NCBI GenBank assembly: GCA_902478365.1
Contig: CABSKX010000001.1
Location: forward strand, 21,342-85,341
DNA: 64,000 nt
DNA from: an uncultured Collinsella sp.
Lineage (GTDB): Bacteria > Actinomycetota > Coriobacteriia > Coriobacteriales > Coriobacteriaceae
Direction: 5' to 3'
Shown in pieces: positions 1 to 64,000 of this stretch (position 1 is its first letter; every line of letters starts with the position of its first letter). The translations under genes were made by a program, and so were the position numbers. The notes below the pieces were generated by a model. That model did not search any database. It was not told the DNA's origin and worked only from the letters and a program-made list of their open reading frames with translations.

Positions 1-1
1 T

Positions 2-238
2 CAATATGACGATCGCCACATTCTCAACTCGTTTAACTTTGCCGACCCTGCCGTGCGCCAGGACTACTTTAATTCGGTCTGTAATCCGGACGCATTGCTC
101 AAAAATGTACGTGACGGCGTGACACTTGATGCAGATAGTAAGATTGTACAGTTGAGCACCTGCATGCTCGATAGCTCGCAGGGCAACTCGCGCTATATTG
201 TGAGCGGTGTGTTAACAAGCGACCAGGAGACAAAATAG
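2..238 (+). CDS. sortase family transpeptidase, C-terminal fragment (gene starts upstream of window); class B-like
   Basis: Frame 2 is open from the window edge (QYDDRHILNSFNFADP...) to the stop at 236-238. It contains the catalytic-Cys motif LSTC, followed about 10 aa later by a conserved Arg (NSRYIVSG). Confidence 0.6.
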   Translation, partial: QYDDRHILNSFNFADPAVRQDYFNSVCNPDALLKNVRDGVTLDADSKIVQLSTCMLDSSQGNSRYIVSGVLTSDQETK

Positions 239-240
239 TC

Positions 241-1518
241 ATGAACCCCCGTGGCAAGCACTTTATCGATGCGGTGGATCCCGACGAAAATCAAGTAAAC
301 AATCCCGAGCAGCAGGTTCGGGATGCGGCGGAGCCTGTCGAGCCTCAATGGGAGACCAAAGGCACTCCGACACCTCAATCTGACGAAAAATCCCAGGGCA
401 AGGCCGAGGCTCCGTCCGACGCATCGGCAAAGACCGATGAAGCTGCGGCGCAGCCTGTTGATGAGGTAGAGTGGCCTTCGCTTGATGAGGCGGGACCTCA
501 GCGTCGTCGACGCTCCAAAGAGTCGATTAAGCGCATCAAGCGCCGCCGCCGTATCCGCACGCTGCTGATCGTGCTGCTCGTGATTGGTGCGGTTGCTGCT
601 GCCGGCTGGGGCTTTGTGAATCACAGCGTGAACCAAGGCAAAAAGAAGATTGAGGAAAAGACCGAAAAGGTCATTAAGGCCAAGGGCGACACCATTACCT
701 ATAACGGCAAGAAGTATGCGCTCAACAAGCATATGGCCACGGTGGCGTTTATCGGCTTTGATGGCCGCAATAACGATGACGGCACCCAGAAGGGCCAGTC
801 CGATACTGTGATGGTCGTAGCGCTTAATACCGACACGGGCGAGGCCCGCGGCATTATCATCCCGCGCGACAGCATGGTTGCCGTAGATACGTATTCCAAT
901 GGTTCGTTTGCCGGTCAGGTGACCGAGCAGCTGTGCTTGCAGTTTGCCTATGGCACCGATGGCGACAACTCATCGGCGCTGACGGCCACCGCTGCCTCGC
1001 GTGTGCTCGATAACATTCCGGTCGACTATTACTACACGCTCAATATCGAGGGCGTGGCTCCCATTAATGACTCCATCGGCGGTGTGACGCTGGTGCCTAC
1101 GCAGACCGTGCCGGGCACGTCGGTTGTCGAGGGCCAGGAGACCACGCTGTTTGGTACAACGGCGGAAAAGTACGTGCAGTGGCGCGACACGACGAATCTG
1201 ACGTCTTCGCTGGATCGCACAGCGCGCCAGGTGAGCTACGTGCAGGCGTTTGCGTCGAAGGTACTCAGCAGTGCCAAGAGCAACCCCGCCATGCTCATCA
1301 GCCTGTATCAGGCCATGGGCGACTATACGTGGACCAATTTGGGTCTCGATGAGTTCAGCTATCTAGCGACTACGATGCTCGAGCACGGCCTGACTTCGTT
1401 TGATGTCGTGACGCTGCAGGGCACCATGCAGCAGGGCGACACCTTCGCCGAGTTCTACCTGGACCAGGACAACGTAAAGCAAACGGTCGTCGATACCTTC
1501 TATCATCCAGTCGACTAG
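241..1518 (+). CDS. LCP (LytR-CpsA-Psr) family cell-wall glycopolymer transferase with disordered cytoplasmic N-terminus and one TM helix
   Basis: AGGAG lies 11 nt upstream of the ATG. TM segment is IRTLLIVLLVIGAVAAAGWGF. LCP core motif is QSDTVMVVALNTDTGEARGIIIPRDSMV. Confidence 0.85.
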   Translation: MNPRGKHFIDAVDPDENQVNNPEQQVRDAAEPVEPQWETKGTPTPQSDEKSQGKAEAPSDASAKTDEAAAQPVDEVEWPSLDEAGPQRRRRSKESIKRIKRRRRIRTLLIVLLVIGAVAAAGWGFVNHSVNQGKKKIEEKTEKVIKAKGDTITYNGKKYALNKHMATVAFIGFDGRNNDDGTQKGQSDTVMVVALNTDTGEARGIIIPRDSMVAVDTYSNGSFAGQVTEQLCLQFAYGTDGDNSSALTATAASRVLDNIPVDYYYTLNIEGVAPINDSIGGVTLVPTQTVPGTSVVEGQETTLFGTTAEKYVQWRDTTNLTSSLDRTARQVSYVQAFASKVLSSAKSNPAMLISLYQAMGDYTWTNLGLDEFSYLATTMLEHGLTSFDVVTLQGTMQQGDTFAEFYLDQDNVKQTVVDTFYHPVD

Positions 1519-1684
1519 ATGTCACCAATGGCTCACTCGATGTCAGGCACCAACAGCGAGCGGGCCGCATTTGCGCCAAGGTGACGTGAAATGAGAGGGC
1601 GCTGACCTTTTGGTCGCGCCCTCGAAATTGAACGTCAGATTGGCGTGAATGCGGCCCGCGCAGCGTCAACGGGTCCGCCGTTCG

Positions 1685-2212
1685 TTAGAACGGCGGAACA
1701 TACATTACGTTGTTGCGGCGCGGCTTTGCCTCGGGGAGTGCGTCCTCGGCGTAGCCCAGAATGCAGTTGCCCACACCGCGCAGGCTTCCGTCGGCAGGCA
1801 GACCCCACTTGGCCAGCAGTTTCAGTCCCTCGGGTGAGTCAAAGACCTCGTGCGCGCGGTGGATCCAACACGAATCGACGCCCAGCGCATAGGCTGCGTT
1901 GAGCAGGTTGCCCATGGCGAGCGAGCCGTCTTCCAGGTGCGTGGGCACGCTGCGGTCGACGAGCACCACCACAACGGTCTTGGCGCCGTAGAAGGGATCT
2001 CCCTCGCTGCCCATAACTTGTGCGTTGAGCTGCGAGAGGCGCTCGACGGTTGCGGGGTCGGTAACGGCGACGAACGTGACCGGCTGGCGTCCCATGCCGC
2101 TCGGCGCGTACTGGCCGGCTTCGATAATGCGTGCGAGCTTCTCGGCCTCGACAGGGCGATCGCTGTATTTGCGGCAGCTGCGGCGGTGGATGAGTGCTTC
2201 GATGGTCTCCAT
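1685..2212 (-). CDS. nitroreductase family protein
   Basis: METIEALIHRRSCRKYSDRPV...AGQYAPSGMGRQP is a typical nitroreductase N-terminus. The internal ATG at 2212 is preceded by AGGAGG. The 31 extra codons in the ORF track lack an RBS. Confidence 0.85.
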   Translation of the reverse strand: METIEALIHRRSCRKYSDRPVEAEKLARIIEAGQYAPSGMGRQPVTFVAVTDPATVERLSQLNAQVMGSEGDPFYGAKTVVVVLVDRSVPTHLEDGSLAMGNLLNAAYALGVDSCWIHRAHEVFDSPEGLKLLAKWGLPADGSLRGVGNCILGYAEDALPEAKPRRNNVMYVPPF

Positions 2213-2503
2213 GGGTCCTCCTGACGTTGGTTTCGATGCCTCGTTCTTACCCGCCGAACCAAAACCGTAATCGCGCAGTCGGCCCCAAACAATGCAAACT
2301 ACCAAGTGGAAAAGTTGGTTTGCATAAAACTTCAGCCAGAATGTGATAAACCGGTGGGATGGTTAAACGTTTTATCCCGTCTACCCTGCGGTTTTTTACC
2401 ACTTGCCTAAATGATGCGCGCATAAGCTCTGATAAAGGTTTTACTAAAGGAGCACCAACGTTTATCAACGCGCCATGGTGGCGCCGGGCCAGGAGGTAAC
2501 ATC

Positions 2504-2794
2504 ATGTTCCAGGCTGGAGATGTCGTCGAGACCGACTTCGAAGGATTTCTGAAGCTGCTGCGTTCCAAGACGCGCGCTTTCGTGTCGATTAACGATCACG
2601 AGTACTACATCACGCACACCGATGGCTATTGGCGTGTCCAGGATTGCGAGGCCCTCAACGATAAGGGTCACTTTACTGACTGCTCCGAGCTGGTCAACAC
2701 GGTCTGCGAGGTCGTCGAACTGCCGTGGATCTGCGGCAAGAGCCTGCACGACAGCTTCTCGGGCGCCACGGTCTACGAGGCCGTCGCTGCTTAA
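2504..2794 (+). CDS. hypothetical small protein (96 aa, four Cys)
   Basis: Good RBS (CCAGGAGGTAACATC-ATG) and its own terminator downstream. I recognise no family. Confidence 0.5.
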   Translation: MFQAGDVVETDFEGFLKLLRSKTRAFVSINDHEYYITHTDGYWRVQDCEALNDKGHFTDCSELVNTVCEVVELPWICGKSLHDSFSGATVYEAVAA

Positions 2795-2820
2795 CAGCCA
2801 ACACTCGATATTCTCTCGCA

Positions 2821-2857
2821 ACCGCCGGCGCCGCCCCCGCGCCGGCGGTCTTTTTTG
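2821..2857 (+). terminator. rho-independent terminator
   Basis: Stem accgccggcgc / gcgccggcggt, followed by cttttttg. Confidence 0.75.
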
Positions 2858-2906
2858 TCGATATGCTTATGTAGAGCCGACCATAGACAACGGAGCTTAT
2901 TGGCGA

Positions 2907-2958
2907 TAGTCAAAACTCGGACTAATGTAGAGATATGAATTGGTCAAAACTCGGACTA
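2907..2958. promoter_or_regulatory. two copies of an 18-bp operator-like palindrome upstream of the MarR-ABC operon
   Basis: TAGTCAAAACTCGGACTA (2907-2924) and TGGTCAAAACTCGGACTA (2941-2958), 34 bp apart. The second ends 4 bp before the marR start. Each has TAGTC/GACTA dyad ends. Confidence 0.45.
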
Positions 2959-2962
2959 TCGA

Positions 2963-3403
2963 ATGGCGGGAGAGATGAATAGTACAGTTAGCCCGGTCGA
3001 TTTCGACCGGATGCTCGTCGACACGAGTGCAGCGGGCGGAAGCGTTGCCGTGAGTCGGCTGACGAGTGAATGGTTCTACAGCAAACAGACCATCAATTCG
3101 GCGATTAAGACGCTTAGGGCGCGAGGGCTTGCGACGTTGGAGTTTGCCGAGGGCAGTCGTAAGAACAAGGTTGTGCGACTGACCGAAGAAGGCGTGCAGT
3201 TTGCCAAGCGCTACGCGTTGCCGGCGCAAAAAGCCGAGCAACAGGCATTCGAGGCGCTCGAGCCGTGGGAACAGCGCGAGATCATGCGCTTGGTCGGTAA
3301 GTTCTCCCACGTTCTGAACGAAGAGTGCGAGGCATTTAAACGGCAAGTGGTCGCCGAGAACGAGGCTGACGATAAGGGCGAGGGGGACACATGCGACTCT
3401 TAA
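2963..3403 (+). CDS. MarR family transcriptional regulator
   Basis: Winged-helix region SKQTINSAIKTLRARGLATLEF...KVVRLTEEG. It overlaps the start of the downstream ABC gene, so an operon is likely. Confidence 0.8.
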   Translation: MAGEMNSTVSPVDFDRMLVDTSAAGGSVAVSRLTSEWFYSKQTINSAIKTLRARGLATLEFAEGSRKNKVVRLTEEGVQFAKRYALPAQKAEQQAFEALEPWEQREIMRLVGKFSHVLNEECEAFKRQVVAENEADDKGEGDTCDS

Positions 3404-5127
3404 TGAGGTTTATGAGGCCGTACCGCGGTCTGATTGCGGTGACGCTGTTTGCGGTGCTGATAGATAACGTCGGTACGCTGTTGGTTCCCACGATGCTGGC
3501 GAATATGGTCAACACCGGTATTACCACGGGCGATGTCGACTATATTTTACGCAACGGCCTGTACATGCTTATCGCGACCGGCATGGCCAGCGGCGGCACG
3601 GTGCTGGGCTGCTATCTTTCGGCGCGCCTGGCCGCCAACGTGGCCTGCGATATCCGCAATGCCGTGTACGACAAGTCGCTCGAGCTGTCCGCCAGCGACT
3701 TTGAGCGCTTTGGCACGGGTTCGATGATCACACGCTCGCTCAACGACATCAACGTGATTCAGCAAGCTGTCCTTCAGACGATTCAGTTGGTGCTGCCGGT
3801 GCCGTTCTTGGCCGTGGCAGGCATCATTTTTGCTTGGTTCATCGATCCCGCCATGGGCACGCTGCTGGGCGTGGTGGTTGCGATCGTGCTGGTGGCGGCG
3901 GTCTTTACGGTGGCTAACGCCGCGCCGATCTTTATGCGCCTGCAGAGCTTTATCGACCGCATGAACGTGGTGCTGCGCGAGAACATCGTGGGCGTGCGCG
4001 TCATCCGCGCATTTAACAAGGAGCGCCACGAGGAGCGGCGCCTGGACGAGGTGTTTAGCGATTACGCGGCCAACGCCATCAAGGTCAACCACCTGTTTGT
4101 GGGTCTCGACAGCTCCAGCTTCTTTTTGATGAACATCGCCGAGGTGGCGGTGCTGTGGGTGGGCGGCAACCGCGTGGGCGTCCACGCCATGCAAATCGGC
4201 AGCATCTCGGCCGTGCTGGAGTACGCGATCTTGATCCTGTTCTTTGTGATGATGGCGCAGATGGTGATTCTGACGCTTCCGCGCGCCGCGGCGTGCCTCA
4301 ACCGCGCGCAACAGGTGCTCGAAATCGAGCCGAGCATCGTGGACGGCAAGGCAACGCTGGGCGACGGGGCGCCTGAGTCCGCAGATGGTGCCGACGCGGT
4401 TGCCGTGTTCGACCATATGTCGTTCCGTTTTGACGATGCCGACGAGGACACCCTGTGCGACCTGAGCTTTGCCTGTCGCCGTGGCCTGACCACGGCGATT
4501 GTAGGCTCAACGGGCTCGGGCAAGTCAACGGTGGCCAAGCTCTTGTTGCGTTTCCACGATGCCACGAAGGGCGCCATTCGCCTGAATGGCATCGATCTGC
4601 GCGACCTTTCGCAAGGTGAGATTCGCGGGCATATCGCTTACGTGCCGCAGAAGGCGTGGCTGTTCTCGGGTACGGTGGCGAGCAACCTGCGCTTTGGCAA
4701 CGAGGGCGCGACCGAGGCTGACATGCTCCATGCGCTGGAGGTTGCCCAGAGCACCTTTGTGCTCGATCAGCCCCAGGGGCTCGATACTCCGGTATCCCAG
4801 GGCGGCACGAACTTCTCGGGCGGTCAGCGCCAGCGCCTGGCGATCGCCCGCGCACTCATGAAGCATGCCGATCTATATATCTTCGATGACAGTTTTTCGG
4901 CCCTGGACTTTAAGACCGATGCCGCCCTGCGCCATGCGCTGCAGGACGAGACGCGCGATGCCGCGGTGCTCATCATCGCGCAACGTATCTCGACTATTTT
5001 GCATGCCGATCAGATCGTGGTGCTCAAAGACGGCGAGATCGTGGGCCTAGGCACGCACGACGAGCTCATGGAAACCTGCGAGGTGTACCGCGCTATCGCG
5101 GAATCGCAGATGAAGGGAGGTGAGTAG
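3391..5127 (+). CDS. ABC exporter, fused permease/ATPase, degenerate-site subunit of a heterodimer
   Basis: Six-TM exporter domain. Walker A is GSTGSGKST and the signature is FSGGQRQR. Walker B is IFDDSFSALD, with Asp/Ser where the catalytic Glu normally sits. Confidence 0.9.
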   Translation: MRLLMRFMRPYRGLIAVTLFAVLIDNVGTLLVPTMLANMVNTGITTGDVDYILRNGLYMLIATGMASGGTVLGCYLSARLAANVACDIRNAVYDKSLELSASDFERFGTGSMITRSLNDINVIQQAVLQTIQLVLPVPFLAVAGIIFAWFIDPAMGTLLGVVVAIVLVAAVFTVANAAPIFMRLQSFIDRMNVVLRENIVGVRVIRAFNKERHEERRLDEVFSDYAANAIKVNHLFVGLDSSSFFLMNIAEVAVLWVGGNRVGVHAMQIGSISAVLEYAILILFFVMMAQMVILTLPRAAACLNRAQQVLEIEPSIVDGKATLGDGAPESADGADAVAVFDHMSFRFDDADEDTLCDLSFACRRGLTTAIVGSTGSGKSTVAKLLLRFHDATKGAIRLNGIDLRDLSQGEIRGHIAYVPQKAWLFSGTVASNLRFGNEGATEADMLHALEVAQSTFVLDQPQGLDTPVSQGGTNFSGGQRQRLAIARALMKHADLYIFDDSFSALDFKTDAALRHALQDETRDAAVLIIAQRISTILHADQIVVLKDGEIVGLGTHDELMETCEVYRAIAESQMKGGE

Positions 5128-5128
5128 C

Positions 5129-7129
5129 ATGACCGAGGGGCTCAAGAAGCAGGGCATCGCCGATGATGCCTCGGTTGCAGAGGCAGTCGAGGAGACGGGT
5201 GTCGCGCCCGACCTGGACGAAGCCGCCAAGGCGGCGGAGCGCGAGGCTCGCCGCCAGGCACTCTACGAGGAAAACGAGCGCGCCGAGGACGAGCGCGCCC
5301 GCGCCGAGGCGGAGCGCATGCGCGACGTTGACGACGAGGACGAGGACGAGACGCCCCGCGACACCTGGGCGACGGTGCGCCGCCTGTGGAGCGAAGCCGC
5401 CGGCGACCATTGGCGCTTCTATATCGTGTTCGCGAGCATCGTGTTCTATGTCATCTTTAACACCGCGGCGCCGGCTTACAGCGCCCGCGTGATCGATGAG
5501 CTGTGGGGGCACATGAAGCTGGCGTTTGCCAACAACACTACCTTCAGCATTACCTGGGAGAATTGCGGCAGGACCATCTTCATCTACTTTATGATCTGGA
5601 CCGCCGCCGCCTCGTTCTACGCACTCCAGAGCTTTTTGATGTCGAGCGTTGCCGAGCGCCTCAACCTGCGCCTACGCAACCGCATCGCACAAAAGCTCAA
5701 CCGTCTGCCGCTTGCCTACTTTGACGCGCATCGTCCCGGCGAGGTCGTCAGCCGTGCGACCAACGACTTGGACAAGATGTCCGAGAGCATGCAGCGCGGC
5801 TTGCTGCAGCTTCTGGTGTCAATCGGTACCGTGGTGGGCGCCGTGAGCGTGATGTTCGTGTTTAGTGTGCCGCTCACGCTTGTATTTTTGTTCTTTACGG
5901 CGCTTTCGCTGCTGGTGACGAAGGTCGTTTCGCGCCGCACGCACGATGTGACGGGCGAGCGCCAGGAGTGGGTGTCCAAGATTACGAGCGCGGTCGAGGA
6001 AGGCTACTCGGGCCGTCTGGTAATCCGTGCGTTTAACCGCGAGCGCCAGAGCTCTGCCGAGGTGCACGAGGCTTCGAAGGAGCTGGCGCGCGTGAGCACC
6101 AAGGCCGACTTTATGATTAACGCCGTCGGTCCCGCAGTGCGCTTTATCGGCCGCTTGGCGCAAATCGTGATTGCGCTTGTGGGCTGCAGTATGTTGGTTG
6201 CCGGGCATATGACCGTCGGCGTGTTCCAGGCGTTCTTCCAGTTTATCTACGAGGCATCCGAGCCCATGACGCAGCTGTCGTTTACCTTTAACTCGCTGCA
6301 GAGCGCGCTGGCGAGCGCCGAGCGCGTGTTCGACCTGCTCGACGAGCCCGAGATGGAAGCCGATCCGTTGCCGGCGGCCGCCGCCAAGCTGCCGGGCAAG
6401 GTGGAGGGCCGTGTTGCCTTTGAACACGTGCGTTTTGGCTATGCGCCCGACAAGCCGCTCATGCGCGACGTGTCGTTTGCCGCCGAGCCGGGCCAAAAGA
6501 TCGCGGTGGTGGGAACCACGGGCGCGGGCAAGACCACGCTCATCAATCTGCTCATGCGCTTCTACGAGATCGACGGTGGTCGCATTACCCTCGACGGCGT
6601 GGACACGAGCCGCATGGATCGTGGCGAGCTGCGCCAGCAGTTTGGCATGGTGTTGCAGGACGCCTGGCTGTTCGATGGCACCATTGCCGAGAACATCGCC
6701 TATGGCTGTCCCGAGGCGACGCGCGAGGAGATTGTCGCGGCCGCGCGTGCTGCTCAGGTCGACTTCTTTGTGCGCACTATGCCGCAGGGCTACGACACGC
6801 GTGTGGCTAACGATGCCGAGAGCATCAGCCAGGGCCAACGTCAGCTGCTGACCATCGCGCGCGTGCTGCTCAACAACCCGGCGATCCTCATCCTGGACGA
6901 GGCGACGTCGAGTGTGGACACGCGCACCGAGCTCGCCATCGGCCGCGCCATGGACGCGCTTATGCGCGGGCGCACGAGCTTTGTGATCGCGCACCGTCTG
7001 TCGACGATCGTGGATGCCGACCTGATTCTGGTCATGGATCACGGCAACATTATCGAGCAGGGCACGCACAAGGAGCTGCTGGCTGCCGAGGGCGCTTATG
7101 CCGACCTCTATCTAAGCCAGTTCGCATAA
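5129..7129 (+). CDS. ABC exporter, fused permease/ATPase, consensus-site subunit, with acidic N-terminal extension
   Basis: The ATG at 5129 lies 9 nt after AAGGGAGG, whereas the GTG at 5120 has no spacer. Walker A is GTTGAGKTT and Walker B is ILILDEATSSVD. The signature is altered to ISQGQRQL. Confidence 0.9.
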   Translation: MTEGLKKQGIADDASVAEAVEETGVAPDLDEAAKAAEREARRQALYEENERAEDERARAEAERMRDVDDEDEDETPRDTWATVRRLWSEAAGDHWRFYIVFASIVFYVIFNTAAPAYSARVIDELWGHMKLAFANNTTFSITWENCGRTIFIYFMIWTAAASFYALQSFLMSSVAERLNLRLRNRIAQKLNRLPLAYFDAHRPGEVVSRATNDLDKMSESMQRGLLQLLVSIGTVVGAVSVMFVFSVPLTLVFLFFTALSLLVTKVVSRRTHDVTGERQEWVSKITSAVEEGYSGRLVIRAFNRERQSSAEVHEASKELARVSTKADFMINAVGPAVRFIGRLAQIVIALVGCSMLVAGHMTVGVFQAFFQFIYEASEPMTQLSFTFNSLQSALASAERVFDLLDEPEMEADPLPAAAAKLPGKVEGRVAFEHVRFGYAPDKPLMRDVSFAAEPGQKIAVVGTTGAGKTTLINLLMRFYEIDGGRITLDGVDTSRMDRGELRQQFGMVLQDAWLFDGTIAENIAYGCPEATREEIVAAARAAQVDFFVRTMPQGYDTRVANDAESISQGQRQLLTIARVLLNNPAILILDEATSSVDTRTELAIGRAMDALMRGRTSFVIAHRLSTIVDADLILVMDHGNIIEQGTHKELLAAEGAYADLYLSQFA

Positions 7130-7169
7130 GGTGGCAAAGGGGCAGTCCCGCATGTCACATCGAAAAGAA

Positions 7170-7207
7170 GGCGCGCCGGGGGCGGATTCCCTGGCGCGCC
7201 GTTTGTG
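7170..7207. terminator. hairpin between convergent genes (ABC and cysE)
   Basis: Stem ggcgcgccggg / cctggcgcgcc, then gtttgtgtt. It follows a degenerate copy of the GACAAAGGG palindrome (7130-7160). Confidence 0.5.
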
Positions 7208-7240
7208 TTGGCGTTCATGCTGTGGCGGTTGCCCGCGGCC

Positions 7241-7945
7241 CTAGCGTTCGTCCACAAGTTTGGCGACGAGGGCTTTGAGCTCGGCCACCTCTTGCTCGAG
7301 TTCCTTGACGCGACGGGCGTTTTCGGTGATGCCCTGACGGTTGAGGGCGCTCTGCTCGGCGGCATCGTCGGGCATGTACTCGCGATGCTGCTTGGCGTCG
7401 AAGCTCTCCTCGAACACGCGGCAGCCGTTGCGCTTGATGATGCGCCCGGGTACGCCCACGACGGTGCAGTTGTCGGGCACGTCCTTGACGACAACCGAAT
7501 TGCCGCCGATCTTGACGTTGTTGCCAATGTGGATGTTGCCAAGCACCTTGGCGCCCGTGCCCACCGTGACATTGTTGCCCAGGGTGGGGTGGCGCTTGCC
7601 GGTTTCGTTGCCGGTACCGCCGAGCGTGACGCCCTGGTAGAGCACGCAGTTGTCGCCCACAATGGTGGTCTCGCCGATAACGACGCCCATGGCGTGGTCG
7701 ATAAAGAAATGTTTGCCGATCTGTGCAGCGGGATGAATCTCGACGCCGGTGAAGTGGCGGGTGATTTGCGAGAGCACGCGGGCGAGCGAGCAATGACCGT
7801 GCTCCCAGAGCCAGTGCTCGGGCACGTGGTTCCACTTGGCGTGCAGGCCAGGGTAGGAAAGGAAGATGACCAGGGCACTTTGCGCGGCAGGGTCCTGCGC
7901 CTGGACGGTCTTGATGTCCTCGCGAATGGTATTGATAAAGCTCAC
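7241..7945 (-). CDS. cysE: serine O-acetyltransferase with a roughly 60-aa charged, coiled-coil-like C-terminal tail
   Basis: Motifs: [11 protein letters not shown]...HRLAR-like region, [44 protein letters not shown] and hexapeptide repeats. The GTG at 7945 is preceded by GGGAGGG. The tail ends ...[24 protein letters not shown]. Confidence 0.85.
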
Positions 7946-8169
7946 CGGCCGCCCTCCCTTAGCGCCGTGACAATGCGATTCACTAAAGTATAGCGATTCG
8001 CTAGGGATTAGGAAGAACAATCTTGCTTTGCTTTGGGCGACAAGTGTCAGTTATGCAAACTTGCTGGTAATGAAGTAAGACTTTTGAGGGGTTTGGCCCG
8101 TGCTCGCGCCGCAACCGTATACTGGTCAACTTGGACGTGTCCGCGCCCACAACTGAGAGGTTTTACTTC

Positions 8170-8817
8170 ATGGGTTTCATCAATTTCATTGCCGAGCTGC
8201 TTAAGGACCCGCGCACCGCGATTGCCAGCTGGATCGCCGCCGGCCCGCTTATGGCCTACGGCTGCGTGTTCCTGATCATCTTCATTGAGACAGGCGTGGT
8301 GTTCTTCCCGTTCCTTCCCGGCGACTCGCTGTTGTTTGCCTCGGGCTTCTTTGCCCATAACGGCGGCTTTAACATCGTGGCGCTTCTGGCCACCGCATGG
8401 GCTGCAGCCATCCTAGGCGATCAGTGCAACTTTATGATCGGCCACTTCTTTGGCCGCAAGATCATCGCCTCGGGCAAGGTAAAGGCTATGACGCCCGAGC
8501 GCATCAAAAAGTCCGAGGATTTCCTGGATAAGTGGGGCCATCTGGCCATCTTCCTCGGTCGCTTCTTCCCGTTCATCCGCACCTTTGTGCCTTTTATCGC
8601 CGGCATGGGCGGCATGCACTGGCGCAACTTTGTCATCTTTAACGTGCTGGGTGGCATTACCTGGTCGACGGTCTTTACGCTGCTGGGTTACTTCTTTGGT
8701 GGCATTCCGTTTGTGCAGGAGCACTTTGAGCTGCTGATCGTCGGCATCGTCGCCGTGTCGATCATCCCGACCGTGGTCGGCCTGGTTAAGGCAAAGCTGG
8801 GCAAAAAGAACGCCTAG
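8170..8817 (+). CDS. DedA/VTT-domain family membrane protein
   Basis: Motif FIETGVVFFPFLPGDSLLFASG plus multiple TM helices. The ATG at 8170 follows GAGAGG. Confidence 0.85.
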   Translation: MGFINFIAELLKDPRTAIASWIAAGPLMAYGCVFLIIFIETGVVFFPFLPGDSLLFASGFFAHNGGFNIVALLATAWAAAILGDQCNFMIGHFFGRKIIASGKVKAMTPERIKKSEDFLDKWGHLAIFLGRFFPFIRTFVPFIAGMGGMHWRNFVIFNVLGGITWSTVFTLLGYFFGGIPFVQEHFELLIVGIVAVSIIPTVVGLVKAKLGKKNA

Positions 8818-8847
8818 TCCGAGCTTGTTTTCGGACGTTAATTCCAA

Positions 8848-8880
8848 GGCCCGTCATCGGATTCGATGGCGGGCCTTTTG
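8848..8880 (+). terminator. rho-independent terminator
   Basis: Stem ggcccgtcatcg / cgatggcgggcc, then tttt. Confidence 0.7.
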
Positions 8881-9106
8881 TGTTGAAGGCAAATGAAAAT
8901 ACTTTACTTAGTTAAAGAAAAACGTTTTATCCAAGGCGTGCGGGGAGTACAATCACCTGCATGCGAATCGACGTGCCATCGGCTTTGATGCTGCCCGCGT
9001 GTCCTGCCCGGCTCTACGCTCCGGGTATGCGACGTTGCGACGCGGCCGGCCTCGGTCCTTGCGTGCGGGTTCGCGAGTATGCAACCGTGTATGTAAGGAG
9101 CGACAT

Positions 9107-10159
9107 ATGACTGTCGAGAAGAAGGATATCGATTGGGGCAGCCTCGGCTTTGGCTACATGAAGACCGATTACAGCTACGAGGCCCATTGGAAGGACGGCG
9201 AGTGGGACGAGGGCGGCCTGACCACCGACCACACCCTGCATGTCTCCGAGTGCGGCGGCATCTTCCATTACTGCCAGGAGGTCTTTGAGGGCCTGAAGGC
9301 CTACACCGCCGAGGACGGCAGCATCGTCTGCTTCCGTCCCGACATGAACGCCGAGCGTATGTACAATTCCGCCCAGCGTCTGGAGATGCCCCCGTTCCCC
9401 AAGGACAAGTTTGTCGAGGCCGTCAAGCAGGTCGTCTCTGCCAACGCGGCCTGGGTTCCGCCTTTTGGCTCCGGTGCAACCCTGTACGTGCGTCCGTTTA
9501 TGATCGGCTCCGGTGACGTGATTGGCGTGGCTCCCGCTCCTGAGTACACGTTCCGCATTCTCGTGACCCCGGTCGGTCCGTACTTTAAGGGTGGCCTCAA
9601 GCCTGTCAAGCTGCGCGTTTCCGAGTACGACCGCGCCGCACCGCACGGCACCGGCAACATCAAGGCCGGCCTCAACTACGCCATGTCCCTGAAGCCCACG
9701 ATGGAGGCTCACCGCGAGGGCTATGCCGAGAACCTGTATCTCGACTCCGAGTCCCGCACCTATGTCGAGGAGACCGGTGGTGCCAACGTCCTGTTCGTAA
9801 AGGAGGACGGCACGCTTGTCGTCCCGCAGTCGCACACCGACTCCATTCTTCCCTCCATCACCCGTCGTTCGCTCGTTCAGGTCGCTGAGGACCTGGGCAT
9901 GACCGTCGACCAGCGTCCCGTCGAGTGGGCCGAGGTCAAGGCCGGCACCTTTGTTGAGTGCGGTCTGTGTGGCACCGCTGCCGTTATCTCCCCGGTCGGC
10001 GAGATCGACAACAAGGTCTACGGTGCCGATGAGACCGTGACCTTCCCGGCTGGCTACACCGAGATCGGTCCTGTGATGAAGAAGCTTCGCGAGACCCTGA
10101 CGGGCATCCAGTCTGGTGCTGTTGAGGATAAGCACAACTGGGTTTACACCGTCGCGTAA
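9107..10159 (+). CDS. ilvE: branched-chain amino acid aminotransferase (class IV, long form)
   Basis: The ATG at 9107 is preceded by AAGGAG. Sequence reads DWGSLGFGYMKTDYSY...EVFEGLKAY...FRPDMNAERMYNSAQRLEMPPFP. Confidence 0.9.
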   Translation: MTVEKKDIDWGSLGFGYMKTDYSYEAHWKDGEWDEGGLTTDHTLHVSECGGIFHYCQEVFEGLKAYTAEDGSIVCFRPDMNAERMYNSAQRLEMPPFPKDKFVEAVKQVVSANAAWVPPFGSGATLYVRPFMIGSGDVIGVAPAPEYTFRILVTPVGPYFKGGLKPVKLRVSEYDRAAPHGTGNIKAGLNYAMSLKPTMEAHREGYAENLYLDSESRTYVEETGGANVLFVKEDGTLVVPQSHTDSILPSITRRSLVQVAEDLGMTVDQRPVEWAEVKAGTFVECGLCGTAAVISPVGEIDNKVYGADETVTFPAGYTEIGPVMKKLRETLTGIQSGAVEDKHNWVYTVA

Positions 10160-10175
10160 GCTGTCTTAGCTGTCC

Positions 10176-10300
10176 GGCCCGAGGGCGACCCTCCTTTCCG
10201 GCGCACTCCGCAGGACGAAAGAACCCCCGCCGCACGTAGTGCGCAGCGGGGGTTCTTTCATGTCCGAGGACGCGCCGGAAAGGAGGGTCGCCCTCGGGCC
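10176..10300. repeat. 125-bp nested palindrome (29-bp perfect outer stem enclosing a terminator-like hairpin)
   Basis: Outer arms are ggcccgagggcgaccctcctttccggcgc (10176-10204) and its exact complement (10272-10300). The inner stem is gaaagaacccccgc / gcgggggttctttc. Confidence 0.8.
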
Positions 10301-10720
10301 TGCGTTACCTCGGCGCTGCCGTTACGGGCAATATAGATCTGAATTAAAGATGGTGCGCGGCCTATTGACCGCGCTTTTGTTTTGGTTCGCGCCATGTGGG
10401 GGGGGGTGGCGACGTGCATTTTTGCGAGTATTCTGCAATCGAAGACCCCTGCATACCGGCCTCGGGCGAAAAATCGGGATTTCTCGATGTTTTCTACGAA
10501 TGATGGGCGGGGTTATGGGCTGACAGCGTTTGATTTGTAGGGACATTCGCGGTCTTTGGCATTTATCGTGGCGCCCGAAACTCTTGGTTATGCTGAATAC
10601 TCCCAAAAATGCACGGTGCTTAGAGGGGGGGCTTCGCGACAAAGGAAACCGCCCTGTCGAAGTATGCATTCGACGAGGCGGTTTATGCATATACCCGATT
10701 AAGGATACGCTGCGGATCTG

Positions 10721-11272
10721 TTAGAACTTGACGGTCGGTGCCTGGCGGGCAGCTTCGGCGGCCTCGAAGCCCTGGCGCTCGTTAAACTGGAAGATGCCGG
10801 CAAAGATGACGGCCGGGAAGGTCTGGATGGCGTTGTTGTAGCTAAGCACGCAGTCGTTGTAGCTCTGGCGTGCGTAGCTCACCTTGTTCTCGGTGTCTTC
10901 GAGCGTGGCTTGGAGCTGCGTAAAGTTGGTGTTCGCCTTAAGATCGGGGTAAGCCTCGGCCACGGCGAAGAGCTGGCGCAGGGCACCGGTCAGCACGTTG
11001 TCGGCTTCCATCTTGGCTTCGGGTGTGGTGGCGCTCACGGCGGCGTTGCGCGCGTTGACCACGGCTGCAAGCGTGTCCTGCTCGTGTTTGGCGTAGCCCT
11101 TGACGGTCTCGACCAGGTTAGGGATCAGGTCGTTGCGGCGCTGCAGCTGCGTGTCGATGTTCTGCCAGGCGTTATCAATGCGATTGCGCTTGGTGACCAT
11201 GTTGTTGTAGATGCCGGCGATGGCGCAGACAATCACAATGACAACAACGATACCGATGATGACGGGAATCAT
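10721..11272 (-). CDS. lemA: LemA family protein
   Basis: N-terminal TM helix, then NRIDNAWQNIDTQLQRRNDLIPNLVETVKGYAKHEQDTL, the LemA hallmark. Confidence 0.9.
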   Translation of the reverse strand: MIPVIIGIVVVIVIVCAIAGIYNNMVTKRNRIDNAWQNIDTQLQRRNDLIPNLVETVKGYAKHEQDTLAAVVNARNAAVSATTPEAKMEADNVLTGALRQLFAVAEAYPDLKANTNFTQLQATLEDTENKVSYARQSYNDCVLSYNNAIQTFPAVIFAGIFQFNERQGFEAAEAARQAPTVKF

Positions 11273-11484
11273 GGTGTCTCCGTTTCGAATGGCCGCGGCG
11301 TCTTCCGCCGGCTGCCGTTGGTGTAACGCTACTAGTATACCCGCAACCTTTGGCGATACCGAACTTTCCGGTAAGCGTTATGTTTCCACCAAGGTAAGGC
11401 CATTCGCCAGGGGGCGGGCGATACAGGTGTAAGATATGCGACAGATTAGTGAGCGTTGTCTTCTCCTTGAGGAGGGCGATATAT

Positions 11485-12069
11485 ATGGACCTTCGCATCA
11501 AGAAAACCTACCGCGCCCTGTTCGATGCCTTTACCGAGCTTCTCGAGGAGCATCGGTTTGAGGACCTGACGGTCGCCATGCTGTGCGACCGGGCCATGAT
11601 TCGCCGCACGACGTTCTACAAGCACTTTCGCGACAAGAACGATTACTTTGCCTTTTATATCGATGAGCTCATGTCGGGCTTGCCGCAAAAAAAGCCCGAT
11701 GAGGCCGGCGCAGTGTCTGCCGAGGACGTGCGCGCGCTTCGGCACGCGATTTTGGACGATGCCATGGATTTGATTCTGGCGCACGAGCAGCTCATGGATA
11801 ACATTTTGGCAAGCAGCATGTCGGGCATGTTGACCAACGTTATTTGCGACCGCATTGCCCGCTCCATCCGCGAGCGTGTGATGAACGTGCTTGCCGAGGA
11901 CGCCCTGGCCCCCGTGTCACTCGAGACGACGTCTGAGTTTGTCGCCGGCGGTATTATTCGACTTTTCACGATATGGTGGGAATCGGGCCACGATCTTGAG
12001 CGTCGACCTGAGATAGCCGACGTGGTCGATGCGCTGTTTGAGCGGACCATGACACCGGTGAATCACTAA
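11485..12069 (+). CDS. TetR/AcrR family transcriptional regulator
   Basis: HTH region FEDLTVAMLCDRAMIRRTTFYKHFRDKNDYF. The ATG at 11485 follows GGAGGG. Confidence 0.8.
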   Translation: MDLRIKKTYRALFDAFTELLEEHRFEDLTVAMLCDRAMIRRTTFYKHFRDKNDYFAFYIDELMSGLPQKKPDEAGAVSAEDVRALRHAILDDAMDLILAHEQLMDNILASSMSGMLTNVICDRIARSIRERVMNVLAEDALAPVSLETTSEFVAGGIIRLFTIWWESGHDLERRPEIADVVDALFERTMTPVNH

Positions 12070-12071
12070 AG

Positions 12072-12162
12072 TGGCGGAGAGAGGGGGATTCGAACCCCCG
12101 GAACGCTCTCGCGCTCAACGGTTTTCAAGACCGCCGCATTCAACCGCTCTGCCATCTCTCCG
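12072..12162 (-). tRNA. tRNA-Ser (anticodon UGA), CCA encoded
   Basis: The reverse complement folds as a cloverleaf. Acceptor is GGAGAGA/TCTCTCC and the anticodon loop is CTTGAAA. It has a long variable arm (type II tRNA) and T-arm CGGGGGTTCGAATCCCCC. Confidence 0.9.
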
Positions 12163-12212
12163 TGAGTCGTAATGATAGCATCGTTTTGAATTTGCAACAG
12201 GGAAGGCGAACG

Positions 12213-13994
12213 ATGACGATCACCGAAATCGACGAGAAGTTCATGCGCGAGGCGTTGGCGGAGGCGCGAGTCGCCGCGGCGGTGGGCGAGGTGCCCATCG
12301 GAGCCGTAGTGGTGCGCGACGGTGAGGTCGTCGCGAGGGCGCACAATCGGCGCGAACTCGACCAGGACCCTTCGGCTCATGCCGAGTTTGCGGCCGTGTG
12401 CGCCGCTGCCCAGGCGCTTGGCCGCTGGCGCCTTTTCGACTGTACGGTTTATGTGACGCTGGAACCCTGCTGCATGTGCGCGGGCCTTATGGTCAACGCG
12501 CGCGTGGGGCGCTGCGTGTATAGCGCGGCTGATGCCAAGGCCGGCGCGCTGGGTTCGCTGTATGACCTCAATGTCGATTCGCGCCTGAACCATCGGTTTA
12601 ACGTGACGGCTGGGGTCCTGGCGGATGAATGCCGCGAGCTGCTGAGTAGCTATTTTGGCGGTCTGCGCAGAGCGGGCGGCGCTGATTGCGGTTGTGGGGC
12701 CGATCTTGAAGCACACGCCGCTCACGCCGTAGCGCTTGCGGGTGCCGGTGAGGATGCTGGCACGGCGGTTGACTTTGGTCCTGCGTGCCGCCGACCCCGC
12801 CGTGTGCTGTTGGCGATCGACTCCTTTAAGGGCAGCGTTTCGAGCGCGCAGGCGGAGGCGGCGGTTGCCGAAGGCATGCGCCGTGTGTGGCCCGATGCCG
12901 AGGTGCGCGCGTTGCCGCTGGCGGATGGCGGCGAGGGAACGCTCGATACCGTTGCCGCCTGCGGTGGCGAGCTTGTGGCCTGCGAGGTTGCAGGCCCCTT
13001 TGGCGAGCGTGTGCCTGCCCGGATGTTAGTGGACGGCGAGCACGAGTCGGTTGTTATTGAGATGGCCGAAGCAGCAGGCATCGGGTACTCACCTTGCACG
13101 GAATCGGCGGCGCTGGCTGCTACAACCTATGGCGTGGGCGAGCTGATGCTCCGTGCAGCTCGTGTCGGGGTAAAGACTATCTATATTGGCTTGGGCGGCA
13201 GTGCCACCAACGACGGTGGCGCCGGCATGCTGCAGGCGCTGGGCGCGCGTGTGGTCGATGATCAGGGCTGCGATGTCGCCCCCGGTCTTGCGGGCCTTGA
13301 ACACGTGGCGAGCGTTGATTTGGAGCCGGCGCTGCAGGCTTTGGATGGCGCTCGCATCGTTGTGCTTTCCGATGTCGAGAATCCGCTCGTGGGGCGTCGA
13401 GGCGCACTGGCGGTGTTTGGCGGGCAGAAGGGCCTGCCGGCGGATGATGTCGAGGCGCTGCGCAGATACGACGGCTGGATGGTCGGCTACGGTCGCCTGC
13501 TCGATGCGGCAATTTTCGAGGCGCGAGCCCAGGGGTTGTTGCGCACACCCGAGGGCGCACGGACATTTGGCTCGGTGCTCGGCGTGCCCGGCGCGGGCGC
13601 TGCCGGTGGCTTGGGCGCCGCGTTGCTGGCGCTCGGTGCGGAGCTGCGCTCGGGCGTGGAGACGGTGCTCGATCTCGTGGGGTTTGACGAGCGCGTGCGC
13701 GATGTCGACCTGGTCATAACAGGCGAGGGCAATATGGACGAGCAGTCCGCCGCCGGTAAGGCGCCGGTGGGTGTGGCTCGCCGCGCCAGGCGATATGGCA
13801 AGCCGGTGGTCGCCGTCGTGGGCGGCCGTGCTGACAACCTGAACGCGGTATATGAGCAAGGTATCGACTTGGTACTGCCGATCTGCCGCAAGCCCATGCC
13901 TCTCGACCAGGCGCTCAATCCTCAAGAAGCCACAACCAACCTCATCTTCGCCGGTGAGTCAGCCGCCCAAGCCTACGACCTCGCTCGCCTCTAA
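12213..13994 (+). CDS. fusion protein: tRNA adenosine(34) deaminase TadA domain + glycerate kinase domain
   Basis: Residues about 1-160 carry the CDA motifs HAEF...TLEPCCMCAG and end ...LLSSYFGGLRR. After a roughly 45-aa Ala/Gly linker comes the glycerate kinase start RVLLAIDSFKGSVSS...LPLADGGEGT...GGSATNDGGAGM. The ORF is uninterrupted. Confidence 0.8.
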   Translation: MTITEIDEKFMREALAEARVAAAVGEVPIGAVVVRDGEVVARAHNRRELDQDPSAHAEFAAVCAAAQALGRWRLFDCTVYVTLEPCCMCAGLMVNARVGRCVYSAADAKAGALGSLYDLNVDSRLNHRFNVTAGVLADECRELLSSYFGGLRRAGGADCGCGADLEAHAAHAVALAGAGEDAGTAVDFGPACRRPRRVLLAIDSFKGSVSSAQAEAAVAEGMRRVWPDAEVRALPLADGGEGTLDTVAACGGELVACEVAGPFGERVPARMLVDGEHESVVIEMAEAAGIGYSPCTESAALAATTYGVGELMLRAARVGVKTIYIGLGGSATNDGGAGMLQALGARVVDDQGCDVAPGLAGLEHVASVDLEPALQALDGARIVVLSDVENPLVGRRGALAVFGGQKGLPADDVEALRRYDGWMVGYGRLLDAAIFEARAQGLLRTPEGARTFGSVLGVPGAGAAGGLGAALLALGAELRSGVETVLDLVGFDERVRDVDLVITGEGNMDEQSAAGKAPVGVARRARRYGKPVVAVVGGRADNLNAVYEQGIDLVLPICRKPMPLDQALNPQEATTNLIFAGESAAQAYDLARL

Positions 13995-14010
13995 AACCCA
14001 TCCCCTCGAT

Positions 14011-14080
14011 AAGTTGCGGTGAAATACGGAGTGTTATTGCCTTTAAGGTGCCAATTCAGTCCGTATTCCACCGCAACTTC
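14011..14080. repeat. 70-bp hairpin element, family GTTGCGGTGAAATA...TATTCCACCGCAAC (copy 1 of 3)
   Basis: Terminal 16-17-bp inverted repeats. Other copies are at 32828-32897 and 63089-63159. All three sit just 3' of a stop codon. Confidence 0.85.
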
Positions 14081-14128
14081 GAGAATGTCCATTCGAGGTT
14101 GGCTGCCTTGTGCCTTGGGTCGGACCGC

Positions 14129-14292
14129 CTGCCACGAAACGTGGCCATCTACTACGTTAAACCGGCCACCCTCGACCATTCCGGAATTTGCAAAAACAAA
14201 ACCGCAGGTAGAAAGCTTGCCGATTTTCGAAAAAGCCGGCTATGGTTGACCCTTGCGGCCTAAACGTAGTAGATAGGTCCTTTTCGTGGCGC
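14129..14292. mobile_element. MITE-like non-autonomous element (about 165 bp, about 30-bp terminal inverted repeats), copy 1
   Basis: The TIRs are GCCACGAAACGTGGCCATCTACTACGTT and AACGTAGTAGATAGGTCCTTTTCGTGGCGC. The interior is about 80% identical by eye to the inverted interior of the copy at 39868-40032. Confidence 0.7.
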
Positions 14293-14430
14293 AGCGTCAG
14301 ACCAGTCTTTTTGGGGCGGGGCTTATTTGACCACCTGTCGATCTGATTGCCCAAGTAGTCAAAAAGCCCCGTCCCAAATTAGCTACCTTGCCCCATCGGG
14401 CGGGAGCGGGTAATATATATCGAGCGCCTA

Positions 14431-14535
14431 GCGCGTTCGATGGGTTCGGATGACGACATGTTCCGAATCTGGTCAGGTCCGGAAGGAAGCAGCCATAAGG
14501 AGCCTCTGTCGGGCATCCGGATCCATCGAGTGCGC
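14431..14535 (+). ncRNA. ffs: signal recognition particle RNA (small/4.5S type)
   Basis: Contains the domain IV core CTGGTCAGGTCCGGAAGGAAGCAGCCATAAGG. The flanks pair (gcgcgttcgatgggttcggatg with catccggatccatcgagtgcgc). A TAATAT-like box lies upstream and a T6 run downstream. Confidence 0.85.
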
Positions 14536-14552
14536 AGGCGTTTTTTGGTGCC

Positions 14553-14660
14553 GCGGCTACCCGCGAGTGCCGGCAGGGCGCTTGGTGTCTCGCTGGTCCT
14601 CGGCTTCGCCTGCGGGATCGCTCGACTACCAAGCGCCCTGCCGGCACCCGCGGGTAGCCG
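14553..14660. repeat. long hairpin (about 34-bp stem, about 40-nt loop) immediately after the SRP RNA
   Basis: gcggctacccgcgagtgccggcagggcgcttggt pairs with accaagcgccctgccggcacccgcgggtagccg, with one mismatch. Confidence 0.75.
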
Positions 14661-14871
14661 ACCAAAACCGCCTGAAGGGTCACATTTATCTGATAATTGA
14701 ATCCCCGGCGTTATGCCGCTCGCTGGCGTTGCCAAAACATCGGCTGCTACGTGCCTTGGGCGCTAGTGACCGTTGCCCTTACATCTGTAACGAGTTGCTT
14801 ACGCATCTCCAGGGTTCTCCGTACTATCATGAATCAGATTGAATTGAGATGATGATAGGGAGCGCCTTTTT

Positions 14872-16728
14872 ATGATTGAGCTGCTCAGGCGTTTTGGTGG
14901 TAAATTTCGCCGGTATATGGTGATTGGCCCTGCGTGCAAGTTGATTGAAGTGATCTTTGACCTGCTGACGCCGCTGGTGATTGCCCAGATGATCGATAAG
15001 GGCATCGGCGCACACAATGTGAACGCTGTCGTCCACTACGGCATGGTACTTGCCGCCATGGCCGTGATCGGCATCTCGTTTACGCTCGTCTGCCAAAAGA
15101 TGGCGGCGCTCACCTCGCAGGGTATGGGTACCGACATTCGCGGCGCACTCTACCAGCACATCAACAAGCTGAGCTATGCTGAGCTCGATCGCTTTGGCAC
15201 GCCGTCGCTCATCACGCGCATTACCAACGACGTCAACCAGGTGCAGCTTGCCGTGGCGCTGGGCGTGCGTATGCTCATCCGCTGGCCCTTCTTGGCGGTG
15301 GGTTCCATGGTTGCGGCCCTTGCCATCGACCTTAAGCTCGGCATGATCTTTTTGATTTGCACGCCCGCCATCGGCCTGGTGTTTTGGCTTGTCATGGCGC
15401 GCTGCATCCCGTACTACAAGCAGCTGCAGGCAAAGCTCGATCGCATCGCGCTTATTTGCCGCGAGGGACTTTCGGGCGCCCGCGTGGTCCGGGCGTTTGT
15501 GCGCGAGGGTCACGAGCGCGAGCGCTTTGCCCAGGCGGCCGATGACCAGGCGCGTGTCGCGATCGCGGTGGGCAAGCTCTCGTCGATCCTCAACCCCGTC
15601 ACGTTTTTGGTGATGAACCTGGGCGTGTGCGCCATCCTGTGGGTGGGCGGCATTCAGGTCAACGTGGGCGAGCTCACGCAGGGCCAGGTCATGGCGTTCG
15701 TCAACTACATGACGCAGACCCTGACCTCCATCGTGTATGTCGCCAACCTGGTCGTGGTCTTTACCAAGGCGAGCGCCAGTGCGTCGCGTCTCAACGAGGT
15801 GCTCAATTGCGTGCCGAGCATTACCGACGAGGGCAATCAGCCGGTCGCACTGCCCGAGCCGAGCGAACTGGCGGGTGGCGCTGTTTCGGTCCCGGCGCTG
15901 AGCTTTGACCATGCGAGTTTTTCGTTTGGCGCGGGCGCGGCAAATGCCGTGAGCGATGTGACGCTGGAGCTGCCGCTGGGCAAAACGCTTGGCATTATCG
16001 GCGGCACGGGCAGCGGTAAGTCGACGCTCGTCTCGCTTATCCCGCGCCTGTACGATGCGAGCACTGGCAGCGTGAGCGTGATGGGCGCCGACGTGCGCAC
16101 CTGGCCGCTCGATCAGCTGCGCCACGTGGTCGCGACCGTTCCGCAGCGCGCGTCGCTCGTGAGCGGCACGATCCGCAGCAACCTAACCTGGCGCGACGAG
16201 TCGGCGACCGACGAGGAGCTTTGGGCGGCGCTCGATATGGCGCAGGCCAGCGAGTTCGTGCACAACAAGCCCCAGGGCCTCGACGCCCCGGTCGAGGCGG
16301 GCGGCAAGAACTTCAGCGGCGGACAACGTCAGCGCCTGACCATCGCACGTGCCCTGGTGGGCGCTCCGCAGGTCCTAATCATGGATGACTCCGCCTCGGC
16401 GCTCGACTTTAAGACCGACGCGGCGCTTCGCCATGCCATCCGCGAGCGCAGCGTGCGTGGTGCCGCCGAGGGTGGGCTCCCGCTGACCACGGTGATCGTA
16501 AGCCAGCGCGTCTCGACCGTGCGCGACGCCGACATGATCTGCGTGCTCGACCACGGCTCGGTTGCGGGCCTGGGCACGCATGACGAGCTGTATGCAAGCT
16601 GCCAGCTCTATCGCGAGATTTGCCAGTCGCAGCTGCGCCGCGAGGAGCTCGAGGGTCAGCAGGGGAGCACGGCGCCCGCGTCCGCACCGATCGCCCCGGC
16701 ATCCGTCTGCGCAAAGGAGGGCTGCTAA
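14872..16728 (+). CDS. ABC exporter, fused permease/ATPase, degenerate-site subunit
   Basis: Walker A GGTGSGKST, signature FSGGQRQR, Walker B LIMDDSASALD (no catalytic Glu). Confidence 0.9.
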   Translation: MIELLRRFGGKFRRYMVIGPACKLIEVIFDLLTPLVIAQMIDKGIGAHNVNAVVHYGMVLAAMAVIGISFTLVCQKMAALTSQGMGTDIRGALYQHINKLSYAELDRFGTPSLITRITNDVNQVQLAVALGVRMLIRWPFLAVGSMVAALAIDLKLGMIFLICTPAIGLVFWLVMARCIPYYKQLQAKLDRIALICREGLSGARVVRAFVREGHERERFAQAADDQARVAIAVGKLSSILNPVTFLVMNLGVCAILWVGGIQVNVGELTQGQVMAFVNYMTQTLTSIVYVANLVVVFTKASASASRLNEVLNCVPSITDEGNQPVALPEPSELAGGAVSVPALSFDHASFSFGAGAANAVSDVTLELPLGKTLGIIGGTGSGKSTLVSLIPRLYDASTGSVSVMGADVRTWPLDQLRHVVATVPQRASLVSGTIRSNLTWRDESATDEELWAALDMAQASEFVHNKPQGLDAPVEAGGKNFSGGQRQRLTIARALVGAPQVLIMDDSASALDFKTDAALRHAIRERSVRGAAEGGLPLTTVIVSQRVSTVRDADMICVLDHGSVAGLGTHDELYASCQLYREICQSQLRREELEGQQGSTAPASAPIAPASVCAKEGC

Positions 16729-18588
16729 ATGAATCCGTATACTTCTTCCGGTTCGGTCGCCACGATGACGGCCAACGTGTCCGGCAACGATAACCTCAAC
16801 GACTTGGGTGACGGCCCGCGTCAGCCCGGCGACCCCGAGCGCTACCCCGTGGGCGCGGTGACTCGCCGCCTGCTGGGCTACGTCCGTCCGCATCGCATTT
16901 CATTTACGGCATCGTTTGTGAGCGCCGCCATCTCGGTGATCTTGCAGCTCTATACGCCCATCCTCATCGGCGAGGGCATCGACCTCATCGTTGCCGCCGG
17001 GCAGGTGGACTTCGGGTCGCTGCTGCCGCTCGTTACCAAGCTCGCGATTGTCGTGGTGGGCGCGGCGGCCTTCCAGTGGCTGCAGGGCTACTGCGTCAAC
17101 CGTCTGTCCTACGAGACGGTGCGCGACATGCGCGTGGAGGCGAGCGACAAGCTCGGCCGCATGCCGCTCAGCTTTATCGACGGCCATGCCCACGGCGACC
17201 TCATGAGCCGCGTGGTCAACGACGTCGATCAGGTGGGTGACGGCCTGCTGCAGGGCTTTACGCAGCTCTTTACCGGCGTCATCACCATCGTGGGCACGCT
17301 CGCGTTTATGCTCTCCATCAACCTGACCATGACGCTCGTTGTGGTGCTCGTCACGCCGCTTTCCATCTTTGCGGCCGGTGCTATCGCCAAGCTTTCCAAT
17401 AAGAGCTTCACTGCTCAACAGCGCATCCAGGGCCAACTCGGCGGTCATATCGAGGAGTATGTGGGTGAGCAAAAGCTCGTGGACGCCTTCGCCTACGGCC
17501 TGCACGCTCAACAGCGCTTCGATGTCCTCAACGCCGAGCTCTATACGGCGGGCGAGCGCGCGCAGTTTATGGGTTCGCTTTCTAACCCCGGTACGCGCTT
17601 CATCAATAACATCATCTACGCCGTGGTCGCCGTGATTGGCTGCGCGGGCGTGATCACGGGCGTACCTGCGGCGCTCACGGTGGGCGGCGTGCAAATCTTT
17701 CTGTCCTATGCTAACCAGTACACCAAGCCATTCAACGAGGTCACCAACGTCATTACGCAAATCCAGACGGCGTATGCCTCGGCGCGCCGCATGTTCGCGT
17801 TGCTCGATGCACGCGAGCAGGAGCCCGACGCTGTGGATGCCATTGAGCTCGCCGCCCCGAAGGGCGAGGTTTCGTTTGAGCATGTGGACTTTAGCTATGT
17901 GCCCGACCGCAAGCTGCTGCAGGATATCTGCATCGAGGCCAAGCCCGGCATGCGTTTTGCCCTGGTCGGCCCCACGGGCTGCGGAAAGACAACGCTCGTC
18001 AATTTGCTGCTGCGGTTTTACGATATCGATGCCGGACGCATCATGGTCGATGGCCGGTCTTCGCGTGACTACACGCGCGCAAGCCTGCGCCGCGCCTTTG
18101 GCATGGTGCTGCAGGATACGTGGCTGTTCGAGGGCACGGTGGCGGACAACATCGCTTACGGTTGCCCGGATGCCACGCGTGAACAGGTTATCGAAGCCGC
18201 CAAGCGCGCGCACGCGCACAAGTTTATCGTGCAGCTGCCAAGCGGCTACGATACGGTCATCGGCGAGGACGGCGGCATGTTTAGCCAGGGTCAAAAACAG
18301 CTGCTGTGCATCGCGCGCGTCATGCTCACCGACCCGGCGATTCTGCTGCTGGACGAGGCGACGTCGAGCATCGATACCCGCACCGAGCTGCAGGTGCAGG
18401 CGGCATTCGACGAGCTTATGGCCGGCCGTACGAGCTTTGTGGTGGCGCATCGCCTGAGCACCATCCGCAACGCCGACTGCATTCTGGTGATGCGCGACGG
18501 CGAGATTATCGAGCGCGGCACGCACGACGAGCTGCTAGCGACAGGCGGCTTCTACGCCGAACTCTACCGCAGCCAATTCGCCCAGTGA
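16729..18588 (+). CDS. ABC exporter, fused permease/ATPase, consensus-site subunit
   Basis: The start abuts the upstream stop, with AAGGAGGG upstream. Walker A GPTGCGKTT, Walker B LLLDEATSSID, altered signature FSQGQKQL. Confidence 0.9.
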   Translation: MNPYTSSGSVATMTANVSGNDNLNDLGDGPRQPGDPERYPVGAVTRRLLGYVRPHRISFTASFVSAAISVILQLYTPILIGEGIDLIVAAGQVDFGSLLPLVTKLAIVVVGAAAFQWLQGYCVNRLSYETVRDMRVEASDKLGRMPLSFIDGHAHGDLMSRVVNDVDQVGDGLLQGFTQLFTGVITIVGTLAFMLSINLTMTLVVVLVTPLSIFAAGAIAKLSNKSFTAQQRIQGQLGGHIEEYVGEQKLVDAFAYGLHAQQRFDVLNAELYTAGERAQFMGSLSNPGTRFINNIIYAVVAVIGCAGVITGVPAALTVGGVQIFLSYANQYTKPFNEVTNVITQIQTAYASARRMFALLDAREQEPDAVDAIELAAPKGEVSFEHVDFSYVPDRKLLQDICIEAKPGMRFALVGPTGCGKTTLVNLLLRFYDIDAGRIMVDGRSSRDYTRASLRRAFGMVLQDTWLFEGTVADNIAYGCPDATREQVIEAAKRAHAHKFIVQLPSGYDTVIGEDGGMFSQGQKQLLCIARVMLTDPAILLLDEATSSIDTRTELQVQAAFDELMAGRTSFVVAHRLSTIRNADCILVMRDGEIIERGTHDELLATGGFYAELYRSQFAQ

Positions 18589-18905
18589 GCAAGCCCGTGG
18601 GGCAAATTAATCAGGTTTGTTTGTCCCATAGAGCGATCTTGTTATATAGCGTTCTACCAGCGCGTGAAACATTTTGACGATACTCCGTGACACAATTTGA
18701 CGGCGTTTTGTGAAACAGTTTTTCGGACATTCGTGCAACGTTCTGCGGCGGTTTCAATCCGAAGTACATACTGTTCGAAATCTGTCCAAAGATGTCGTCT
18801 GCGTCGCCAATCGACAGACGGTGGTTTACATCTGTTACGTTAGTACTAAGATATTCATCTAATAAATTGCAATAGTGGCTTTAGTTTTGGGGGAAACGAG
18901 GCAAC

Positions 18906-19463
18906 GTGACTATGACGTGCTCTTTGGTGGTTAACAGCAAGAGCGGTAATACCAGGATGGTTTCGGGTGCGATCAAGCGCGCTCTGCAGGCTGCGGGCGT
19001 TGAGTTTGTCCACGCTGCGGCGTTGAGCGACGATGCGGACGCAGATCAGGTTGCGCTCGAGGCGCAGGGCGCCTGCGCGGCCGACACGGTGCTCGTCGGT
19101 TTTTGGTGCGACAAGGGTGCATGCACGCCTTCGGTCGCGGCGTTGCTCTCCGCCTTGCACGGCAAGCGCGTCTTCTTGTTTGGCACCTGCGGTTTTGGCG
19201 CCGACCAGAGCTATTACCAGCAGATTATCGACCGCGTGACCTCCAATTTTGCCAACGATGCCGAGCTTGCGGGCTGGGCGATGTGTCAGGGCAAGATGGG
19301 CCCCGCGGTCAAGCAGCGCTACGAGGCCATGCTCGAGCAAGATCCCGACAACGCGCGCTATAAGATGCTGCTCGACAACTGGGTTGCCGCAAAGGACCAT
19401 CCCACCAAGGAAGATCTGGATAACATGGCTGCAGCCGCCAAAAAGGCCGTGCTGGGGGAGTAG
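18906..19463 (+). CDS. flavodoxin family protein
   Basis: N-terminal FMN phosphate-binding loop LVVNSKSGNTRMV. The start is ambiguous between GTG 18906 and ATG 18912. Confidence 0.7.
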   Translation: MTMTCSLVVNSKSGNTRMVSGAIKRALQAAGVEFVHAAALSDDADADQVALEAQGACAADTVLVGFWCDKGACTPSVAALLSALHGKRVFLFGTCGFGADQSYYQQIIDRVTSNFANDAELAGWAMCQGKMGPAVKQRYEAMLEQDPDNARYKMLLDNWVAAKDHPTKEDLDNMAAAAKKAVLGE

Positions 19464-19504
19464 CTCCCATCGCTGACGGCGGTCGGTCCATCTTTCTAAA
19501 TGAA

Positions 19505-19634
19505 ACGTCCTCCCGGGCGTCGGGGCACGAAGTTCCCTGCTCTACAGTCCTGCGCAAGACGAAGGCCACATTAAGTGGCCTTCTTTGCGTGCGGAACTCG
19601 CGATGAACTTCGTGCCCCGCCGTCCGGGAGGACG
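19505..19634. repeat. 130-bp nested palindrome enclosing the terminator-like hairpin gaaggccacattaagtggccttc
   Basis: The outer arm cgtcctcccgggcgtcggggcacgaagttc pairs with gaacttcgtgccccgccgtccgggaggacg (2 mismatches). The core is repeated in inverted orientation at 24425-24490. Confidence 0.8.
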
Positions 19635-19689
19635 CCTCTTTATTGATGGGAGGCCTGATAGGTCGATGGTTCCGTGCCCGGATGCGTCC

Positions 19690-20083
19690 AAAGTGGGACG
19701 GGCTTTCCGGATGGTCAGGCTTTCGAAAAATGCGTCCCGGAAATTGCCTTTGGAATGGGACGTAGTTTCCCGTTGAGGTGCTTTGCGGAAAGTGCATCCC
19801 ACTCTGGGCGGTCGAAGTGGGACACACTTTCCCAAAGGCGCTCCAACGGGAAATTGCGTCCCATTATTCGGTCAAGAAACGGGATGCATTTTCCCAATGA
19901 GGCTCAAGCGGAAAATGCATCCCGGAATTTGCGCTCAAAGTGGGATGCGGTTTCCGGTTGAGGGTCTAAGGGGAAAGTGCGTCCCGGAATCGACGCTTGA
20001 AATGGGATGCAGTTTCCCGATGAGGCACTCGACGGAAAATACATCCCAGAAATGGCCTTTGAGCTGGGATAAGATTTCCGCGG
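19690..20083. repeat. BIME-like array: about 6.5 tandem 61-62-bp units, i.e. about 13 copies of a 14-bp half-site (GGAAAATGCATCCC / GGGATGCATTTTCC) in strictly alternating orientation
   Basis: Units start near 19690, 19753, 19814, 19876, 19937, 19999 and 20061. The linkers alternate between about 12-14 nt (..TGAGGC.CTC..) and about 18-20 nt (GGAAtT.GC.CT..AAgT). Confidence 0.85.
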
Positions 20084-20202
20084 CATCTCGGATTCTCAAA
20101 AATGAGACACGCCGTTGGCGAAAATGAGACACGTGATATCGGGCATCGGATGTATCATTTGCAAAAATGAGTCCACTCCACTCGAATAAAGCGAGGTCCC
20201 TC

Positions 20203-23200
20203 ATGTACGTTCCACACCCCCGTATCCGTAGGCTGTCGAAAATCCCGCTTGTTGGGACGGCGGCGCTTGCTGCGTTGATCGCCACGAGCGTCGCCTGCTT
20301 CACGGCCACGCCCCAGGTTGCCCAGGCGGCAGACGCGCCCGCAATCACCGATATGACCGAGCAGGATTATCAAGCCCTGGGTCTGGGCACGAGCGAGGAC
20401 ATTCCGGCCGATACCGTTGGCCCCTATTCCACTGATACCCCCACGACGTTTGCCACGCGCAGCGAGGTCTATATGGCAGCTAACGGTAGCCATGGCAATC
20501 GCTACACTCTGCGCGACAAGCTCGAGAACGTCGAGCGCGGTGACATTGGCGGCAGCAGCAAACTCACCGATGGCTATGGAAGTGTGTGTGGGGCGCCGCA
20601 AAGTTCTGGCAAAACGTCAACAACTTCGATACGAACAGCGATCTCTACAAGCATAGCGACTACGGTGGCGGCACCTGGTCGTACCTAAGCAACAATGAGT
20701 CCTCAACAGTACTCGCCAACGACAACAACGGTTTCTCGGGCATTCACGCCACGAGTGTTGAGTTCTGCAGCGACGCCAGCACGGGCAAAAAGAGCCACGT
20801 TGCCGAGCTCCGTGCCTACGGCGACAGTTCCTCCACGACGATTGACGGCAAGTCATACGCCGGAAAGGTTGAGCTGGTCCTCTACTCGTTTAGCAACGGG
20901 CGTACGCGCACTCTCGACACACACCTGCCGGTGACGGTCAACACTAATATGATGTACGAAGGCCGTTTTAAGTACCTGGATGCCGGTTACCTGCAAGAGC
21001 ACGACGCCGTCTTTGATGTCGAGGCGGGCGATGTCGATGGCGACGGCGTGGACGAGCTTTTTGTCTACGCGGGCTGCTATGTCGACGAGAACGGCGTGCG
21101 CAAGGCTGTAGTCGACATGTATGACTTGGAGGGCGGCAACTGGAAGCAAAGCGTCGTCAAGATCGATGCCGGTAACGCCGCGGACTACACCACGCACAAC
21201 AAGGGCGGGAACGACTCCTGGACGCAGCTTCAGTCAGCTCCTGTCGTTTCGCTAGCGGCCGGCGACCTCGATCGCGATTTTTGCGATGACCTCGCCATCG
21301 TGGTCTCGGCACCCTACGGCAAGAAGAATATTGATAAGTCGACGCATTGCGAGCTGTTTTCGTGGGATGCATCCAAGGGCGCGCTCGTCCATGTCGATGC
21401 TCTGGGCGACGCGGGCGCAATCTCCCTCTCCGCGAACGGCAAGACCATGGTCGCTGCGAATGCGACGTTCGGCACGTTTGCCGCCTACGATGAAGAAGGA
21501 AAGAAGACGGGTGAAACCGTCACGGGCCTTATTCTTGCGGGCTATGACTGGCAACGCAGCGCTTTTGATTACGGCGCTTCTGACGGCAGCAAGGGGCTGT
21601 ACGGCGCGCTGTACCGCTACGCGTATTTTGACTCGGAGTCTGGCGAGTTCAAGCTTTCCGATTGCAAGGAATACAGAGACGGGCTCCTCGCCTCCTATGG
21701 GTTGATGCATGTGCCCAACAGCGCATGGAAGGATAGCGCTCAGGATAAGCGCTATCCGTGCACCTTGGCGCCTATTGCCCTTGCCACTGCCAACCTTGAC
21801 GGCCTATCCGAGCAGCTGGCGGTCGACGAGGTGCTCGTGGGCGGCGATGTGTTCCGCGACTTTGCCTGCAACACGGCACAGAGCGGGGCTCAGGGCTTGG
21901 GGTCCATGGTCGGAACCATGAGCATGAGCGGTCAGCAATACAACAGCAGCAACAAGCATGACCACAAGGGTATAGAGCAGGTGTGGATCAGCGACGTCAA
22001 GGCGGGCAGCGTCTCGGGTTCGGACCGCTATAACGAGAGCTTTATCGCCGTGGTGGGCAAGCACCGCGACGAGGACCTGCGCAAGAACGATGACTACTAT
22101 TGGATGACCGCCTCGCATTTTTCGCTCGACGAGAACGGAAAGGTGCGCCGCGGCGAGGAGCAGGTGATTAGCGAGAGCAACCGTCGCGGCACTACCTACG
22201 GCACATTTATCTCGCTCGCGCTGCCCGATGTCGACAACGACAGCGTCAAGATCACGTACAAGGACCGCTACAAGGTCTATACCAACCCGCGCGTGCTTGC
22301 CGTGCTGCAGGATGCGCCCTATGTTGAGGATCTGGAGCAGGCATACGGCTATCTGGTGTTGGGCGGCACGTCATACGGAGAGGAAAAGGGCACGGGGACA
22401 TCCCAGGGCTATACCATTGGCGCCGAGTTGGGCGTTGCCGTCGAGGTACAGACCGGTCCGCCCCTGGTCGCGATGAATGCTTCAGTCGATTTTGCCGCCG
22501 AGGGATGCTATGACTACCGGAGCGAGCGCACGGTCAGCGCAAGCGTAAGCTATGAGTCGCATGCCGGCGAGGGTGACAAGGCCGTGCTCTACACGATTCC
22601 GATGGTCTATTACGAGTATGAGATCGAAAATGAGGAAACTGGTGGCAAGGGCGTGATGGCGACGCCCGTGTCGCTCGGCGCGCAGACCTCGGTCGTTAAT
22701 GTCGAGGCCTATGACCGCATTGCCAAACAGCACAATATGACGCCGCTCAGCTACTTTTTGACCAACCGGTCGGGAGAACCCGGAACCTATCAAACGACGC
22801 TCAACGGCGAGACTCCCGTTGGGGATTCCTTTGGCCTGGGCAAGCCTGGCGTAACGCGCGCCTACACGCACGATGGGTTTAACGGCGCCGCCGCGCAGTC
22901 GGGGGCGAGCATTGAGCAGACCATCGAAGTCGAGGAGGGCAAGGAGCAGGAGCTCGAGCTCGGCTTGACGCTGAACGGCAGCGTTGTCATGGGCGCGAAG
23001 CTCGCAAAGCACGAGTTGTTTGGCGGCCTGTGCTTTGGTGCCAACGCCGGCTTTACTACGGGTAACTCCTCGAGTGAATCGACCGAATACGGCGGCACCG
23101 TCGACAACCTGCCCGAGGCCGCGCAGGGCAAGTACGGTTTTGTGTGGCGTCTGGGCGTCAACGCGGTGGATGTCGACAAGTTCGAGGCAGACTCGGGCGA

Positions 23201-24293
23201 CAAGCTCGGCACCAAGGACACCGACCAGTTCTGGATCGTGGGCTATGACGTTAAGGACGTCGAGATGCCCGACGCGCCGGCCGTGACGGGCTTTACGGCA
23301 AACGCCGTCGATTCGACCAGCGTTACGTTTAGCTGGGACGATGTACTCGCAAACAAGAGTGGCTTTAGCTACGGCGTGGGCATGCTGCAGAGCAATGCGG
23401 CGGATGCGGTCGTCAATAGCTGGAAGATTGCCGACAACACGCAGACCTCGCTCAAGTGGGATGGGCTGCAGCCCAATACGGAGTATCGATTCGCCATCGC
23501 CGCCGTTAAGAACGGATCCACGACCGAAACAGGTATTCGCTCGGCAATCATCACGGTCAAGACCATGCCCGATGGCATGACGATGACCGTGAGCGGACCT
23601 GCGGCGGATGCTGCGGAGGGGTCGGATCTTGGATACGACTCTTCGGTTGAGCGCGCGGCGGGAAGCCACCTGACGCTCTCGGCGATTGGCCATGTGAAGC
23701 AACTCGGTGCCGACGATAGCGAAACAGGGCTGGCACCGACCTATATGTGGTACCGCAAGGGCCGCGGCGAGACAGAGTTTAAGCTCGTGGGTGCCGATGG
23801 CAACCTCGCGGCTGGAACGGCCTCAAAGCTCGAGATTGACCTGACCGCAGACGATGACGGTGCGCAGTATTACTGCCACGTGGGATACAACGACGTGGGC
23901 CTCGACACCGGCACGACGCTCGTGAATATCGAGGCCGAGGAGACGGCGCCCACAACGGTGAACGCCACCCCGATCCGCACGCGCCGCCTGTTCTCACAGG
24001 CAAGTGCGGGCGCCAAGAAGTTCCTGGACCATACGCTGGTAAACACCGCCGGCCCAACCGATTCCGAAGGCTCAAAGGACCCCGAGACTCCTGAGACCCC
24101 GACGAACCCGGACAAGCCCAAGTCCGACAACGGAGCTAAGACCGACACCAAGGTCAAGACTACGACCACAGCGAAGAACCTCGCAAACACCGGCGACCAA
24201 ACATTCGCCCTAGTCGCCACCGCAGCAGCAGCGGGAGCAACGCTCGTAGTGATAGCCCTCATCATGCTGATCAAGCGCCGCAAGACCCACTAG
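20203..24293 (+). pseudogene. very large LAXTG-anchored surface protein (FG-GAP-like repeats, FN3-like module), reading frame interrupted near 20582-20593
   Basis: Frame 1 (20203-20688) encodes a signal peptide and the mature N-terminus. Frame 3 (open from 20544 to 24293) encodes 1235 aa ending in LANTG, a hydrophobic helix and KRRKTH. Motifs include EAGDVDGDGVDELFVY, AAGDLDRDFCDDLAIV and the FN3-like TSVTFSWDD...LQPNTEYRFAIAAV. Confidence 0.8.
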
Positions 24294-24322
24294 TAGCCAG
24301 TCGAACATATCGACAACCCAAA

Positions 24323-24358
24323 AACCCGGGTAGCCAAAAAACAGGCCACCCGGGTTTT
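24323..24358 (+). terminator. rho-independent terminator of the surface-protein gene
   Basis: Stem acccgggtagcc / ggccacccgggt, then tttt. Confidence 0.65.
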
Positions 24359-24380
24359 CTGTTGAGTGGAGACTCCGCAA

Positions 24381-24525
24381 GCGGAAACTGCATCCCATTC
24401 CAGACAAGAATTCCGGGACACACTTTCCGCAAACAAAGAAGGCCACTTAATGTGGCCTTCGTCTTGCGCAGGACTGTCCGAGCAGGGAACCTTATATGCC
24501 TCCGCCTGGACAGACGTTTCAGTTG
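24381..24525. repeat. one REP/BIME-type unit plus an inverted copy of the 19501-19596 core
   Basis: Half-sites are gcggaaactgcatccc and gggacacactttccgc. The reverse complement of 24425-24490 matches 19532-19596 at about 61 of 65 positions by manual alignment. Confidence 0.8.
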
Positions 24526-24543
24526 TGGCTCAGCAGCTAGCAG

Positions 24544-26859
24544 CTACTTAATCTTGGTCGTGCCCGGCGCCAGGTTGGGGTCGGTCTCGTTGGCCTCGGT
24601 CTGGAAGTGCTCCGTATAGACGTTCTTGCCGTCGCGGAACATCTCGTAGTACTGCATCTTGGCGTAATTTTCGCGCGCCTTGGTGGCGGCAGCGGCAGCG
24701 GCGTCGTCACCGGTGACGTTGGAGGAGAGCGCCCAACGCCGGCTGGCGTCCTCGTAGCCCACGGAGTTGATAGCGGGCAGCGACTCGCGCAGCGTCACGT
24801 GCGCTTTCTGGTAGTCGGTCAGCGGTGCGCCGATCAGCTGCATAAGCTGCGTGGACAGGTAGTTGGTGGACAGGTCGTCGACCTCGCTCGTCTGGTCGCA
24901 GCCGGCAACGTCGTAGTTGGCCCAGATGATGTAGTCGGTCTGCCACAGACGCTCCTGATGCGTAGCGTCGTCCTCGCCGGTAAACCACTTGTCATTGAAC
25001 TTGGACGGGAAGAACGGCTGGTGGTCGCCCCAGAACACCACGACCACCTTGCGGTCGAGCTTGCTCAAGGCGTTGAGGAAGTAGCGCAGCGCCTGGTCGG
25101 ACTGCTCGATGCACGAGACATACTCGTCGACATCGGATAGCGTGCCGTCCTCGACGGTCTTGGCGTCCAGGTCGGTCGTGTCGATGTTCAGGTGCATCTG
25201 CTTGTCGACCGGCAGCAGGCCCGTATCGTAGCCCGAGTGGTTCTGCATGGTCACGTCGAAGATAAACTGCGGATCGGCGTTCTGGTCGAGCAGCTCAAGA
25301 ATCTTGTCGTAGGTAGCCTGGTCGGTCACCATGCCGCGCAGGGTGTCGGCTCCCTGGAAATCGTTGATAGACAGGAACTGGTCAAAGCCAAAGTCCTTGT
25401 AGACGTTCTCGCGGTTCCAGTTGGTGGCGTGGTTGGGGTGCATGGCCGTGGTGGAATATCCGAGCGACTTGAACTGCTCTGCCAGGTTCCCGGTCGTTTC
25501 CATGTTGTAGATGGTGTAGGGGTACACGCCCGAGCCCAGGTTGGCCATGGAGTTGCCGGTCATAAACTCAAACTCGGTATTGGCGGTGCCGCCGCCGTAG
25601 GCGCTCACGTAGAGCTTGCCGCGGCTGAGGCAGTTGGACAGGTTCTTAAAGTACTGCGGGCCTTCGTAGCCGGCGCGCATGTTCTGGTAGATCGAAAGAT
25701 CCGAGAAGGTCTCGTTCATGATGGCGATGACCGTGGGCTTCTCGCTGTCGAACTGCTCCTTTGCGGCGGCGCGCTCGTCGCTCTTGGCCGCGTCGGACTT
25801 GTCGTAGGCCTTGGCGTACTTTTTGAGCGTGGCCTTGGCATCGTCGACGGAGTAGTCGGCGGGTTTGGGCGGCTTGATGGACTGCGCTGCGCTAATGAAA
25901 GCGGGCAGGTAGCCCTCGCGCCAGTAGCTCTCGAGCGGGCGCCAGGTGTAGACGGTGATGCCGAGGGTGTTGTAGTAGTCGATGAGCGTGACGTGTGCGG
26001 TCACACCGCCCAGGCACAGCACGGCGACGAGCAGGTTGGTGAGCAGCATGCGCTTGGCGTTGGCGGCGCCCTTCTGACGGTGCGGTGCCACCAGGCCGGC
26101 GTACTCGCACAGCAGCATGGCGATGGCGGTAAAGCCCATGGACAGCACGCAGAACAGTGAGATCGAGAAGGTGTAGCCGGTGCCGGCGACCGCGGCGGCG
26201 GTGGAGATGGCCGAAAGGTCGCCCGGCTGGATGGGCATGGATTTAAACGTGATGACGAAGAACTCGGCAATGCCCAGGACAAAGAGGGCAAAGGCCAGGA
26301 CCGCGGGAGCTGCGCCGTGGCGCTGGAACAGGAAGAACAGGCCGGTCATGAGCGTGGTGATGATGGCCCACTCGAGCAGGATGCACAGGGGGTAGACCCA
26401 GGTAAAGTCGTGGTTGGACGATACCTCCATGCCTAGCAGCGCAAAGACGCCGGCGAGCAGCAGGCACAGCACGGCGGCGACGAGCGGTTTACCCACAAAG
26501 GCGCCGCGCAGGCGGGCGAGCTTGCCGGTGGGAGCGGGGGCGTCGGGCGCGGCGAACGCAAAGACGCGTGGGGCGATGCGGTCGCGTGCGATGCTGGCCC
26601 AAGCGCAGCCGGTGAGGATGGCGTTGGTCAGGATGAGCATCACAAAGGCGAGCGGCTCGTTTTGGGCGACGAGGCCAATGGCGCCCCAAATGGTCAAAAA
26701 GACCTGGAACAGGCCGAAGGCGACGCTCCACCCAAGAGCGCTTTTGGCAACGGTGCCCGACTGAGCGCGAATGGCCTTGGCCTCGCGCAAGACAAGGTAG
26801 ACGGTCGCCGCAAGACCGACGAGCGAGATGGCGGCAGCGAACATGCTGAGACTCCTCAC
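24544..26859 (-). CDS. LTA synthase family protein (polytopic N-terminal membrane domain + extracellular sulfatase/phosphoglycerol-transferase domain)
   Basis: About 9-10 TM helices, followed by IAIMNETFSD...GGGTANTEFEFMTGNS...HPNH. RBS is GAGGAG. Confidence 0.8.
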   Translation of the reverse strand: MRSLSMFAAAISLVGLAATVYLVLREAKAIRAQSGTVAKSALGWSVAFGLFQVFLTIWGAIGLVAQNEPLAFVMLILTNAILTGCAWASIARDRIAPRVFAFAAPDAPAPTGKLARLRGAFVGKPLVAAVLCLLLAGVFALLGMEVSSNHDFTWVYPLCILLEWAIITTLMTGLFFLFQRHGAAPAVLAFALFVLGIAEFFVITFKSMPIQPGDLSAISTAAAVAGTGYTFSISLFCVLSMGFTAIAMLLCEYAGLVAPHRQKGAANAKRMLLTNLLVAVLCLGGVTAHVTLIDYYNTLGITVYTWRPLESYWREGYLPAFISAAQSIKPPKPADYSVDDAKATLKKYAKAYDKSDAAKSDERAAAKEQFDSEKPTVIAIMNETFSDLSIYQNMRAGYEGPQYFKNLSNCLSRGKLYVSAYGGGTANTEFEFMTGNSMANLGSGVYPYTIYNMETTGNLAEQFKSLGYSTTAMHPNHATNWNRENVYKDFGFDQFLSINDFQGADTLRGMVTDQATYDKILELLDQNADPQFIFDVTMQNHSGYDTGLLPVDKQMHLNIDTTDLDAKTVEDGTLSDVDEYVSCIEQSDQALRYFLNALSKLDRKVVVVFWGDHQPFFPSKFNDKWFTGEDDATHQERLWQTDYIIWANYDVAGCDQTSEVDDLSTNYLSTQLMQLIGAPLTDYQKAHVTLRESLPAINSVGYEDASRRWALSSNVTGDDAAAAAATKARENYAKMQYYEMFRDGKNVYTEHFQTEANETDPNLAPGTTKIK

Positions 26860-27057
26860 AAACTAAAACGTACGAAAGCGGGGGTTTACCCGATTGTTAC
26901 CAAGATATGCGCTGCAATTGGTGGCTGCGCACAACAACCAGCCATATTAACGCGCACGTGTGGCGGTGTGGCGCAATGTAGTGGCGACCTGCGCGATAAT
27001 GGACGGGAATTACACGGAAACGTAAAGGCTTCTTAAAGAATTAGCGAGGATGAGGCG

Positions 27058-27906
27058 ATGAACGAGCAGGTTTGCACCAAGGCTGTGGATACGTGTGGCT
27101 ATCCGGTCGAGACGACGGGCAATGCGGTGCTGGACACGTTGGAGCACCGTTCCTCCACGCGTGCCTTCGCGCGTGATGACGACGACCGTCCCGTGGCGGT
27201 GACCGACGAGCAGCGGGCGGCGATTCTGCATGCGGCGAGTCGCGCGCCGTCGGCGGGCGCCATGATGATGTATTCCATCGTGAGCATTCGCGAGCAGGCT
27301 ACGCTGGACCGTCTGGCCGACCTGTGCGACCACCAGCCCATGATCGCCAAGGCGCCCTGGGCACTGATATTTGTGGTCGATTATGCCAAGTGGATCGATC
27401 TGTTTGAGCACGTGGGCTGCTTTGAGCCCGAGTTTGTCGAGCGCACGGGTAAAGCGCTCCGCCGCGCGCCGGGTTTGGGCGACTTTGCCATCGCGGCCCA
27501 GGACGCCGTGATCGCCGCGCAAAACGCCGTGGTTGCCGCCGAGGCCCTGGGCCTGGGGAGCTGCTACATCGGTGATATCGTCGAGAATGCCGAGGAAGTG
27601 GCCGAGCTGCTCGATCTGCCGCCCTATACCATGCCGCTGTCGATGCTCATCATCGGCACGCCCCGCAAGGAGCGCCCGGCAATCGCGCATCCCGTGGTGA
27701 ACCTGGTGCACGAGGAGCGCTACTGCCGCGCCGATGCTGCGACCATGGACGCGCAGGTGGCCGAGATGGACGCGATGTTTCGCCCGCATGCCCGCGAGGT
27801 GGGCGAGCGCGTGGTGGATATCTACACCCGCAAGCACACGAGTCCCTTTATGGCCGAGATGAGCCGCTCCATGGAGTGGTGGTTCAAAAACTGGCTCGGA
27901 AAATGA
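27058..27906 (+). CDS. NfsA-like oxygen-insensitive NAD(P)H nitroreductase family protein
   Basis: Sequence LEHRSSTRAF...ILHAASRAPSAGAMMMYSIV...APWALIFVVDYAKW...GSCYIGDI. Confidence 0.8.
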   Translation: MNEQVCTKAVDTCGYPVETTGNAVLDTLEHRSSTRAFARDDDDRPVAVTDEQRAAILHAASRAPSAGAMMMYSIVSIREQATLDRLADLCDHQPMIAKAPWALIFVVDYAKWIDLFEHVGCFEPEFVERTGKALRRAPGLGDFAIAAQDAVIAAQNAVVAAEALGLGSCYIGDIVENAEEVAELLDLPPYTMPLSMLIIGTPRKERPAIAHPVVNLVHEERYCRADAATMDAQVAEMDAMFRPHAREVGERVVDIYTRKHTSPFMAEMSRSMEWWFKNWLGK

Positions 27907-27908
27907 CG

Positions 27909-27941
27909 AATGTGACAAAGGGACTGTCCCTTTGTCACATT
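27909..27941. repeat. 33-bp perfect palindrome, family ATGTGACAAAGGGnCnGTCCCTTTGTCACAT
   Basis: Sequence aatgtgacaaagggactgtccctttgtcacatt, located 3 bp after the stop codon. Confidence 0.9.
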
Positions 27942-28065
27942 CCATATCGCCGTGGTGGCCTAAAGGCCGTATAAATGTTTATCTAGCTGGGAAAACGGTG
28001 CCGTGCAAGTGCAGGCCGATTACCTATAATCCCTTCGAACATTAAAATTGGGAGGAAACCGGCTT

Positions 28066-30093
28066 ATGGAACAAAAGGCCAAGGAGGCAGCCTCGCACGC
28101 TGCGATTCCTGTGAGCATCTCGGCGATGCTCGTCACGCTGGGCGTGGTGTACGGCGATATCGGCACCAGCCCTATGTATGTAACCAAGGCGCTCGTTGCC
28201 GGCAACGGCGGCATCGGAAGCGTGACGGAGGAGTTCGTGCTCGGCGCGCTCTCCCTTGTCGTGTGGACGGTCACGCTGCTGACCACCATCAAGTATGTGC
28301 TCATCTCGCTGCGCGCCGATAACCATGGTGAGGGCGGCATCTTTGCCCTGTACAGCCTGGTCAAGCGCTGTGGCAAGTGGCTTATCATCCCCGCCATGCT
28401 GGGTGGCGCCGCGCTGCTCGCCGACGGCATCCTGACGCCGGCCGTTACCGTTACCACGGCCATCGAGGGCCTGCGCACCATCCCGGCGGTCCATGCCGTG
28501 CTGGGCGATGACCAGGGCCGCGTCGTCGCCATTACGCTCGCCATCATCATCGCGCTCTTTTTGGTGCAACGCATCGGTACGGCCAAGATCGGTCACGCCT
28601 TTGGCCCCATCATGACGCTGTGGTTCCTGTTCCTGGGCGGCACGGGTCTGTTCTTTGTTTTCCAGCACCCCGCCGTGCTGCTGTGCCTCAACCCGGTGCG
28701 TGGCATCGCCTTTTTGCTGAGCCCCAACAACCACGCGGGTATCATGATTCTGGGCAGCTGCTTCCTCGCCACCACCGGTGCCGAGGCGCTCTACTCCGAC
28801 ATGGGCCACGTCGGCCGCGGCAACATCTACGCCACCTGGCCGTTCGTTAAGTGCTGCCTGCTGCTTTCCTATATGGGCCAGGGCGCTTGGCTTATGAACA
28901 ACGCTGCCAACCCCGAGCTCATGGGCATTGCCGACCTCAACCCGTTCTACCAGATGCTCGCCCCGGGCCTGCGCCCGTTTGCCGTCGGCCTTTCCACCGT
29001 TGCGGCCATCATCGCCTCGCAGGCGCTCATCACCGGCGCATTCTCGCTGGTGTCCGAGGCCAGCCGTCTGGACCTTATGCCGCACATGCAGGTCTTCTAC
29101 CCTGCCGAGACCAAGGGCCAGCTCTACATCCCCATGGTCAACAACGTCATGCTCGTGGGCTGCGTCATCGTGGTGCTGCTGTTCCAGAACTCGGCGCATA
29201 TGGAAGCCGCCTACGGCCTTGCCATTACGCTGACTATGATGTGCACCACGCTGCTGCTCTTCTTCTACCTGCACGAGGAGCGCAAGCTCAAGGTTGCTCC
29301 GTGGATCTTCGCGGCCTTCTTCCTTTTGCTCGAAGGCTTCTTCTTCGTGAGCTCGCTCACCAAGTTCTTCCACGGCGGCTACTTCACCATCCTCATGGCT
29401 GCACTCATCATGGGCATTATGGTGTGCTGGTACAACGGCACGGCGGTCGAGCAGCGCCAGTTTACGCTGCTGCCGCTGCGCAGCTACCTGCCGCAGCTCA
29501 AGCGCCTGCGCGACGACGACCGTTACGAGCGCATGAGCGACAACGTCGTGTACCTGACCAAGGACACCCATACCGACTACATCGACCGCGATATCGTCTA
29601 CTCGATCTTGGACAAGCATCCCAAGCGTGCCCACGCCTGGTGGTTTGTGAACGTCGAGACCATGGACGAACCGCATACCTTTGCCTATTCGGTCGAGACG
29701 TTCGGCACCGACTACGTGTTCCGCGTGCATCTGTACCTGGGCTACAAGATCAACCAGCGCGTCAATGCCTACCTGCGTCAGGTTGTTCAGGACCTGGCTG
29801 CCACCGGCGAGCTGCCGCCGCAGACGCATGACTACTCGGTCTACAAGGATCCGGGTAACATCGGCACGTTCAAGTTCGTCCTGATCCGTAAGCTTCTGGC
29901 GCCCGAAAGCGATGTGGAGCCCAGCGAGCGTACGGCCATCACGCTCAAGTACATCATCCGCCGCGCCGCCGGCACCCCTGCACGCTGGTACGGCCTGGAG
30001 AACTCCAACGTGAGCTTTGAGTACGTGCCGCTGTTCACCAAGTTCAAGGCCGTGAACAAGATGCAGCGCCTGGCCCCCAACGAACGCCCGTAG
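28066..30093 (+). CDS. kup: KUP/HAK/KT family potassium transporter
   Basis: Sequence GVVYGDIGTSPMYV...ADNHGEGGIFAL. The ATG at 28066 follows GGGAGGA. Confidence 0.9.
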   Translation: MEQKAKEAASHAAIPVSISAMLVTLGVVYGDIGTSPMYVTKALVAGNGGIGSVTEEFVLGALSLVVWTVTLLTTIKYVLISLRADNHGEGGIFALYSLVKRCGKWLIIPAMLGGAALLADGILTPAVTVTTAIEGLRTIPAVHAVLGDDQGRVVAITLAIIIALFLVQRIGTAKIGHAFGPIMTLWFLFLGGTGLFFVFQHPAVLLCLNPVRGIAFLLSPNNHAGIMILGSCFLATTGAEALYSDMGHVGRGNIYATWPFVKCCLLLSYMGQGAWLMNNAANPELMGIADLNPFYQMLAPGLRPFAVGLSTVAAIIASQALITGAFSLVSEASRLDLMPHMQVFYPAETKGQLYIPMVNNVMLVGCVIVVLLFQNSAHMEAAYGLAITLTMMCTTLLLFFYLHEERKLKVAPWIFAAFFLLLEGFFFVSSLTKFFHGGYFTILMAALIMGIMVCWYNGTAVEQRQFTLLPLRSYLPQLKRLRDDDRYERMSDNVVYLTKDTHTDYIDRDIVYSILDKHPKRAHAWWFVNVETMDEPHTFAYSVETFGTDYVFRVHLYLGYKINQRVNAYLRQVVQDLAATGELPPQTHDYSVYKDPGNIGTFKFVLIRKLLAPESDVEPSERTAITLKYIIRRAAGTPARWYGLENSNVSFEYVPLFTKFKAVNKMQRLAPNERP

Positions 30094-30154
30094 GCGCCGA
30101 CAGGTTGCACGGAGTTGGTTTTTGATGGATAAGCATGAGGCCGGGGAGGTAAAC

Positions 30155-30349
30155 ATGGATACAAAGGCGCTCGATGGCCGTGAGGCGGTGGTCGAAATGG
30201 TACGTGAGGCACGCGCCGACGCCGCCGAAGATCGGTTTTTGACGAACCGCGCCAACATGGATATGGCCGACCGCGTGATCTCGATTGTGGCACTAGTATT
30301 TGGAGCGGTGTGCGTGTGCGCCCTGCTCGCGCACGTACTGTTTGTCTAG
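30155..30349 (+). CDS. hypothetical small membrane protein (about 64 aa, one C-terminal TM helix)
   Basis: The ATG at 30155 is preceded by GGGGAGG. The C-terminus VISIVALVFGAVCVCALLAHVLFV is a TM helix. A terminator follows. Confidence 0.4.
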   Translation: MDTKALDGREAVVEMVREARADAAEDRFLTNRANMDMADRVISIVALVFGAVCVCALLAHVLFV

Positions 30350-30394
30350 CGACCGCAGGTTGCAAAGGCTATACACTTGGAACCACCACAAGGG

Positions 30395-30440
30395 AAACCA
30401 CCACAAAGGTGCCTGTCCCTTTGTGGTGGTTTTTGTTTTT
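30395..30440 (+). terminator. rho-independent terminator (incorporates half of the GACAAAGGG-type palindrome)
   Basis: Stem aaaccaccacaaagg / cctttgtggtggttt, then ttgttttt. Confidence 0.75.
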
Positions 30441-30460
30441 GAGAGAGGGGCGGGGCACTG

Positions 30461-32086
30461 ATGGACGTCCGTACGGACGGCGATATTGCCGATAGCTTTT
30501 GGTGGCGGCGCACAACGCTGACGCGCCGCACTCCTCTGTATGACGCCTGCGTATCGGTGGGGCTGCTGGTCGCGGCGACGATTGTGGGTGCGCTGCTCGA
30601 CCATCCGGGTCTCGCGCCGAGCATCATGATCGTCTATGTGTTCGCCGTTCAGCTGTGCGCATTCTTTACCTGGAGTCGCCTGTATTGCTTGCTGAGCTCG
30701 GCTGCCGCCGTGGCGCTCTACAACTTCTTGTTTGTCGACCCGCGCTACTCGCTGTCGCTTATCGACCGCGGCTATCCCGGCATGTTCTTCATCATGTTCG
30801 TGGTCTCGCTTGTGTCGAGCTCGATTGCGTTGGCCCTGCGCCGCGCCTTGGCACAGGCTGCCGCCAGCGACCGCCGCACGCATATGGTGCTCGAGACCAA
30901 CCGCATGCTGCAGCGGTGCGCCGACGAGCAGCAGATCGTTCACGCCATGGCAACGCAGATGGCGCGTCTTTCGGGCTGTCCGGTCGTGTGGTACAGCGCC
31001 GACGCCGAGGGCGATGACCTGCTGCCGCGTTCGACATACACGGCCGTGGGCGATGCCGCACCGGTGCACGAACTGGCGCCGCAGATGCCGCCGCGGCTCT
31101 CGGCGTCCGCCTATGTGGGAACGCCGCTCGATGCCACGTTTGGCGGCTCGGCGTTTTATGGCATCTACCTGACGGTTCGCACAGGCGACGGCTTCGCGCG
31201 CTCGGGCGACCCCGCCTCGGTGGTGGGCGTGCTGGCTATCGTTGCCGAGCCCGACGTGCTGACGCACGAGGAGCGAACACTTGCCGATGCCATCGTGAGC
31301 GAAGGCGAGCTGGCACTCGATCTCGCCCGCGCCATGGAGGCCCGCGAGGAGGCGGCGGTGCTCGCCAAAAACGAGCAGCTGCGCGCCAACCTGCTGCGTT
31401 CCATCTCGCACGACCTGCGCACGCCGCTCACCAGTATTTCGGGCAATGCCGATGTGCTGCTCGACCAGGGCTCGACCGGCACCGCCGTGCTCGACGCCCA
31501 GACGCGCCGCGGCCTGCTCCTATCCATTCGCTCGGATGCGCTGTGGCTCAACGCCACCGTCGAGAACCTGCTCGCCATCACCAAGCTCGAGGGCGGCGGT
31601 ATGCATCTGTCGACCACGCTCGAGCTCATGGACGATATCGTCGAGGAGGCGCTGCGCCATGTAAGTTCGGCCGTGCGCGAGCACGACCTTAAGGTGGTGG
31701 CGTGCGATGAGCCGGCGCTCGTCAACGTCGACGCGCGCCTGATGGTGCAGCTGGTGGTCAATCTGGTGAACAACGCCGTCACCTATACGCCCGCAGGCTC
31801 GCATATCGTGATTTCGATTAGCGTCGACGATGGGTGCGTGGCGTGCTCGGTGGCCGATGACGGCCCGGGCATCGCGCCCGAGGACCGCGAGCGGATCTTT
31901 GAGTCGTTCTACACCGCCAACCACGGTTTGGCCGACAGCCATCGCAGCGTGGGCCTGGGACTTTCGCTCTGCCGCTCCATTGCGTTAGCGCATGGCGGTA
32001 GCATAGAGGTTGCCGCGGCGGACCCGCACGGCTCGGTCTTTACGATTGAGCTTCCCGTCGCCGATGTTTCGTTTGATAAGGAGTAA
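30461..32086 (+). CDS. kdpD: KdpD-type sensor histidine kinase lacking the N-terminal KdpD/Usp sensor module (DUF4118 membrane domain-GAF-like-HisKA-HATPase)
   Basis: Membrane domain is IMIVYVFAVQLCAFF...LYNFLFVDPRYSL. H-box is LRSISHDLRTPLTSISG. G-boxes are DDGPGI and GLGLSLC. Confidence 0.75.
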   Translation: MDVRTDGDIADSFWWRRTTLTRRTPLYDACVSVGLLVAATIVGALLDHPGLAPSIMIVYVFAVQLCAFFTWSRLYCLLSSAAAVALYNFLFVDPRYSLSLIDRGYPGMFFIMFVVSLVSSSIALALRRALAQAAASDRRTHMVLETNRMLQRCADEQQIVHAMATQMARLSGCPVVWYSADAEGDDLLPRSTYTAVGDAAPVHELAPQMPPRLSASAYVGTPLDATFGGSAFYGIYLTVRTGDGFARSGDPASVVGVLAIVAEPDVLTHEERTLADAIVSEGELALDLARAMEAREEAAVLAKNEQLRANLLRSISHDLRTPLTSISGNADVLLDQGSTGTAVLDAQTRRGLLLSIRSDALWLNATVENLLAITKLEGGGMHLSTTLELMDDIVEEALRHVSSAVREHDLKVVACDEPALVNVDARLMVQLVVNLVNNAVTYTPAGSHIVISISVDDGCVACSVADDGPGIAPEDRERIFESFYTANHGLADSHRSVGLGLSLCRSIALAHGGSIEVAAADPHGSVFTIELPVADVSFDKE

Positions 32087-32090
32087 CGCT

Positions 32091-32804
32091 GTGCCGAACT
32101 CTGCCGTAAAACCGCTCATCTTGGTCGTTGAGGACGACCCCGCCGTTCGCAACCTTATCGTTGCCGCGCTCGAGGCGCACGGCTTGCGCCATATGGCCGT
32201 GGAGACCGCCCATGCCGCTATTGCCGCTGCCTCGTCGCAGGCGCCGAGCATCGTGCTACTCGATCTGGGCCTGCCCGATATGGACGGCGTCAAGGTGGTG
32301 GAGTCGGTGCGCGCATGGTCGGGCATGCCGATCATCGTGGTTTCGGCGCGCAGCGAGGACGCGGACAAGATCCGCGCGCTCGATGCCGGTGCCGACGACT
32401 ACCTGACCAAGCCGTTTTCGGTCGAGGAGCTGCTCGCGCGCATTCGTACGACACTCAGGCGCCTTTCGTATGCGCAAACGGGCGGCGTTGTCTCCGAGGG
32501 CTCGTTCGATACCGGTGAGCTGCATATCGATTTTGATGCCGGCATTGCCACGATGGATGGCGAGGAGTTGCACCTGACGCCGATCGAGTACAAGCTCCTG
32601 TGCCTGCTGGCACACAACGCCGACAAGGTTCTGACGCACCAGTTTATCCTGCACGAGATTTGGGGCACGGCGACCAAGAGCGACCTGGCGAGCCTGCGTG
32701 TCTTTATGGGCACGCTGCGCAAGAAGATCGAGTCCGACCCCGCGCATCCGCGCTATATCCAGACGCACGTGGGTATCGGTTACCGATTGGTCATCCAGGG
32801 ATAG
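32091..32804 (+). CDS. kdpE: OmpR-family response regulator, KdpE-like
   Basis: The GTG at 32091 lies 6 nt after AAGGAG. Sequence reads LILVVEDDPAVRNL...VLLDLGLPDMDG...LTPIEYKLLCLL...GIGYRL. Confidence 0.85.
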   Translation: MPNSAVKPLILVVEDDPAVRNLIVAALEAHGLRHMAVETAHAAIAAASSQAPSIVLLDLGLPDMDGVKVVESVRAWSGMPIIVVSARSEDADKIRALDAGADDYLTKPFSVEELLARIRTTLRRLSYAQTGGVVSEGSFDTGELHIDFDAGIATMDGEELHLTPIEYKLLCLLAHNADKVLTHQFILHEIWGTATKSDLASLRVFMGTLRKKIESDPAHPRYIQTHVGIGYRLVIQG

Positions 32805-32827
32805 GTCGGCATCCGCCATCCCAATAT

Positions 32828-32897
32828 GAGTTGCGGTGAAATACGGTCTAAATTTGCCTAATTCCAGGCAAAACAGTCCGTATTCCACCGCAACTTT
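32828..32897. repeat. 70-bp hairpin element, GTTGCGGTGAAATA family (copy 2)
   Basis: Sequence gagttgcggtgaaatacgg...ccgtattccaccgcaacttt, between the convergent kdpE and rlmKL stops. Confidence 0.85.
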
Positions 32898-32899
32898 GT

Positions 32900-35458
32900 C
32901 TATTTGCCCTTGGGCTTGCTGGCGTAGAACTTCTTCTTTTTGGGCTTGCCTGAGCAGGCAGGCTTGTCGTCGCAGTGCGGTCCTCGGTCACCGGTCTGCG
33001 CGTGCGTGGGCGCTGCTGCACGAGGCTTGTGGGCTTCGGGGTTGCGCAGTTCCTCGGTTCGCTCGGCAATCTCCTCGGCGCTAAAGCCGACCTCGGCCAT
33101 GGCGTCCTCGATGGGTAGGCGGCGCACGATATAGCAATGATGCACCTTCTGGTTGCGCGCGAAATCCTCGGGGATGGTCTGCGCCGTAATGTCCTCCAGC
33201 ACGACGCCCGCGCGTGCGAGCTTGCGCGTCTCGGGACGGAAACCGCGCAGGTTGCAGCTAAAGATGGCATGTCCGCCCTGTGCGAGCAGGCGCGATACAC
33301 CGGCCAAAAGCTCAACGTGGTCGCGCTGAACATCCCAGGTGCGGCGGCCCATCTTGGACGAGTTCGAAAACGTGGGCGGATCGACAAAGATCAGGTCCCA
33401 GCGGTTGCGCGTCTGGCGCTGATCGCGAATCCAGGCAAGCACGTCGTCGCGCACAAAATGATGCTGCGGACCAACAAAGCCGTTCTGGCGCATATTGCGC
33501 TCGGCCCAGTCCAGGTAGGTGTTGGAAAGGTCGACCGTCACAGTTTCCTCGACGCCGCCGTCTGCCGCATAGCAGGTGGCGGTGCCGGTGTAGGCGAACA
33601 GGTTGAGGAAGCGCCGCGCCTGCTTGGCGTGCTCGCGCACCAGGTTGCGGGTGACGCGGTGGTCCAGGAAGATGCCCACATCCAGGTAGTCGTCAAAGTT
33701 GACGGCAAAGGTGAGCCCGCCCTCTTCGATGAGTGGCAGGCGACGGCGTGCGATGTTGGCGCGCTCGCCCGATCCGCCCTTGCCGGCTCCCTGCTTGCCG
33801 TACTGCGAGCCGCCGCGCGAACGCATGCGGGCCTTGGCGTGCACATGCTCGGCGGGAACATCTAGGATGCGCGGCGCGATGGCCAAGATGTCGAGCATAC
33901 GGGCCTGGGCCAGCGCGGGGTCGATGGTCTTGGGCGCGGCGTATTCGGCGATGACGAGCCAGCGGCCCGGCGTCTGCGGGCAGCCCTCGTACAGGTCGAT
34001 GGCGGCGGAGTAGTCGGGTAGATCGGCATCGTAGACGCGGTAGCAGCTCACGCCCTCGCGCTTTGCCCACTTGCGACGCAGGCGTGCGTTCTTGCGCAGG
34101 CGGTTGGCGAACTGCTCGGACTCCGGGATGAGCACGGGTAACGGCTTGCCGTCGCCCAGGTCGAGCGTGGCGGCAGACTCGGGCATGGGGGCGTTGGCGG
34201 CTTCGTCTTCGGCGTCCGCCGACTGTTCCTCGGTGTTTGCGCTGGTCGCAGCTTCAAATGCCGCGGCGGCGTGGTCGAGTGAGGGCCAAACCTCAAGAGC
34301 CGCTTCCTCGTTATTGGGCATGACGGCGATGGAGCGCGCGGGCTCGGAGTGGAGCGCGCGGGCCAGCAATCCGTCGCGGGTGAGCACGGCGACCGGCGCC
34401 GCGGTAAGCTCGGGCGCGTGGCGCAGCTCGCCGATCAGCGTCATGGCGTCGTGCATGAGCGAAAGCGGGGTCTCGGTGGTGTCCGCGACCACGGCGGCGC
34501 CGGCGACGGCATCCACATGGTCCAGCACGGTGGCGGGCTTGGCGGCGCAAAAGTCGACAAAACGCTTGAAGCCGGCACACTTGACCATGCGCTCGGCAGT
34601 CTTGCGGGCGGCGGGGTCGATGTCTACGGCCACGATGCGCGCCTGGCGCTCGCGCGCTGCCGCCTCGCGCTCGCGCGCCTCGGCAAGCAGCTGCTCCCAC
34701 AGGACAGCGTCGTGCAGCTGCCAGCCCTCAAAGCCCCAGCGCTCGCGTGCGGCGCCCGGGGCGCGGTCGGTCAGAATGTTCACGGCCTCCAGCAGCAGAC
34801 CGCCGCCGGCGCACGAGGCATCGATCAGCGTGGGAAGGGCTTCGTTTTCGTAATCGTCGGCCGTCAGCTCGCGCTCGCATAGTGCGGTCCAGCCGACCTG
34901 CGCCAGCACCAGGGCGGCGTAGTCGGGGCGCAACACGTGTGCGCCCTCGCCGGCACGAGTCGCAGCGGGCGGCAGACGCTTGAACAGCGGGTCGCCCGAA
35001 AGGTCCAGGCTGATGCTCGCGCGGCGCTGACGCAGCGAAAGCAACAGGTGAACATCGGGGTCGGCGGCATCGACGTCGGCGCGACGGCCCGTGGTCTCGG
35101 CCAGACGGTCGCACAGCGCGTCTTTGGCGCGCAGGGCCGAGAAGCGCGTGTTGCGCAGCTGCTCGGTCACGCCGCGGGCGGTGATGGCGATGGTGGCGCC
35201 GGGGCGGATGATGGTCTCCCAGGCGATGTCGTAAACGCTATCGTACAGTTCATCGGCATCCTGCGCCTCAAAGCGCCCGAGTACCACGAACACACGGCTC
35301 GCCAGGCGCGACCACAGACAGGCGCGGTAGCCTTCTTCGAGCTCGCCCTCAAATGTAGCGCGGCCCTTCAGCCGGCGAACATGCGAAAGCCCGAGGCGTT
35401 TAAGCTCATCGGCGAGTGCGGACTCAAAGCCCTCGGGGCAGCTTGCGTAAAATTCCAT
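32900..35458 (-). CDS. rlmKL: bifunctional 23S rRNA methyltransferase RlmKL-like (THUMP + two class I SAM MTase domains) with Lys-rich C-terminal tail
   Basis: N-terminal THUMP-type region is MEFYASCPEGFESALADELKRLG. The C-terminal MTase has FLNLFAYTGTATCYAADGG and DLIFVDPPTFSNSSKM. Confidence 0.8.
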   Translation of the reverse strand: MEFYASCPEGFESALADELKRLGLSHVRRLKGRATFEGELEEGYRACLWSRLASRVFVVLGRFEAQDADELYDSVYDIAWETIIRPGATIAITARGVTEQLRNTRFSALRAKDALCDRLAETTGRRADVDAADPDVHLLLSLRQRRASISLDLSGDPLFKRLPPAATRAGEGAHVLRPDYAALVLAQVGWTALCERELTADDYENEALPTLIDASCAGGGLLLEAVNILTDRAPGAARERWGFEGWQLHDAVLWEQLLAEAREREAAARERQARIVAVDIDPAARKTAERMVKCAGFKRFVDFCAAKPATVLDHVDAVAGAAVVADTTETPLSLMHDAMTLIGELRHAPELTAAPVAVLTRDGLLARALHSEPARSIAVMPNNEEAALEVWPSLDHAAAAFEAATSANTEEQSADAEDEAANAPMPESAATLDLGDGKPLPVLIPESEQFANRLRKNARLRRKWAKREGVSCYRVYDADLPDYSAAIDLYEGCPQTPGRWLVIAEYAAPKTIDPALAQARMLDILAIAPRILDVPAEHVHAKARMRSRGGSQYGKQGAGKGGSGERANIARRRLPLIEEGGLTFAVNFDDYLDVGIFLDHRVTRNLVREHAKQARRFLNLFAYTGTATCYAADGGVEETVTVDLSNTYLDWAERNMRQNGFVGPQHHFVRDDVLAWIRDQRQTRNRWDLIFVDPPTFSNSSKMGRRTWDVQRDHVELLAGVSRLLAQGGHAIFSCNLRGFRPETRKLARAGVVLEDITAQTIPEDFARNQKVHHCYIVRRLPIEDAMAEVGFSAEEIAERTEELRNPEAHKPRAAAPTHAQTGDRGPHCDDKPACSGKPKKKKFYASKPKGK

Positions 35459-35533
35459 GGGTGACCTCTCTGGTTGCGTCGCTCCATTATATGATGGATA
35501 CTTCGTTTACTCTCGCCCCCGAAAGGAACCCAT

Positions 35534-36361
35534 ATGATTGATGCGTGCCCCGATTCCGCCGTGCTCTTTTTTGACGTGGACGGCACGCTGACGTCGTTCG
35601 ATCCCGACAACATGACCGACAAGGACTTTTCGGCGGTTCACCCCTCGCAGGCGGTCGTCGAGGCGTTTCATCGTCTGCGCGACGCGGGACACCATGCATT
35701 TATCTGCACGGGTCGTCCCTTGTGGCTGATTGCCGATGGCCTGCGCGCGCTGAACCCGGCGGGTGTCGTTGCCATGGCGGGAGCGACGCTCGAGGTCGAG
35801 GGCCGCGTGGTGCATGAGGACTGCTTTGACGAGGACGTTATTGAGGAGCTTGCGCGCCGTATGGCCGCGGCAGGGATTGAGGCCTTTTTCGAGACCAACG
35901 TGGCTACTTTTGCCCTGGAACCCGCGGGTGTTGAGCAGTCGTCTCTGATCGGCACTTCTGTGGTGCACAGCACCGAGGAAATGCGCGTCGACGGCAGTCT
36001 GCGCGTGGGCAAGGTATGCCTCAGTGTGCCCAGTTTGGCTCGCGTGGCCAACGATGACGGCTTTATCGATCGCGAGTTTGAGCTGTGCAACACCGGTGGC
36101 CAGAATCGCGAGCTGAGCCCCAAGGGCATTGACAAGGGCGTGGGCGTGGCGCGAGCGCTGGAATACCTGGGTCGCACCGGCAACGCGCGCACCTTTGGCT
36201 TTGGCGATTCCGGCAACGATCTGGGTATGCTCGCCGCTGTCGAGACGGCCGTGGCCATGGGCAACGCTATGCCCGAGGTCAAGGCGCTCGCCGACTACGT
36301 GACTGATGATGTCGCACACGACGGCACCGTCACAGCGATGCAGCATTTCGGCCTCATCTAA
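35534..36361 (+). CDS. Cof-type HAD-IIB family hydrolase
   Basis: Motif I is FFDVDGTLT. The C-terminal motif is GFGDSGNDLGML. RBS is GAAAGGAA. Confidence 0.8.
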   Translation: MIDACPDSAVLFFDVDGTLTSFDPDNMTDKDFSAVHPSQAVVEAFHRLRDAGHHAFICTGRPLWLIADGLRALNPAGVVAMAGATLEVEGRVVHEDCFDEDVIEELARRMAAAGIEAFFETNVATFALEPAGVEQSSLIGTSVVHSTEEMRVDGSLRVGKVCLSVPSLARVANDDGFIDREFELCNTGGQNRELSPKGIDKGVGVARALEYLGRTGNARTFGFGDSGNDLGMLAAVETAVAMGNAMPEVKALADYVTDDVAHDGTVTAMQHFGLI

Positions 36362-36554
36362 TGAATCCCACGTTCTGACGTTTGCTCAAACTGCGACTCT
36401 TTGCTTTTGCATGCTCAATCGATTTATCAATCCAAACACTGAGGTGTTTATACCGTTCGCCGAGAAGATAAAAAACCGCAGCTCACGCCTTGATAAACGT
36501 AGGTAAAGTGTTTAGCAGTTTATCGGCCGTATGCTAACGAAAGGAATCAGGCAG

Positions 36555-37259
36555 ATGGCAATCAAGGTGTTCGCTGACGGTGCAAACCTCGAGGGCATGC
36601 TCGACATGTACGAGAACGGCAACGTTCAGGGTTTCACGACCAACCCGTCCCTTATGAAGAAGGGCGGCGTGACGGATTACCGCGCGTTTGCCAAGGAGGT
36701 CCTGGCCCACATCACCGATGTGTCCGTCTCGTTTGAGGTCTTTGCCGACGACGTCGAGACTATGGAGGTCGAGGCGCGCGAGATCGCTACCTGGGCCGAG
36801 AACGTCTACGTCAAGATTCCGTGCGTGACCACCAAGGGCGAGTCCACCGCCGAGCTGGTGCGCAAGCTTTCGGCCGACGGCATCAAGGTCAACGTCACCA
36901 CCATCTTTACGCCTACGCAGGTCGATGAGATGGTCGAGGCCGTCGACGCCGAGACGCCGTCCATCATCTCGCTCTTTGCCGGCCGCATCGCCGATACCGG
37001 CGTCGACCCCATTCCGTTTATGACGGAGTCGGTCAAGAAGGCCGCCGCAAAGCCCAACTGCGAGGTCCTGTGGGCGTCCACGCGCGAGCTCATCAACATT
37101 TACCAGGCCGAGGCCTGCGGTTGCCAGATCATTACGGTACCCAACAGCATCCTGGCCAAGCGGAAGAACATCGGTCGCGACCCGTACGAGGTCTCGCTCG
37201 ACACCGTGCGCGGCTTTGCCAAGGATATCGCCGCTTTGGGTTTCCATATTCTGCCGTAA
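36555..37259 (+). CDS. transaldolase family protein (short, fructose-6-phosphate aldolase-like form)
   Basis: Sequence VFADGANLEGM...GFTTNPSLMKKGG...YVKIP. The ATG at 36555 follows AAAGGAA. Confidence 0.85.
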   Translation: MAIKVFADGANLEGMLDMYENGNVQGFTTNPSLMKKGGVTDYRAFAKEVLAHITDVSVSFEVFADDVETMEVEAREIATWAENVYVKIPCVTTKGESTAELVRKLSADGIKVNVTTIFTPTQVDEMVEAVDAETPSIISLFAGRIADTGVDPIPFMTESVKKAAAKPNCEVLWASTRELINIYQAEACGCQIITVPNSILAKRKNIGRDPYEVSLDTVRGFAKDIAALGFHILP

Positions 37260-37289
37260 CGCGAACACTGGCTACGCCGTGGGCTGTTC

Positions 37290-37361
37290 GCCCCGGCCTT
37301 TCCTTTCCCTATCGCTCACGCGCTTCGCGAGGGTCGCGCTAGGCAAAGGAAAGGCCGGGGC
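37290..37361. repeat. nested hairpin inserted between the transaldolase stop and a duplicated copy of its 3' end
   Basis: gccccggcctttcctttccc pairs with ggcaaaggaaaggccggggc. The flanks 37232-37257 and 37388-37413 are near-identical. Confidence 0.65.
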
Positions 37362-37490
37362 TGCCGACACGAGCTTGCCAGCAAGTTGGCGCTTGGCTTC
37401 CATATCCTGCCGTGGGCAAAGGTACCCCCGCCTGCGCCGTGCAAAATTGAGAGTATTCAGCAAGGTAAAGGTCTTTATCAGTTAACCGAA

Positions 37491-37552
37491 GCATGGAACG
37501 GCCCCCGTTTTGGCTCTGATGACGCTAAAACGGGGGCTGTTCCATGCTTTTT
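37491..37552 (+). terminator. strong rho-independent terminator
   Basis: Stem gcatggaacggcccccgtttt / aaaacgggggctgttccatgc, then ttttt. Confidence 0.8.
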
Positions 37553-37640
37553 CGTCTCTGAGGGGCATCCGGAACGGTGGAATTTGCAGAATACTCGCGA
37601 TTTTGCACATCGCTACAGGGGGTACCTTTGCTTTGGCGGT

Positions 37641-39788
37641 TTACTTGCCCTGTACCATGGTGAGCGAGATCTTCTTGCGGTCGCGATCGACCTTTTCGAC
37701 CCACACCTTGACCGTGTCACCGATGCGTACCACGTCGCTCGGGTGCTTGACGAAGCGGTTGGCCAGCTTGGAGATGTGCACAAGGCCGTCCTGGTGCACT
37801 CCCACGTCGACGAAGGCGCCAAAGTCGACGACGTTGCGCACCGTGCCCTTGAGTTCCATGCCGGGCTCCAGGTCATCGATGGAAAGCGCCGAGCGGCTAA
37901 AGACCACCTCGGGCGCGTCGTCGCGCGGGTCGCGACCGGGCTTCTTGAGCTCGTTGACGATGTCGATGAGCGTCAGGGTGCCGCAGTCCAGGTCGCTTGC
38001 CAGCGCCGAGATGCTGCCCAGACGGCGCTCGATATCGGGCACGCCGCCACGGCTGAGTTCACTGGCCGCCACACCGGCGCGCTCCAAGACGGATGTGGCC
38101 ACCTCATAGCTTTCGGGGTGGACGCTCGTCGCGTCGAGCGGGTTCTTACCGCCGCTGATGCGCAAAAAGCCCGCGGCGTTGAGGTATGCCTTGGGTCCCA
38201 GCTTGGGGACCTTCTTGAGCTGGCGGCGATCGGTAAAGGCGCCGTTTTCCTCGCGGTAAGCCACGATGTTTTTGGCCACGCTCGGCGTGATGCCCGATAC
38301 GTATCCCAGCAGGCTCGCGCTCGCGGTGTTCACGTCGACGCCCACGCGGTTGACGACGTCCTCCACCACGTGGCCCAGGGTGCGCGAAAGCTCGGCCTGG
38401 TCAAGGTCGTGCTGGTACTGGCCAACGCCGATGGACTGGGGCGGAATCTTGACGAGCTCTGCCAGCGGGTCTTGCAGGCGGCGGCCCAGGCTCATGGCGC
38501 CACGCACGGTGACGTCCAGGTCGGGATATTCCTGGCTGGCGAGCTCGGAGGCGGAGTACACCGATGCGCCGGCCTCGTTGACGATGGTGTAGCGAAGGCT
38601 GGGCGCCTGCTCGGCAATGAACTCCGAAACGACTTCCTCGGTCTCGCGGCTGGCGGTGCCGTTGCCGATGACGATGGTGTTGACGCTGTCCTTCTTGACG
38701 AGGCGGGCGAGCTCGCGCTTGGTGCCGGCGACGTCGTGGCGCGGCTTGGTGGGGTAGACCACGCCGTGGTCGAGCAGCTTGCCGGTCTCGTCCATAACGG
38801 CGACCTTGCAGCCGGTGCGGTAGCCCGGATCGAGCGCGAGCACGCGGGCGCCACGGACGGGGCGTGCCGAGAGCAGGCCCTCGAGATTCTTGGCAAAGAC
38901 GTTGATAGCCTCGGTCTGCGCACGGACGGTGAGTTTGGCGCGGGCCTCGCGCTCCAGCGAGGGGGCCATGAGGCGCTTGTAGCCGTCGGCGATGGCGGCG
39001 TCGAAAATGGGGGCGAAGACGCCCTGGCGTCGGGGCCAACGGCTGCCGAGGCGTGCCGTGGCGGCAGCGCCGTCGACGTTCACGCGCACGCGGAGCTTGC
39101 CCTCGCGCTCACCGCGGTCGATAGCCAGCACGCGGTGGTTGGGTATACGGCGCAGCGGCTCATCATAGCTGTAGTACGGCTCGTAGGGGGTCTTCTCGGC
39201 GGGGTCGGTGGCCTCGACGACGATGTCGGCGGTGTTTTGCGTAAAGGCGCGCAGGTCGGCGACGTTCTCGGGGTCCTCGGCCACCGTCTCGGCCACGATG
39301 TCTGCCGCGCCGGCGAGCGCCTTCTCGGGCGTGTCGAAGCCGGCCTCCTCGTTGACGTAGGCTGCGGCGGCGTCGAGTGCGCTGCCCTTGGCGGATGCCT
39401 GCATGATGATCATGTTGGCAAGCGGCTCCAGGCCGGCCTCGCGGGCCTTCTGCGCGCGGGTCATACGCTTTTTGCGGTAGGGCTTGTAGAGGTCCTCGAC
39501 ACGCTGGAGCTGCGTGGCCTCGCGAATCTGCTGCTCGAGTTCGGGCGTGAGTTTGCCCTGGGCATCGATGAGCAGGATGACGTCCTCTTTGCGCTGCTCA
39601 AGATTGCGCAGGTAAGACAGGCGCTCGTCGAGTGTGCGCAGGGCGACGTCGTCCATGCCGCCCGTGGCTTCCTTGCGGTAGCGCGAGATAAAGGGGATGG
39701 TGTTGCCCTCGTCGATGAGTTTGACGGCCGCCTCGATGTTGGCGGCCTTAAGGTTGAGCTCGCGGGCGAGCTGGGCGATAAGATCCAT
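37641..39788 (-). CDS. tex: Tex-like transcription accessory protein (YqgF/HhH/S1 domains)
   Basis: N-terminus is MDLIAQLARELNLKAANIEAAVKLIDEGNTIPFISRYRKE. The C-terminal S1 domain reads GTVRNVVDFGAFVDVGVHQDGLVHISKL. The ATG at 39788 follows AAGGAG. Confidence 0.9.
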   Translation of the reverse strand: MDLIAQLARELNLKAANIEAAVKLIDEGNTIPFISRYRKEATGGMDDVALRTLDERLSYLRNLEQRKEDVILLIDAQGKLTPELEQQIREATQLQRVEDLYKPYRKKRMTRAQKAREAGLEPLANMIIMQASAKGSALDAAAAYVNEEAGFDTPEKALAGAADIVAETVAEDPENVADLRAFTQNTADIVVEATDPAEKTPYEPYYSYDEPLRRIPNHRVLAIDRGEREGKLRVRVNVDGAAATARLGSRWPRRQGVFAPIFDAAIADGYKRLMAPSLEREARAKLTVRAQTEAINVFAKNLEGLLSARPVRGARVLALDPGYRTGCKVAVMDETGKLLDHGVVYPTKPRHDVAGTKRELARLVKKDSVNTIVIGNGTASRETEEVVSEFIAEQAPSLRYTIVNEAGASVYSASELASQEYPDLDVTVRGAMSLGRRLQDPLAELVKIPPQSIGVGQYQHDLDQAELSRTLGHVVEDVVNRVGVDVNTASASLLGYVSGITPSVAKNIVAYREENGAFTDRRQLKKVPKLGPKAYLNAAGFLRISGGKNPLDATSVHPESYEVATSVLERAGVAASELSRGGVPDIERRLGSISALASDLDCGTLTLIDIVNELKKPGRDPRDDAPEVVFSRSALSIDDLEPGMELKGTVRNVVDFGAFVDVGVHQDGLVHISKLANRFVKHPSDVVRIGDTVKVWVEKVDRDRKKISLTMVQGK

Positions 39789-39867
39789 GGGACTCCTTGC
39801 GTTTAAGGTGCGTTTGCAACACAGGGCTACCAAGGATACCACCCGTCCCAAAAGGCTGTTTTGGGGC

Positions 39868-40032
39868 CGCGCCACGAAAACGGCCTATCTACTACGTTTT
39901 ACCCGTAGGGGCTGACCATACCTGGGTTTTCCGAAAATCGGCAAGCCGTTTACCTGCGGTTTTTATTTCGCGAAATTCGGCATGGTTGAGGGTGGTCGGC
40001 TAAACGTAGTAGATAGGCCCATTTCGTGGCGC
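39868..40032. mobile_element. MITE-like element, copy 2 (inverted relative to copy 1)
   Basis: The TIRs are GCGCCACGAAAACGGCCTATCTACTACGTTT and AAACGTAGTAGATAGGCCCATTTCGTGGCGC. Confidence 0.7.
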
Positions 40033-40199
40033 ACGAACCAAGCTGAGGCGCAAAATGGCCCTTGCCCCAGAAAAATCGTCGGCAAGTTAGCAAAATGCCC
40101 CACGGGCAGGAGGCTGCTCGCGGGGCAAAGAAGAGGGGCTTATTGGTGGCGGACCGAAGGGTTCGGCATGGGGCTTCTGCCGCGGTCGCTCTTAAGGCA

Positions 40200-41240
40200 T
40201 TACAGCTCGACGAGCTGGCCGGTCTCGGCGGCCTCCTTGATGGCGTTGAGAAGCGTGAGCGTCTTGACGTTATCGGCGGGGGTCACGACGGGCTTGACCT
40301 CGCGGCGGACAACCTTCACAAAGTGCTTGAGCTGCATCTTGTGCGGCAGTGCCGGGTCCACGGCCGGAATCTCCATCTGCAGCGGCTTGTGCCAGTTAGA
40401 GGCGCCGTCGTAGGAGAACTGGTGCAGGCGGGGCAGCGAAAGGGCGCCCTTGGTGCCGCCGATAAAGTAGGCGTCGGCGTCGAAGGGGCGGTACTGCGGA
40501 TCCTCGCGAGCGGTCGCCTCCCAGTTCCAGGGGCTGGCGGTGGCGTCAGAGATGGTCATGCTCGCGAGCGCGCCGTCGGCAAAACGGACGTTGACCACGG
40601 CGGAGTCCTCGGTCTCAAAACCGCGGGCGGCGCTGGACTGCATACCCTGGACGGCAACGGGCTCGCCCAGCAGGTAGCGGAGCAAGTCGACGTCGTGCAC
40701 CAGGTTGACCAGGATCGGGCCGGCACCCTTCTTGCGGCGCCACTCGACATCGAAATACTCGTCATTCTTATAGATCATGTAGTGGAAGCTCGACACGGTG
40801 AGCTTGCCCAGCTCGCCGGACTCGATGATTTCCTTGGCCTTGTTGACGAAGGGGTTGTGGCGACGGTGCTGACCCACGAGCACGGGCACGCCGGCGGTCT
40901 CGGCCTCGGCGGCAAAGGCCTGGGCATCCTCGAGATCGTTGGAGATCGGCTTTTCGACCAGCGGCACGATGTTGCGCTTCACAGCCTCGCGGGCAACGCC
41001 CAGGTGCAGGTCGTTGGGGGTGGCGATGATGACGGCCTCGGGCTTGACCTCGTCCATCATCTGGGCGGGATCGGTGTAAAACGGCACGCCGGCGGCCTCG
41101 GCCGTGGCGCGGGCGCCCTCAAAGGCGTCGGCGATGGCGACGAGCTCGGCCTCGGGCTCTTCGGTGACAAAGCGGATGTGGTTGCGGCCCATGGCGCCGG
41201 CGCCGATAACGGCAATGCGGACGGGGTTGAGCTCAGACAT
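40200..41240 (-). CDS. Gfo/Idh/MocA family oxidoreductase
   Basis: Rossmann start is VRIAVIGAGAMGRNHIRF. RBS is AAGGAG. Confidence 0.85.
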   Translation of the reverse strand: MSELNPVRIAVIGAGAMGRNHIRFVTEEPEAELVAIADAFEGARATAEAAGVPFYTDPAQMMDEVKPEAVIIATPNDLHLGVAREAVKRNIVPLVEKPISNDLEDAQAFAAEAETAGVPVLVGQHRRHNPFVNKAKEIIESGELGKLTVSSFHYMIYKNDEYFDVEWRRKKGAGPILVNLVHDVDLLRYLLGEPVAVQGMQSSAARGFETEDSAVVNVRFADGALASMTISDATASPWNWEATAREDPQYRPFDADAYFIGGTKGALSLPRLHQFSYDGASNWHKPLQMEIPAVDPALPHKMQLKHFVKVVRREVKPVVTPADNVKTLTLLNAIKEAAETGQLVEL

Positions 41241-41269
41241 TTCGACTCCTTAATACTGGTGACCGGTGG

Positions 41270-41303
41270 AATGCGACAAAGGGGCTGTCCCTTTGTCGCA
41301 TCG
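41270..41303. repeat. palindrome of the GACAAAGGG family
   Basis: Sequence gaatgcgacaaaggggctgtccctttgtcgcatc, between the MFS and oxidoreductase genes. Confidence 0.9.
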
Positions 41304-41309
41304 GTAAAA

Positions 41310-42566
41310 CTAGGCGGACTTCTTCTTGCTGTCGGAGACCATCATGTAGACGGTGAGTACGACGGCGATGGCGGCGATCACAATGGCGCCGTAGAAGGAC
41401 TGCTGGTAGGCGGCGCTGCCGGCCTCGGCGTGATACAGCACGGCGGTGATGGGCTGGCTGATCCAGGTGGAAGCGGCGTAGCCCAAAAACATGATGCCGT
41501 AGTTGACGCCGATGTTGCTGGTGCCAAAGGCGCCACCGGTGAGCGGCGGGTAGATGACGAGCAGAGCGCCAAAGCTAAAGCCGAGCAGAGCGAGCGCCAC
41601 AAAGAACATGGCCTGCGTAAAGCTCATCGACATGATGACGAGTGCGACGATGGTGACGACAAGGCTGATGAGCAGCGACTTATAGGCGCCGAGCTTGTCG
41701 ATGATCTGGCCAAAGGACAGACGGCCGACCAGGTTGGCGCAGGTGTTGACGGAGACCACCACACCGCCGAGGGCGACGGCCGCGGCGCTCGTGGGGTCGG
41801 CGAAGAGCTGAACGGCGGCGATGGAGGCAACCTTGCCCACGAGCAGGGTGCCCGCGGTGGCGGCAAAGGCGAAGGTGACGATGAGGACCCAGAAGCGCGG
41901 GGTCTTGACCATCTCGCCCGGGGTGAGGTCGCCGAAGGTGCCAGCGTGCGCGCCGCCCTTGGGGGCCTCGAAGCCCTCGGGCAGCCAACCGGCCTCGGGG
42001 GCCTTCAGGAACAGGGCGGAGGCGGCGATCGTCACAAAGAAGATGACGCCGAGCGCCTTAAGGGCGCCAAAGATGCCCAGGCTCGGGATGAGCAGCGAGG
42101 CGAGCACCGGGGACAGCACGGCGGGACCGGCGGTCGAAGCGGCCAGGGTGATGCCGGAGGCGAGACCCTTCTTGTCGATGAACCACTTTTGGCCGGTGGT
42201 GAGCGCGGGATTGTAGCCCAGGCCGTTGCCGATGGCGGCGACGAGCGAGAACCACAGGTAGAACTGCCACGGCTCGGTGACGGTGCCGGACATGAACCAG
42301 CCCAGGCCGTAGCACGCGGCGGCGGCGATCACGACGTTGCGCGGGCCGATCTTATCGGAGATGCGGCCGGCGAAGATGCCCGTCACGGCCATGATGGTCT
42401 GAAAGACTGGGAAGGCCCAGGTAAGAGCGCTGGACCACCCGGGGTAGACGGCGAGCAGGTTCTTGCTCACGACGGAATACAGCGCGATGGAGCTGATGAA
42501 GAACATGGTGACGCACGCGGCGGAAAGCACGACGGCGCGACCCTTGTTGGAGTTGGTGGAAGCCAT
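41310..42566 (-). CDS. MFS transporter (oxalate/formate antiporter-like family)
   Basis: Twelve predicted TM helices and the motif GRISDKIGPR after TM2. Confidence 0.8.
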   Translation of the reverse strand: MASTNSNKGRAVVLSAACVTMFFISSIALYSVVSKNLLAVYPGWSSALTWAFPVFQTIMAVTGIFAGRISDKIGPRNVVIAAAACYGLGWFMSGTVTEPWQFYLWFSLVAAIGNGLGYNPALTTGQKWFIDKKGLASGITLAASTAGPAVLSPVLASLLIPSLGIFGALKALGVIFFVTIAASALFLKAPEAGWLPEGFEAPKGGAHAGTFGDLTPGEMVKTPRFWVLIVTFAFAATAGTLLVGKVASIAAVQLFADPTSAAAVALGGVVVSVNTCANLVGRLSFGQIIDKLGAYKSLLISLVVTIVALVIMSMSFTQAMFFVALALLGFSFGALLVIYPPLTGGAFGTSNIGVNYGIMFLGYAASTWISQPITAVLYHAEAGSAAYQQSFYGAIVIAAIAVVLTVYMMVSDSKKKSA

Positions 42567-42632
42567 TGGACTCTTTCTGATCGATACGGGGGAGGAGCGG
42601 GCGTGTCTGCGGGGCCTCCCCGTCAGGTTGGA

Positions 42633-43514
42633 TTACTGGTCAGTCGGCTTTGCGACGCCGGACTCATCGGACCAGAGCTCGACACCCTTGTTCTTAAGGT
42701 GGTTGTCGGCATAGGCGCGACGGCCGCCGGGCTTGGCGGTGAGGTCGCCCATCATGTTGGAGAAGCCGCCGTCGACCTTGATGGCGTCGCCGGTGGTAAA
42801 GTCCGAGCGCTTGGACGCCAGGAACATGACGGCGTTGGCGATATCGCTGACCTCGCCGATGCGGCGCGTGGCGATCAGGCGGCTGCGGCTCTTCTCGACC
42901 TCGGGGTCGGCGTAGAAGTTGGCCGACATGGGGGTCTTGACGAAGCAGGGCTCGACGCAGTTGGAGCGCACGCCGTAGGGACCCCATTCGGCAGCCAGCA
43001 TCTTGGACATCATGTTGACGCCCGCCTTGGTGGAGCTGTACACGCCCGAGAACGTCTCGGGGGAGTGGCTGGCAACGGTCGAGATGTGCACCAGGCGGCC
43101 CTGGCCGGCCTTGATCATCTCGCGACCAAAGCGCTGCGAGGTGATGAAGTAACCGGTGAGGTTGACGTTGAGCACCTGCTCCCAGTCGCTCAGCGGCAGG
43201 TCCTCCATGGCGGCGAAGCGCAGAATGCCGGCGGTGTTGACGAGAACGTCGACGCGGCCGAAGTCGGCGATGGTGGCATCGACGGCGGCCTGAACCTCGG
43301 CCTCGTCGGTGGCGTTCATCTTGTAACCCTCGGCGTGGATGCCAAACTCGGCGGCGAGGTCGGCGGCCGCGGCCTTGACCTTTTCCTCGTCCAGATCGAG
43401 CAGGACGACGTTGGCGCCGTTGCGGGCGAACTCGCGGCAAATCTCGACGCCCATACCGCCGAGTGCGCCGGTCACGGCGCAGACATCGCCCTCGAGCTTA
43501 AGCCAGTTGCTCAT
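42633..43514 (-). CDS. SDR family oxidoreductase with a roughly 40-aa C-terminal extension
   Basis: Cofactor motif is TGALGGMG. Also present are NTAGI and the catalytic YSSTKAG (Y-x3-K). Confidence 0.85.
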   Translation of the reverse strand: MSNWLKLEGDVCAVTGALGGMGVEICREFARNGANVVLLDLDEEKVKAAAADLAAEFGIHAEGYKMNATDEAEVQAAVDATIADFGRVDVLVNTAGILRFAAMEDLPLSDWEQVLNVNLTGYFITSQRFGREMIKAGQGRLVHISTVASHSPETFSGVYSSTKAGVNMMSKMLAAEWGPYGVRSNCVEPCFVKTPMSANFYADPEVEKSRSRLIATRRIGEVSDIANAVMFLASKRSDFTTGDAIKVDGGFSNMMGDLTAKPGGRRAYADNHLKNKGVELWSDESGVAKPTDQ

Positions 43515-43747
43515 AGGAATTTCCCTTCTTGTGCCTCCTTGTGGGTCGTTCCCATTAATCGACCCACGTGGTTTTCGCAGGTTATCGTATGCTTTGCATT
43601 TGCGCAGGTGAATTGCATATTTGTTAGAATAGCGTTAACCGTAGGTTTATAGCTTACAAGACGATGTGTCCTTAATTGAGTGTGTGACCTGCCGAAACGA
43701 CCCCCTTTGGCAGTTCATTGCCATACGTCTGGAAACAGGAGATTGAC

Positions 43748-44626
43748 GTGTACGATCGACGACTCGAGGCCATATCGGCCGCCGCTGAGTTGGGAAGCTT
43801 CTCGCGGGCGGCGGCACAATTGCGCGTGTCGACCCCGGCGCTCGTCAAACAGGTGTCGGGTTTCGAGGCCGAGTTCGGCATCACGCTGTTCGAACGCTCG
43901 CATTCGGGTGTTAAGGTGACGCCGGCGGGCGCTCTGCTGGTGGACGACGCGCGCTCGATCATGCGGCAGTCCGAGGACGCGCTGCGCCGCGCCCGACGCG
44001 CGGCGGGCGATGGCGGTGCCGTGCGTCTGGGTGTGTCGATGATGTGCCCGGGGCGCCAAACGCTGTCGATGTGGTCGGGCGTACGCGAGCTGGAACCGTC
44101 GCTGCGATTTGAGATCGTGCCGGTAAGCGACCTCTATGACGAGCGCGAGACCGTCATGCGCAGCCTCGGTCGTGAGGTCGATGTGGTGCAGTCGAGTTTT
44201 TCGACCCCGCGCTGGGGTGACGCCTGCCAAAAGCTCCGCATTGTCAACGTGCCGTTTTATATCGACCTGCCGCGCACGAGCCCGCTGGCGCGCAAGAATC
44301 GCATTACGGTCGCCGACTTGGAGGGTATGCGTCTGCGCGTGCTCCGCCACGGCAACGACGCTATGGACAGCCTGCGTATCGATCTTTTGGCAGACGGCGG
44401 CGTGGACGTGATCGATGTGGATAGCTTCGACTTTGCGCTCTTTAACGAGGCGGAGGAAAAGGGTGACGCGGTGCTCACCTGCGGCGCATGGTCGGGGGTG
44501 CACCCGGCCTTTGTGGGCGTACCGTTCCTGTGCGGCCGCGAGGTGCCGGTCTTTTTGCACTATCCGCTCGAGCCGACCCTCCAAGTACAAAAATTCATCA
44601 ACGCCACGGCACAACTTCTCAAATAG
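43748..44626 (+). CDS. LysR family transcriptional regulator, divergent from the SDR-MFS-oxidoreductase operon
   Basis: HTH region is LEAISAAAELGSFSRAAAQLRVSTPALVKQVSGFEAEFGITLFER. The GTG at 43748 follows AGGAG. Confidence 0.8.
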   Translation: MYDRRLEAISAAAELGSFSRAAAQLRVSTPALVKQVSGFEAEFGITLFERSHSGVKVTPAGALLVDDARSIMRQSEDALRRARRAAGDGGAVRLGVSMMCPGRQTLSMWSGVRELEPSLRFEIVPVSDLYDERETVMRSLGREVDVVQSSFSTPRWGDACQKLRIVNVPFYIDLPRTSPLARKNRITVADLEGMRLRVLRHGNDAMDSLRIDLLADGGVDVIDVDSFDFALFNEAEEKGDAVLTCGAWSGVHPAFVGVPFLCGREVPVFLHYPLEPTLQVQKFINATAQLLK

Positions 44627-44669
44627 CCAAAAGAGTCCCGTCCCAAATTAGCTACCCTTTGCTACGGGT

Positions 44670-45761
44670 TTAGCGGTCCTCGCGTTGCGGCCCGGCTGCC
44701 TCGGCTGTCTTTACGCGGTTCTTGTCGATGTACATGTTTTTGTCGGCCTGAGAAAAGAGCTCACGCATCGTAGGCGGTTCATCAAAATCACTGGAAAGCG
44801 CGTAGCCCACCGCATAGCTGATAGGCATGTCGGGGTGAGCCCCGGAATACTCGTTCACGTTCGCGCGAATCCGAGCGAGACAGGATTCCACAGCGGCTCG
44901 GTCGGCATCCCACAGCACCGCGATAAACTCATCGCCGCCGTCGCGACCCACAAAGCACGTCTCCGACGCCACACTTCCCAGTTGTTGGGCAAAAGAGCGA
45001 ATGTATTCATCGCCCTTCTCATGGCCGAAGTTGTTATTGACCATATGCAGATTGTTAAGGTCGAAGACGCACACCGCAACGGGCGCCTCCGCGGAGACAG
45101 GTTGCTCCTGCCCCAAGACCTCCTCGCACTTGTTCTTGTTGGGCAGTCCTGTGGCTTCGTCGAGATAGACTTTGTTCTGCAGTTCGCGATTGAGCGCGGC
45201 AGTTCGCACCGCGCGAACAAGTTCGACCGCAAAGGTCGCCACCAAGCCCATGATGTCGATGATCACCAAGCCCTCGAGATAGTTGAGCGCCGACGCCTTC
45301 TCCTGAGAGTAGTCCTCTGCGAGTCGCGTAGCATCGTCGCAAATGCCAAAGAACTCCTCGCTCATGGAGATGATGTCGGTGTTCTCGTAGCCGACTTCGC
45401 GCACGCGGATGATCTCGGCGCAAAGCTCATCAAAATAATCTGCAAGCTCGGTCATCTTTGCCTGATACTCATCGTCGTCGAGACGGACGAGGTTGAGGTC
45501 GTCACTTCCGTAACGCAAACCGTTGATGTATGAATCCACGGCTTTGAGCAGGTCATCTTGAGGCTGGCCCGCATCCTCGAGCTTAACGATTCGCTGCGTG
45601 GTACCGCGCACCAGACCGGCGTAGTTGACCACACGCGCCGTGCCCTGGATATCGGAGACGAGCAGCATAACATTGATGAAGAAGAAGATGAGAACTGCCG
45701 TGAGCACCATCATGAGCAGACGCACCGCCTGGCCGGCCTTCTTGGCGACAGAAGTATTCAC
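44670..45761 (-). CDS. membrane-anchored diguanylate cyclase (PilJ/NarX-like N-terminal sensor helix bundle + GGDEF)
   Basis: TM helices flank ARVVNYAGLVRGTTQRIVKLE. The GGDEF domain has VGRDGGDEFIAVL. The GTG start follows AGGGGAG. Confidence 0.8.
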   Translation of the reverse strand: MNTSVAKKAGQAVRLLMMVLTAVLIFFFINVMLLVSDIQGTARVVNYAGLVRGTTQRIVKLEDAGQPQDDLLKAVDSYINGLRYGSDDLNLVRLDDDEYQAKMTELADYFDELCAEIIRVREVGYENTDIISMSEEFFGICDDATRLAEDYSQEKASALNYLEGLVIIDIMGLVATFAVELVRAVRTAALNRELQNKVYLDEATGLPNKNKCEEVLGQEQPVSAEAPVAVCVFDLNNLHMVNNNFGHEKGDEYIRSFAQQLGSVASETCFVGRDGGDEFIAVLWDADRAAVESCLARIRANVNEYSGAHPDMPISYAVGYALSSDFDEPPTMRELFSQADKNMYIDKNRVKTAEAAGPQREDR

Positions 45762-45951
45762 AAGTTCACTCCCCTAAATGACAAAAGAACAGGTAGCACG
45801 CAGTGTGCTGAAATTCATGGGTGGTTAACTCTACCATATGGGCCAGCAGCCTCAAACTGCAGCAGACGCTCGTCCAAATTGGCGTGACGCTTGCCTTGTT
45901 GTTCTTGACCTGGCCGCGCTATCGGACATGCTTCTGGTCTTGGATCACCAT

Positions 45952-46122
45952 GGGAAAGCTCATCCCGTTTTGTGCGTCTAGAGTGGGATGCGGCTTCCCA
46001 AAGGTGCCGTTAGGGGAAATCACATCCCGGTTTACCCCTTTGAAATGGGATGCCGTTTCCCGGAGGGGGTCCAGCGGGAAACGGCATCCCATTCTGGGCC
46101 CGAAAAGTGGGATACGGTTTCC
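45952..46122. repeat. second BIME-like array (6 alternating half-sites)
   Basis: Half-sites in order: gggaaagctcatccc, gggatgcggcttccc, gggaaatcacatccc, gggatgccgtttccc, gggaaacggcatccc, gggatacggtttcc. Confidence 0.85.
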
Positions 46123-46132
46123 GGCCGGCATG

Positions 46133-46166
46133 AAAAAGCCTCCGCAGCTCGTGTGGCTGCGGAGGC
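46133..46166 (-). terminator. rho-independent terminator of the MarR-ABC-ABC operon
   Basis: On the minus strand, stem gcctccgcagc / gctgcggaggc is followed by ttttt. Confidence 0.75.
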
Positions 46167-46293
46167 TTTATTCGTTGCGGCGCATTGTGTTTGGGTCGCT
46201 GAGATGAGTCGATTTGCCCCGAAAGAGGAGGGCATTGACCTTAGGGTCATGCCCGACGAATGAGCGGCAAATCGGCCATCTCGGCGAGCCGAA

Positions 46294-48213
46294 CTACTCC
46301 AGTTCAAACGCTCCGGTATAGAGCTGGTAGTAATACCCGCGCTTGGCGATCAGCTCGTCGTGGTTGCCGCGCTCGATGATGCGGCCGTGATCCAGACAGA
46401 TGATCGCGTCGGAGTTGCGCACGGTGGACAGGCGGTGCGCGATGACAAACGTCGTGCGGCCTTCCATGAGCTTGTCCATGCCGGCTTGCACGATGGCCTC
46501 GGTGCGGGTATCGATACTCGACGTGGCCTCGTCCAGAATCATTGCCGGCGGATCGGCGACGGCAGCACGTGCGATCGAAATCAGCTGGCGCTGGCCCTGC
46601 GACAGCTGTGCGCCGTTGCCGGTGAGCATCGTGTCGTAGCCGTCGGGCAGGCGGGTGATAAAGTCGTCCGCGCCGGCGAGCTTGGCTGCCGCGATGCACT
46701 CCTCGTCGGTGGCGTCCAGGTTGCCGTAGCGGATGTTATCCATCACGGTGCCGGTGAACAGGTTCACGTCCTGCAGCACGACGCCCAGTGAGCGGCGCAG
46801 ATCGGCCTTGCGGATCTTGTTGACGTTGATGCCGTCGTAGCGGATCTTGCCGTCGGCGATGTCATAGAAGCGGTTGATGAGGTTGGTGATGGTCGTCTTG
46901 CCCGCGCCGGTGGCACCGACAAACGCGACCTTCTGGCCCGGCTTGGCAAACACGGATACGCCGTGCAGCACCTCGTGGTCGGGCGTGTAGCCAAAGTCGA
47001 CGTTGTCCATGACTAGGTCGCCGCGCAGCGGCACGTACTCAATCTCGCCAGTTGCGCGGTGCGGATGCTTCCACGCCCACATGCCGGTGTGGTGGTCGGC
47101 CTCCTCGAGCTGCCAGGTGTCGGGGTTCACCTGCGCGTTGACGAGCGTCACGTAGCCTTCGTCGGCCTCGGGCTCCTCGTCGATGAGCTCAAAGATGCGG
47201 TCGGCGCCGGCGAGGCCCATGACCACGGCGTTGATCTGCTGCGAGATCTGACCGATCTGTCCGCAGAACTGCTTGGTCATGTTGAGGAACGGCACCACGA
47301 CGGCGATGGACAGCGTCATGCCCGAGATGCTCAGGTTGGGCACGCCCAGCGCCAGGAAAATGCCGCCGGCAAGGGCCACCAACACGTAGAGCAGGTTGCC
47401 CAGGTTCATAAGGATAGGCATGAGGATGTTGGCGTACATGTTGGCCTTCTGCGAGACCTCGAAGAGCTTTTCGTTGCGCTCGTCAAAATCGGCCTCGGCG
47501 GCAGACTCGTGGCAGAATGCCTTGACGACCTTCTGGCCGTTCATGACTTCCTCGATATGGCCCTCGACCACGCCGAGCTCGGACTGCTGCGCAATAAAGA
47601 AACGCGCGGAGTTGGAGCCGAGCAGCTTGGTCATAAAGGTCATAAAGACGACGCCGGCCACAATGACCAGGCACATCCACACGCTGTAGTACAGCATGAT
47701 AAAGAACACCGTGACGATGACGATGGTCGTCATGAGCAGGTTGGGCAGCGACTGGCTGATCATCTGGCGCAGCGTGTCGATGTCGTTGGTGTAGTGGCTC
47801 ATGATGTCGCCGCGCTGGTGCGTGTCGAAGTAGCGAATCGGCAAGTCCTGCATGCGGTTGAACATTTTCTCGCGCAGCTTCTCGAGCGAGCCCTGCGTGA
47901 CGATGGCCATGGCGCGGTTCCAGAACAGCGAGGATAGGATGCCGACGCCGTAGATGCAGGCGAGGGTGGTCACGAGCTGTGCGATCTTGGGCTGTGCGGC
48001 TTCCCAATCGCCCGACTGCCACGATTCGCTAATAATCTGCAGGGCGCTCTGAAGGAAGGTCGCGCCGATGGAGTTGATGATGGCGCAGAGCACCACGCCG
48101 ACGACGACGAGGGGCAAAAGCACGGGGTAGAAGCCAAAAAGCGTCTTGATGAGGCGCGTCATGGTGCCACCCTTGCGGTTGAGCGCGCGCTCGGCGGTCG
48201 TTGCCTTACTCAT
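46294..48213 (-). CDS. ABC exporter, fused permease/ATPase, consensus-site subunit
   Basis: The ATG at 48213 overlaps the upstream stop (ATGAGTAA). Walker A GATGAGKTT, Walker B MILDEATSSID, altered signature LSQGQRQL. Confidence 0.9.
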   Translation of the reverse strand: MSKATTAERALNRKGGTMTRLIKTLFGFYPVLLPLVVVGVVLCAIINSIGATFLQSALQIISESWQSGDWEAAQPKIAQLVTTLACIYGVGILSSLFWNRAMAIVTQGSLEKLREKMFNRMQDLPIRYFDTHQRGDIMSHYTNDIDTLRQMISQSLPNLLMTTIVIVTVFFIMLYYSVWMCLVIVAGVVFMTFMTKLLGSNSARFFIAQQSELGVVEGHIEEVMNGQKVVKAFCHESAAEADFDERNEKLFEVSQKANMYANILMPILMNLGNLLYVLVALAGGIFLALGVPNLSISGMTLSIAVVVPFLNMTKQFCGQIGQISQQINAVVMGLAGADRIFELIDEEPEADEGYVTLVNAQVNPDTWQLEEADHHTGMWAWKHPHRATGEIEYVPLRGDLVMDNVDFGYTPDHEVLHGVSVFAKPGQKVAFVGATGAGKTTITNLINRFYDIADGKIRYDGINVNKIRKADLRRSLGVVLQDVNLFTGTVMDNIRYGNLDATDEECIAAAKLAGADDFITRLPDGYDTMLTGNGAQLSQGQRQLISIARAAVADPPAMILDEATSSIDTRTEAIVQAGMDKLMEGRTTFVIAHRLSTVRNSDAIICLDHGRIIERGNHDELIAKRGYYYQLYTGAFELE

Positions 48214-50020
48214 GTGCCTCGCCTCCTTCCTGGGTCTGAGCTTGCGTTGCGGATGCCTCGGTGTCAGCCTCGACGGTCCCTTCGCCCTCAGCAGACATCT
48301 TGTTTTGCGAGGTGAAGGTCTCGCGGTAGATCTCGCTCGTCTTGAGAAGCTCGTCATGGTTGCCGACCTGAGCGATACGTCCGCCCTCCATGACGATGAT
48401 GCGGTCTGCGTCCTGCACGGAGCTGATGCGCTGGGCGATGATGAGTTTGGTCGTGTTGGGCAGATAGCTTGCCAGCCCTGCGCGAATCTTGGCGTCGGTC
48501 TTGGTGTCGACGGCGCTGGTGGAGTCGTCCAGGATCAAGATCTTGGGGCGACGCAGCAGGGCACGCGCAATGCACAGGCGCTGCTTCTGACCGCCGGAAA
48601 CATTGGAGCCGCCCTGTTCGATCCAGGTGTCATAGCCCTTGGGGAAGCCGTCGACAAACTCATCGGCGCAGGCCAGATGTGCCGCCTCGCGGACTTCCTC
48701 GTCGGTGGCGTTCGGGTCGCCCCAGCGCAGGTTCTCGGCGATGGTGCCGCTAAACAGCACGTTTTTCTGTAGCACCATGGCCACTTGGTGACGCAGGGCG
48801 TCTAGGTCGTAGTCGCGCACGTCCATGCCGCCCACGCGCACGGTGCCTTCGGTGGCGTCGTACAGGCGGGCGATGAGGTTTACAAGCGTGGACTTGGCCG
48901 AGCCAGTGCCGCCGATGATGCCGATGGTCTCGCCGCTCTTAATGTGCAGGTCGATATCGTCGAGCGCCTGGCGCTTCGCATGCGCGGAATACTTAAAGCT
49001 CACGTGGTCAAAGTCGATGGAACCGTCGGCAACCTCGAGCACGGGCTCGGCGGGATCGGCGATCGTGGGCTCGGCGGCCAGCACCTCGGTAATGCGGTGC
49101 GCCGATTCGTCGGCCATGGTCACCATGACAAAGATCATCGACAGCTGCATCAGGCTCATAAGGATCTGGAAGCCATAGGTAAAGATCGAGGAGAGCTGGC
49201 CCACGTCGAACAGCGTGCCCTGGCTCGTGATGATGAGCTTGGATCCCAGGTAGATGATGACGACAAATGCGCCGTTGACGCAGATGTTCATCATGGGGTT
49301 GTTAAAGGCGAGCAGCTTCTCGGCGCGGGTGAAGTCCATCTGGACGTCGCGCGCGGCGGTGGCGAACTTCTCCTTCTCAAAGTCTTCGCGCACGTAGCTC
49401 TTGACCACGCGCATGCCGGTGACGTTTTCCTCGACGGACTCGTTAAGGGCGTCGTACTTGTGGAACACGCGCGAGAAGATGGGGCGTACCTTAAAGATGA
49501 TAAAGAACAGTCCAAAGCCCAGCAGCGGAATGATGACCAGGTAGACCATGGCGACGCTGCCGCCCATGATAAATGCCATGGTAAAGGCGAAGATCAATAC
49601 CAGCGGCGCGCGCACGGCGATACGGATGATCATCATAAAGGCCTGCTGCACGTTGTTGATATCGGTGGTCAGGCGCGTGACGAGCGAGGAGCTCGAGAAC
49701 TCATCGATGTTGGCAAAGCTGAACGTCTGGATCTTGTAGAACAGGTCGTGACGCAGGTTCTTAGCGAAGCCGCAACTCGCATGGCTGCAGGTGACGCCGG
49801 CAGCGGCGCCAAAAGCAAGCGACGTCAGCGCGATGAGCACCAAAAAGCCCGCGGTGGGAAGCATCTCGGCTACGGTGGTGCCATCTTTGATGGCGTCGAT
49901 CAGGTTGGCGGTGATAAATGGAATCAGCATCTCGCAGAGCACCTCGCCAAGCACGAGCAACGGCGTGGCAACGGTGACTTTTATATAGTCGCGGATGCTG
50001 CCCATGAGGGTTTTAATCAT
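48206..50020 (-). CDS. ABC exporter, fused permease/ATPase, degenerate-site subunit
   Basis: Walker A GGTGSAKST, signature VSGGQKQR, Walker B ILILDDSTSAVD. The start overlaps the marR stop (ATGATTAA). Confidence 0.9.
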   Translation of the reverse strand: MIKTLMGSIRDYIKVTVATPLLVLGEVLCEMLIPFITANLIDAIKDGTTVAEMLPTAGFLVLIALTSLAFGAAAGVTCSHASCGFAKNLRHDLFYKIQTFSFANIDEFSSSSLVTRLTTDINNVQQAFMMIIRIAVRAPLVLIFAFTMAFIMGGSVAMVYLVIIPLLGFGLFFIIFKVRPIFSRVFHKYDALNESVEENVTGMRVVKSYVREDFEKEKFATAARDVQMDFTRAEKLLAFNNPMMNICVNGAFVVIIYLGSKLIITSQGTLFDVGQLSSIFTYGFQILMSLMQLSMIFVMVTMADESAHRITEVLAAEPTIADPAEPVLEVADGSIDFDHVSFKYSAHAKRQALDDIDLHIKSGETIGIIGGTGSAKSTLVNLIARLYDATEGTVRVGGMDVRDYDLDALRHQVAMVLQKNVLFSGTIAENLRWGDPNATDEEVREAAHLACADEFVDGFPKGYDTWIEQGGSNVSGGQKQRLCIARALLRRPKILILDDSTSAVDTKTDAKIRAGLASYLPNTTKLIIAQRISSVQDADRIIVMEGGRIAQVGNHDELLKTSEIYRETFTSQNKMSAEGEGTVEADTEASATQAQTQEGGEAHE

Positions 50021-50516
50021 CCAGTTCCTCCCAGGTTACACGGATTTTCTCGAGCATTTCGGCGAGCTGCTCGCGCTCGTCGTGGGTGAGGGCACCAAAG
50101 GCCTGCTCTCTAAAGCGAATGCGGGCTGCCTGGTCGATGCGGGCGTTTTCCCGGCCGGTTTCGGTCAGGCGAATGGTGAGCTGCCGTCGATCCTTGGGGT
50201 TACGGCTGCGCTCGATGAGGCCGTTGAGCTCGAGTTTGGACAGGATCTCGGAAAGCGACCCCGGCTTGAGGTCAAAGTGCATGCCGAGTTCCTGCTGCGA
50301 CATCTCGCCGCCGGGTTGCTTGGCCAGCAGGCAGATGATGGGCGCCTTGCCGGACACGCCTCCGCCATGAAAATGCATGTAATGGCCGCAAAAGCCCAGG
50401 CCGCTCAGGATGCGCTTGGCGAGTTTGTCTTCGGCGCTGACCGCTTCGGGTCTGTCTACCGGTTGCGACGGGTCACCGCCGGGCTCATGTGGAAGGACGA
50501 GTGGTTCAACACACAT
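50013..50516 (-). CDS. MarR family transcriptional regulator
   Basis: Sequence SQQELGMHFDLKPGSLSEILSKLELNGLIERSRNPKDRRQLTIRLTETG. Confidence 0.85.
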   Translation of the reverse strand: MCVEPLVLPHEPGGDPSQPVDRPEAVSAEDKLAKRILSGLGFCGHYMHFHGGGVSGKAPIICLLAKQPGGEMSQQELGMHFDLKPGSLSEILSKLELNGLIERSRNPKDRRQLTIRLTETGRENARIDQAARIRFREQAFGALTHDEREQLAEMLEKIRVTWEELDD

Positions 50517-50537
50517 ATCTAAGCTTCGCTTCTTTCT

Positions 50538-50573
50538 TTAGTTAGGTAGTGGAATTGTTTTGTGCCTAACTAA
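50538..50573. promoter_or_regulatory. candidate MarR operator
   Basis: A perfect 9-bp inverted repeat TTAGTTAGG-N18-CCTAACTAA lies 22 bp upstream of the marR start, in an AT-rich patch. Confidence 0.4.
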
Positions 50574-50963
50574 TCTAGGAGCATAAGAAATCAATGTCAA
50601 GGTACCAAACTTATTAAGTTACGGAGTTTTGCCAAACGCCGTAACCGCTCGACGCTGCAAACGTTCCTAAGCGGCAATCTGGCGTTCAATCGTCGGGCAT
50701 GGCCACAAGGCCTATGCCCTCCTCTTTCACGCCACCTTGCTCGCTTAGGAACGTTTTCGCTGTCCGTCCTCAACCTGTGATTCCGCCACGGTCCGTTTCG
50801 GTGCATGCAATCCCTTGGGGACGGAGGAAAAGGGATCATTTTCCGTAACCTTTCCGCAACAATTTGCCCTTCGCACTGCTCGACTCCGCTCGCAACGTCC
50901 CCTGCGCTACACTTAGTTGCACTGTGGCGCCGTTGCGCCGCGCCCGATCCAAGGGGGACACTC

Positions 50964-51788
50964 ATGAAGAATACTCAGCTGCTGCTGATCAACGATATGT
51001 GCGGCTACGGCAAGGTCGCGCTTTCCGCCATGCTGCCGGTGCTGTCGCACATGGGCTACCGTATCCATAACCTGCCGACGGCGCTCGTTTCCGACACGCT
51101 TAACTACCCCAAGTTCTACATCCACGACACCACCGAGTACGTGCGCCAAAGCCTCGCTATCTGGGAGGAGCTCGGCTTTGAGTTCGACGCCATCTCGACC
51201 GGCTTTATCGTGACCGAGGAAGAGACACGCATCATCTCGGACTTTTGCCACCGCCGTGCGCAAAAAGGCACCAAGGTATTCGTCGACCCCATCATGGGCG
51301 ATAACGGCAAGCTCTATGCCGGCGTGCCCGAGTCGACCATCGGACTCATGCGCAGCCTGGTCGAGTGCGCCGACTACGCGGTGCCCAACTATACCGAGGC
51401 GTGCCTGCTCACCGATACGCCTATCGCCGAAGAGATTACGGCCGATGAGGCCCGCGCGCTCGTGGACGCTATGCTCGCGTTGGGCACCAAGTCGGTTGTC
51501 ATTACGAGTGCAAAGGTCGATGGGGCGAGTGCCGTCGTCGGTTACGATCATGTGGCGGGGGAGTACTTTGAGATTCCGTTTGAGCTGATCCCGGTGTACT
51601 TCCCGGGCACGGGCGATACGTTCTCGGCCGTGTTGATGGGTCGCGTGATGAGCGGTTGGAGTCTGCAGCGCGCGACGGCCGATGCCATGCGTGTGGTGGC
51701 TGAGCTTATCGAGCGCAATGCCGACCAAGAGGACAAATCGGCCGGCCTTCCCATCGAGGCCTGCCTGGATGTGATCGACCATGAGTAA
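50964..51788 (+). CDS. pdxK: pyridoxal/pyridoxine/pyridoxamine kinase family protein
   Basis: Sequence LLINDMCGYGKVALSAMLPVLSHMG...DPIMGDNGKLY...PGTGDTFSA. The ATG at 50964 follows AAGGGGGA. Confidence 0.8.
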   Translation: MKNTQLLLINDMCGYGKVALSAMLPVLSHMGYRIHNLPTALVSDTLNYPKFYIHDTTEYVRQSLAIWEELGFEFDAISTGFIVTEEETRIISDFCHRRAQKGTKVFVDPIMGDNGKLYAGVPESTIGLMRSLVECADYAVPNYTEACLLTDTPIAEEITADEARALVDAMLALGTKSVVITSAKVDGASAVVGYDHVAGEYFEIPFELIPVYFPGTGDTFSAVLMGRVMSGWSLQRATADAMRVVAELIERNADQEDKSAGLPIEACLDVIDHE

Positions 51789-52110
51789 TGCTGGCGAGGG
51801 CGGCATCAAGCCTGCGGGCGATAACAAGCCGCTCGGCGCGCCGCGTGGCAAGCGTCCGCGTATCCGCGTGAGCTGCGTGGACCAGCTGGGTGCGTGCCGC
51901 TGCCACCATGGTCACAAGCCGGGCGACGTTTTTGACTTCGACCGAGACCGCGGCAAGATGTGCGCCATGGCCTGCCATGTGGGCTTTCCCTATATCGATA
52001 TCCTGCGCTATGGCGGAACCGTGCCTGGCAACGAGCCCGGCACGGCAAAGTTCTGCTGCCCCGAGGTCGATACACTGAACGTCTGGCTTGCCGAGATCGT
52101 TGACGAGTAG
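51781..52110 (+). CDS. small Cys/His-rich protein, TIGR04076-like family
   Basis: Sequence CRCHHGHKPGDVFDF...KMCAMACHVGFPYIDILRYGG...KFCCPE. The start overlaps the pdxK stop (ATGAGTAA). Confidence 0.6.
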   Translation: MSNAGEGGIKPAGDNKPLGAPRGKRPRIRVSCVDQLGACRCHHGHKPGDVFDFDRDRGKMCAMACHVGFPYIDILRYGGTVPGNEPGTAKFCCPEVDTLNVWLAEIVDE

Positions 52111-52118
52111 TCGAGCGC

Positions 52119-52151
52119 AATGTGGCAAAGGGACAGCCCCTTTGCCACATT
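52119..52151. repeat. palindrome of the GACAAAGGG family
   Basis: Sequence aatgtggcaaagggacagcccctttgccacatt. Confidence 0.9.
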
Positions 52152-52176
52152 CGCCGGTGGCGCCCCTTCTTTTGCT

Positions 52177-52273
52177 TATAATCTCAAATCTCTGCATTTC
52201 ATTTGATTTTAAGTTCTATAAATTCTGCGTTTCATCGATAATCAAGCGTATAAAACTTTGCATTTCATTCGAT
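52177..52273 (+). promoter_or_regulatory. perfect TATAAT box followed by three direct repeats CTGCRTTTCATYNGAT at exact 33-bp phasing
   Basis: TATAAT is at 52177-52182. The repeats start at 52192, 52225 and 52258, and the last ends 20 bp before the ATG at 52293. Confidence 0.5.
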
Positions 52274-52292
52274 GACGCTGAGGGGAGAGCCT

Positions 52293-53654
52293 ATGCTGCG
52301 CAGGAAAATAGCGGCAGAGCTGGAGCGTTGGCTGAAGTCTGCCGAGCAAAAGGCCTTATTCATTACGGGTTCTCGCCAGATTGGCAAAAGCTATTCGATT
52401 CGCGCATTTGGCAAAGCCAACCATGCAACCTACATCGAGCTTAACCTCATGGAAAATCGCCAGGCAAAAGATGCTCTTCTCGAGGCGCGGGATGCCGATG
52501 ATTTCATCAGCAGGGTGACGCTTCTTTCGGGAAAGTCGATTGCACCAGGCAAAACGCTCGTGTTTATCGATGAGGTCCAAGAGGCCCCCGACATCATGAC
52601 GATGGCAAAGTTCCTTGTTGAGGACGGGAGGTGCCGTTGGGCGTTTTCGGGGTCAATGCTCGGGACCCAGCTCAAGGGCGTCAGGTCCTATCCCGTGGGG
52701 TATGTCCACGAGCTTAGGATGTTCCCGCTCGATTTTGAGGAGTTTTGCTGGGCAATCGGGGTGAGCGAGGGGGCTCGTCAAACGATACGTGACGCGTGTA
52801 TCAGCGAGAGGCCCATTCCTGATTACATTCATGACGCGATGATGGCAAACTTCAGGACCTATACCGTTGTCGGCGGAATGCCGGAGGTTGTGCAGCGTTT
52901 CCTTGACACGCAGGGCGACCTTGCCTCTGTTCGTCGGCTACAGTCAGAGCTCAACGAACAGTACCGGCGGGATATCTCCAAGTATGCAAACGGGCGAGCC
53001 CTGCAGGTGCAGAGCATCTACGATCAGCTCCCTATTATGCTCGAGGGCGAAAACAAGCGCTTCGTGCTCAATTCCATTGACCCCAAGGCTTACTACGAGA
53101 AGTATCAGCGAGATTTTGTATGGCTTGTCGATGCCGGCGTTGCTCTCAAAGCCGATATCGTAACCGAGCCAAAATCGCCCCTGCTCAAGACGGCGCGGCC
53201 ATCGCAGTTCAAGCTATATCAATCGGATACGGGCATGTTGATGGCGCGCTACCCCGTTGGAGTCGCCCAAGCGGCGTATCTTGATAGCAAGGAGCCCAAT
53301 CTGGGCGGCATTTACGAAAACGTGGTGGCCCAGCAGCTGGCTGCCCAAAATCGCCAGCTTTACTACTATCAGACAAAAAAGCGCGGTGAAGTGGACTTTG
53401 CGGTCGATGGACCGGATGGGACGGCTGTTCCGATCGAGGTTAAATCGGGCTCCTATTACCACGCGCACGCTGCGCTCGGTCATGTGCTTGATACGGCTGA
53501 ATATGGCGTAAGGCTCGGGATTGTTTTCTCGAGAGGCAACGTTGAGCGCAACGGAGCGGTTCTCTATTTGCCTCTATATGCGACCTGGGCCCTTTCGGAT
53601 GTTTTGGGCGACTCCTGTGCCAAGGGGATTAAGCTGGAGGTCAAGCCGGTCTAG
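52293..53654 (+). CDS. AAA-family ATP-binding protein with C-terminal DUF4143-like domain
   Basis: Walker A is ITGSRQIGKSY and Walker B is LVFIDEVQ. The architecture and length match the widespread AAA_14/DUF4143 proteins. RBS is GAGGGGAG. Confidence 0.75.
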   Translation: MLRRKIAAELERWLKSAEQKALFITGSRQIGKSYSIRAFGKANHATYIELNLMENRQAKDALLEARDADDFISRVTLLSGKSIAPGKTLVFIDEVQEAPDIMTMAKFLVEDGRCRWAFSGSMLGTQLKGVRSYPVGYVHELRMFPLDFEEFCWAIGVSEGARQTIRDACISERPIPDYIHDAMMANFRTYTVVGGMPEVVQRFLDTQGDLASVRRLQSELNEQYRRDISKYANGRALQVQSIYDQLPIMLEGENKRFVLNSIDPKAYYEKYQRDFVWLVDAGVALKADIVTEPKSPLLKTARPSQFKLYQSDTGMLMARYPVGVAQAAYLDSKEPNLGGIYENVVAQQLAAQNRQLYYYQTKKRGEVDFAVDGPDGTAVPIEVKSGSYYHAHAALGHVLDTAEYGVRLGIVFSRGNVERNGAVLYLPLYATWALSDVLGDSCAKGIKLEVKPV

Positions 53655-53779
53655 GGCCAGTCCCTTTGTCACATTCATGAGTGTGGGTTTTCTCCCGTAT
53701 AGAGCGCACTTGAACGCTCAAAGTGGGAGAAAATCTACGCTCGATTTATGCCGTGGGCGCGGTTCGTGCGCCCACGAAC

Positions 53780-54229
53780 CTACAGCTGCTCGAGCATAGC
53801 GGTGCAACCGGCGAGCACATCGCGGTAGGTGGCATCGAAATTGCCGGTGTACCAGGGGTCGGCCACGTCGCCGGGACACTCGGTCCAATCGAGCAAGCGC
53901 GTAATCTTTCCGTCGGGGCCTGCGTCGCCAAAGATGCGACGCAGGCCCCGCGCGTTCTCAGCATCCATATAGACAATGTGATCCCAGTCGCCATACTCCG
54001 CGCGACGCACCTGGCGGGCACGGTGCGCAACGACGGGAATCCCGACTTCGCGCAGCTTGGCGACCGTGCCATGATGCGGCGGGTTGCCGATCTCCTCAGT
54101 TGAGGTCGCAGCGGAGTCAATGACAAACTCGCCCGCGCGCCCGGCGCGCCGCACCAGCTCGGTAAACACGGACTCAGCCATCGTCGAGCGACAGATATTT
54201 CCATAGCAGATAAAAAGAATGCGTTGCAT
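53780..54229 (-). CDS. low-molecular-weight protein-tyrosine phosphatase
   Basis: P-loop is ILFICYGNICRSTMAE, and the DPWY Asp loop lies near the C-terminus. Confidence 0.85.
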   Translation of the reverse strand: MQRILFICYGNICRSTMAESVFTELVRRAGRAGEFVIDSAATSTEEIGNPPHHGTVAKLREVGIPVVAHRARQVRRAEYGDWDHIVYMDAENARGLRRIFGDAGPDGKITRLLDWTECPGDVADPWYTGNFDATYRDVLAGCTAMLEQL

Positions 54230-54262
54230 GAGCGGCTTCCTTTCTAGGCGGTCGCGCAGGGC

Positions 54263-55633
54263 TTACAGACTGCTCTTGAGGCAGTTTGCTCCAATAAAGC
54301 CCGCTGCGTACAAGGGGAGGTGGCGCAGCTCGCGCCCGTCATCGGTTTCGCTGCGGGAAAAATTGTTCTCGGACAAAATGTAGGCATATGGCGATCGGGC
54401 TTTGTCCATAAACGACCCGAGGGTTCTCGCGCGCACGTTACGTGCGGACTTTACTTCGACGGGCACAATTTCCATACGGTCGGTCTGAAGTAAAAAATCG
54501 AGCTCGCCGGTCGTCTTCCAAGACGACGGCGGCACCCAGTAATACGTCTGCAAGCTATTGCCCGAAAATGCTTGCATGACCGAGTTTTCCGCCAGGGCGC
54601 CTCGGAAGTCGGAAGATAGCGCTATGGCGGAATCCTCTTTGAGGTCGAGCCAGAGCCGCGGGTTGATGCCGAGTTTGTAGAACATGAGGCCGGTATCGAG
54701 AAGATAGACCTTAAAGAAACTTCCATCTTCGTCGTCGAAGGGAACGAGGGGAGGCTCGATGCCTTCGGTCAGGTTGTTGACCGATATGATGCCGGCGCCT
54801 TCGAGCCAGTCGAGCGGCTCGATAAGCTTGGCGCGACGGCCTCCGCGTTCGACCTCGGAGTACTTGAATTTTTTTGTGGACGATCTCAGCAGCTGGGACG
54901 GAATGGAGCGCCAGACCTTGCGCGCCGCCACGCCGCTGATCCCGTTTTCGGGGTCGGTCATATCGGCGGTATAGGTCTCGTCGATTTCGCGCTGCTCGAC
55001 GCGCGCATCCTCGATGGATAACGTCTTGCGATATGCGTTGACGGCGGCGGGCATGCCGCCCACGATCTGGTATCGATGAAACAGGCTGAGCGCGGCTTGG
55101 TGCGCGGCGTAGGTCTCGAGCGTGCCGGCGTGGGTACGAATGGCATTGGCCATCTGCTCCTCGTCGAGCGCCCAGAGAAACTCCTCGAACGACATAGGAT
55201 GCATGGTCTCTTGACGAACGCCGCTGGGAAAAGGCAACTTGCGCTTGCGCGTGGCGACGCCGAGCTGACTGCCGGTCGCGCATATGCGCCAGCCCGAACC
55301 CGAAAAAAAGCGAAGCGAGTTGAGCGCCCGTTCGCAGAGCTGCACCTCGTCAAACAGGATGAAGGCGGTTTCTTTGCGAATGGGGGTGCGTTTATAGTCT
55401 GAGATTCGCGCCACGATGGCGTTAACGTCGTCGGTGGGACAGTCGAACAGCGGAGCGATCAGCTCAAGATCGGTCTGAAAGTCGAGTTTGACAAACGCAT
55501 CGCCGGCGATTCGTCTGCCGATTTCCTCGGCAACGTACGTTTTGCCTACGCGTCGCGCACCACGGATGAGGAGGGGGCGCGACGCGTCCTTTGTCGCCCA
55601 TGATTCGATAACGGATTCGATTGATCTGCGCAT
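54263..55633 (-). CDS. AAA-family ATP-binding protein with C-terminal DUF4143-like domain (paralogue of 52293-53654)
   Basis: Walker A is IRGARRVGKTY and Walker B is FILFDEVQ. The length and layout match the other copy. Confidence 0.75.
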   Translation of the reverse strand: MRRSIESVIESWATKDASRPLLIRGARRVGKTYVAEEIGRRIAGDAFVKLDFQTDLELIAPLFDCPTDDVNAIVARISDYKRTPIRKETAFILFDEVQLCERALNSLRFFSGSGWRICATGSQLGVATRKRKLPFPSGVRQETMHPMSFEEFLWALDEEQMANAIRTHAGTLETYAAHQAALSLFHRYQIVGGMPAAVNAYRKTLSIEDARVEQREIDETYTADMTDPENGISGVAARKVWRSIPSQLLRSSTKKFKYSEVERGGRRAKLIEPLDWLEGAGIISVNNLTEGIEPPLVPFDDEDGSFFKVYLLDTGLMFYKLGINPRLWLDLKEDSAIALSSDFRGALAENSVMQAFSGNSLQTYYWVPPSSWKTTGELDFLLQTDRMEIVPVEVKSARNVRARTLGSFMDKARSPYAYILSENNFSRSETDDGRELRHLPLYAAGFIGANCLKSSL

Positions 55634-55647
55634 GGGGCCGCCTTTCC

Positions 55648-55742
55648 AATTTCGTGTACTTCAGATACATAGTTTAGTACGATTTCATGTACTTGGAATA
55701 CACGAAATAGTAGAAAAGTGTGTATCTGAAGTACACGAAATT
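55648..55742. promoter_or_regulatory. nested palindromic operator-like region upstream of the second AAA/DUF4143 gene
   Basis: AATTTCGTGTACTTCAGATACA (55648-55669) has an exact inverted partner at 55721-55742. Between them is ATTTCATGTACTTGGAATACACGAAAT. In total there are four ATTTCRTGTAC-type half-sites. Confidence 0.5.
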
Positions 55743-55828
55743 GCACTGCTGGAGCTTGCAGGCGGATAAACACTACTCGTATGGGACGGTTTTCACCGGT
55801 TGCTCGCCACCTTGGGCTATGTTCGCCC

Positions 55829-57091
55829 CTATGCCTGCATCCGGGGCTGTGCAGATTGACGACGGCGCTCCCAGCGAGCCAACTTAATCGTCACCAGCGT
55901 GAGCGCCCAGGCCACAAGCGAGAACGCGGCGCCCACTGCACCCACGTACGCAATGCCAATGCTGCTTACCACGGCGCCGCCCACTGCGGTGCCAAACGAG
56001 ATGCCGACGTTAAACGCCATGGGCTCAACCGAACTTGCGAGTACCATCGACTTGGGATGGCGGCTGCGTGCCACGTCCATAAAGTGCGTGATGCATGAGA
56101 CCGAGAACAGGTACATGAGCATCGCCAGGCTAAAGACAAAGACCAGCGCGAGCGGCATGGCGGCGCCCACGGCAAACAGCCCGAGCAGTGCCGCCGCCTG
56201 CAGCACAAACGTAACCAGCAGCGCCTTCATGCCAAAACGCGCATCGATCCATCCGCCCAGGATGTTCGAGATCAGGCAGAACACGCCATAGGCCATAAGT
56301 GTGGTGCTCGCCTGAACGGTATCCATGCCCAGCATCTGCTCCAGATAAGGCGTCACGTAGCCGTAGAATACGTAGACCGAGCCCACGCCAAACAAGAAGA
56401 TGAGCATGCCGGTGATGATACTCGGCTCGCGTAGTAGCCCCGCCTGCTCGCGGAAGGTGGCGGGCTCATCGGTCTGCCCGGCGCGAGGCATAAACGCCAC
56501 GAGCGCGCTACAGATCAAAACGGCAAAGGTCAGCGTGCCGTACATGGCCACGTGCCAATCGAGTGTGTCGGCCACAAACTTGCCAATCGAGGTCACAAAG
56601 ACCATCGCCACGGAAAACGCGCCGTACACGACCGAGATGGCAAGTGAGGTTTGCTGCGGGGATAGCAGCTCAGGGATGTACGTCACGCCCACGGCGAGCA
56701 GCGCACCCGAGACAGAGCCCAGGACAATGCGTGAGATAAACAGCACCTGGAAGTTGGGAGCCAACGCCATGACCAGGTTGCCGAGCACAAAGACGACGCT
56801 ATAGCACACGAGCAGCTGGTAGCGGCGAAAACGCCCCGTGCTGAGCGCAAGCACCGGCGTGGCGATAGCGTAGACGAGCGCAAACACGCTGATGAGCTGG
56901 CCCGCAGTGGCAAGTGATATGCCGAGTTCCGTTGCCAAGTCGCTTTCGATGCCGATGACCACGAACTCGGAGCAGCCGAGCGAGAATCCCAACAGCACGA
57001 GCAGCGCCAGGCAGAGCTTGGTGCGCGCGGGGGAGAGCGCGGCGGCGGTTGGCTTACTTTTAGGCGTGGTTGCGGCGGTCAAGGTTGTCAC
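55829..57091 (-). CDS. MFS transporter (DHA1-like)
   Basis: Sequence LGCSEFVVIGIESDLATELGISLATAGQLISVFALVYAIATPVL with 12 TM helices. The start is GTG 57091 or TTG 57082, after GGAG. The 140 upstream codons in the ORF track are Pro/Arg-rich and not credible. Confidence 0.75.
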   Translation of the reverse strand: MTTLTAATTPKSKPTAAALSPARTKLCLALLVLLGFSLGCSEFVVIGIESDLATELGISLATAGQLISVFALVYAIATPVLALSTGRFRRYQLLVCYSVVFVLGNLVMALAPNFQVLFISRIVLGSVSGALLAVGVTYIPELLSPQQTSLAISVVYGAFSVAMVFVTSIGKFVADTLDWHVAMYGTLTFAVLICSALVAFMPRAGQTDEPATFREQAGLLREPSIITGMLIFLFGVGSVYVFYGYVTPYLEQMLGMDTVQASTTLMAYGVFCLISNILGGWIDARFGMKALLVTFVLQAAALLGLFAVGAAMPLALVFVFSLAMLMYLFSVSCITHFMDVARSRHPKSMVLASSVEPMAFNVGISFGTAVGGAVVSSIGIAYVGAVGAAFSLVAWALTLVTIKLARWERRRQSAQPRMQA

Positions 57092-57138
57092 TCCAATGTC
57101 GCATGAATAAGCGGGATTCAATCCCTGCAACTCTAACA

Positions 57139-57172
57139 GAATGTGACAAAGGGGCAGTCCCTTTGTCACATG
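57139..57172. repeat. palindrome of the GACAAAGGG family, in the divergent promoter region
   Basis: Sequence gaatgtgacaaaggggcagtccctttgtcacatgg. Confidence 0.9.
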
Positions 57173-57243
57173 GAGGGCTTGCCTGTATAGTCGCAATACA
57201 GGCGAAGATGGTCTCAGGTACATCGCGGGCGGCAGGAGATCCC

Positions 57244-58191
57244 ATGGGTATGCACACGACAAAGGTTGCAGTGGGCGAGGGCAAGTTTGCGCTCGAGGCC
57301 CAGCTGACGGTGACGCCGCGAGGCATGGCGGTGTACGCCTGCTCGCCGGAGTTTGCGCACCTGGGCGCCACGGCGCAGGCCATTCCGCGCCCCGAGCCCG
57401 GCCGTACGGCAACGGTGAGCATCCTGGCCGTTCCGTGCCATCGAGACGAGATCCCGGCGCACGATATCGCGGCGGCGCTGGCCACGCGCTTTGGCGTGCC
57501 GGTAGTTGCAAGCACGGGTTTTCATGTTGAACAAGCGAGCGGTGACGACCTGCAGCGCGTGCTCGACACCACCAAGGAGCTCATCGCCGCGCTCGAGGAA
57601 GCCGCAGCCCGCATTCTGCGCGCCGGCTGGGATGAGGGCGGTGCGGGCGCCGAGGTCGTGGCGGTCGATGCTGCGACCGGCGAGGCGCTTGGCCCCGTCG
57701 ACCGCATCGAGGCCCATGCTGGTGAGGGCATCCTGCATCAGGCATTTCTGACGCTTTTGGTCGAGGGCCGGGGCGAAGACGCGCGCCTGCTGCTCTGTCG
57801 CCGCAGTCCGCTCAAGCGCCTGTGGGGCGGGGTGCTGGCCGATAGCTGCGCCGGCCATCCGCTCCCCGGGGAAGACGTCGCGGCCGCCACGGCGCGCCGC
57901 ATCAACGAAGAGCTCGGCATTACGCGCGAGCCCGATCAGCTCAAGCACCTCGGACACGTGGTGTACCGCGAGGACCACGGCGACAGTCGCTGCGAGTGCG
58001 AATGGTGCGAGGTCTACCTTGCCCATGTTGAGCCGGGCGAGCTGCATATCAACCAAGAGGAGATCTCGGAAGTGCGTCGCGTGGCTCCGTCCGAGCTCAA
58101 AGGCTACCTGCAGGGTCACCCCGAGCAGCTGGCCCCCTGGCTCCGCGAGGCCCTCGGCGACCCATTCATCCGCACGGCCCTCGCTATGTAA
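57244..58191 (+). CDS. fusion protein: LpdD-like prenylated-flavin chaperone domain + type-1 IDI / Nudix domain
   Basis: The ATG at 57244 follows AGGAG. N-terminal motifs are EFAHLGA, VPCHRDEIPAHD and TGFHVEQAS. C-terminal motifs are ILHQAF, RLWGGVLADSCAGHP, the Nudix box G-HPLPG-E-DVAAATA-RRINEELGI, and ECEWCE. Confidence 0.7.
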   Translation: MGMHTTKVAVGEGKFALEAQLTVTPRGMAVYACSPEFAHLGATAQAIPRPEPGRTATVSILAVPCHRDEIPAHDIAAALATRFGVPVVASTGFHVEQASGDDLQRVLDTTKELIAALEEAAARILRAGWDEGGAGAEVVAVDAATGEALGPVDRIEAHAGEGILHQAFLTLLVEGRGEDARLLLCRRSPLKRLWGGVLADSCAGHPLPGEDVAAATARRINEELGITREPDQLKHLGHVVYREDHGDSRCECEWCEVYLAHVEPGELHINQEEISEVRRVAPSELKGYLQGHPEQLAPWLREALGDPFIRTALAM

Positions 58192-58432
58192 AAAAGACAG
58201 TCCCTTTGCCACATCCAAACCGTCACAACATTCGGCGAAAATCTCGAAAACGAGGAAAAGCGTCGAATGTTGTGACGGTTTTTGTCTAGGGAATCGCTTC
58301 TCATCCAAAAAATCCGCTTGACTGTATTGCCGCAACACAGCGCAACGTAAGGGGTGTCCGATAACGGGCGCCCCTTTTTAAGCGGCAACATGGCTGCGAA
58401 TTCGGAGCGCCCCCAACAAGAAAGGTGGGGAG

Positions 58433-59890
58433 ATGGAAGCGGAAAAGAAGGCGTTTAAGATCACCAAGCGCGAAATTGGCTTTGTGCTGGGTATCGTTGT
58501 CTTTTTGCTGGTGAAGTTTCTTCCTTTGGCGGAGCTGAGCTCGACGGTCGAGCTCACGGTCGGCGGTCAGACCTGTCTGGCACTGACGCTCGCCACGGTG
58601 GTGTTCTGGGCATGCGGCGTGGCACAGCCGGGCTTTGTGGGCCTGCTCTACTGCGCACTGCTCGTCCTGTTCAAGGTGTGCGTGGACGACACGGGCGCCG
58701 CGAGCATCTCGGCGACGGTCGCCTCCACGTTTAGCTCGTGGACCAAGGCCACCATGTGGCTCGTCATCGGCGCCTACCTCATCGCCAGCGCGGTCAAGGA
58801 GTCGGGCCTGGGCGAGCGCATCGCCTACGCGTTCATGCTCAAGTTCGTGCGCGACGCCAAGTCGCTCATCATCTCGATCTTCGCGCTCACCTTTGTGCTG
58901 TCGCTGCTGATCCCGCATCCGTTCCCCCGCGCCTTCCTCATCCTCGCCGTCGTCTCGGTCATCGCCGAGTCCGCCGGCTACGGTGACGACGACAAGGGCA
59001 AGCTCGGCTTCCTCGTGTTTGCCGCTGCCGCCCCGGGTTCCATGTTCTTCCTGACGGGCGACTCCACGCTTAACCCGCTCGTTGCGCAGTACAGTGCCGA
59101 GGCCGGCGGCATGAGCCCGTCCTTCGTCGACTGGTTCCTGTACATGAGCGTGCCTATGCTGGTTGCGCTGCTGTGCACCCTGTTCCTGGGCCTTTTCCTC
59201 TTTAAGCCCAGCAAGGAGCTCGTCTACGATCGCGAGCAGATCGTGGCCAAGCAGGCCGCGCTCGGCAAGCTCTCCGTCAAGGAGATCCGCACCATCGTGT
59301 GGCTTGTCATCGCCATCGCGCTGTGGCTCACCGTCTCGGGCGACTATATCGGCTGGGTCACCCTGGCCATTGGCGTTGCTCTCGCCATGCCCATCATCGG
59401 CGAAGTCCTCACTCCCGCCAGCTGGAACGCTGTCGACATCAAGTCCCTCATGTTCCTGACGGCCGCCATGGCCGTGGGCTCCGTGGGCGGTGCCACCGGC
59501 ATGAACGCCTGGATCGCCGACGTCGTGCTCCCCAGCTCCGTGCCTGAGAACATCTTCCTGTTCGCCCTGCTCGTCGCCGCGCTTTCCATGATCATCCACA
59601 TGTTCATGGGCTCGGTCATGGCCGTGCTCGGCGTGTGCGTGCCGGCATTTATCAGCTTTGCCGCCGGCTCCAGCGTGAGCCCACTCGCCGTGGCGCTCAT
59701 CGTCTTCACGTCCATCAACATCCACTACATCCTGCCGTTCCATAACCTGCCGATCCTTATCGGCGAAGGCAAGGCCGCCGGCGGCTACACCTCCAAAGAG
59801 GCTATGCGCATGGGCATCCCCCTCACCGCGGTCGTCTTTGTCGTCGTGCTGGTCGAGGCCGCCTGGTTCCACCTCTTTGGCCTGATGTAA
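58433..59890 (+). CDS. anion permease of the DASS/SLC13-ArsB/NhaD superfamily
   Basis: About 12-14 TM segments with a two-fold internal repeat. RBS is AAAGGTGGGGAG. Confidence 0.7.
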   Translation: MEAEKKAFKITKREIGFVLGIVVFLLVKFLPLAELSSTVELTVGGQTCLALTLATVVFWACGVAQPGFVGLLYCALLVLFKVCVDDTGAASISATVASTFSSWTKATMWLVIGAYLIASAVKESGLGERIAYAFMLKFVRDAKSLIISIFALTFVLSLLIPHPFPRAFLILAVVSVIAESAGYGDDDKGKLGFLVFAAAAPGSMFFLTGDSTLNPLVAQYSAEAGGMSPSFVDWFLYMSVPMLVALLCTLFLGLFLFKPSKELVYDREQIVAKQAALGKLSVKEIRTIVWLVIAIALWLTVSGDYIGWVTLAIGVALAMPIIGEVLTPASWNAVDIKSLMFLTAAMAVGSVGGATGMNAWIADVVLPSSVPENIFLFALLVAALSMIIHMFMGSVMAVLGVCVPAFISFAAGSSVSPLAVALIVFTSINIHYILPFHNLPILIGEGKAAGGYTSKEAMRMGIPLTAVVFVVVLVEAAWFHLFGLM

Positions 59891-60032
59891 GCGGTCGAGC
59901 GCCCCGGCTGTAAGCAGCCAAGCGCTTGAACTTCGAGTGGTCGAGCGCTCCATTTGTGAGCGCCGCGGCCCCATTACGTTACCCCGTCCGGCGGCACCCC
60001 GTCGCCGGACACTCTCCCGAAAGGAGTACGCC

Positions 60033-61520
60033 ATGTCCACTACCGATGCTTCCCAGATCCACGACCTGCGTTCCGCGCTCGACTTTTTGCGTGAGATGCC
60101 GGGCCAGCTGCTCGAGACCGACACCCAGGTCGATCCCGATGCCGAGGTCTCGGGCGTCTACCGTCACGTCGGTGCTGGCGGCACCGTCATGCGCCCGACC
60201 AAAGAGGGTCCGGCGATGGTCTTCAACAACGTCAAGGGCTTTGACGACGCCAAGGTCTGCATCGGTATGCTTGCCAGCCGCAAGCGCGTTGCCGCCCTGC
60301 TCGACCTGGACGAGGAGCACCTGGGCCTCGAGATCGGCAAGCGCTTCGAGAACCTGATCGCCCCCGAGCAGATCGCCGAGGGCAAGCACGTCGACTGCCA
60401 GGAGGTCGTGTACAAGGCGACCGACGAGGGCTTTGACCTGCGCAAGATCGTTCCCGCTCCCACCAACACGCCCGTTGACGGCGGCCCCTACATCACCATG
60501 GGCCTCGCCTATGGCACGAGCCCCGATGGCACCCAGTCCGACGTAACCATCCACCGCTTCTCCTGCGTCGACAAGGACAAGCTCGCCATGTGGATCACCC
60601 CGGGCAGCCGTCACCTGGGTGCGTTCTTTGACGAGTACTGCCAGCGCGGCGAGGATATGCCCATCTCCATCTCCATCGGCCTGGACCCCGCCGTGTACAT
60701 GTGCTGCGGCTTCGAGGCTCCCACCACGCCGCTCGGCTTCAACGAGCTGCAGATCGCCGGCGCCCTGCGCGGCCGCGCCGTCGAGCTTGCCGACTGCGTC
60801 ACCGTTCCGCAGAAGTGCATTGCCAATGCCGAGTACGTGCTCGAGGGCTACCTCATGCACGACGAGACCATCAACGAGGATGTCAACGGCCACGGCTACG
60901 CCATGCCCGAGTTCCCCGGCTACACCGGTGGCGCCAAGGTCTGCCCGGTGATCAAGATCACCGCCGTCACCACGCGCGTCAACCCCATTATGGAGAGCTG
61001 CATCGGCCCTTCGCACGAGCACGTGTCCATGGCCGGTATCCCCACCGAGGCCTCCATCTACAAGATGGTCGAGACCGCTATCCCGGGCCGCCTGCTCAAC
61101 GTTCACGCCGCTCCCTGCGGTGGCGGCAAGTTCGTTGCCATCATGCAGTTCAAGAAGTCGAGCAAAAATGACGAGGGCCGTCAGCGCAACGCCGCCATGC
61201 TCGCCTTCTCGGCGTTCTCCGAGCTCAAGCACGTCATCCTTGTCGACGAGGATGTCGACATCTTCGATATGAGCGACGTGATGTGGGCCATGACCACGCG
61301 CTTCCAGGCCGACGTGGACCTCATCACCATCCCCGGTTGCCACTGCCACGTGCTCGATCCGTCCAACGACCCCGCGTTCGATCCTTCGATCCGCGAGCAC
61401 GGTATCGCCTGCAAGGCCATCTTCGACTGCACGGTTCCGTTTAACCTCAAGAAGAACTTCATCCGCTCGCAGTTCATGGAGATCGACAAGGACAAGTGGG
61501 CCGCCGAGCTCGCCTTCTAG
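60033..61520 (+). CDS. UbiD family (prenyl-FMN dependent) decarboxylase, LpdC/aromatic-acid decarboxylase-like
   Basis: The ATG at 60033 follows AAGGAG. It is about 495 aa. The N-terminus reads LRSALDFLREMPGQLLETDTQVDPDAEVSGVYR...AMVFNNVKGF. Confidence 0.85.
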   Translation: MSTTDASQIHDLRSALDFLREMPGQLLETDTQVDPDAEVSGVYRHVGAGGTVMRPTKEGPAMVFNNVKGFDDAKVCIGMLASRKRVAALLDLDEEHLGLEIGKRFENLIAPEQIAEGKHVDCQEVVYKATDEGFDLRKIVPAPTNTPVDGGPYITMGLAYGTSPDGTQSDVTIHRFSCVDKDKLAMWITPGSRHLGAFFDEYCQRGEDMPISISIGLDPAVYMCCGFEAPTTPLGFNELQIAGALRGRAVELADCVTVPQKCIANAEYVLEGYLMHDETINEDVNGHGYAMPEFPGYTGGAKVCPVIKITAVTTRVNPIMESCIGPSHEHVSMAGIPTEASIYKMVETAIPGRLLNVHAAPCGGGKFVAIMQFKKSSKNDEGRQRNAAMLAFSAFSELKHVILVDEDVDIFDMSDVMWAMTTRFQADVDLITIPGCHCHVLDPSNDPAFDPSIREHGIACKAIFDCTVPFNLKKNFIRSQFMEIDKDKWAAELAF

Positions 61521-61553
61521 TAAGTAGCCCTACCAAGTAGTTAAGGAGTTGTC

Positions 61554-62132
61554 ATGCCTGAGTCTTCTGTTCGTCCCCGTCGCATTGTCGTTGGCGTGTC
61601 TGGCGCCAGCGGTGCGGCACTGGGCCTTGAATGCCTCAAATGCCTGCGCCAGGCCGGCGCTGAGTCGGCGCTTGTCGTCACGCGCGGGGGAGAGATCACC
61701 ATCGAGCAGGAGCTCGGCATGACGCTCGACGAGTTTGCGTGCTATGCCGATGTGGTCTACGACAACAAGAACATTGGCGCTGCCATCGCAAGCGGCACCT
61801 ATCCGGTCGACGGCATGATCGTGGCTCCCTGCTCCATGAAGACGCTCGCCGGCATCGCGAGCGGCTACAGCGAAAACCTGTTGCTGCGTGCGGCCGATGT
61901 GCAGATGAAAGAGCAGCGCCGCCTGGTGCTTATGGTGCGCGAGACGCCCTTCAGTGCGATCCATGTCGACAACATGGCACGCCTGGCGCGCGTGCCGGGT
62001 GTCATGCTCATGCCGCCCATGCTCACGTTTTACAACGGCCCCGCCACGCTCGATGAGGCGGTGCATCACATCGCCGCCAAGGCACTCGAGGCCGTCGGCG
62101 TGTCGTGCGCCAACTATAAGCGCTGGTCATAG
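61554..62132 (+). CDS. ubiX: UbiX family flavin prenyltransferase
   Basis: Sequence RIVVGVSGASGAALG...VAPCSMKTLAGIASGYSENLLLRAADVQMKEQRRLVLMVRETP. RBS is AAGGAG. Confidence 0.9.
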   Translation: MPESSVRPRRIVVGVSGASGAALGLECLKCLRQAGAESALVVTRGGEITIEQELGMTLDEFACYADVVYDNKNIGAAIASGTYPVDGMIVAPCSMKTLAGIASGYSENLLLRAADVQMKEQRRLVLMVRETPFSAIHVDNMARLARVPGVMLMPPMLTFYNGPATLDEAVHHIAAKALEAVGVSCANYKRWS

Positions 62133-62165
62133 GCATCTTTAGGGTAGGATACGAGTAGTGTTTGA

Positions 62166-62195
62166 GCCCGCTGCCCCTGTGGGCGGCGGGCTTTT
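62166..62195 (+). terminator. rho-independent terminator after ubiX
   Basis: Stem gcccgctgcc / ggcggcgggc, then tttt. Confidence 0.7.
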
Positions 62196-62223
62196 CGTGT
62201 CAAAGGGTGTGTCGGGAGGACCT

Positions 62224-63090
62224 ATGCAGACGGGTATGTATGCGATTAGCGAGATGGCGAGCTTGTTTAACGTTTCGCGCCAAACGCTCATCTACTACGA
62301 CAAGATCGGTCTGTTTAAACCCGCCGTGGTTAACGAAAAAGGCTACCGTTTCTATTTGCCCACGCAGATCCCGCTCATGCGTCTGATCTGCATGCTGCGC
62401 AACTTGGGACTGGAACTCGATGAGATCGATCGCCTGACCTCGACGTTCGACATTGGAGAGATGACCGATCACCTGCGCTCGCGGGTGCAGGCGCTCGACG
62501 AGCAGATTGCCGGGCTCAAAGCCGAGCGCGCGAGCGTGCAGGAGCGGCTGAGTTTTTACGACGAGGCGGTCTATTGGCGCGAGCGCGAGGGCAAACCGGA
62601 GCTCAAGCAATTCGAGCGCCGCTACGTGGTCTTTGAGGAGTTCCCGAGCGATATCGAGCGTGGCCGCTCGATGCTGCACCCCACGCTCATGCGGGCGATT
62701 CTGCGCATGCGTGCGCTCACGGGCACACGCCCCATGCGCGGTTGGGGCGCCATGCTGCGTTGCGAGGCGCTGCATTCCGACGACCCCATCGCCGGTGCCG
62801 GTTCCTTTGCCGTGTTGCCGCGTGGTGCCGAGGAAATACTGCCGAGCGATCCTGCCGAGCTGGCGGAGATTGGCGTCGAGGTGCTGCCCGAGGGCACGTA
62901 CCTGTGCATGAGTCGCTGGGGCATGCCGTACGAGCCCGAGGGTATCCGCGCCATCGTGGCCTGCATGGACAGGCACGCGCTCCAGCCCATCGGCAATGCT
63001 TTCGATTTTTGCTACCTGGACACCACGAGCTACGACGAGTCTCACCAAGAGGACTTCTGCTGTATCCAAATCCCCGTCGCCCTCAAATAA
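62224..63090 (+). CDS. MerR family transcriptional regulator with C-terminal effector-binding domain
   Basis: HTH region is YAISEMASLFNVSRQTLIYYDKIGLFKP...KGYRFY, followed by a coiled-coil linker. The ATG at 62224 follows GGGAGGA. Confidence 0.8.
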   Translation: MQTGMYAISEMASLFNVSRQTLIYYDKIGLFKPAVVNEKGYRFYLPTQIPLMRLICMLRNLGLELDEIDRLTSTFDIGEMTDHLRSRVQALDEQIAGLKAERASVQERLSFYDEAVYWREREGKPELKQFERRYVVFEEFPSDIERGRSMLHPTLMRAILRMRALTGTRPMRGWGAMLRCEALHSDDPIAGAGSFAVLPRGAEEILPSDPAELAEIGVEVLPEGTYLCMSRWGMPYEPEGIRAIVACMDRHALQPIGNAFDFCYLDTTSYDESHQEDFCCIQIPVALK

Positions 63091-63159
63091 CTTGCGGTGA
63101 AATAGTCCCTAAATAGCTCGAGTGGGCGTGCAAACAGGAACTATTCCACCGCAACTTCG
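63089..63159. repeat. 70-bp hairpin element, GTTGCGGTGAAATA family (copy 3, with compensatory stem changes)
   Basis: Sequence aacttgcggtgaaatagtcc...ggaactattccaccgcaacttcg. Confidence 0.8.
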
Positions 63160-63193
63160 ATGCGACAAAGGAGCAGTCCCTTTATCGCATTCC
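63159..63193. repeat. palindrome of the GACAAAGGG family
   Basis: Sequence cgatgcgacaaaggagcagtccctttatcgcattc, abutting the hairpin element. Confidence 0.85.
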
Positions 63194-63266
63194 GTGCGAG
63201 CTCCAGCGCCATCTGCGGGTATAAGGCTAACAAGTGTTTATTTGCGAGGCCTAAGGGGCGCCCCGT

Positions 63267-64000
63267 ATGGATATCGATAACTTTGAATGGTGGTATAGCG
63301 AGGGCGAGGCTCCGGACGAGGAGTGGGACGAGCCCGCGTCGCGTGACGTGTCGAGCGACGAGGACGAGACCGGCAACGATGCCGCTGTCGAGCCTGATGC
63401 CGCCTCCGATGCCGCCGAGCCCCTGACCTTTGAGCAGGCTTGGGCCCAAGCCGAGGCCGATGAGGCTAAGGCCGATGCCACGGCCACACTCGGTGAGCCG
63501 GCGGACATGTCCATCTCGCCGGCAAAGATCCCGCAGCCGCGTCACACCATCGACCCCGACAGCACGGCATCCTTCAGCATTCTCGACGTGCCCGCGCAAG
63601 GCGCCCAGGCGCCTGCGCCCACACATCGCCCCGACCTGGCTCGTGAGGAAGACGCGGGCCGCCGTTCTCCGCTCGGCCCCATCCTCATCGCCTTCATGGC
63701 CGGCGTTATCGCCTGCTCGGCAATCGGTAGCGTTTGGAGCCATGTCGAGCAGCAGCGTCAAGACGCCGCCAAGGTCGAGATGTCTGTCGAGCAATCGCTC
63801 AGCCGCACGCGCTCGGTACATGTGTCGGTCGAGGTCAAGGACGGCGCGATGTGGGACACCGCGCGTGGCGACAGCCAAATGCTCATCCACATCGTGGGGC
63901 GTACGCTCAAAGGGCAGACGATTGACGAGTATCAATACGTCAATTCCGCTGGTGACGGCATCGAGCTCAAGCCCGGCGACTACGAGCTCACCGTCGACGA
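63267..64000 (+). CDS. hypothetical membrane protein, 3'-truncated by the window edge (acidic N-terminus, one TM helix, extracytoplasmic domain)
   Basis: It is not in the ORF track because no stop is reached. Hand translation from ATG 63267 is open to the window end: MDIDNFEWWYSEGEAPDEEWDEP...GPILIAFMAGVIACSAIGSVW... Confidence 0.55.
   Translation, partial: MDIDNFEWWYSEGEAPDEEWDEPASRDVSSDEDETGNDAAVEPDAASDAAEPLTFEQAWAQAEADEAKADATATLGEPADMSISPAKIPQPRHTIDPDSTASFSILDVPAQGAQAPAPTHRPDLAREEDAGRRSPLGPILIAFMAGVIACSAIGSVWSHVEQQRQDAAKVEMSVEQSLSRTRSVHVSVEVKDGAMWDTARGDSQMLIHIVGRTLKGQTIDEYQYVNSAGDGIELKPGDYELTVD

Follow-up and report, generated by a model that had tools for sequence, protein, structure and literature searches.

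UbiD-family decarboxylases are widespread and are wanted as biocatalysts, and many of them resist activation in heterologous hosts. To our knowledge, LpdD of Lactobacillus plantarum is the only known prFMNH2 chaperone. This stand-alone protein of about 130 amino acids (lp_0272; PDB 8PO5, 8PZO, 8P4W and 8PZH) is the prFMNH2-binding chaperone of gallate decarboxylase and activates UbiD enzymes; it is encoded with a UbiX homologue and serves a decarboxylase of the AroY/LpdC type (PMC10865409). The role of its metal-binding triad, His35, His61 and Asp63, is taken from the same report (PMC10865409). Proteins of the LpdD family bind the reduced prenylated FMN (prFMN) that UbiX makes and assist in its loading into decarboxylases of the UbiD type.

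UbiX requires DMAP, the cellular source of which is only partly known (PMC12359138). In E. coli, the role that we propose here, supply of the UbiX donor, has been assigned to NudJ, NudB, NudF and NudI, which convert DMAPP to DMAP, and to the prenol kinase ThiM (PMC12359138). All of these are promiscuous housekeeping enzymes that are not IDI-like, and they are neither fused to a chaperone nor encoded in UbiX/UbiD loci. The Nud enzymes have the Nudix superfamily fold in common with the C-terminal domain described below but, unlike that domain, carry canonical Nudix boxes. The PhdC/YclD prFMN maturases form another class of small accessory protein; their genes too accompany UbiX/UbiD, and the proteins work on the cofactor and not on the substrate (PMC13040415). 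Their flavin-reductase-like fold is unrelated, their reaction is the oxidation of the prFMN radical, and they are not connected with prenyl-donor metabolism.

A further system for comparison is E. coli Idi (PDB 1NFS, 1HX3 and 1OW2), a type-1 isopentenyl-diphosphate isomerase (IDI) with a catalytic Cys67. Mutants of the E. coli and yeast enzymes at the catalytic cysteine are essentially inactive, and the pocket, as known from established structures, is shaped for a C5 diphosphate. We examined a gene of an uncultured Collinsella sp., lying in a 64,000-nucleotide stretch of DNA (the window), that encodes domains of both kinds (Table 1). Its N-terminal domain shares with LpdD the family PF21758 (LpdD_chaperone in the newer release), the Pba3/4-like fold, the metal triad and the GxH motif, at about 13% identity in a structural alignment, but here an IDI-like domain of 187 amino acids is added at the C-terminus. 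The latter resembles Idi in its fold and in its metal, diphosphate, Tyr104 and Trp161 positions; it differs in having Ala at position 67, with its sole Cys at position 66, and in its fusion to LpdD and its linkage to ubiX and not to isoprenoid or carotenoid genes. The gene encodes a genuine, conserved two-domain protein, most likely an accessory protein of the prFMN system.

The fusion gene, its neighbours and the LpdD-family domain

Table 1. Features of the fusion-gene locus (positions in the window)
Feature	Position	Strand	Remarks
Promoter-like site TTGTCA-17-TATAGT	57163..57191	+	10/12 consensus matches; one expected by chance in the region
Fusion gene	57244..58191	+	315 aa; LpdD-type chaperone domain and IDI-like Nudix-fold domain
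LpdD-family domain	57244..57627	+	Residues 1-128; Pfam PF21758, E 4e-18
His39	57358-57360	+	Metal triad
His66	57439-57441	+	Metal triad
Asp68	57445-57447	+	Metal triad
Type-1 IDI-like Nudix-fold domain	57628..58188	+	Residues 129-315 (187 aa)
Cys202	57847-57849	+	E. coli position 66
Ala203	57850-57852	+	E. coli position 67
Terminator-like hairpin	58220..58283	+	15-bp outer stem CCGTCACAACATTCG / CGAATGTTGTGACGG, then TTTTT
DASS-family (Na_sulph_symp/CitMHS) transporter	58433..59890	+	Conserved locus member
UbiD-family decarboxylase, AroY/LpdC type (protocatechuate/gallate class)	60030..61520	+	Pfam UbiD_N/UbiD/UbiD_C; mechanical ORF start, GTG 59937
UbiX-family flavin prenyltransferase	61554..62132	+	NF004685 214.5 (cutoff 188); TIGR00421 208.6 (cutoff 108.9)
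MerR-family regulator	62158..63090	+	End of locus

The first-pass annotation had described a single unbroken ORF uniting two modules, and this is confirmed by the translation, which runs without interruption for 315 amino acids to the stop codon. An AGGAG is found 5 nt upstream of the ATG, and homologues start either there or at a second Met, two codons further on. All the motifs quoted in that annotation are present, namely AHLGA (residues 38-42), VPCHRDE (63-69), TGFHVEQ (91-97), HQAF (165-168), SCAGHP (201-206), CECEW (250-254) and a Nudix-box-like stretch (204-226). PF21758 matches residues 12-119 (65.7 bits with the full protein, against a gathering threshold of 27, and 67.9 bits with the N-terminal half alone), and PF00293 matches residues 165-298 (60.5 bits against 21.1).

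The AlphaFold2 model of the full-length protein had a pLDDT of 91.1 and a pTM of 0.83. Since its top 50 Foldseek matches were solely IDI and Nudix structures, the N-terminal domain was modelled separately (pLDDT 94.2). This domain has a Pba3/4-like alpha/beta fold with a long helix at its end (residues 100-127), and Foldseek against the PDB placed the LpdD chain 8po5_A first (E 1.8e-6, TM 0.73-0.83, rmsd 2.4 A), ahead of PAC3/PAC4 and Pba3-Pba4. As a single sequence, the N-terminal half gave no phmmer match in the PDB, even at E 10, and a profile of N-terminal domains was therefore required; the profile aligned with the whole of 8po5_A (E 4.5e-10, 42.5 bits) and with no family besides LpdD below E 0.03. 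In this alignment His39, His66 and Asp68 stand opposite the LpdD motifs PHIG and FHKD (His35, His61 and Asp63), and none of these residues varies among 19 fusion homologues with 52-94% identity. The precomputed Pfam label of homologues is PF21758:LpdD_chaperone. With the Pfam match, the PDB profile match, the fold and the metal triad in agreement, the N-terminal domain is a member of the LpdD family, as had been proposed, and is predicted to bind prFMNH2. The motif likeness on which the proposal was built stood for PHIG and fell for SHDG, CHRDE aligning with FHKD (His61/Asp63) instead.

UbiX had been placed about 3.4 kb downstream with a UbiD nearby, and the measured distance from the fusion-gene stop to the UbiX start is 3.36 kb, with the AroY-type UbiD in between. 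In the PDB, this UbiD matches protocatechuate decarboxylase (5o3m, E 8.8e-167). Synteny of the DASS transporter extends through Collinsella to distant relatives, and the MerR gene after ubiX is conserved in Collinsella and Coriobacterium glomerans. The hairpin 3' of the fusion gene has a minimum free energy of -47.4 kcal/mol (z -9.0 against shuffled sequences). Upstream of the fusion gene, the promoter-like site coincides in part with the 3' terminus of a palindromic repeat element.

Conservation of the fusion and its split-gene versions

The fusion was found in at least 542 species-level genomes, and the best 80 matches were all from Collinsella or close relatives; the contig scan consisted mostly of near-identical Collinsella genomes, and the taxonomic breadth comes from a representative search and contig look-ups. 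A single 90% cluster of the intact ORF has 10,574 members, both Pfam domains are present in homologues at 54-96% identity, and the fused architecture persists down to 30% identity. Judged from the sequences, both halves are under purifying selection, the LpdD triad and the IDI active-site positions being invariant in the 19 homologues. The modules are normally separate, as stated in the first-pass annotation: the 96 relatives of an actinobacterial LpdD that stands alone all consist of a single domain, with lengths of 114-174 amino acids.

The association with ubiX and ubiD, which had also been suggested, is found at every locus with enough flank. In Collinsella the order is always fusion-DASS-UbiD-UbiX(-MerR), and in Coriobacterium glomerans and four distant lineages the fusion likewise adjoins UbiD and UbiX. 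The decarboxylase in these loci belongs to the AroY type or else to the VdcC type, the latter with an EcdD/BsdD subunit. As these are two UbiD subfamilies, the constant partner is UbiX and the cofactor, and no particular decarboxylase.

In other Actinobacteria, a Cys67-less IDI-like protein and LpdD are encoded by separate neighbouring genes beside UbiX. The gene order is DASS-UbiX-IDI-like-LpdD in L088, LpdD-UbiD-RibBA-IDI-like in L090, where RibBA belongs to riboflavin synthesis, and DASS-UbiX-LpdD(-UbiD)-IDI-like in three metagenome loci (L093-L095). These pairs comprise the same two families as the fusion, with the same S-C-[AS]-G-H-P motif and DASS, UbiX and UbiD neighbours, but as separate genes in either order. 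In the metagenome scan, for which the query was a 3-sequence alignment and the Cys motif was classed by hmmalign columns, 43 long loci had a canonical IDI with Cys67 and none of them had LpdD, whereas LpdD was present at all three long loci with a Cys67-less protein. The split versions are independent support for a functional link between the IDI-like protein, LpdD and ubiX.

It is highly improbable that the fusion is incidental, a housekeeping IDI having joined lpdD in an ancestor of the Coriobacteriia, or that it is an assembly or frameshift artefact. Some metagenome-derived variants do have in-frame deletions, frameshifts or chimeric ends, and the fusion is confined to one lineage, with LpdD stand-alone elsewhere. 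Nevertheless, the intact ORF is dominant, both halves are strongly constrained, the linkage holds across the two UbiD subfamilies, and other Actinobacteria have the unfused pair beside ubiX, in one gene order or the other. The incidental version is refuted by this split-gene synteny, and the view that the fusion arose through a frameshift or a missed stop was rejected on the strength of its conservation across genomes and at low identity.

An IDI-like domain without Cys67

For the C-terminal domain, the best Foldseek matches were 1nfs and 1hx3, both of E. coli Idi (E about 1e-13, TMt 0.82-0.84). Searches of the PDB with phmmer also led to E. coli Idi (E 1e-13), and the A1 profile led to Salmonella Idi (E 1.7e-29), while profile matches to the Nud hydrolases were only weak (NudJ, E 0.029). 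The scores lay just below the equivalog cutoff of the NCBIfam model NF002995 (122.9 bits with the full protein and 125.1 with the half, cutoff 127) and were below that of TIGR02150 as well (73-75 bits, cutoff 105.8). The equivalents of His25, His32, His69, Glu114 and Glu116 (metal site), Glu87 (Mg), Arg51, Lys55 and Arg83 (diphosphate), Tyr104 and Trp161 are present without exception; they are invariant in the 19 fusion homologues and kept in essentially all 103 members of the Cys67-less clade. The assignment of this half to type-1 IDI is thus upheld by the fold and by the active-site residues, and the domain is a type-1 IPP isomerase fold without the catalytic Cys67.

The printed alignments of wild-type E. 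coli and Salmonella Idi (NSVCGHP) with the query (DSCAGHP) contain no indel, and the earlier remark that the Cys lies one residue upstream of its E. coli position is therefore correct. Ala203 takes the place of the catalytic cysteine, and a Cys at position 66 is found throughout the clade; if the strand geometry is that of E. coli Idi, it should face away from the active site. The domain is nearer to the chains of the inactive C67A Idi mutant than to the wild type, the top-scoring PDB chains being those with Ala at position 67. In the clade this position is Ala in 94 of 103 members and Ser in the other nine, as against Cys in 99/99 canonical relatives. When the clade was searched for residues of its own that might make up for the lost cysteine in catalysis, only Asp at 110 and Ala at 159 (E. 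coli numbering) were found, neither of them conclusive.

A complete Nudix box had also been reported, and this did not hold. The stretch reads G204-x5-E210-x7-R218-R219-I-N-E222-E223-L-G-I, in which REUXEE has become RRINEE with Arg for the first Glu, so that the full GX5EX7REUXEEXGU box is absent; it is a box of the IDI type and is not diagnostic of hydrolysis. The E-E pair was considered as a mark of a regained hydrolase and rejected, because canonical IDIs carry the same pair (81/99).

The domain could in principle have become a phosphohydrolase of prenyl diphosphates, with DMAPP (or IPP) as its substrate and the monophosphate as its product, so that DMAP would be made beside the chaperone. 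The isomerase base is gone while all the diphosphate and metal ligands are retained in a Nudix fold, UbiX needs precisely the monophosphate, for which the known E. coli sources are only the promiscuous enzymes named above (PMC12359138), and the Cys-Ala variants for which there is genomic context are nearly always in prFMN clusters. We nevertheless regard this activity as unlikely, since no hydrolase signature has been gained. The Nudix box matches that of canonical IDIs, from which the clade differs only at position 67, Asp110 and Ala159, and Trp161, Tyr104 and Glu116 are invariant though they have no obvious use in diphosphate hydrolysis. Moreover, the related Cys-Ser proteins lie in carotenoid clusters (L089 and L161), where an IDI is expected and hydrolysis would be counter-productive.

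Distinctly less likely is a domain that does not turn over C5 diphosphates at all, and acts as a sensor or holder of the prenyl donor for UbiX or as a proton donor to a prenyl-flavin intermediate held by LpdD. The loss of the cysteine with retention of the binding residues and of the acid side of the active site is in keeping with such a module, as is its covalent attachment to an LpdD-family domain, a predicted prFMNH2 binder, and the pTM of 0.83 suggests that the modelled domains would have a defined arrangement. On the other hand, the metal site and the Glu/Tyr/Trp set are strictly conserved at about 40% identity, beyond the usual need of binding, the pocket of established IDI structures suits a C5 diphosphate, and stand-alone members of the clade exist without LpdD.

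More tentatively, and in our view not very likely, the Cys67-less domain may be no IPP isomerase but an enzyme dedicated to prFMN biosynthesis. It might be a specific DMAP synthase (a DMAPP phosphohydrolase or an IP/DMAP isomerase), or a Glu/Tyr/Trp acid catalyst acting on an N5-prenyl-flavin intermediate, coupled in either case to the prFMNH2 chaperone in one channelled pathway. If true, this would add a functional subclass to the IDI fold and would explain the source of the UbiX substrate in these bacteria.

Proposed role in prFMN supply

On balance, the fusion protein is probably a two-function prFMN accessory protein that combines supply of the prenyl donor with hand-over of the cofactor. 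The C-terminal domain would bind IPP/DMAPP and raise the supply of dimethylallyl donor for UbiX, its likeliest activity being isomerisation of IPP to DMAPP with a substitute base. The LpdD domain would accept prFMNH2 from UbiX and pass it to the decarboxylase, and the fusion would ensure that the two functions are co-expressed and co-located when the decarboxylase pathway runs.

Isomerisation is favoured by the full retention of the proton-donor pair, Glu116 and Tyr104, and of the carbocation-stabilising Trp161, as well as by the Cys-Ser variants in carotenoid clusters and by canonical IDIs that lie directly beside ubiX (L153 and L157). Against it, the catalytic thiol is absent throughout the clade and the NCBIfam IDI equivalog cutoffs were missed. 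Isomerisation gives DMAPP, whereas characterised bacterial UbiX enzymes use DMAP, and an extra step would be required. For P0275 (L092), a Cys-Ala protein that stands alone, there are no prFMN genes within 8 kb. In addition, the fusion gene is bounded in the window by a promoter-like site of its own and by a strong terminator, and its co-transcription with ubiX is therefore only putative.

The occurrence of a conserved fusion together with unfused adjacency is a classical Rosetta-stone signal, here for a prenyl-donor enzyme within the prFMN maturation machinery, and the fusion of LpdD to a Cys67-less IDI-like domain suggests that the prenyl group of prFMN is supplied through a step not described so far. 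The protein is a concrete and easily cloned candidate for co-expression with UbiX and UbiD, and its C-terminal domain represents an IDI subclass that naturally lacks the catalytic cysteine and has a chemistry open to testing. The fusion may also serve as a marker of loci for aromatic-acid (protocatechuate/gallate-type) decarboxylation in the abundant Collinsella of the human gut. We found no paper describing an LpdD-IDI fusion, in agreement with the first-pass annotation, and in databases the PF21758+PF00293 architecture is already visible under the names ‘isopentenyl-diphosphate Delta-isomerase’ or ‘NUDIX hydrolase’.

The fusion gene and its surroundings

The fusion gene is a single ORF of 315 codons plus stop, with AGGAG 5 bases 5' of its ATG, and it contains every one of the sequence motifs that the first-pass annotation had quoted for its two halves. 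Two Pfam domains exceed their gathering scores: PF21758 matches residues 12-119 with 65.7 bits (threshold 27), and PF00293 (NUDIX) matches residues 165-298 with 60.5 bits (threshold 21.1). The UbiX and UbiD decarboxylase genes that had been reported nearby were both found downstream on the same strand.

Because a promoter-like site precedes the gene and a hairpin with a T-run follows it, the fusion gene may be transcribed as a unit by itself, ahead of DASS-UbiD-UbiX. The promoter-like site is overlapped by one of four copies in the window (0 expected) of a palindromic element, CAAAGGG-N5-CCCTTTG (longer form TGTGACAAAGGGGCAGTCCCTTTGTCACA). This element looks like an intergenic (REP-like) repeat or an operator, and in translation it was also seen at the ends of several mis-called ORFs. 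Directly upstream of the fusion locus and its MFS gene, two paralogous ATPase genes flank a phosphatase gene.

Features of the fusion locus and of the palindromic element in the window
Feature	Position	Strand	Remark
Palindromic element copies	27916-27934, 41277-41295, 52126-52144, 57147-57165		last copy just 5' of fusion gene
AAA_14/DUF4143 ATPase gene	52272-53654	+	paralogue of next ATPase gene
Low-molecular-weight phosphotyrosine phosphatase gene	53780-54229	-	between the ATPase genes
AAA_14/DUF4143 ATPase gene	54263-55633	-
MFS transporter gene		divergent	upstream of fusion gene
Promoter-like site	57163-57191		5' of fusion gene
Fusion gene	57244-58191	+	LpdD-type and IDI-like halves
Palindromic element half-copy	about 58196-58216
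Very stable hairpin and T-run	58220-58283		3' of fusion gene; -47.4 kcal/mol, z -9
DASS-family transporter gene	58433-59890	+	downstream of fusion gene
UbiD-family decarboxylase gene	60030-61520	+	nearest solved relatives AroY protocatechuate decarboxylases (5o3m, E 8.8e-167)
UbiX flavin prenyltransferase gene	61554-62132	+	NF004685 214.5 bits, cutoff 188
MerR regulator gene	62158-63090	+	downstream of fusion gene

An LpdD domain joined to an IDI-like domain

The N-terminal half belongs to the LpdD family, and the resemblance noted earlier rests on family, profile, fold and metal residues alike. PF21758, 'PAC_bac' in the Pfam version searched, carries the newer name 'LpdD_chaperone' in the precomputed homologue annotation. 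A PDB search with the single N-terminal sequence gave no match. A profile of 19 fusion homologues retrieved Lactobacillus plantarum LpdD at E 8.9e-4. When the profile was built from 21 domains, N-terminal and stand-alone, the match to LpdD reached E 4.5e-10 and spanned the full chain, and none of the other PDB families fell below E 0.03. In the profile alignment, His39, His66 and Asp68 correspond to LpdD His35, His61 and Asp63, which form a Mn2+ site; mutation of His35 abolishes binding of reduced prenylated FMN (prFMNH2) (PMC10865409). The AlphaFold2 model of residues 1-128 (pLDDT 94.2, pTM 0.89) has LpdD 8po5_A as its best PDB match (E 1.8e-6, TM 0.73-0.83, rmsd 2.4 A), followed by proteasome-assembly chaperones, which are known LpdD look-alikes.

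The proposed kinship of the C-terminal half to type-1 isopentenyl-diphosphate isomerase (IDI) held in a phmmer match to E. coli Idi (E 1e-13) and in the full-length model (pLDDT 91.1, pTM 0.83), which superposes on that enzyme with TMt 0.82-0.84. Both NCBIfam equivalog cutoffs were narrowly missed, for NF002995 (122.9-125.1 bits, cutoff 127) and for TIGR02150 (73-75 bits, cutoff 105.8). DSCAGHP in the window protein aligns without an indel with NSVCGHP in wild-type E. coli and Salmonella Idi, which confirms that the cysteine sits one residue upstream; Ala203 therefore replaces the catalytic Cys67 (E. coli numbering) and Cys202 occupies position 66. The top-scoring PDB chains, 1ow2 and 1hx3, both have Ala at position 67. 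All other active-site positions are present (His25, His32, His69, Glu114, Glu116, Glu87, Arg51, Lys55, Arg83, Tyr104 and Trp161).

The Nudix box, previously described as complete, is of the IDI type, with RRINEE where hydrolases have REUXEE. Its Glu-Glu pair is no guide to hydrolase activity, as 81/99 canonical (Cys67) IDIs share it. A third IDI-like class, 21/224 proteins including P0140, P0148, P0151 and P0164, lacks Cys at both 66 and 67 (V/I-A-S/T-H-P) and keeps all remaining active-site residues.

Conservation and genomic linkage

The fusion is genuine and conserved. It is encoded in at least 542 species-level genomes of a GTDB-based collection, the best 80 matches all coming from Collinsella or close relatives; their 99-100% identity assigns the window to the C. 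aerofaciens group. A word-indexed search of proteins gave 133 clusters. The majority, at 54-96% identity, carry both Pfam domains, and one 90% cluster among them has 10,574 members; the examples that are named belong to Collinsella species and to Coriobacterium glomerans PW2. Neither the LpdD triad nor the IDI residues vary among 19 fusion homologues, and Cys202 is likewise invariant, followed by Ala or, in two, Ser. When the C-terminal half was used for an exhaustive HMMER search, it added four far more distant fusions (P0122, P0123, P0126 and P0129; 41-44% identity in that half, about 30% overall by tblastn), all four with PF21758, NUDIX and C-[AS]-G-H.

Many metagenome-derived variants are rearranged (P0050, P0065, P0111, P0060, P0051, P0014, P0112-P0119, P0114, P0049, P0054). 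In-frame deletions take away the LpdD domain: residues 19-115 are missing, at a shared GCGCTCGAGG, from clusters of 113 and 405 members, and one NCBI Collinsella genome lacks residues 55-153. Other variants are frameshifted, run into a different gene or have deletions within the IDI-like half. These may be real strain variation or assembly artefacts.

The suggested tie to ubiX and ubiD was seen wherever the flank was long enough. The order fusion-DASS-UbiD-UbiX recurs in all Collinsella loci with enough flank, with MerR where the contig extends; C. glomerans has fusion-UbiD-DUF554-UbiX-MerR, and five other lineages have LysR / UbiD - small EcdD/BsdD subunit - DASS - UbiX - fusion. Some of these loci have an AroY-like decarboxylase and others a VdcC-like one (only 26% identical to the window enzyme), so the constant partners are UbiX and the cofactor, not any single decarboxylase. 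In L086 (7425-9383), a locus of the same operon type, one called 652-aa gene has DASS-transporter domains and a UbiX flavoprotein domain, possibly a transporter-UbiX fusion or a gene-calling merge.

Elsewhere the modules are normally separate, as had been stated: 96/96 relatives of the stand-alone LpdD in locus L088, from Negativicutes, Moorella, Desulfovibrio, Anaerolineae and others, carry PF21758 only (114-174 aa), and no IDI-like neighbour was found in two sampled loci of this group. The S-C-[AS]-G-H-P motif of the C-terminal domain recurs in its nearest stand-alone relatives, which lie in loci ordered DASS-UbiX-IDI-like-LpdD (L088), LpdD-UbiD-RibBA-IDI-like (L090) and, in metagenomes, DASS-UbiX-LpdD(-UbiD)-IDI-like (L093-L095); in L095 lpdD is directly upstream of the IDI-like gene, the gene order of the fusion. 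In a metagenome scan of loci of at least 5 kb, LpdD, UbiX and UbiD accompanied 3/3 Cys67-less proteins (Ala or Ser at position 67), and LpdD accompanied 0/43 canonical IDIs, 13 of which were in carotenoid clusters. Exceptions to the prFMN link are two Cys-Ser proteins in carotenoid clusters (L089, L161) and one Cys-Ala protein without nearby prFMN genes (L092). A few canonical IDIs adjoin ubiX, directly upstream of it in L153 (874-2324) and divergent, beside ubiD-ubiX, in L157 (2165-5119), which suggests that IDI recruitment to prFMN loci extends beyond the Cys67-less clade.

In actinobacterial L090 (95-3970), RibBA (riboflavin synthesis; DHBP synthase/GTP cyclohydrolase II) stands between UbiD and the Cys67-less gene, as if one locus supplied both the flavin and the prenyl half of prFMN. 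In L094 (2-5351) and L093 (3-4559), a single DASS-UbiX-LpdD core is surrounded by two UbiD genes of different subfamilies, one VdcC-like and one AroY-like.

Possible roles of the IDI-like domain

Purifying selection acts on both halves of the protein, and the gene is linked genetically to UbiX. By analogy with L. plantarum LpdD, the LpdD domain would bind prFMNH2 and hand it over to the decarboxylase. The IDI-like domain would bind IPP/DMAPP and supply the prenyl donor to UbiX. We favour an isomerase with a substitute base, because the residues for carbocation chemistry are all kept, Cys-Ser relatives occur in carotenoid clusters and canonical IDIs are at times recruited beside ubiX. That Cys67 is lost speaks strongly against this, since E. 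coli and yeast IDI mutants at the equivalent cysteine are essentially inactive. It also weighs against an isomerase that bacterial UbiX takes DMAP, not DMAPP. The main rival is a diphosphatase making DMAP. When Cys67-less and canonical IDIs were compared, no hydrolase signature was seen to have been gained; the residues specific to the clade are only position 67, Asp at E. coli position 110 and Ala at 159. A non-turnover binding module, or a role directed at the prenyl-flavin, is a weaker alternative to the isomerase.

DMAP is known to come from promiscuous Nudix enzymes and from ThiM (PMC12359138). The 2024 characterisation of LpdD (PMC10865409) mentions neither Nudix nor isomerase, and 'fusion' only as the In-Fusion cloning kit. 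Full-text searches found no paper combining LpdD, isopentenyl and UbiX; the 12 with LpdD and a decarboxylase concerned lactobacilli, were reviews or belonged to the UbiD enzymology series, and neither of the only two with 'isopentenyl diphosphate isomerase' and prFMN concerned this fusion. The fusion, of real interest for the prFMN/UbiD field, appears undescribed, as first thought. Databases already show its architecture, under names that are wrong or say too little: 'isopentenyl-diphosphate Delta-isomerase' or 'NUDIX hydrolase'.
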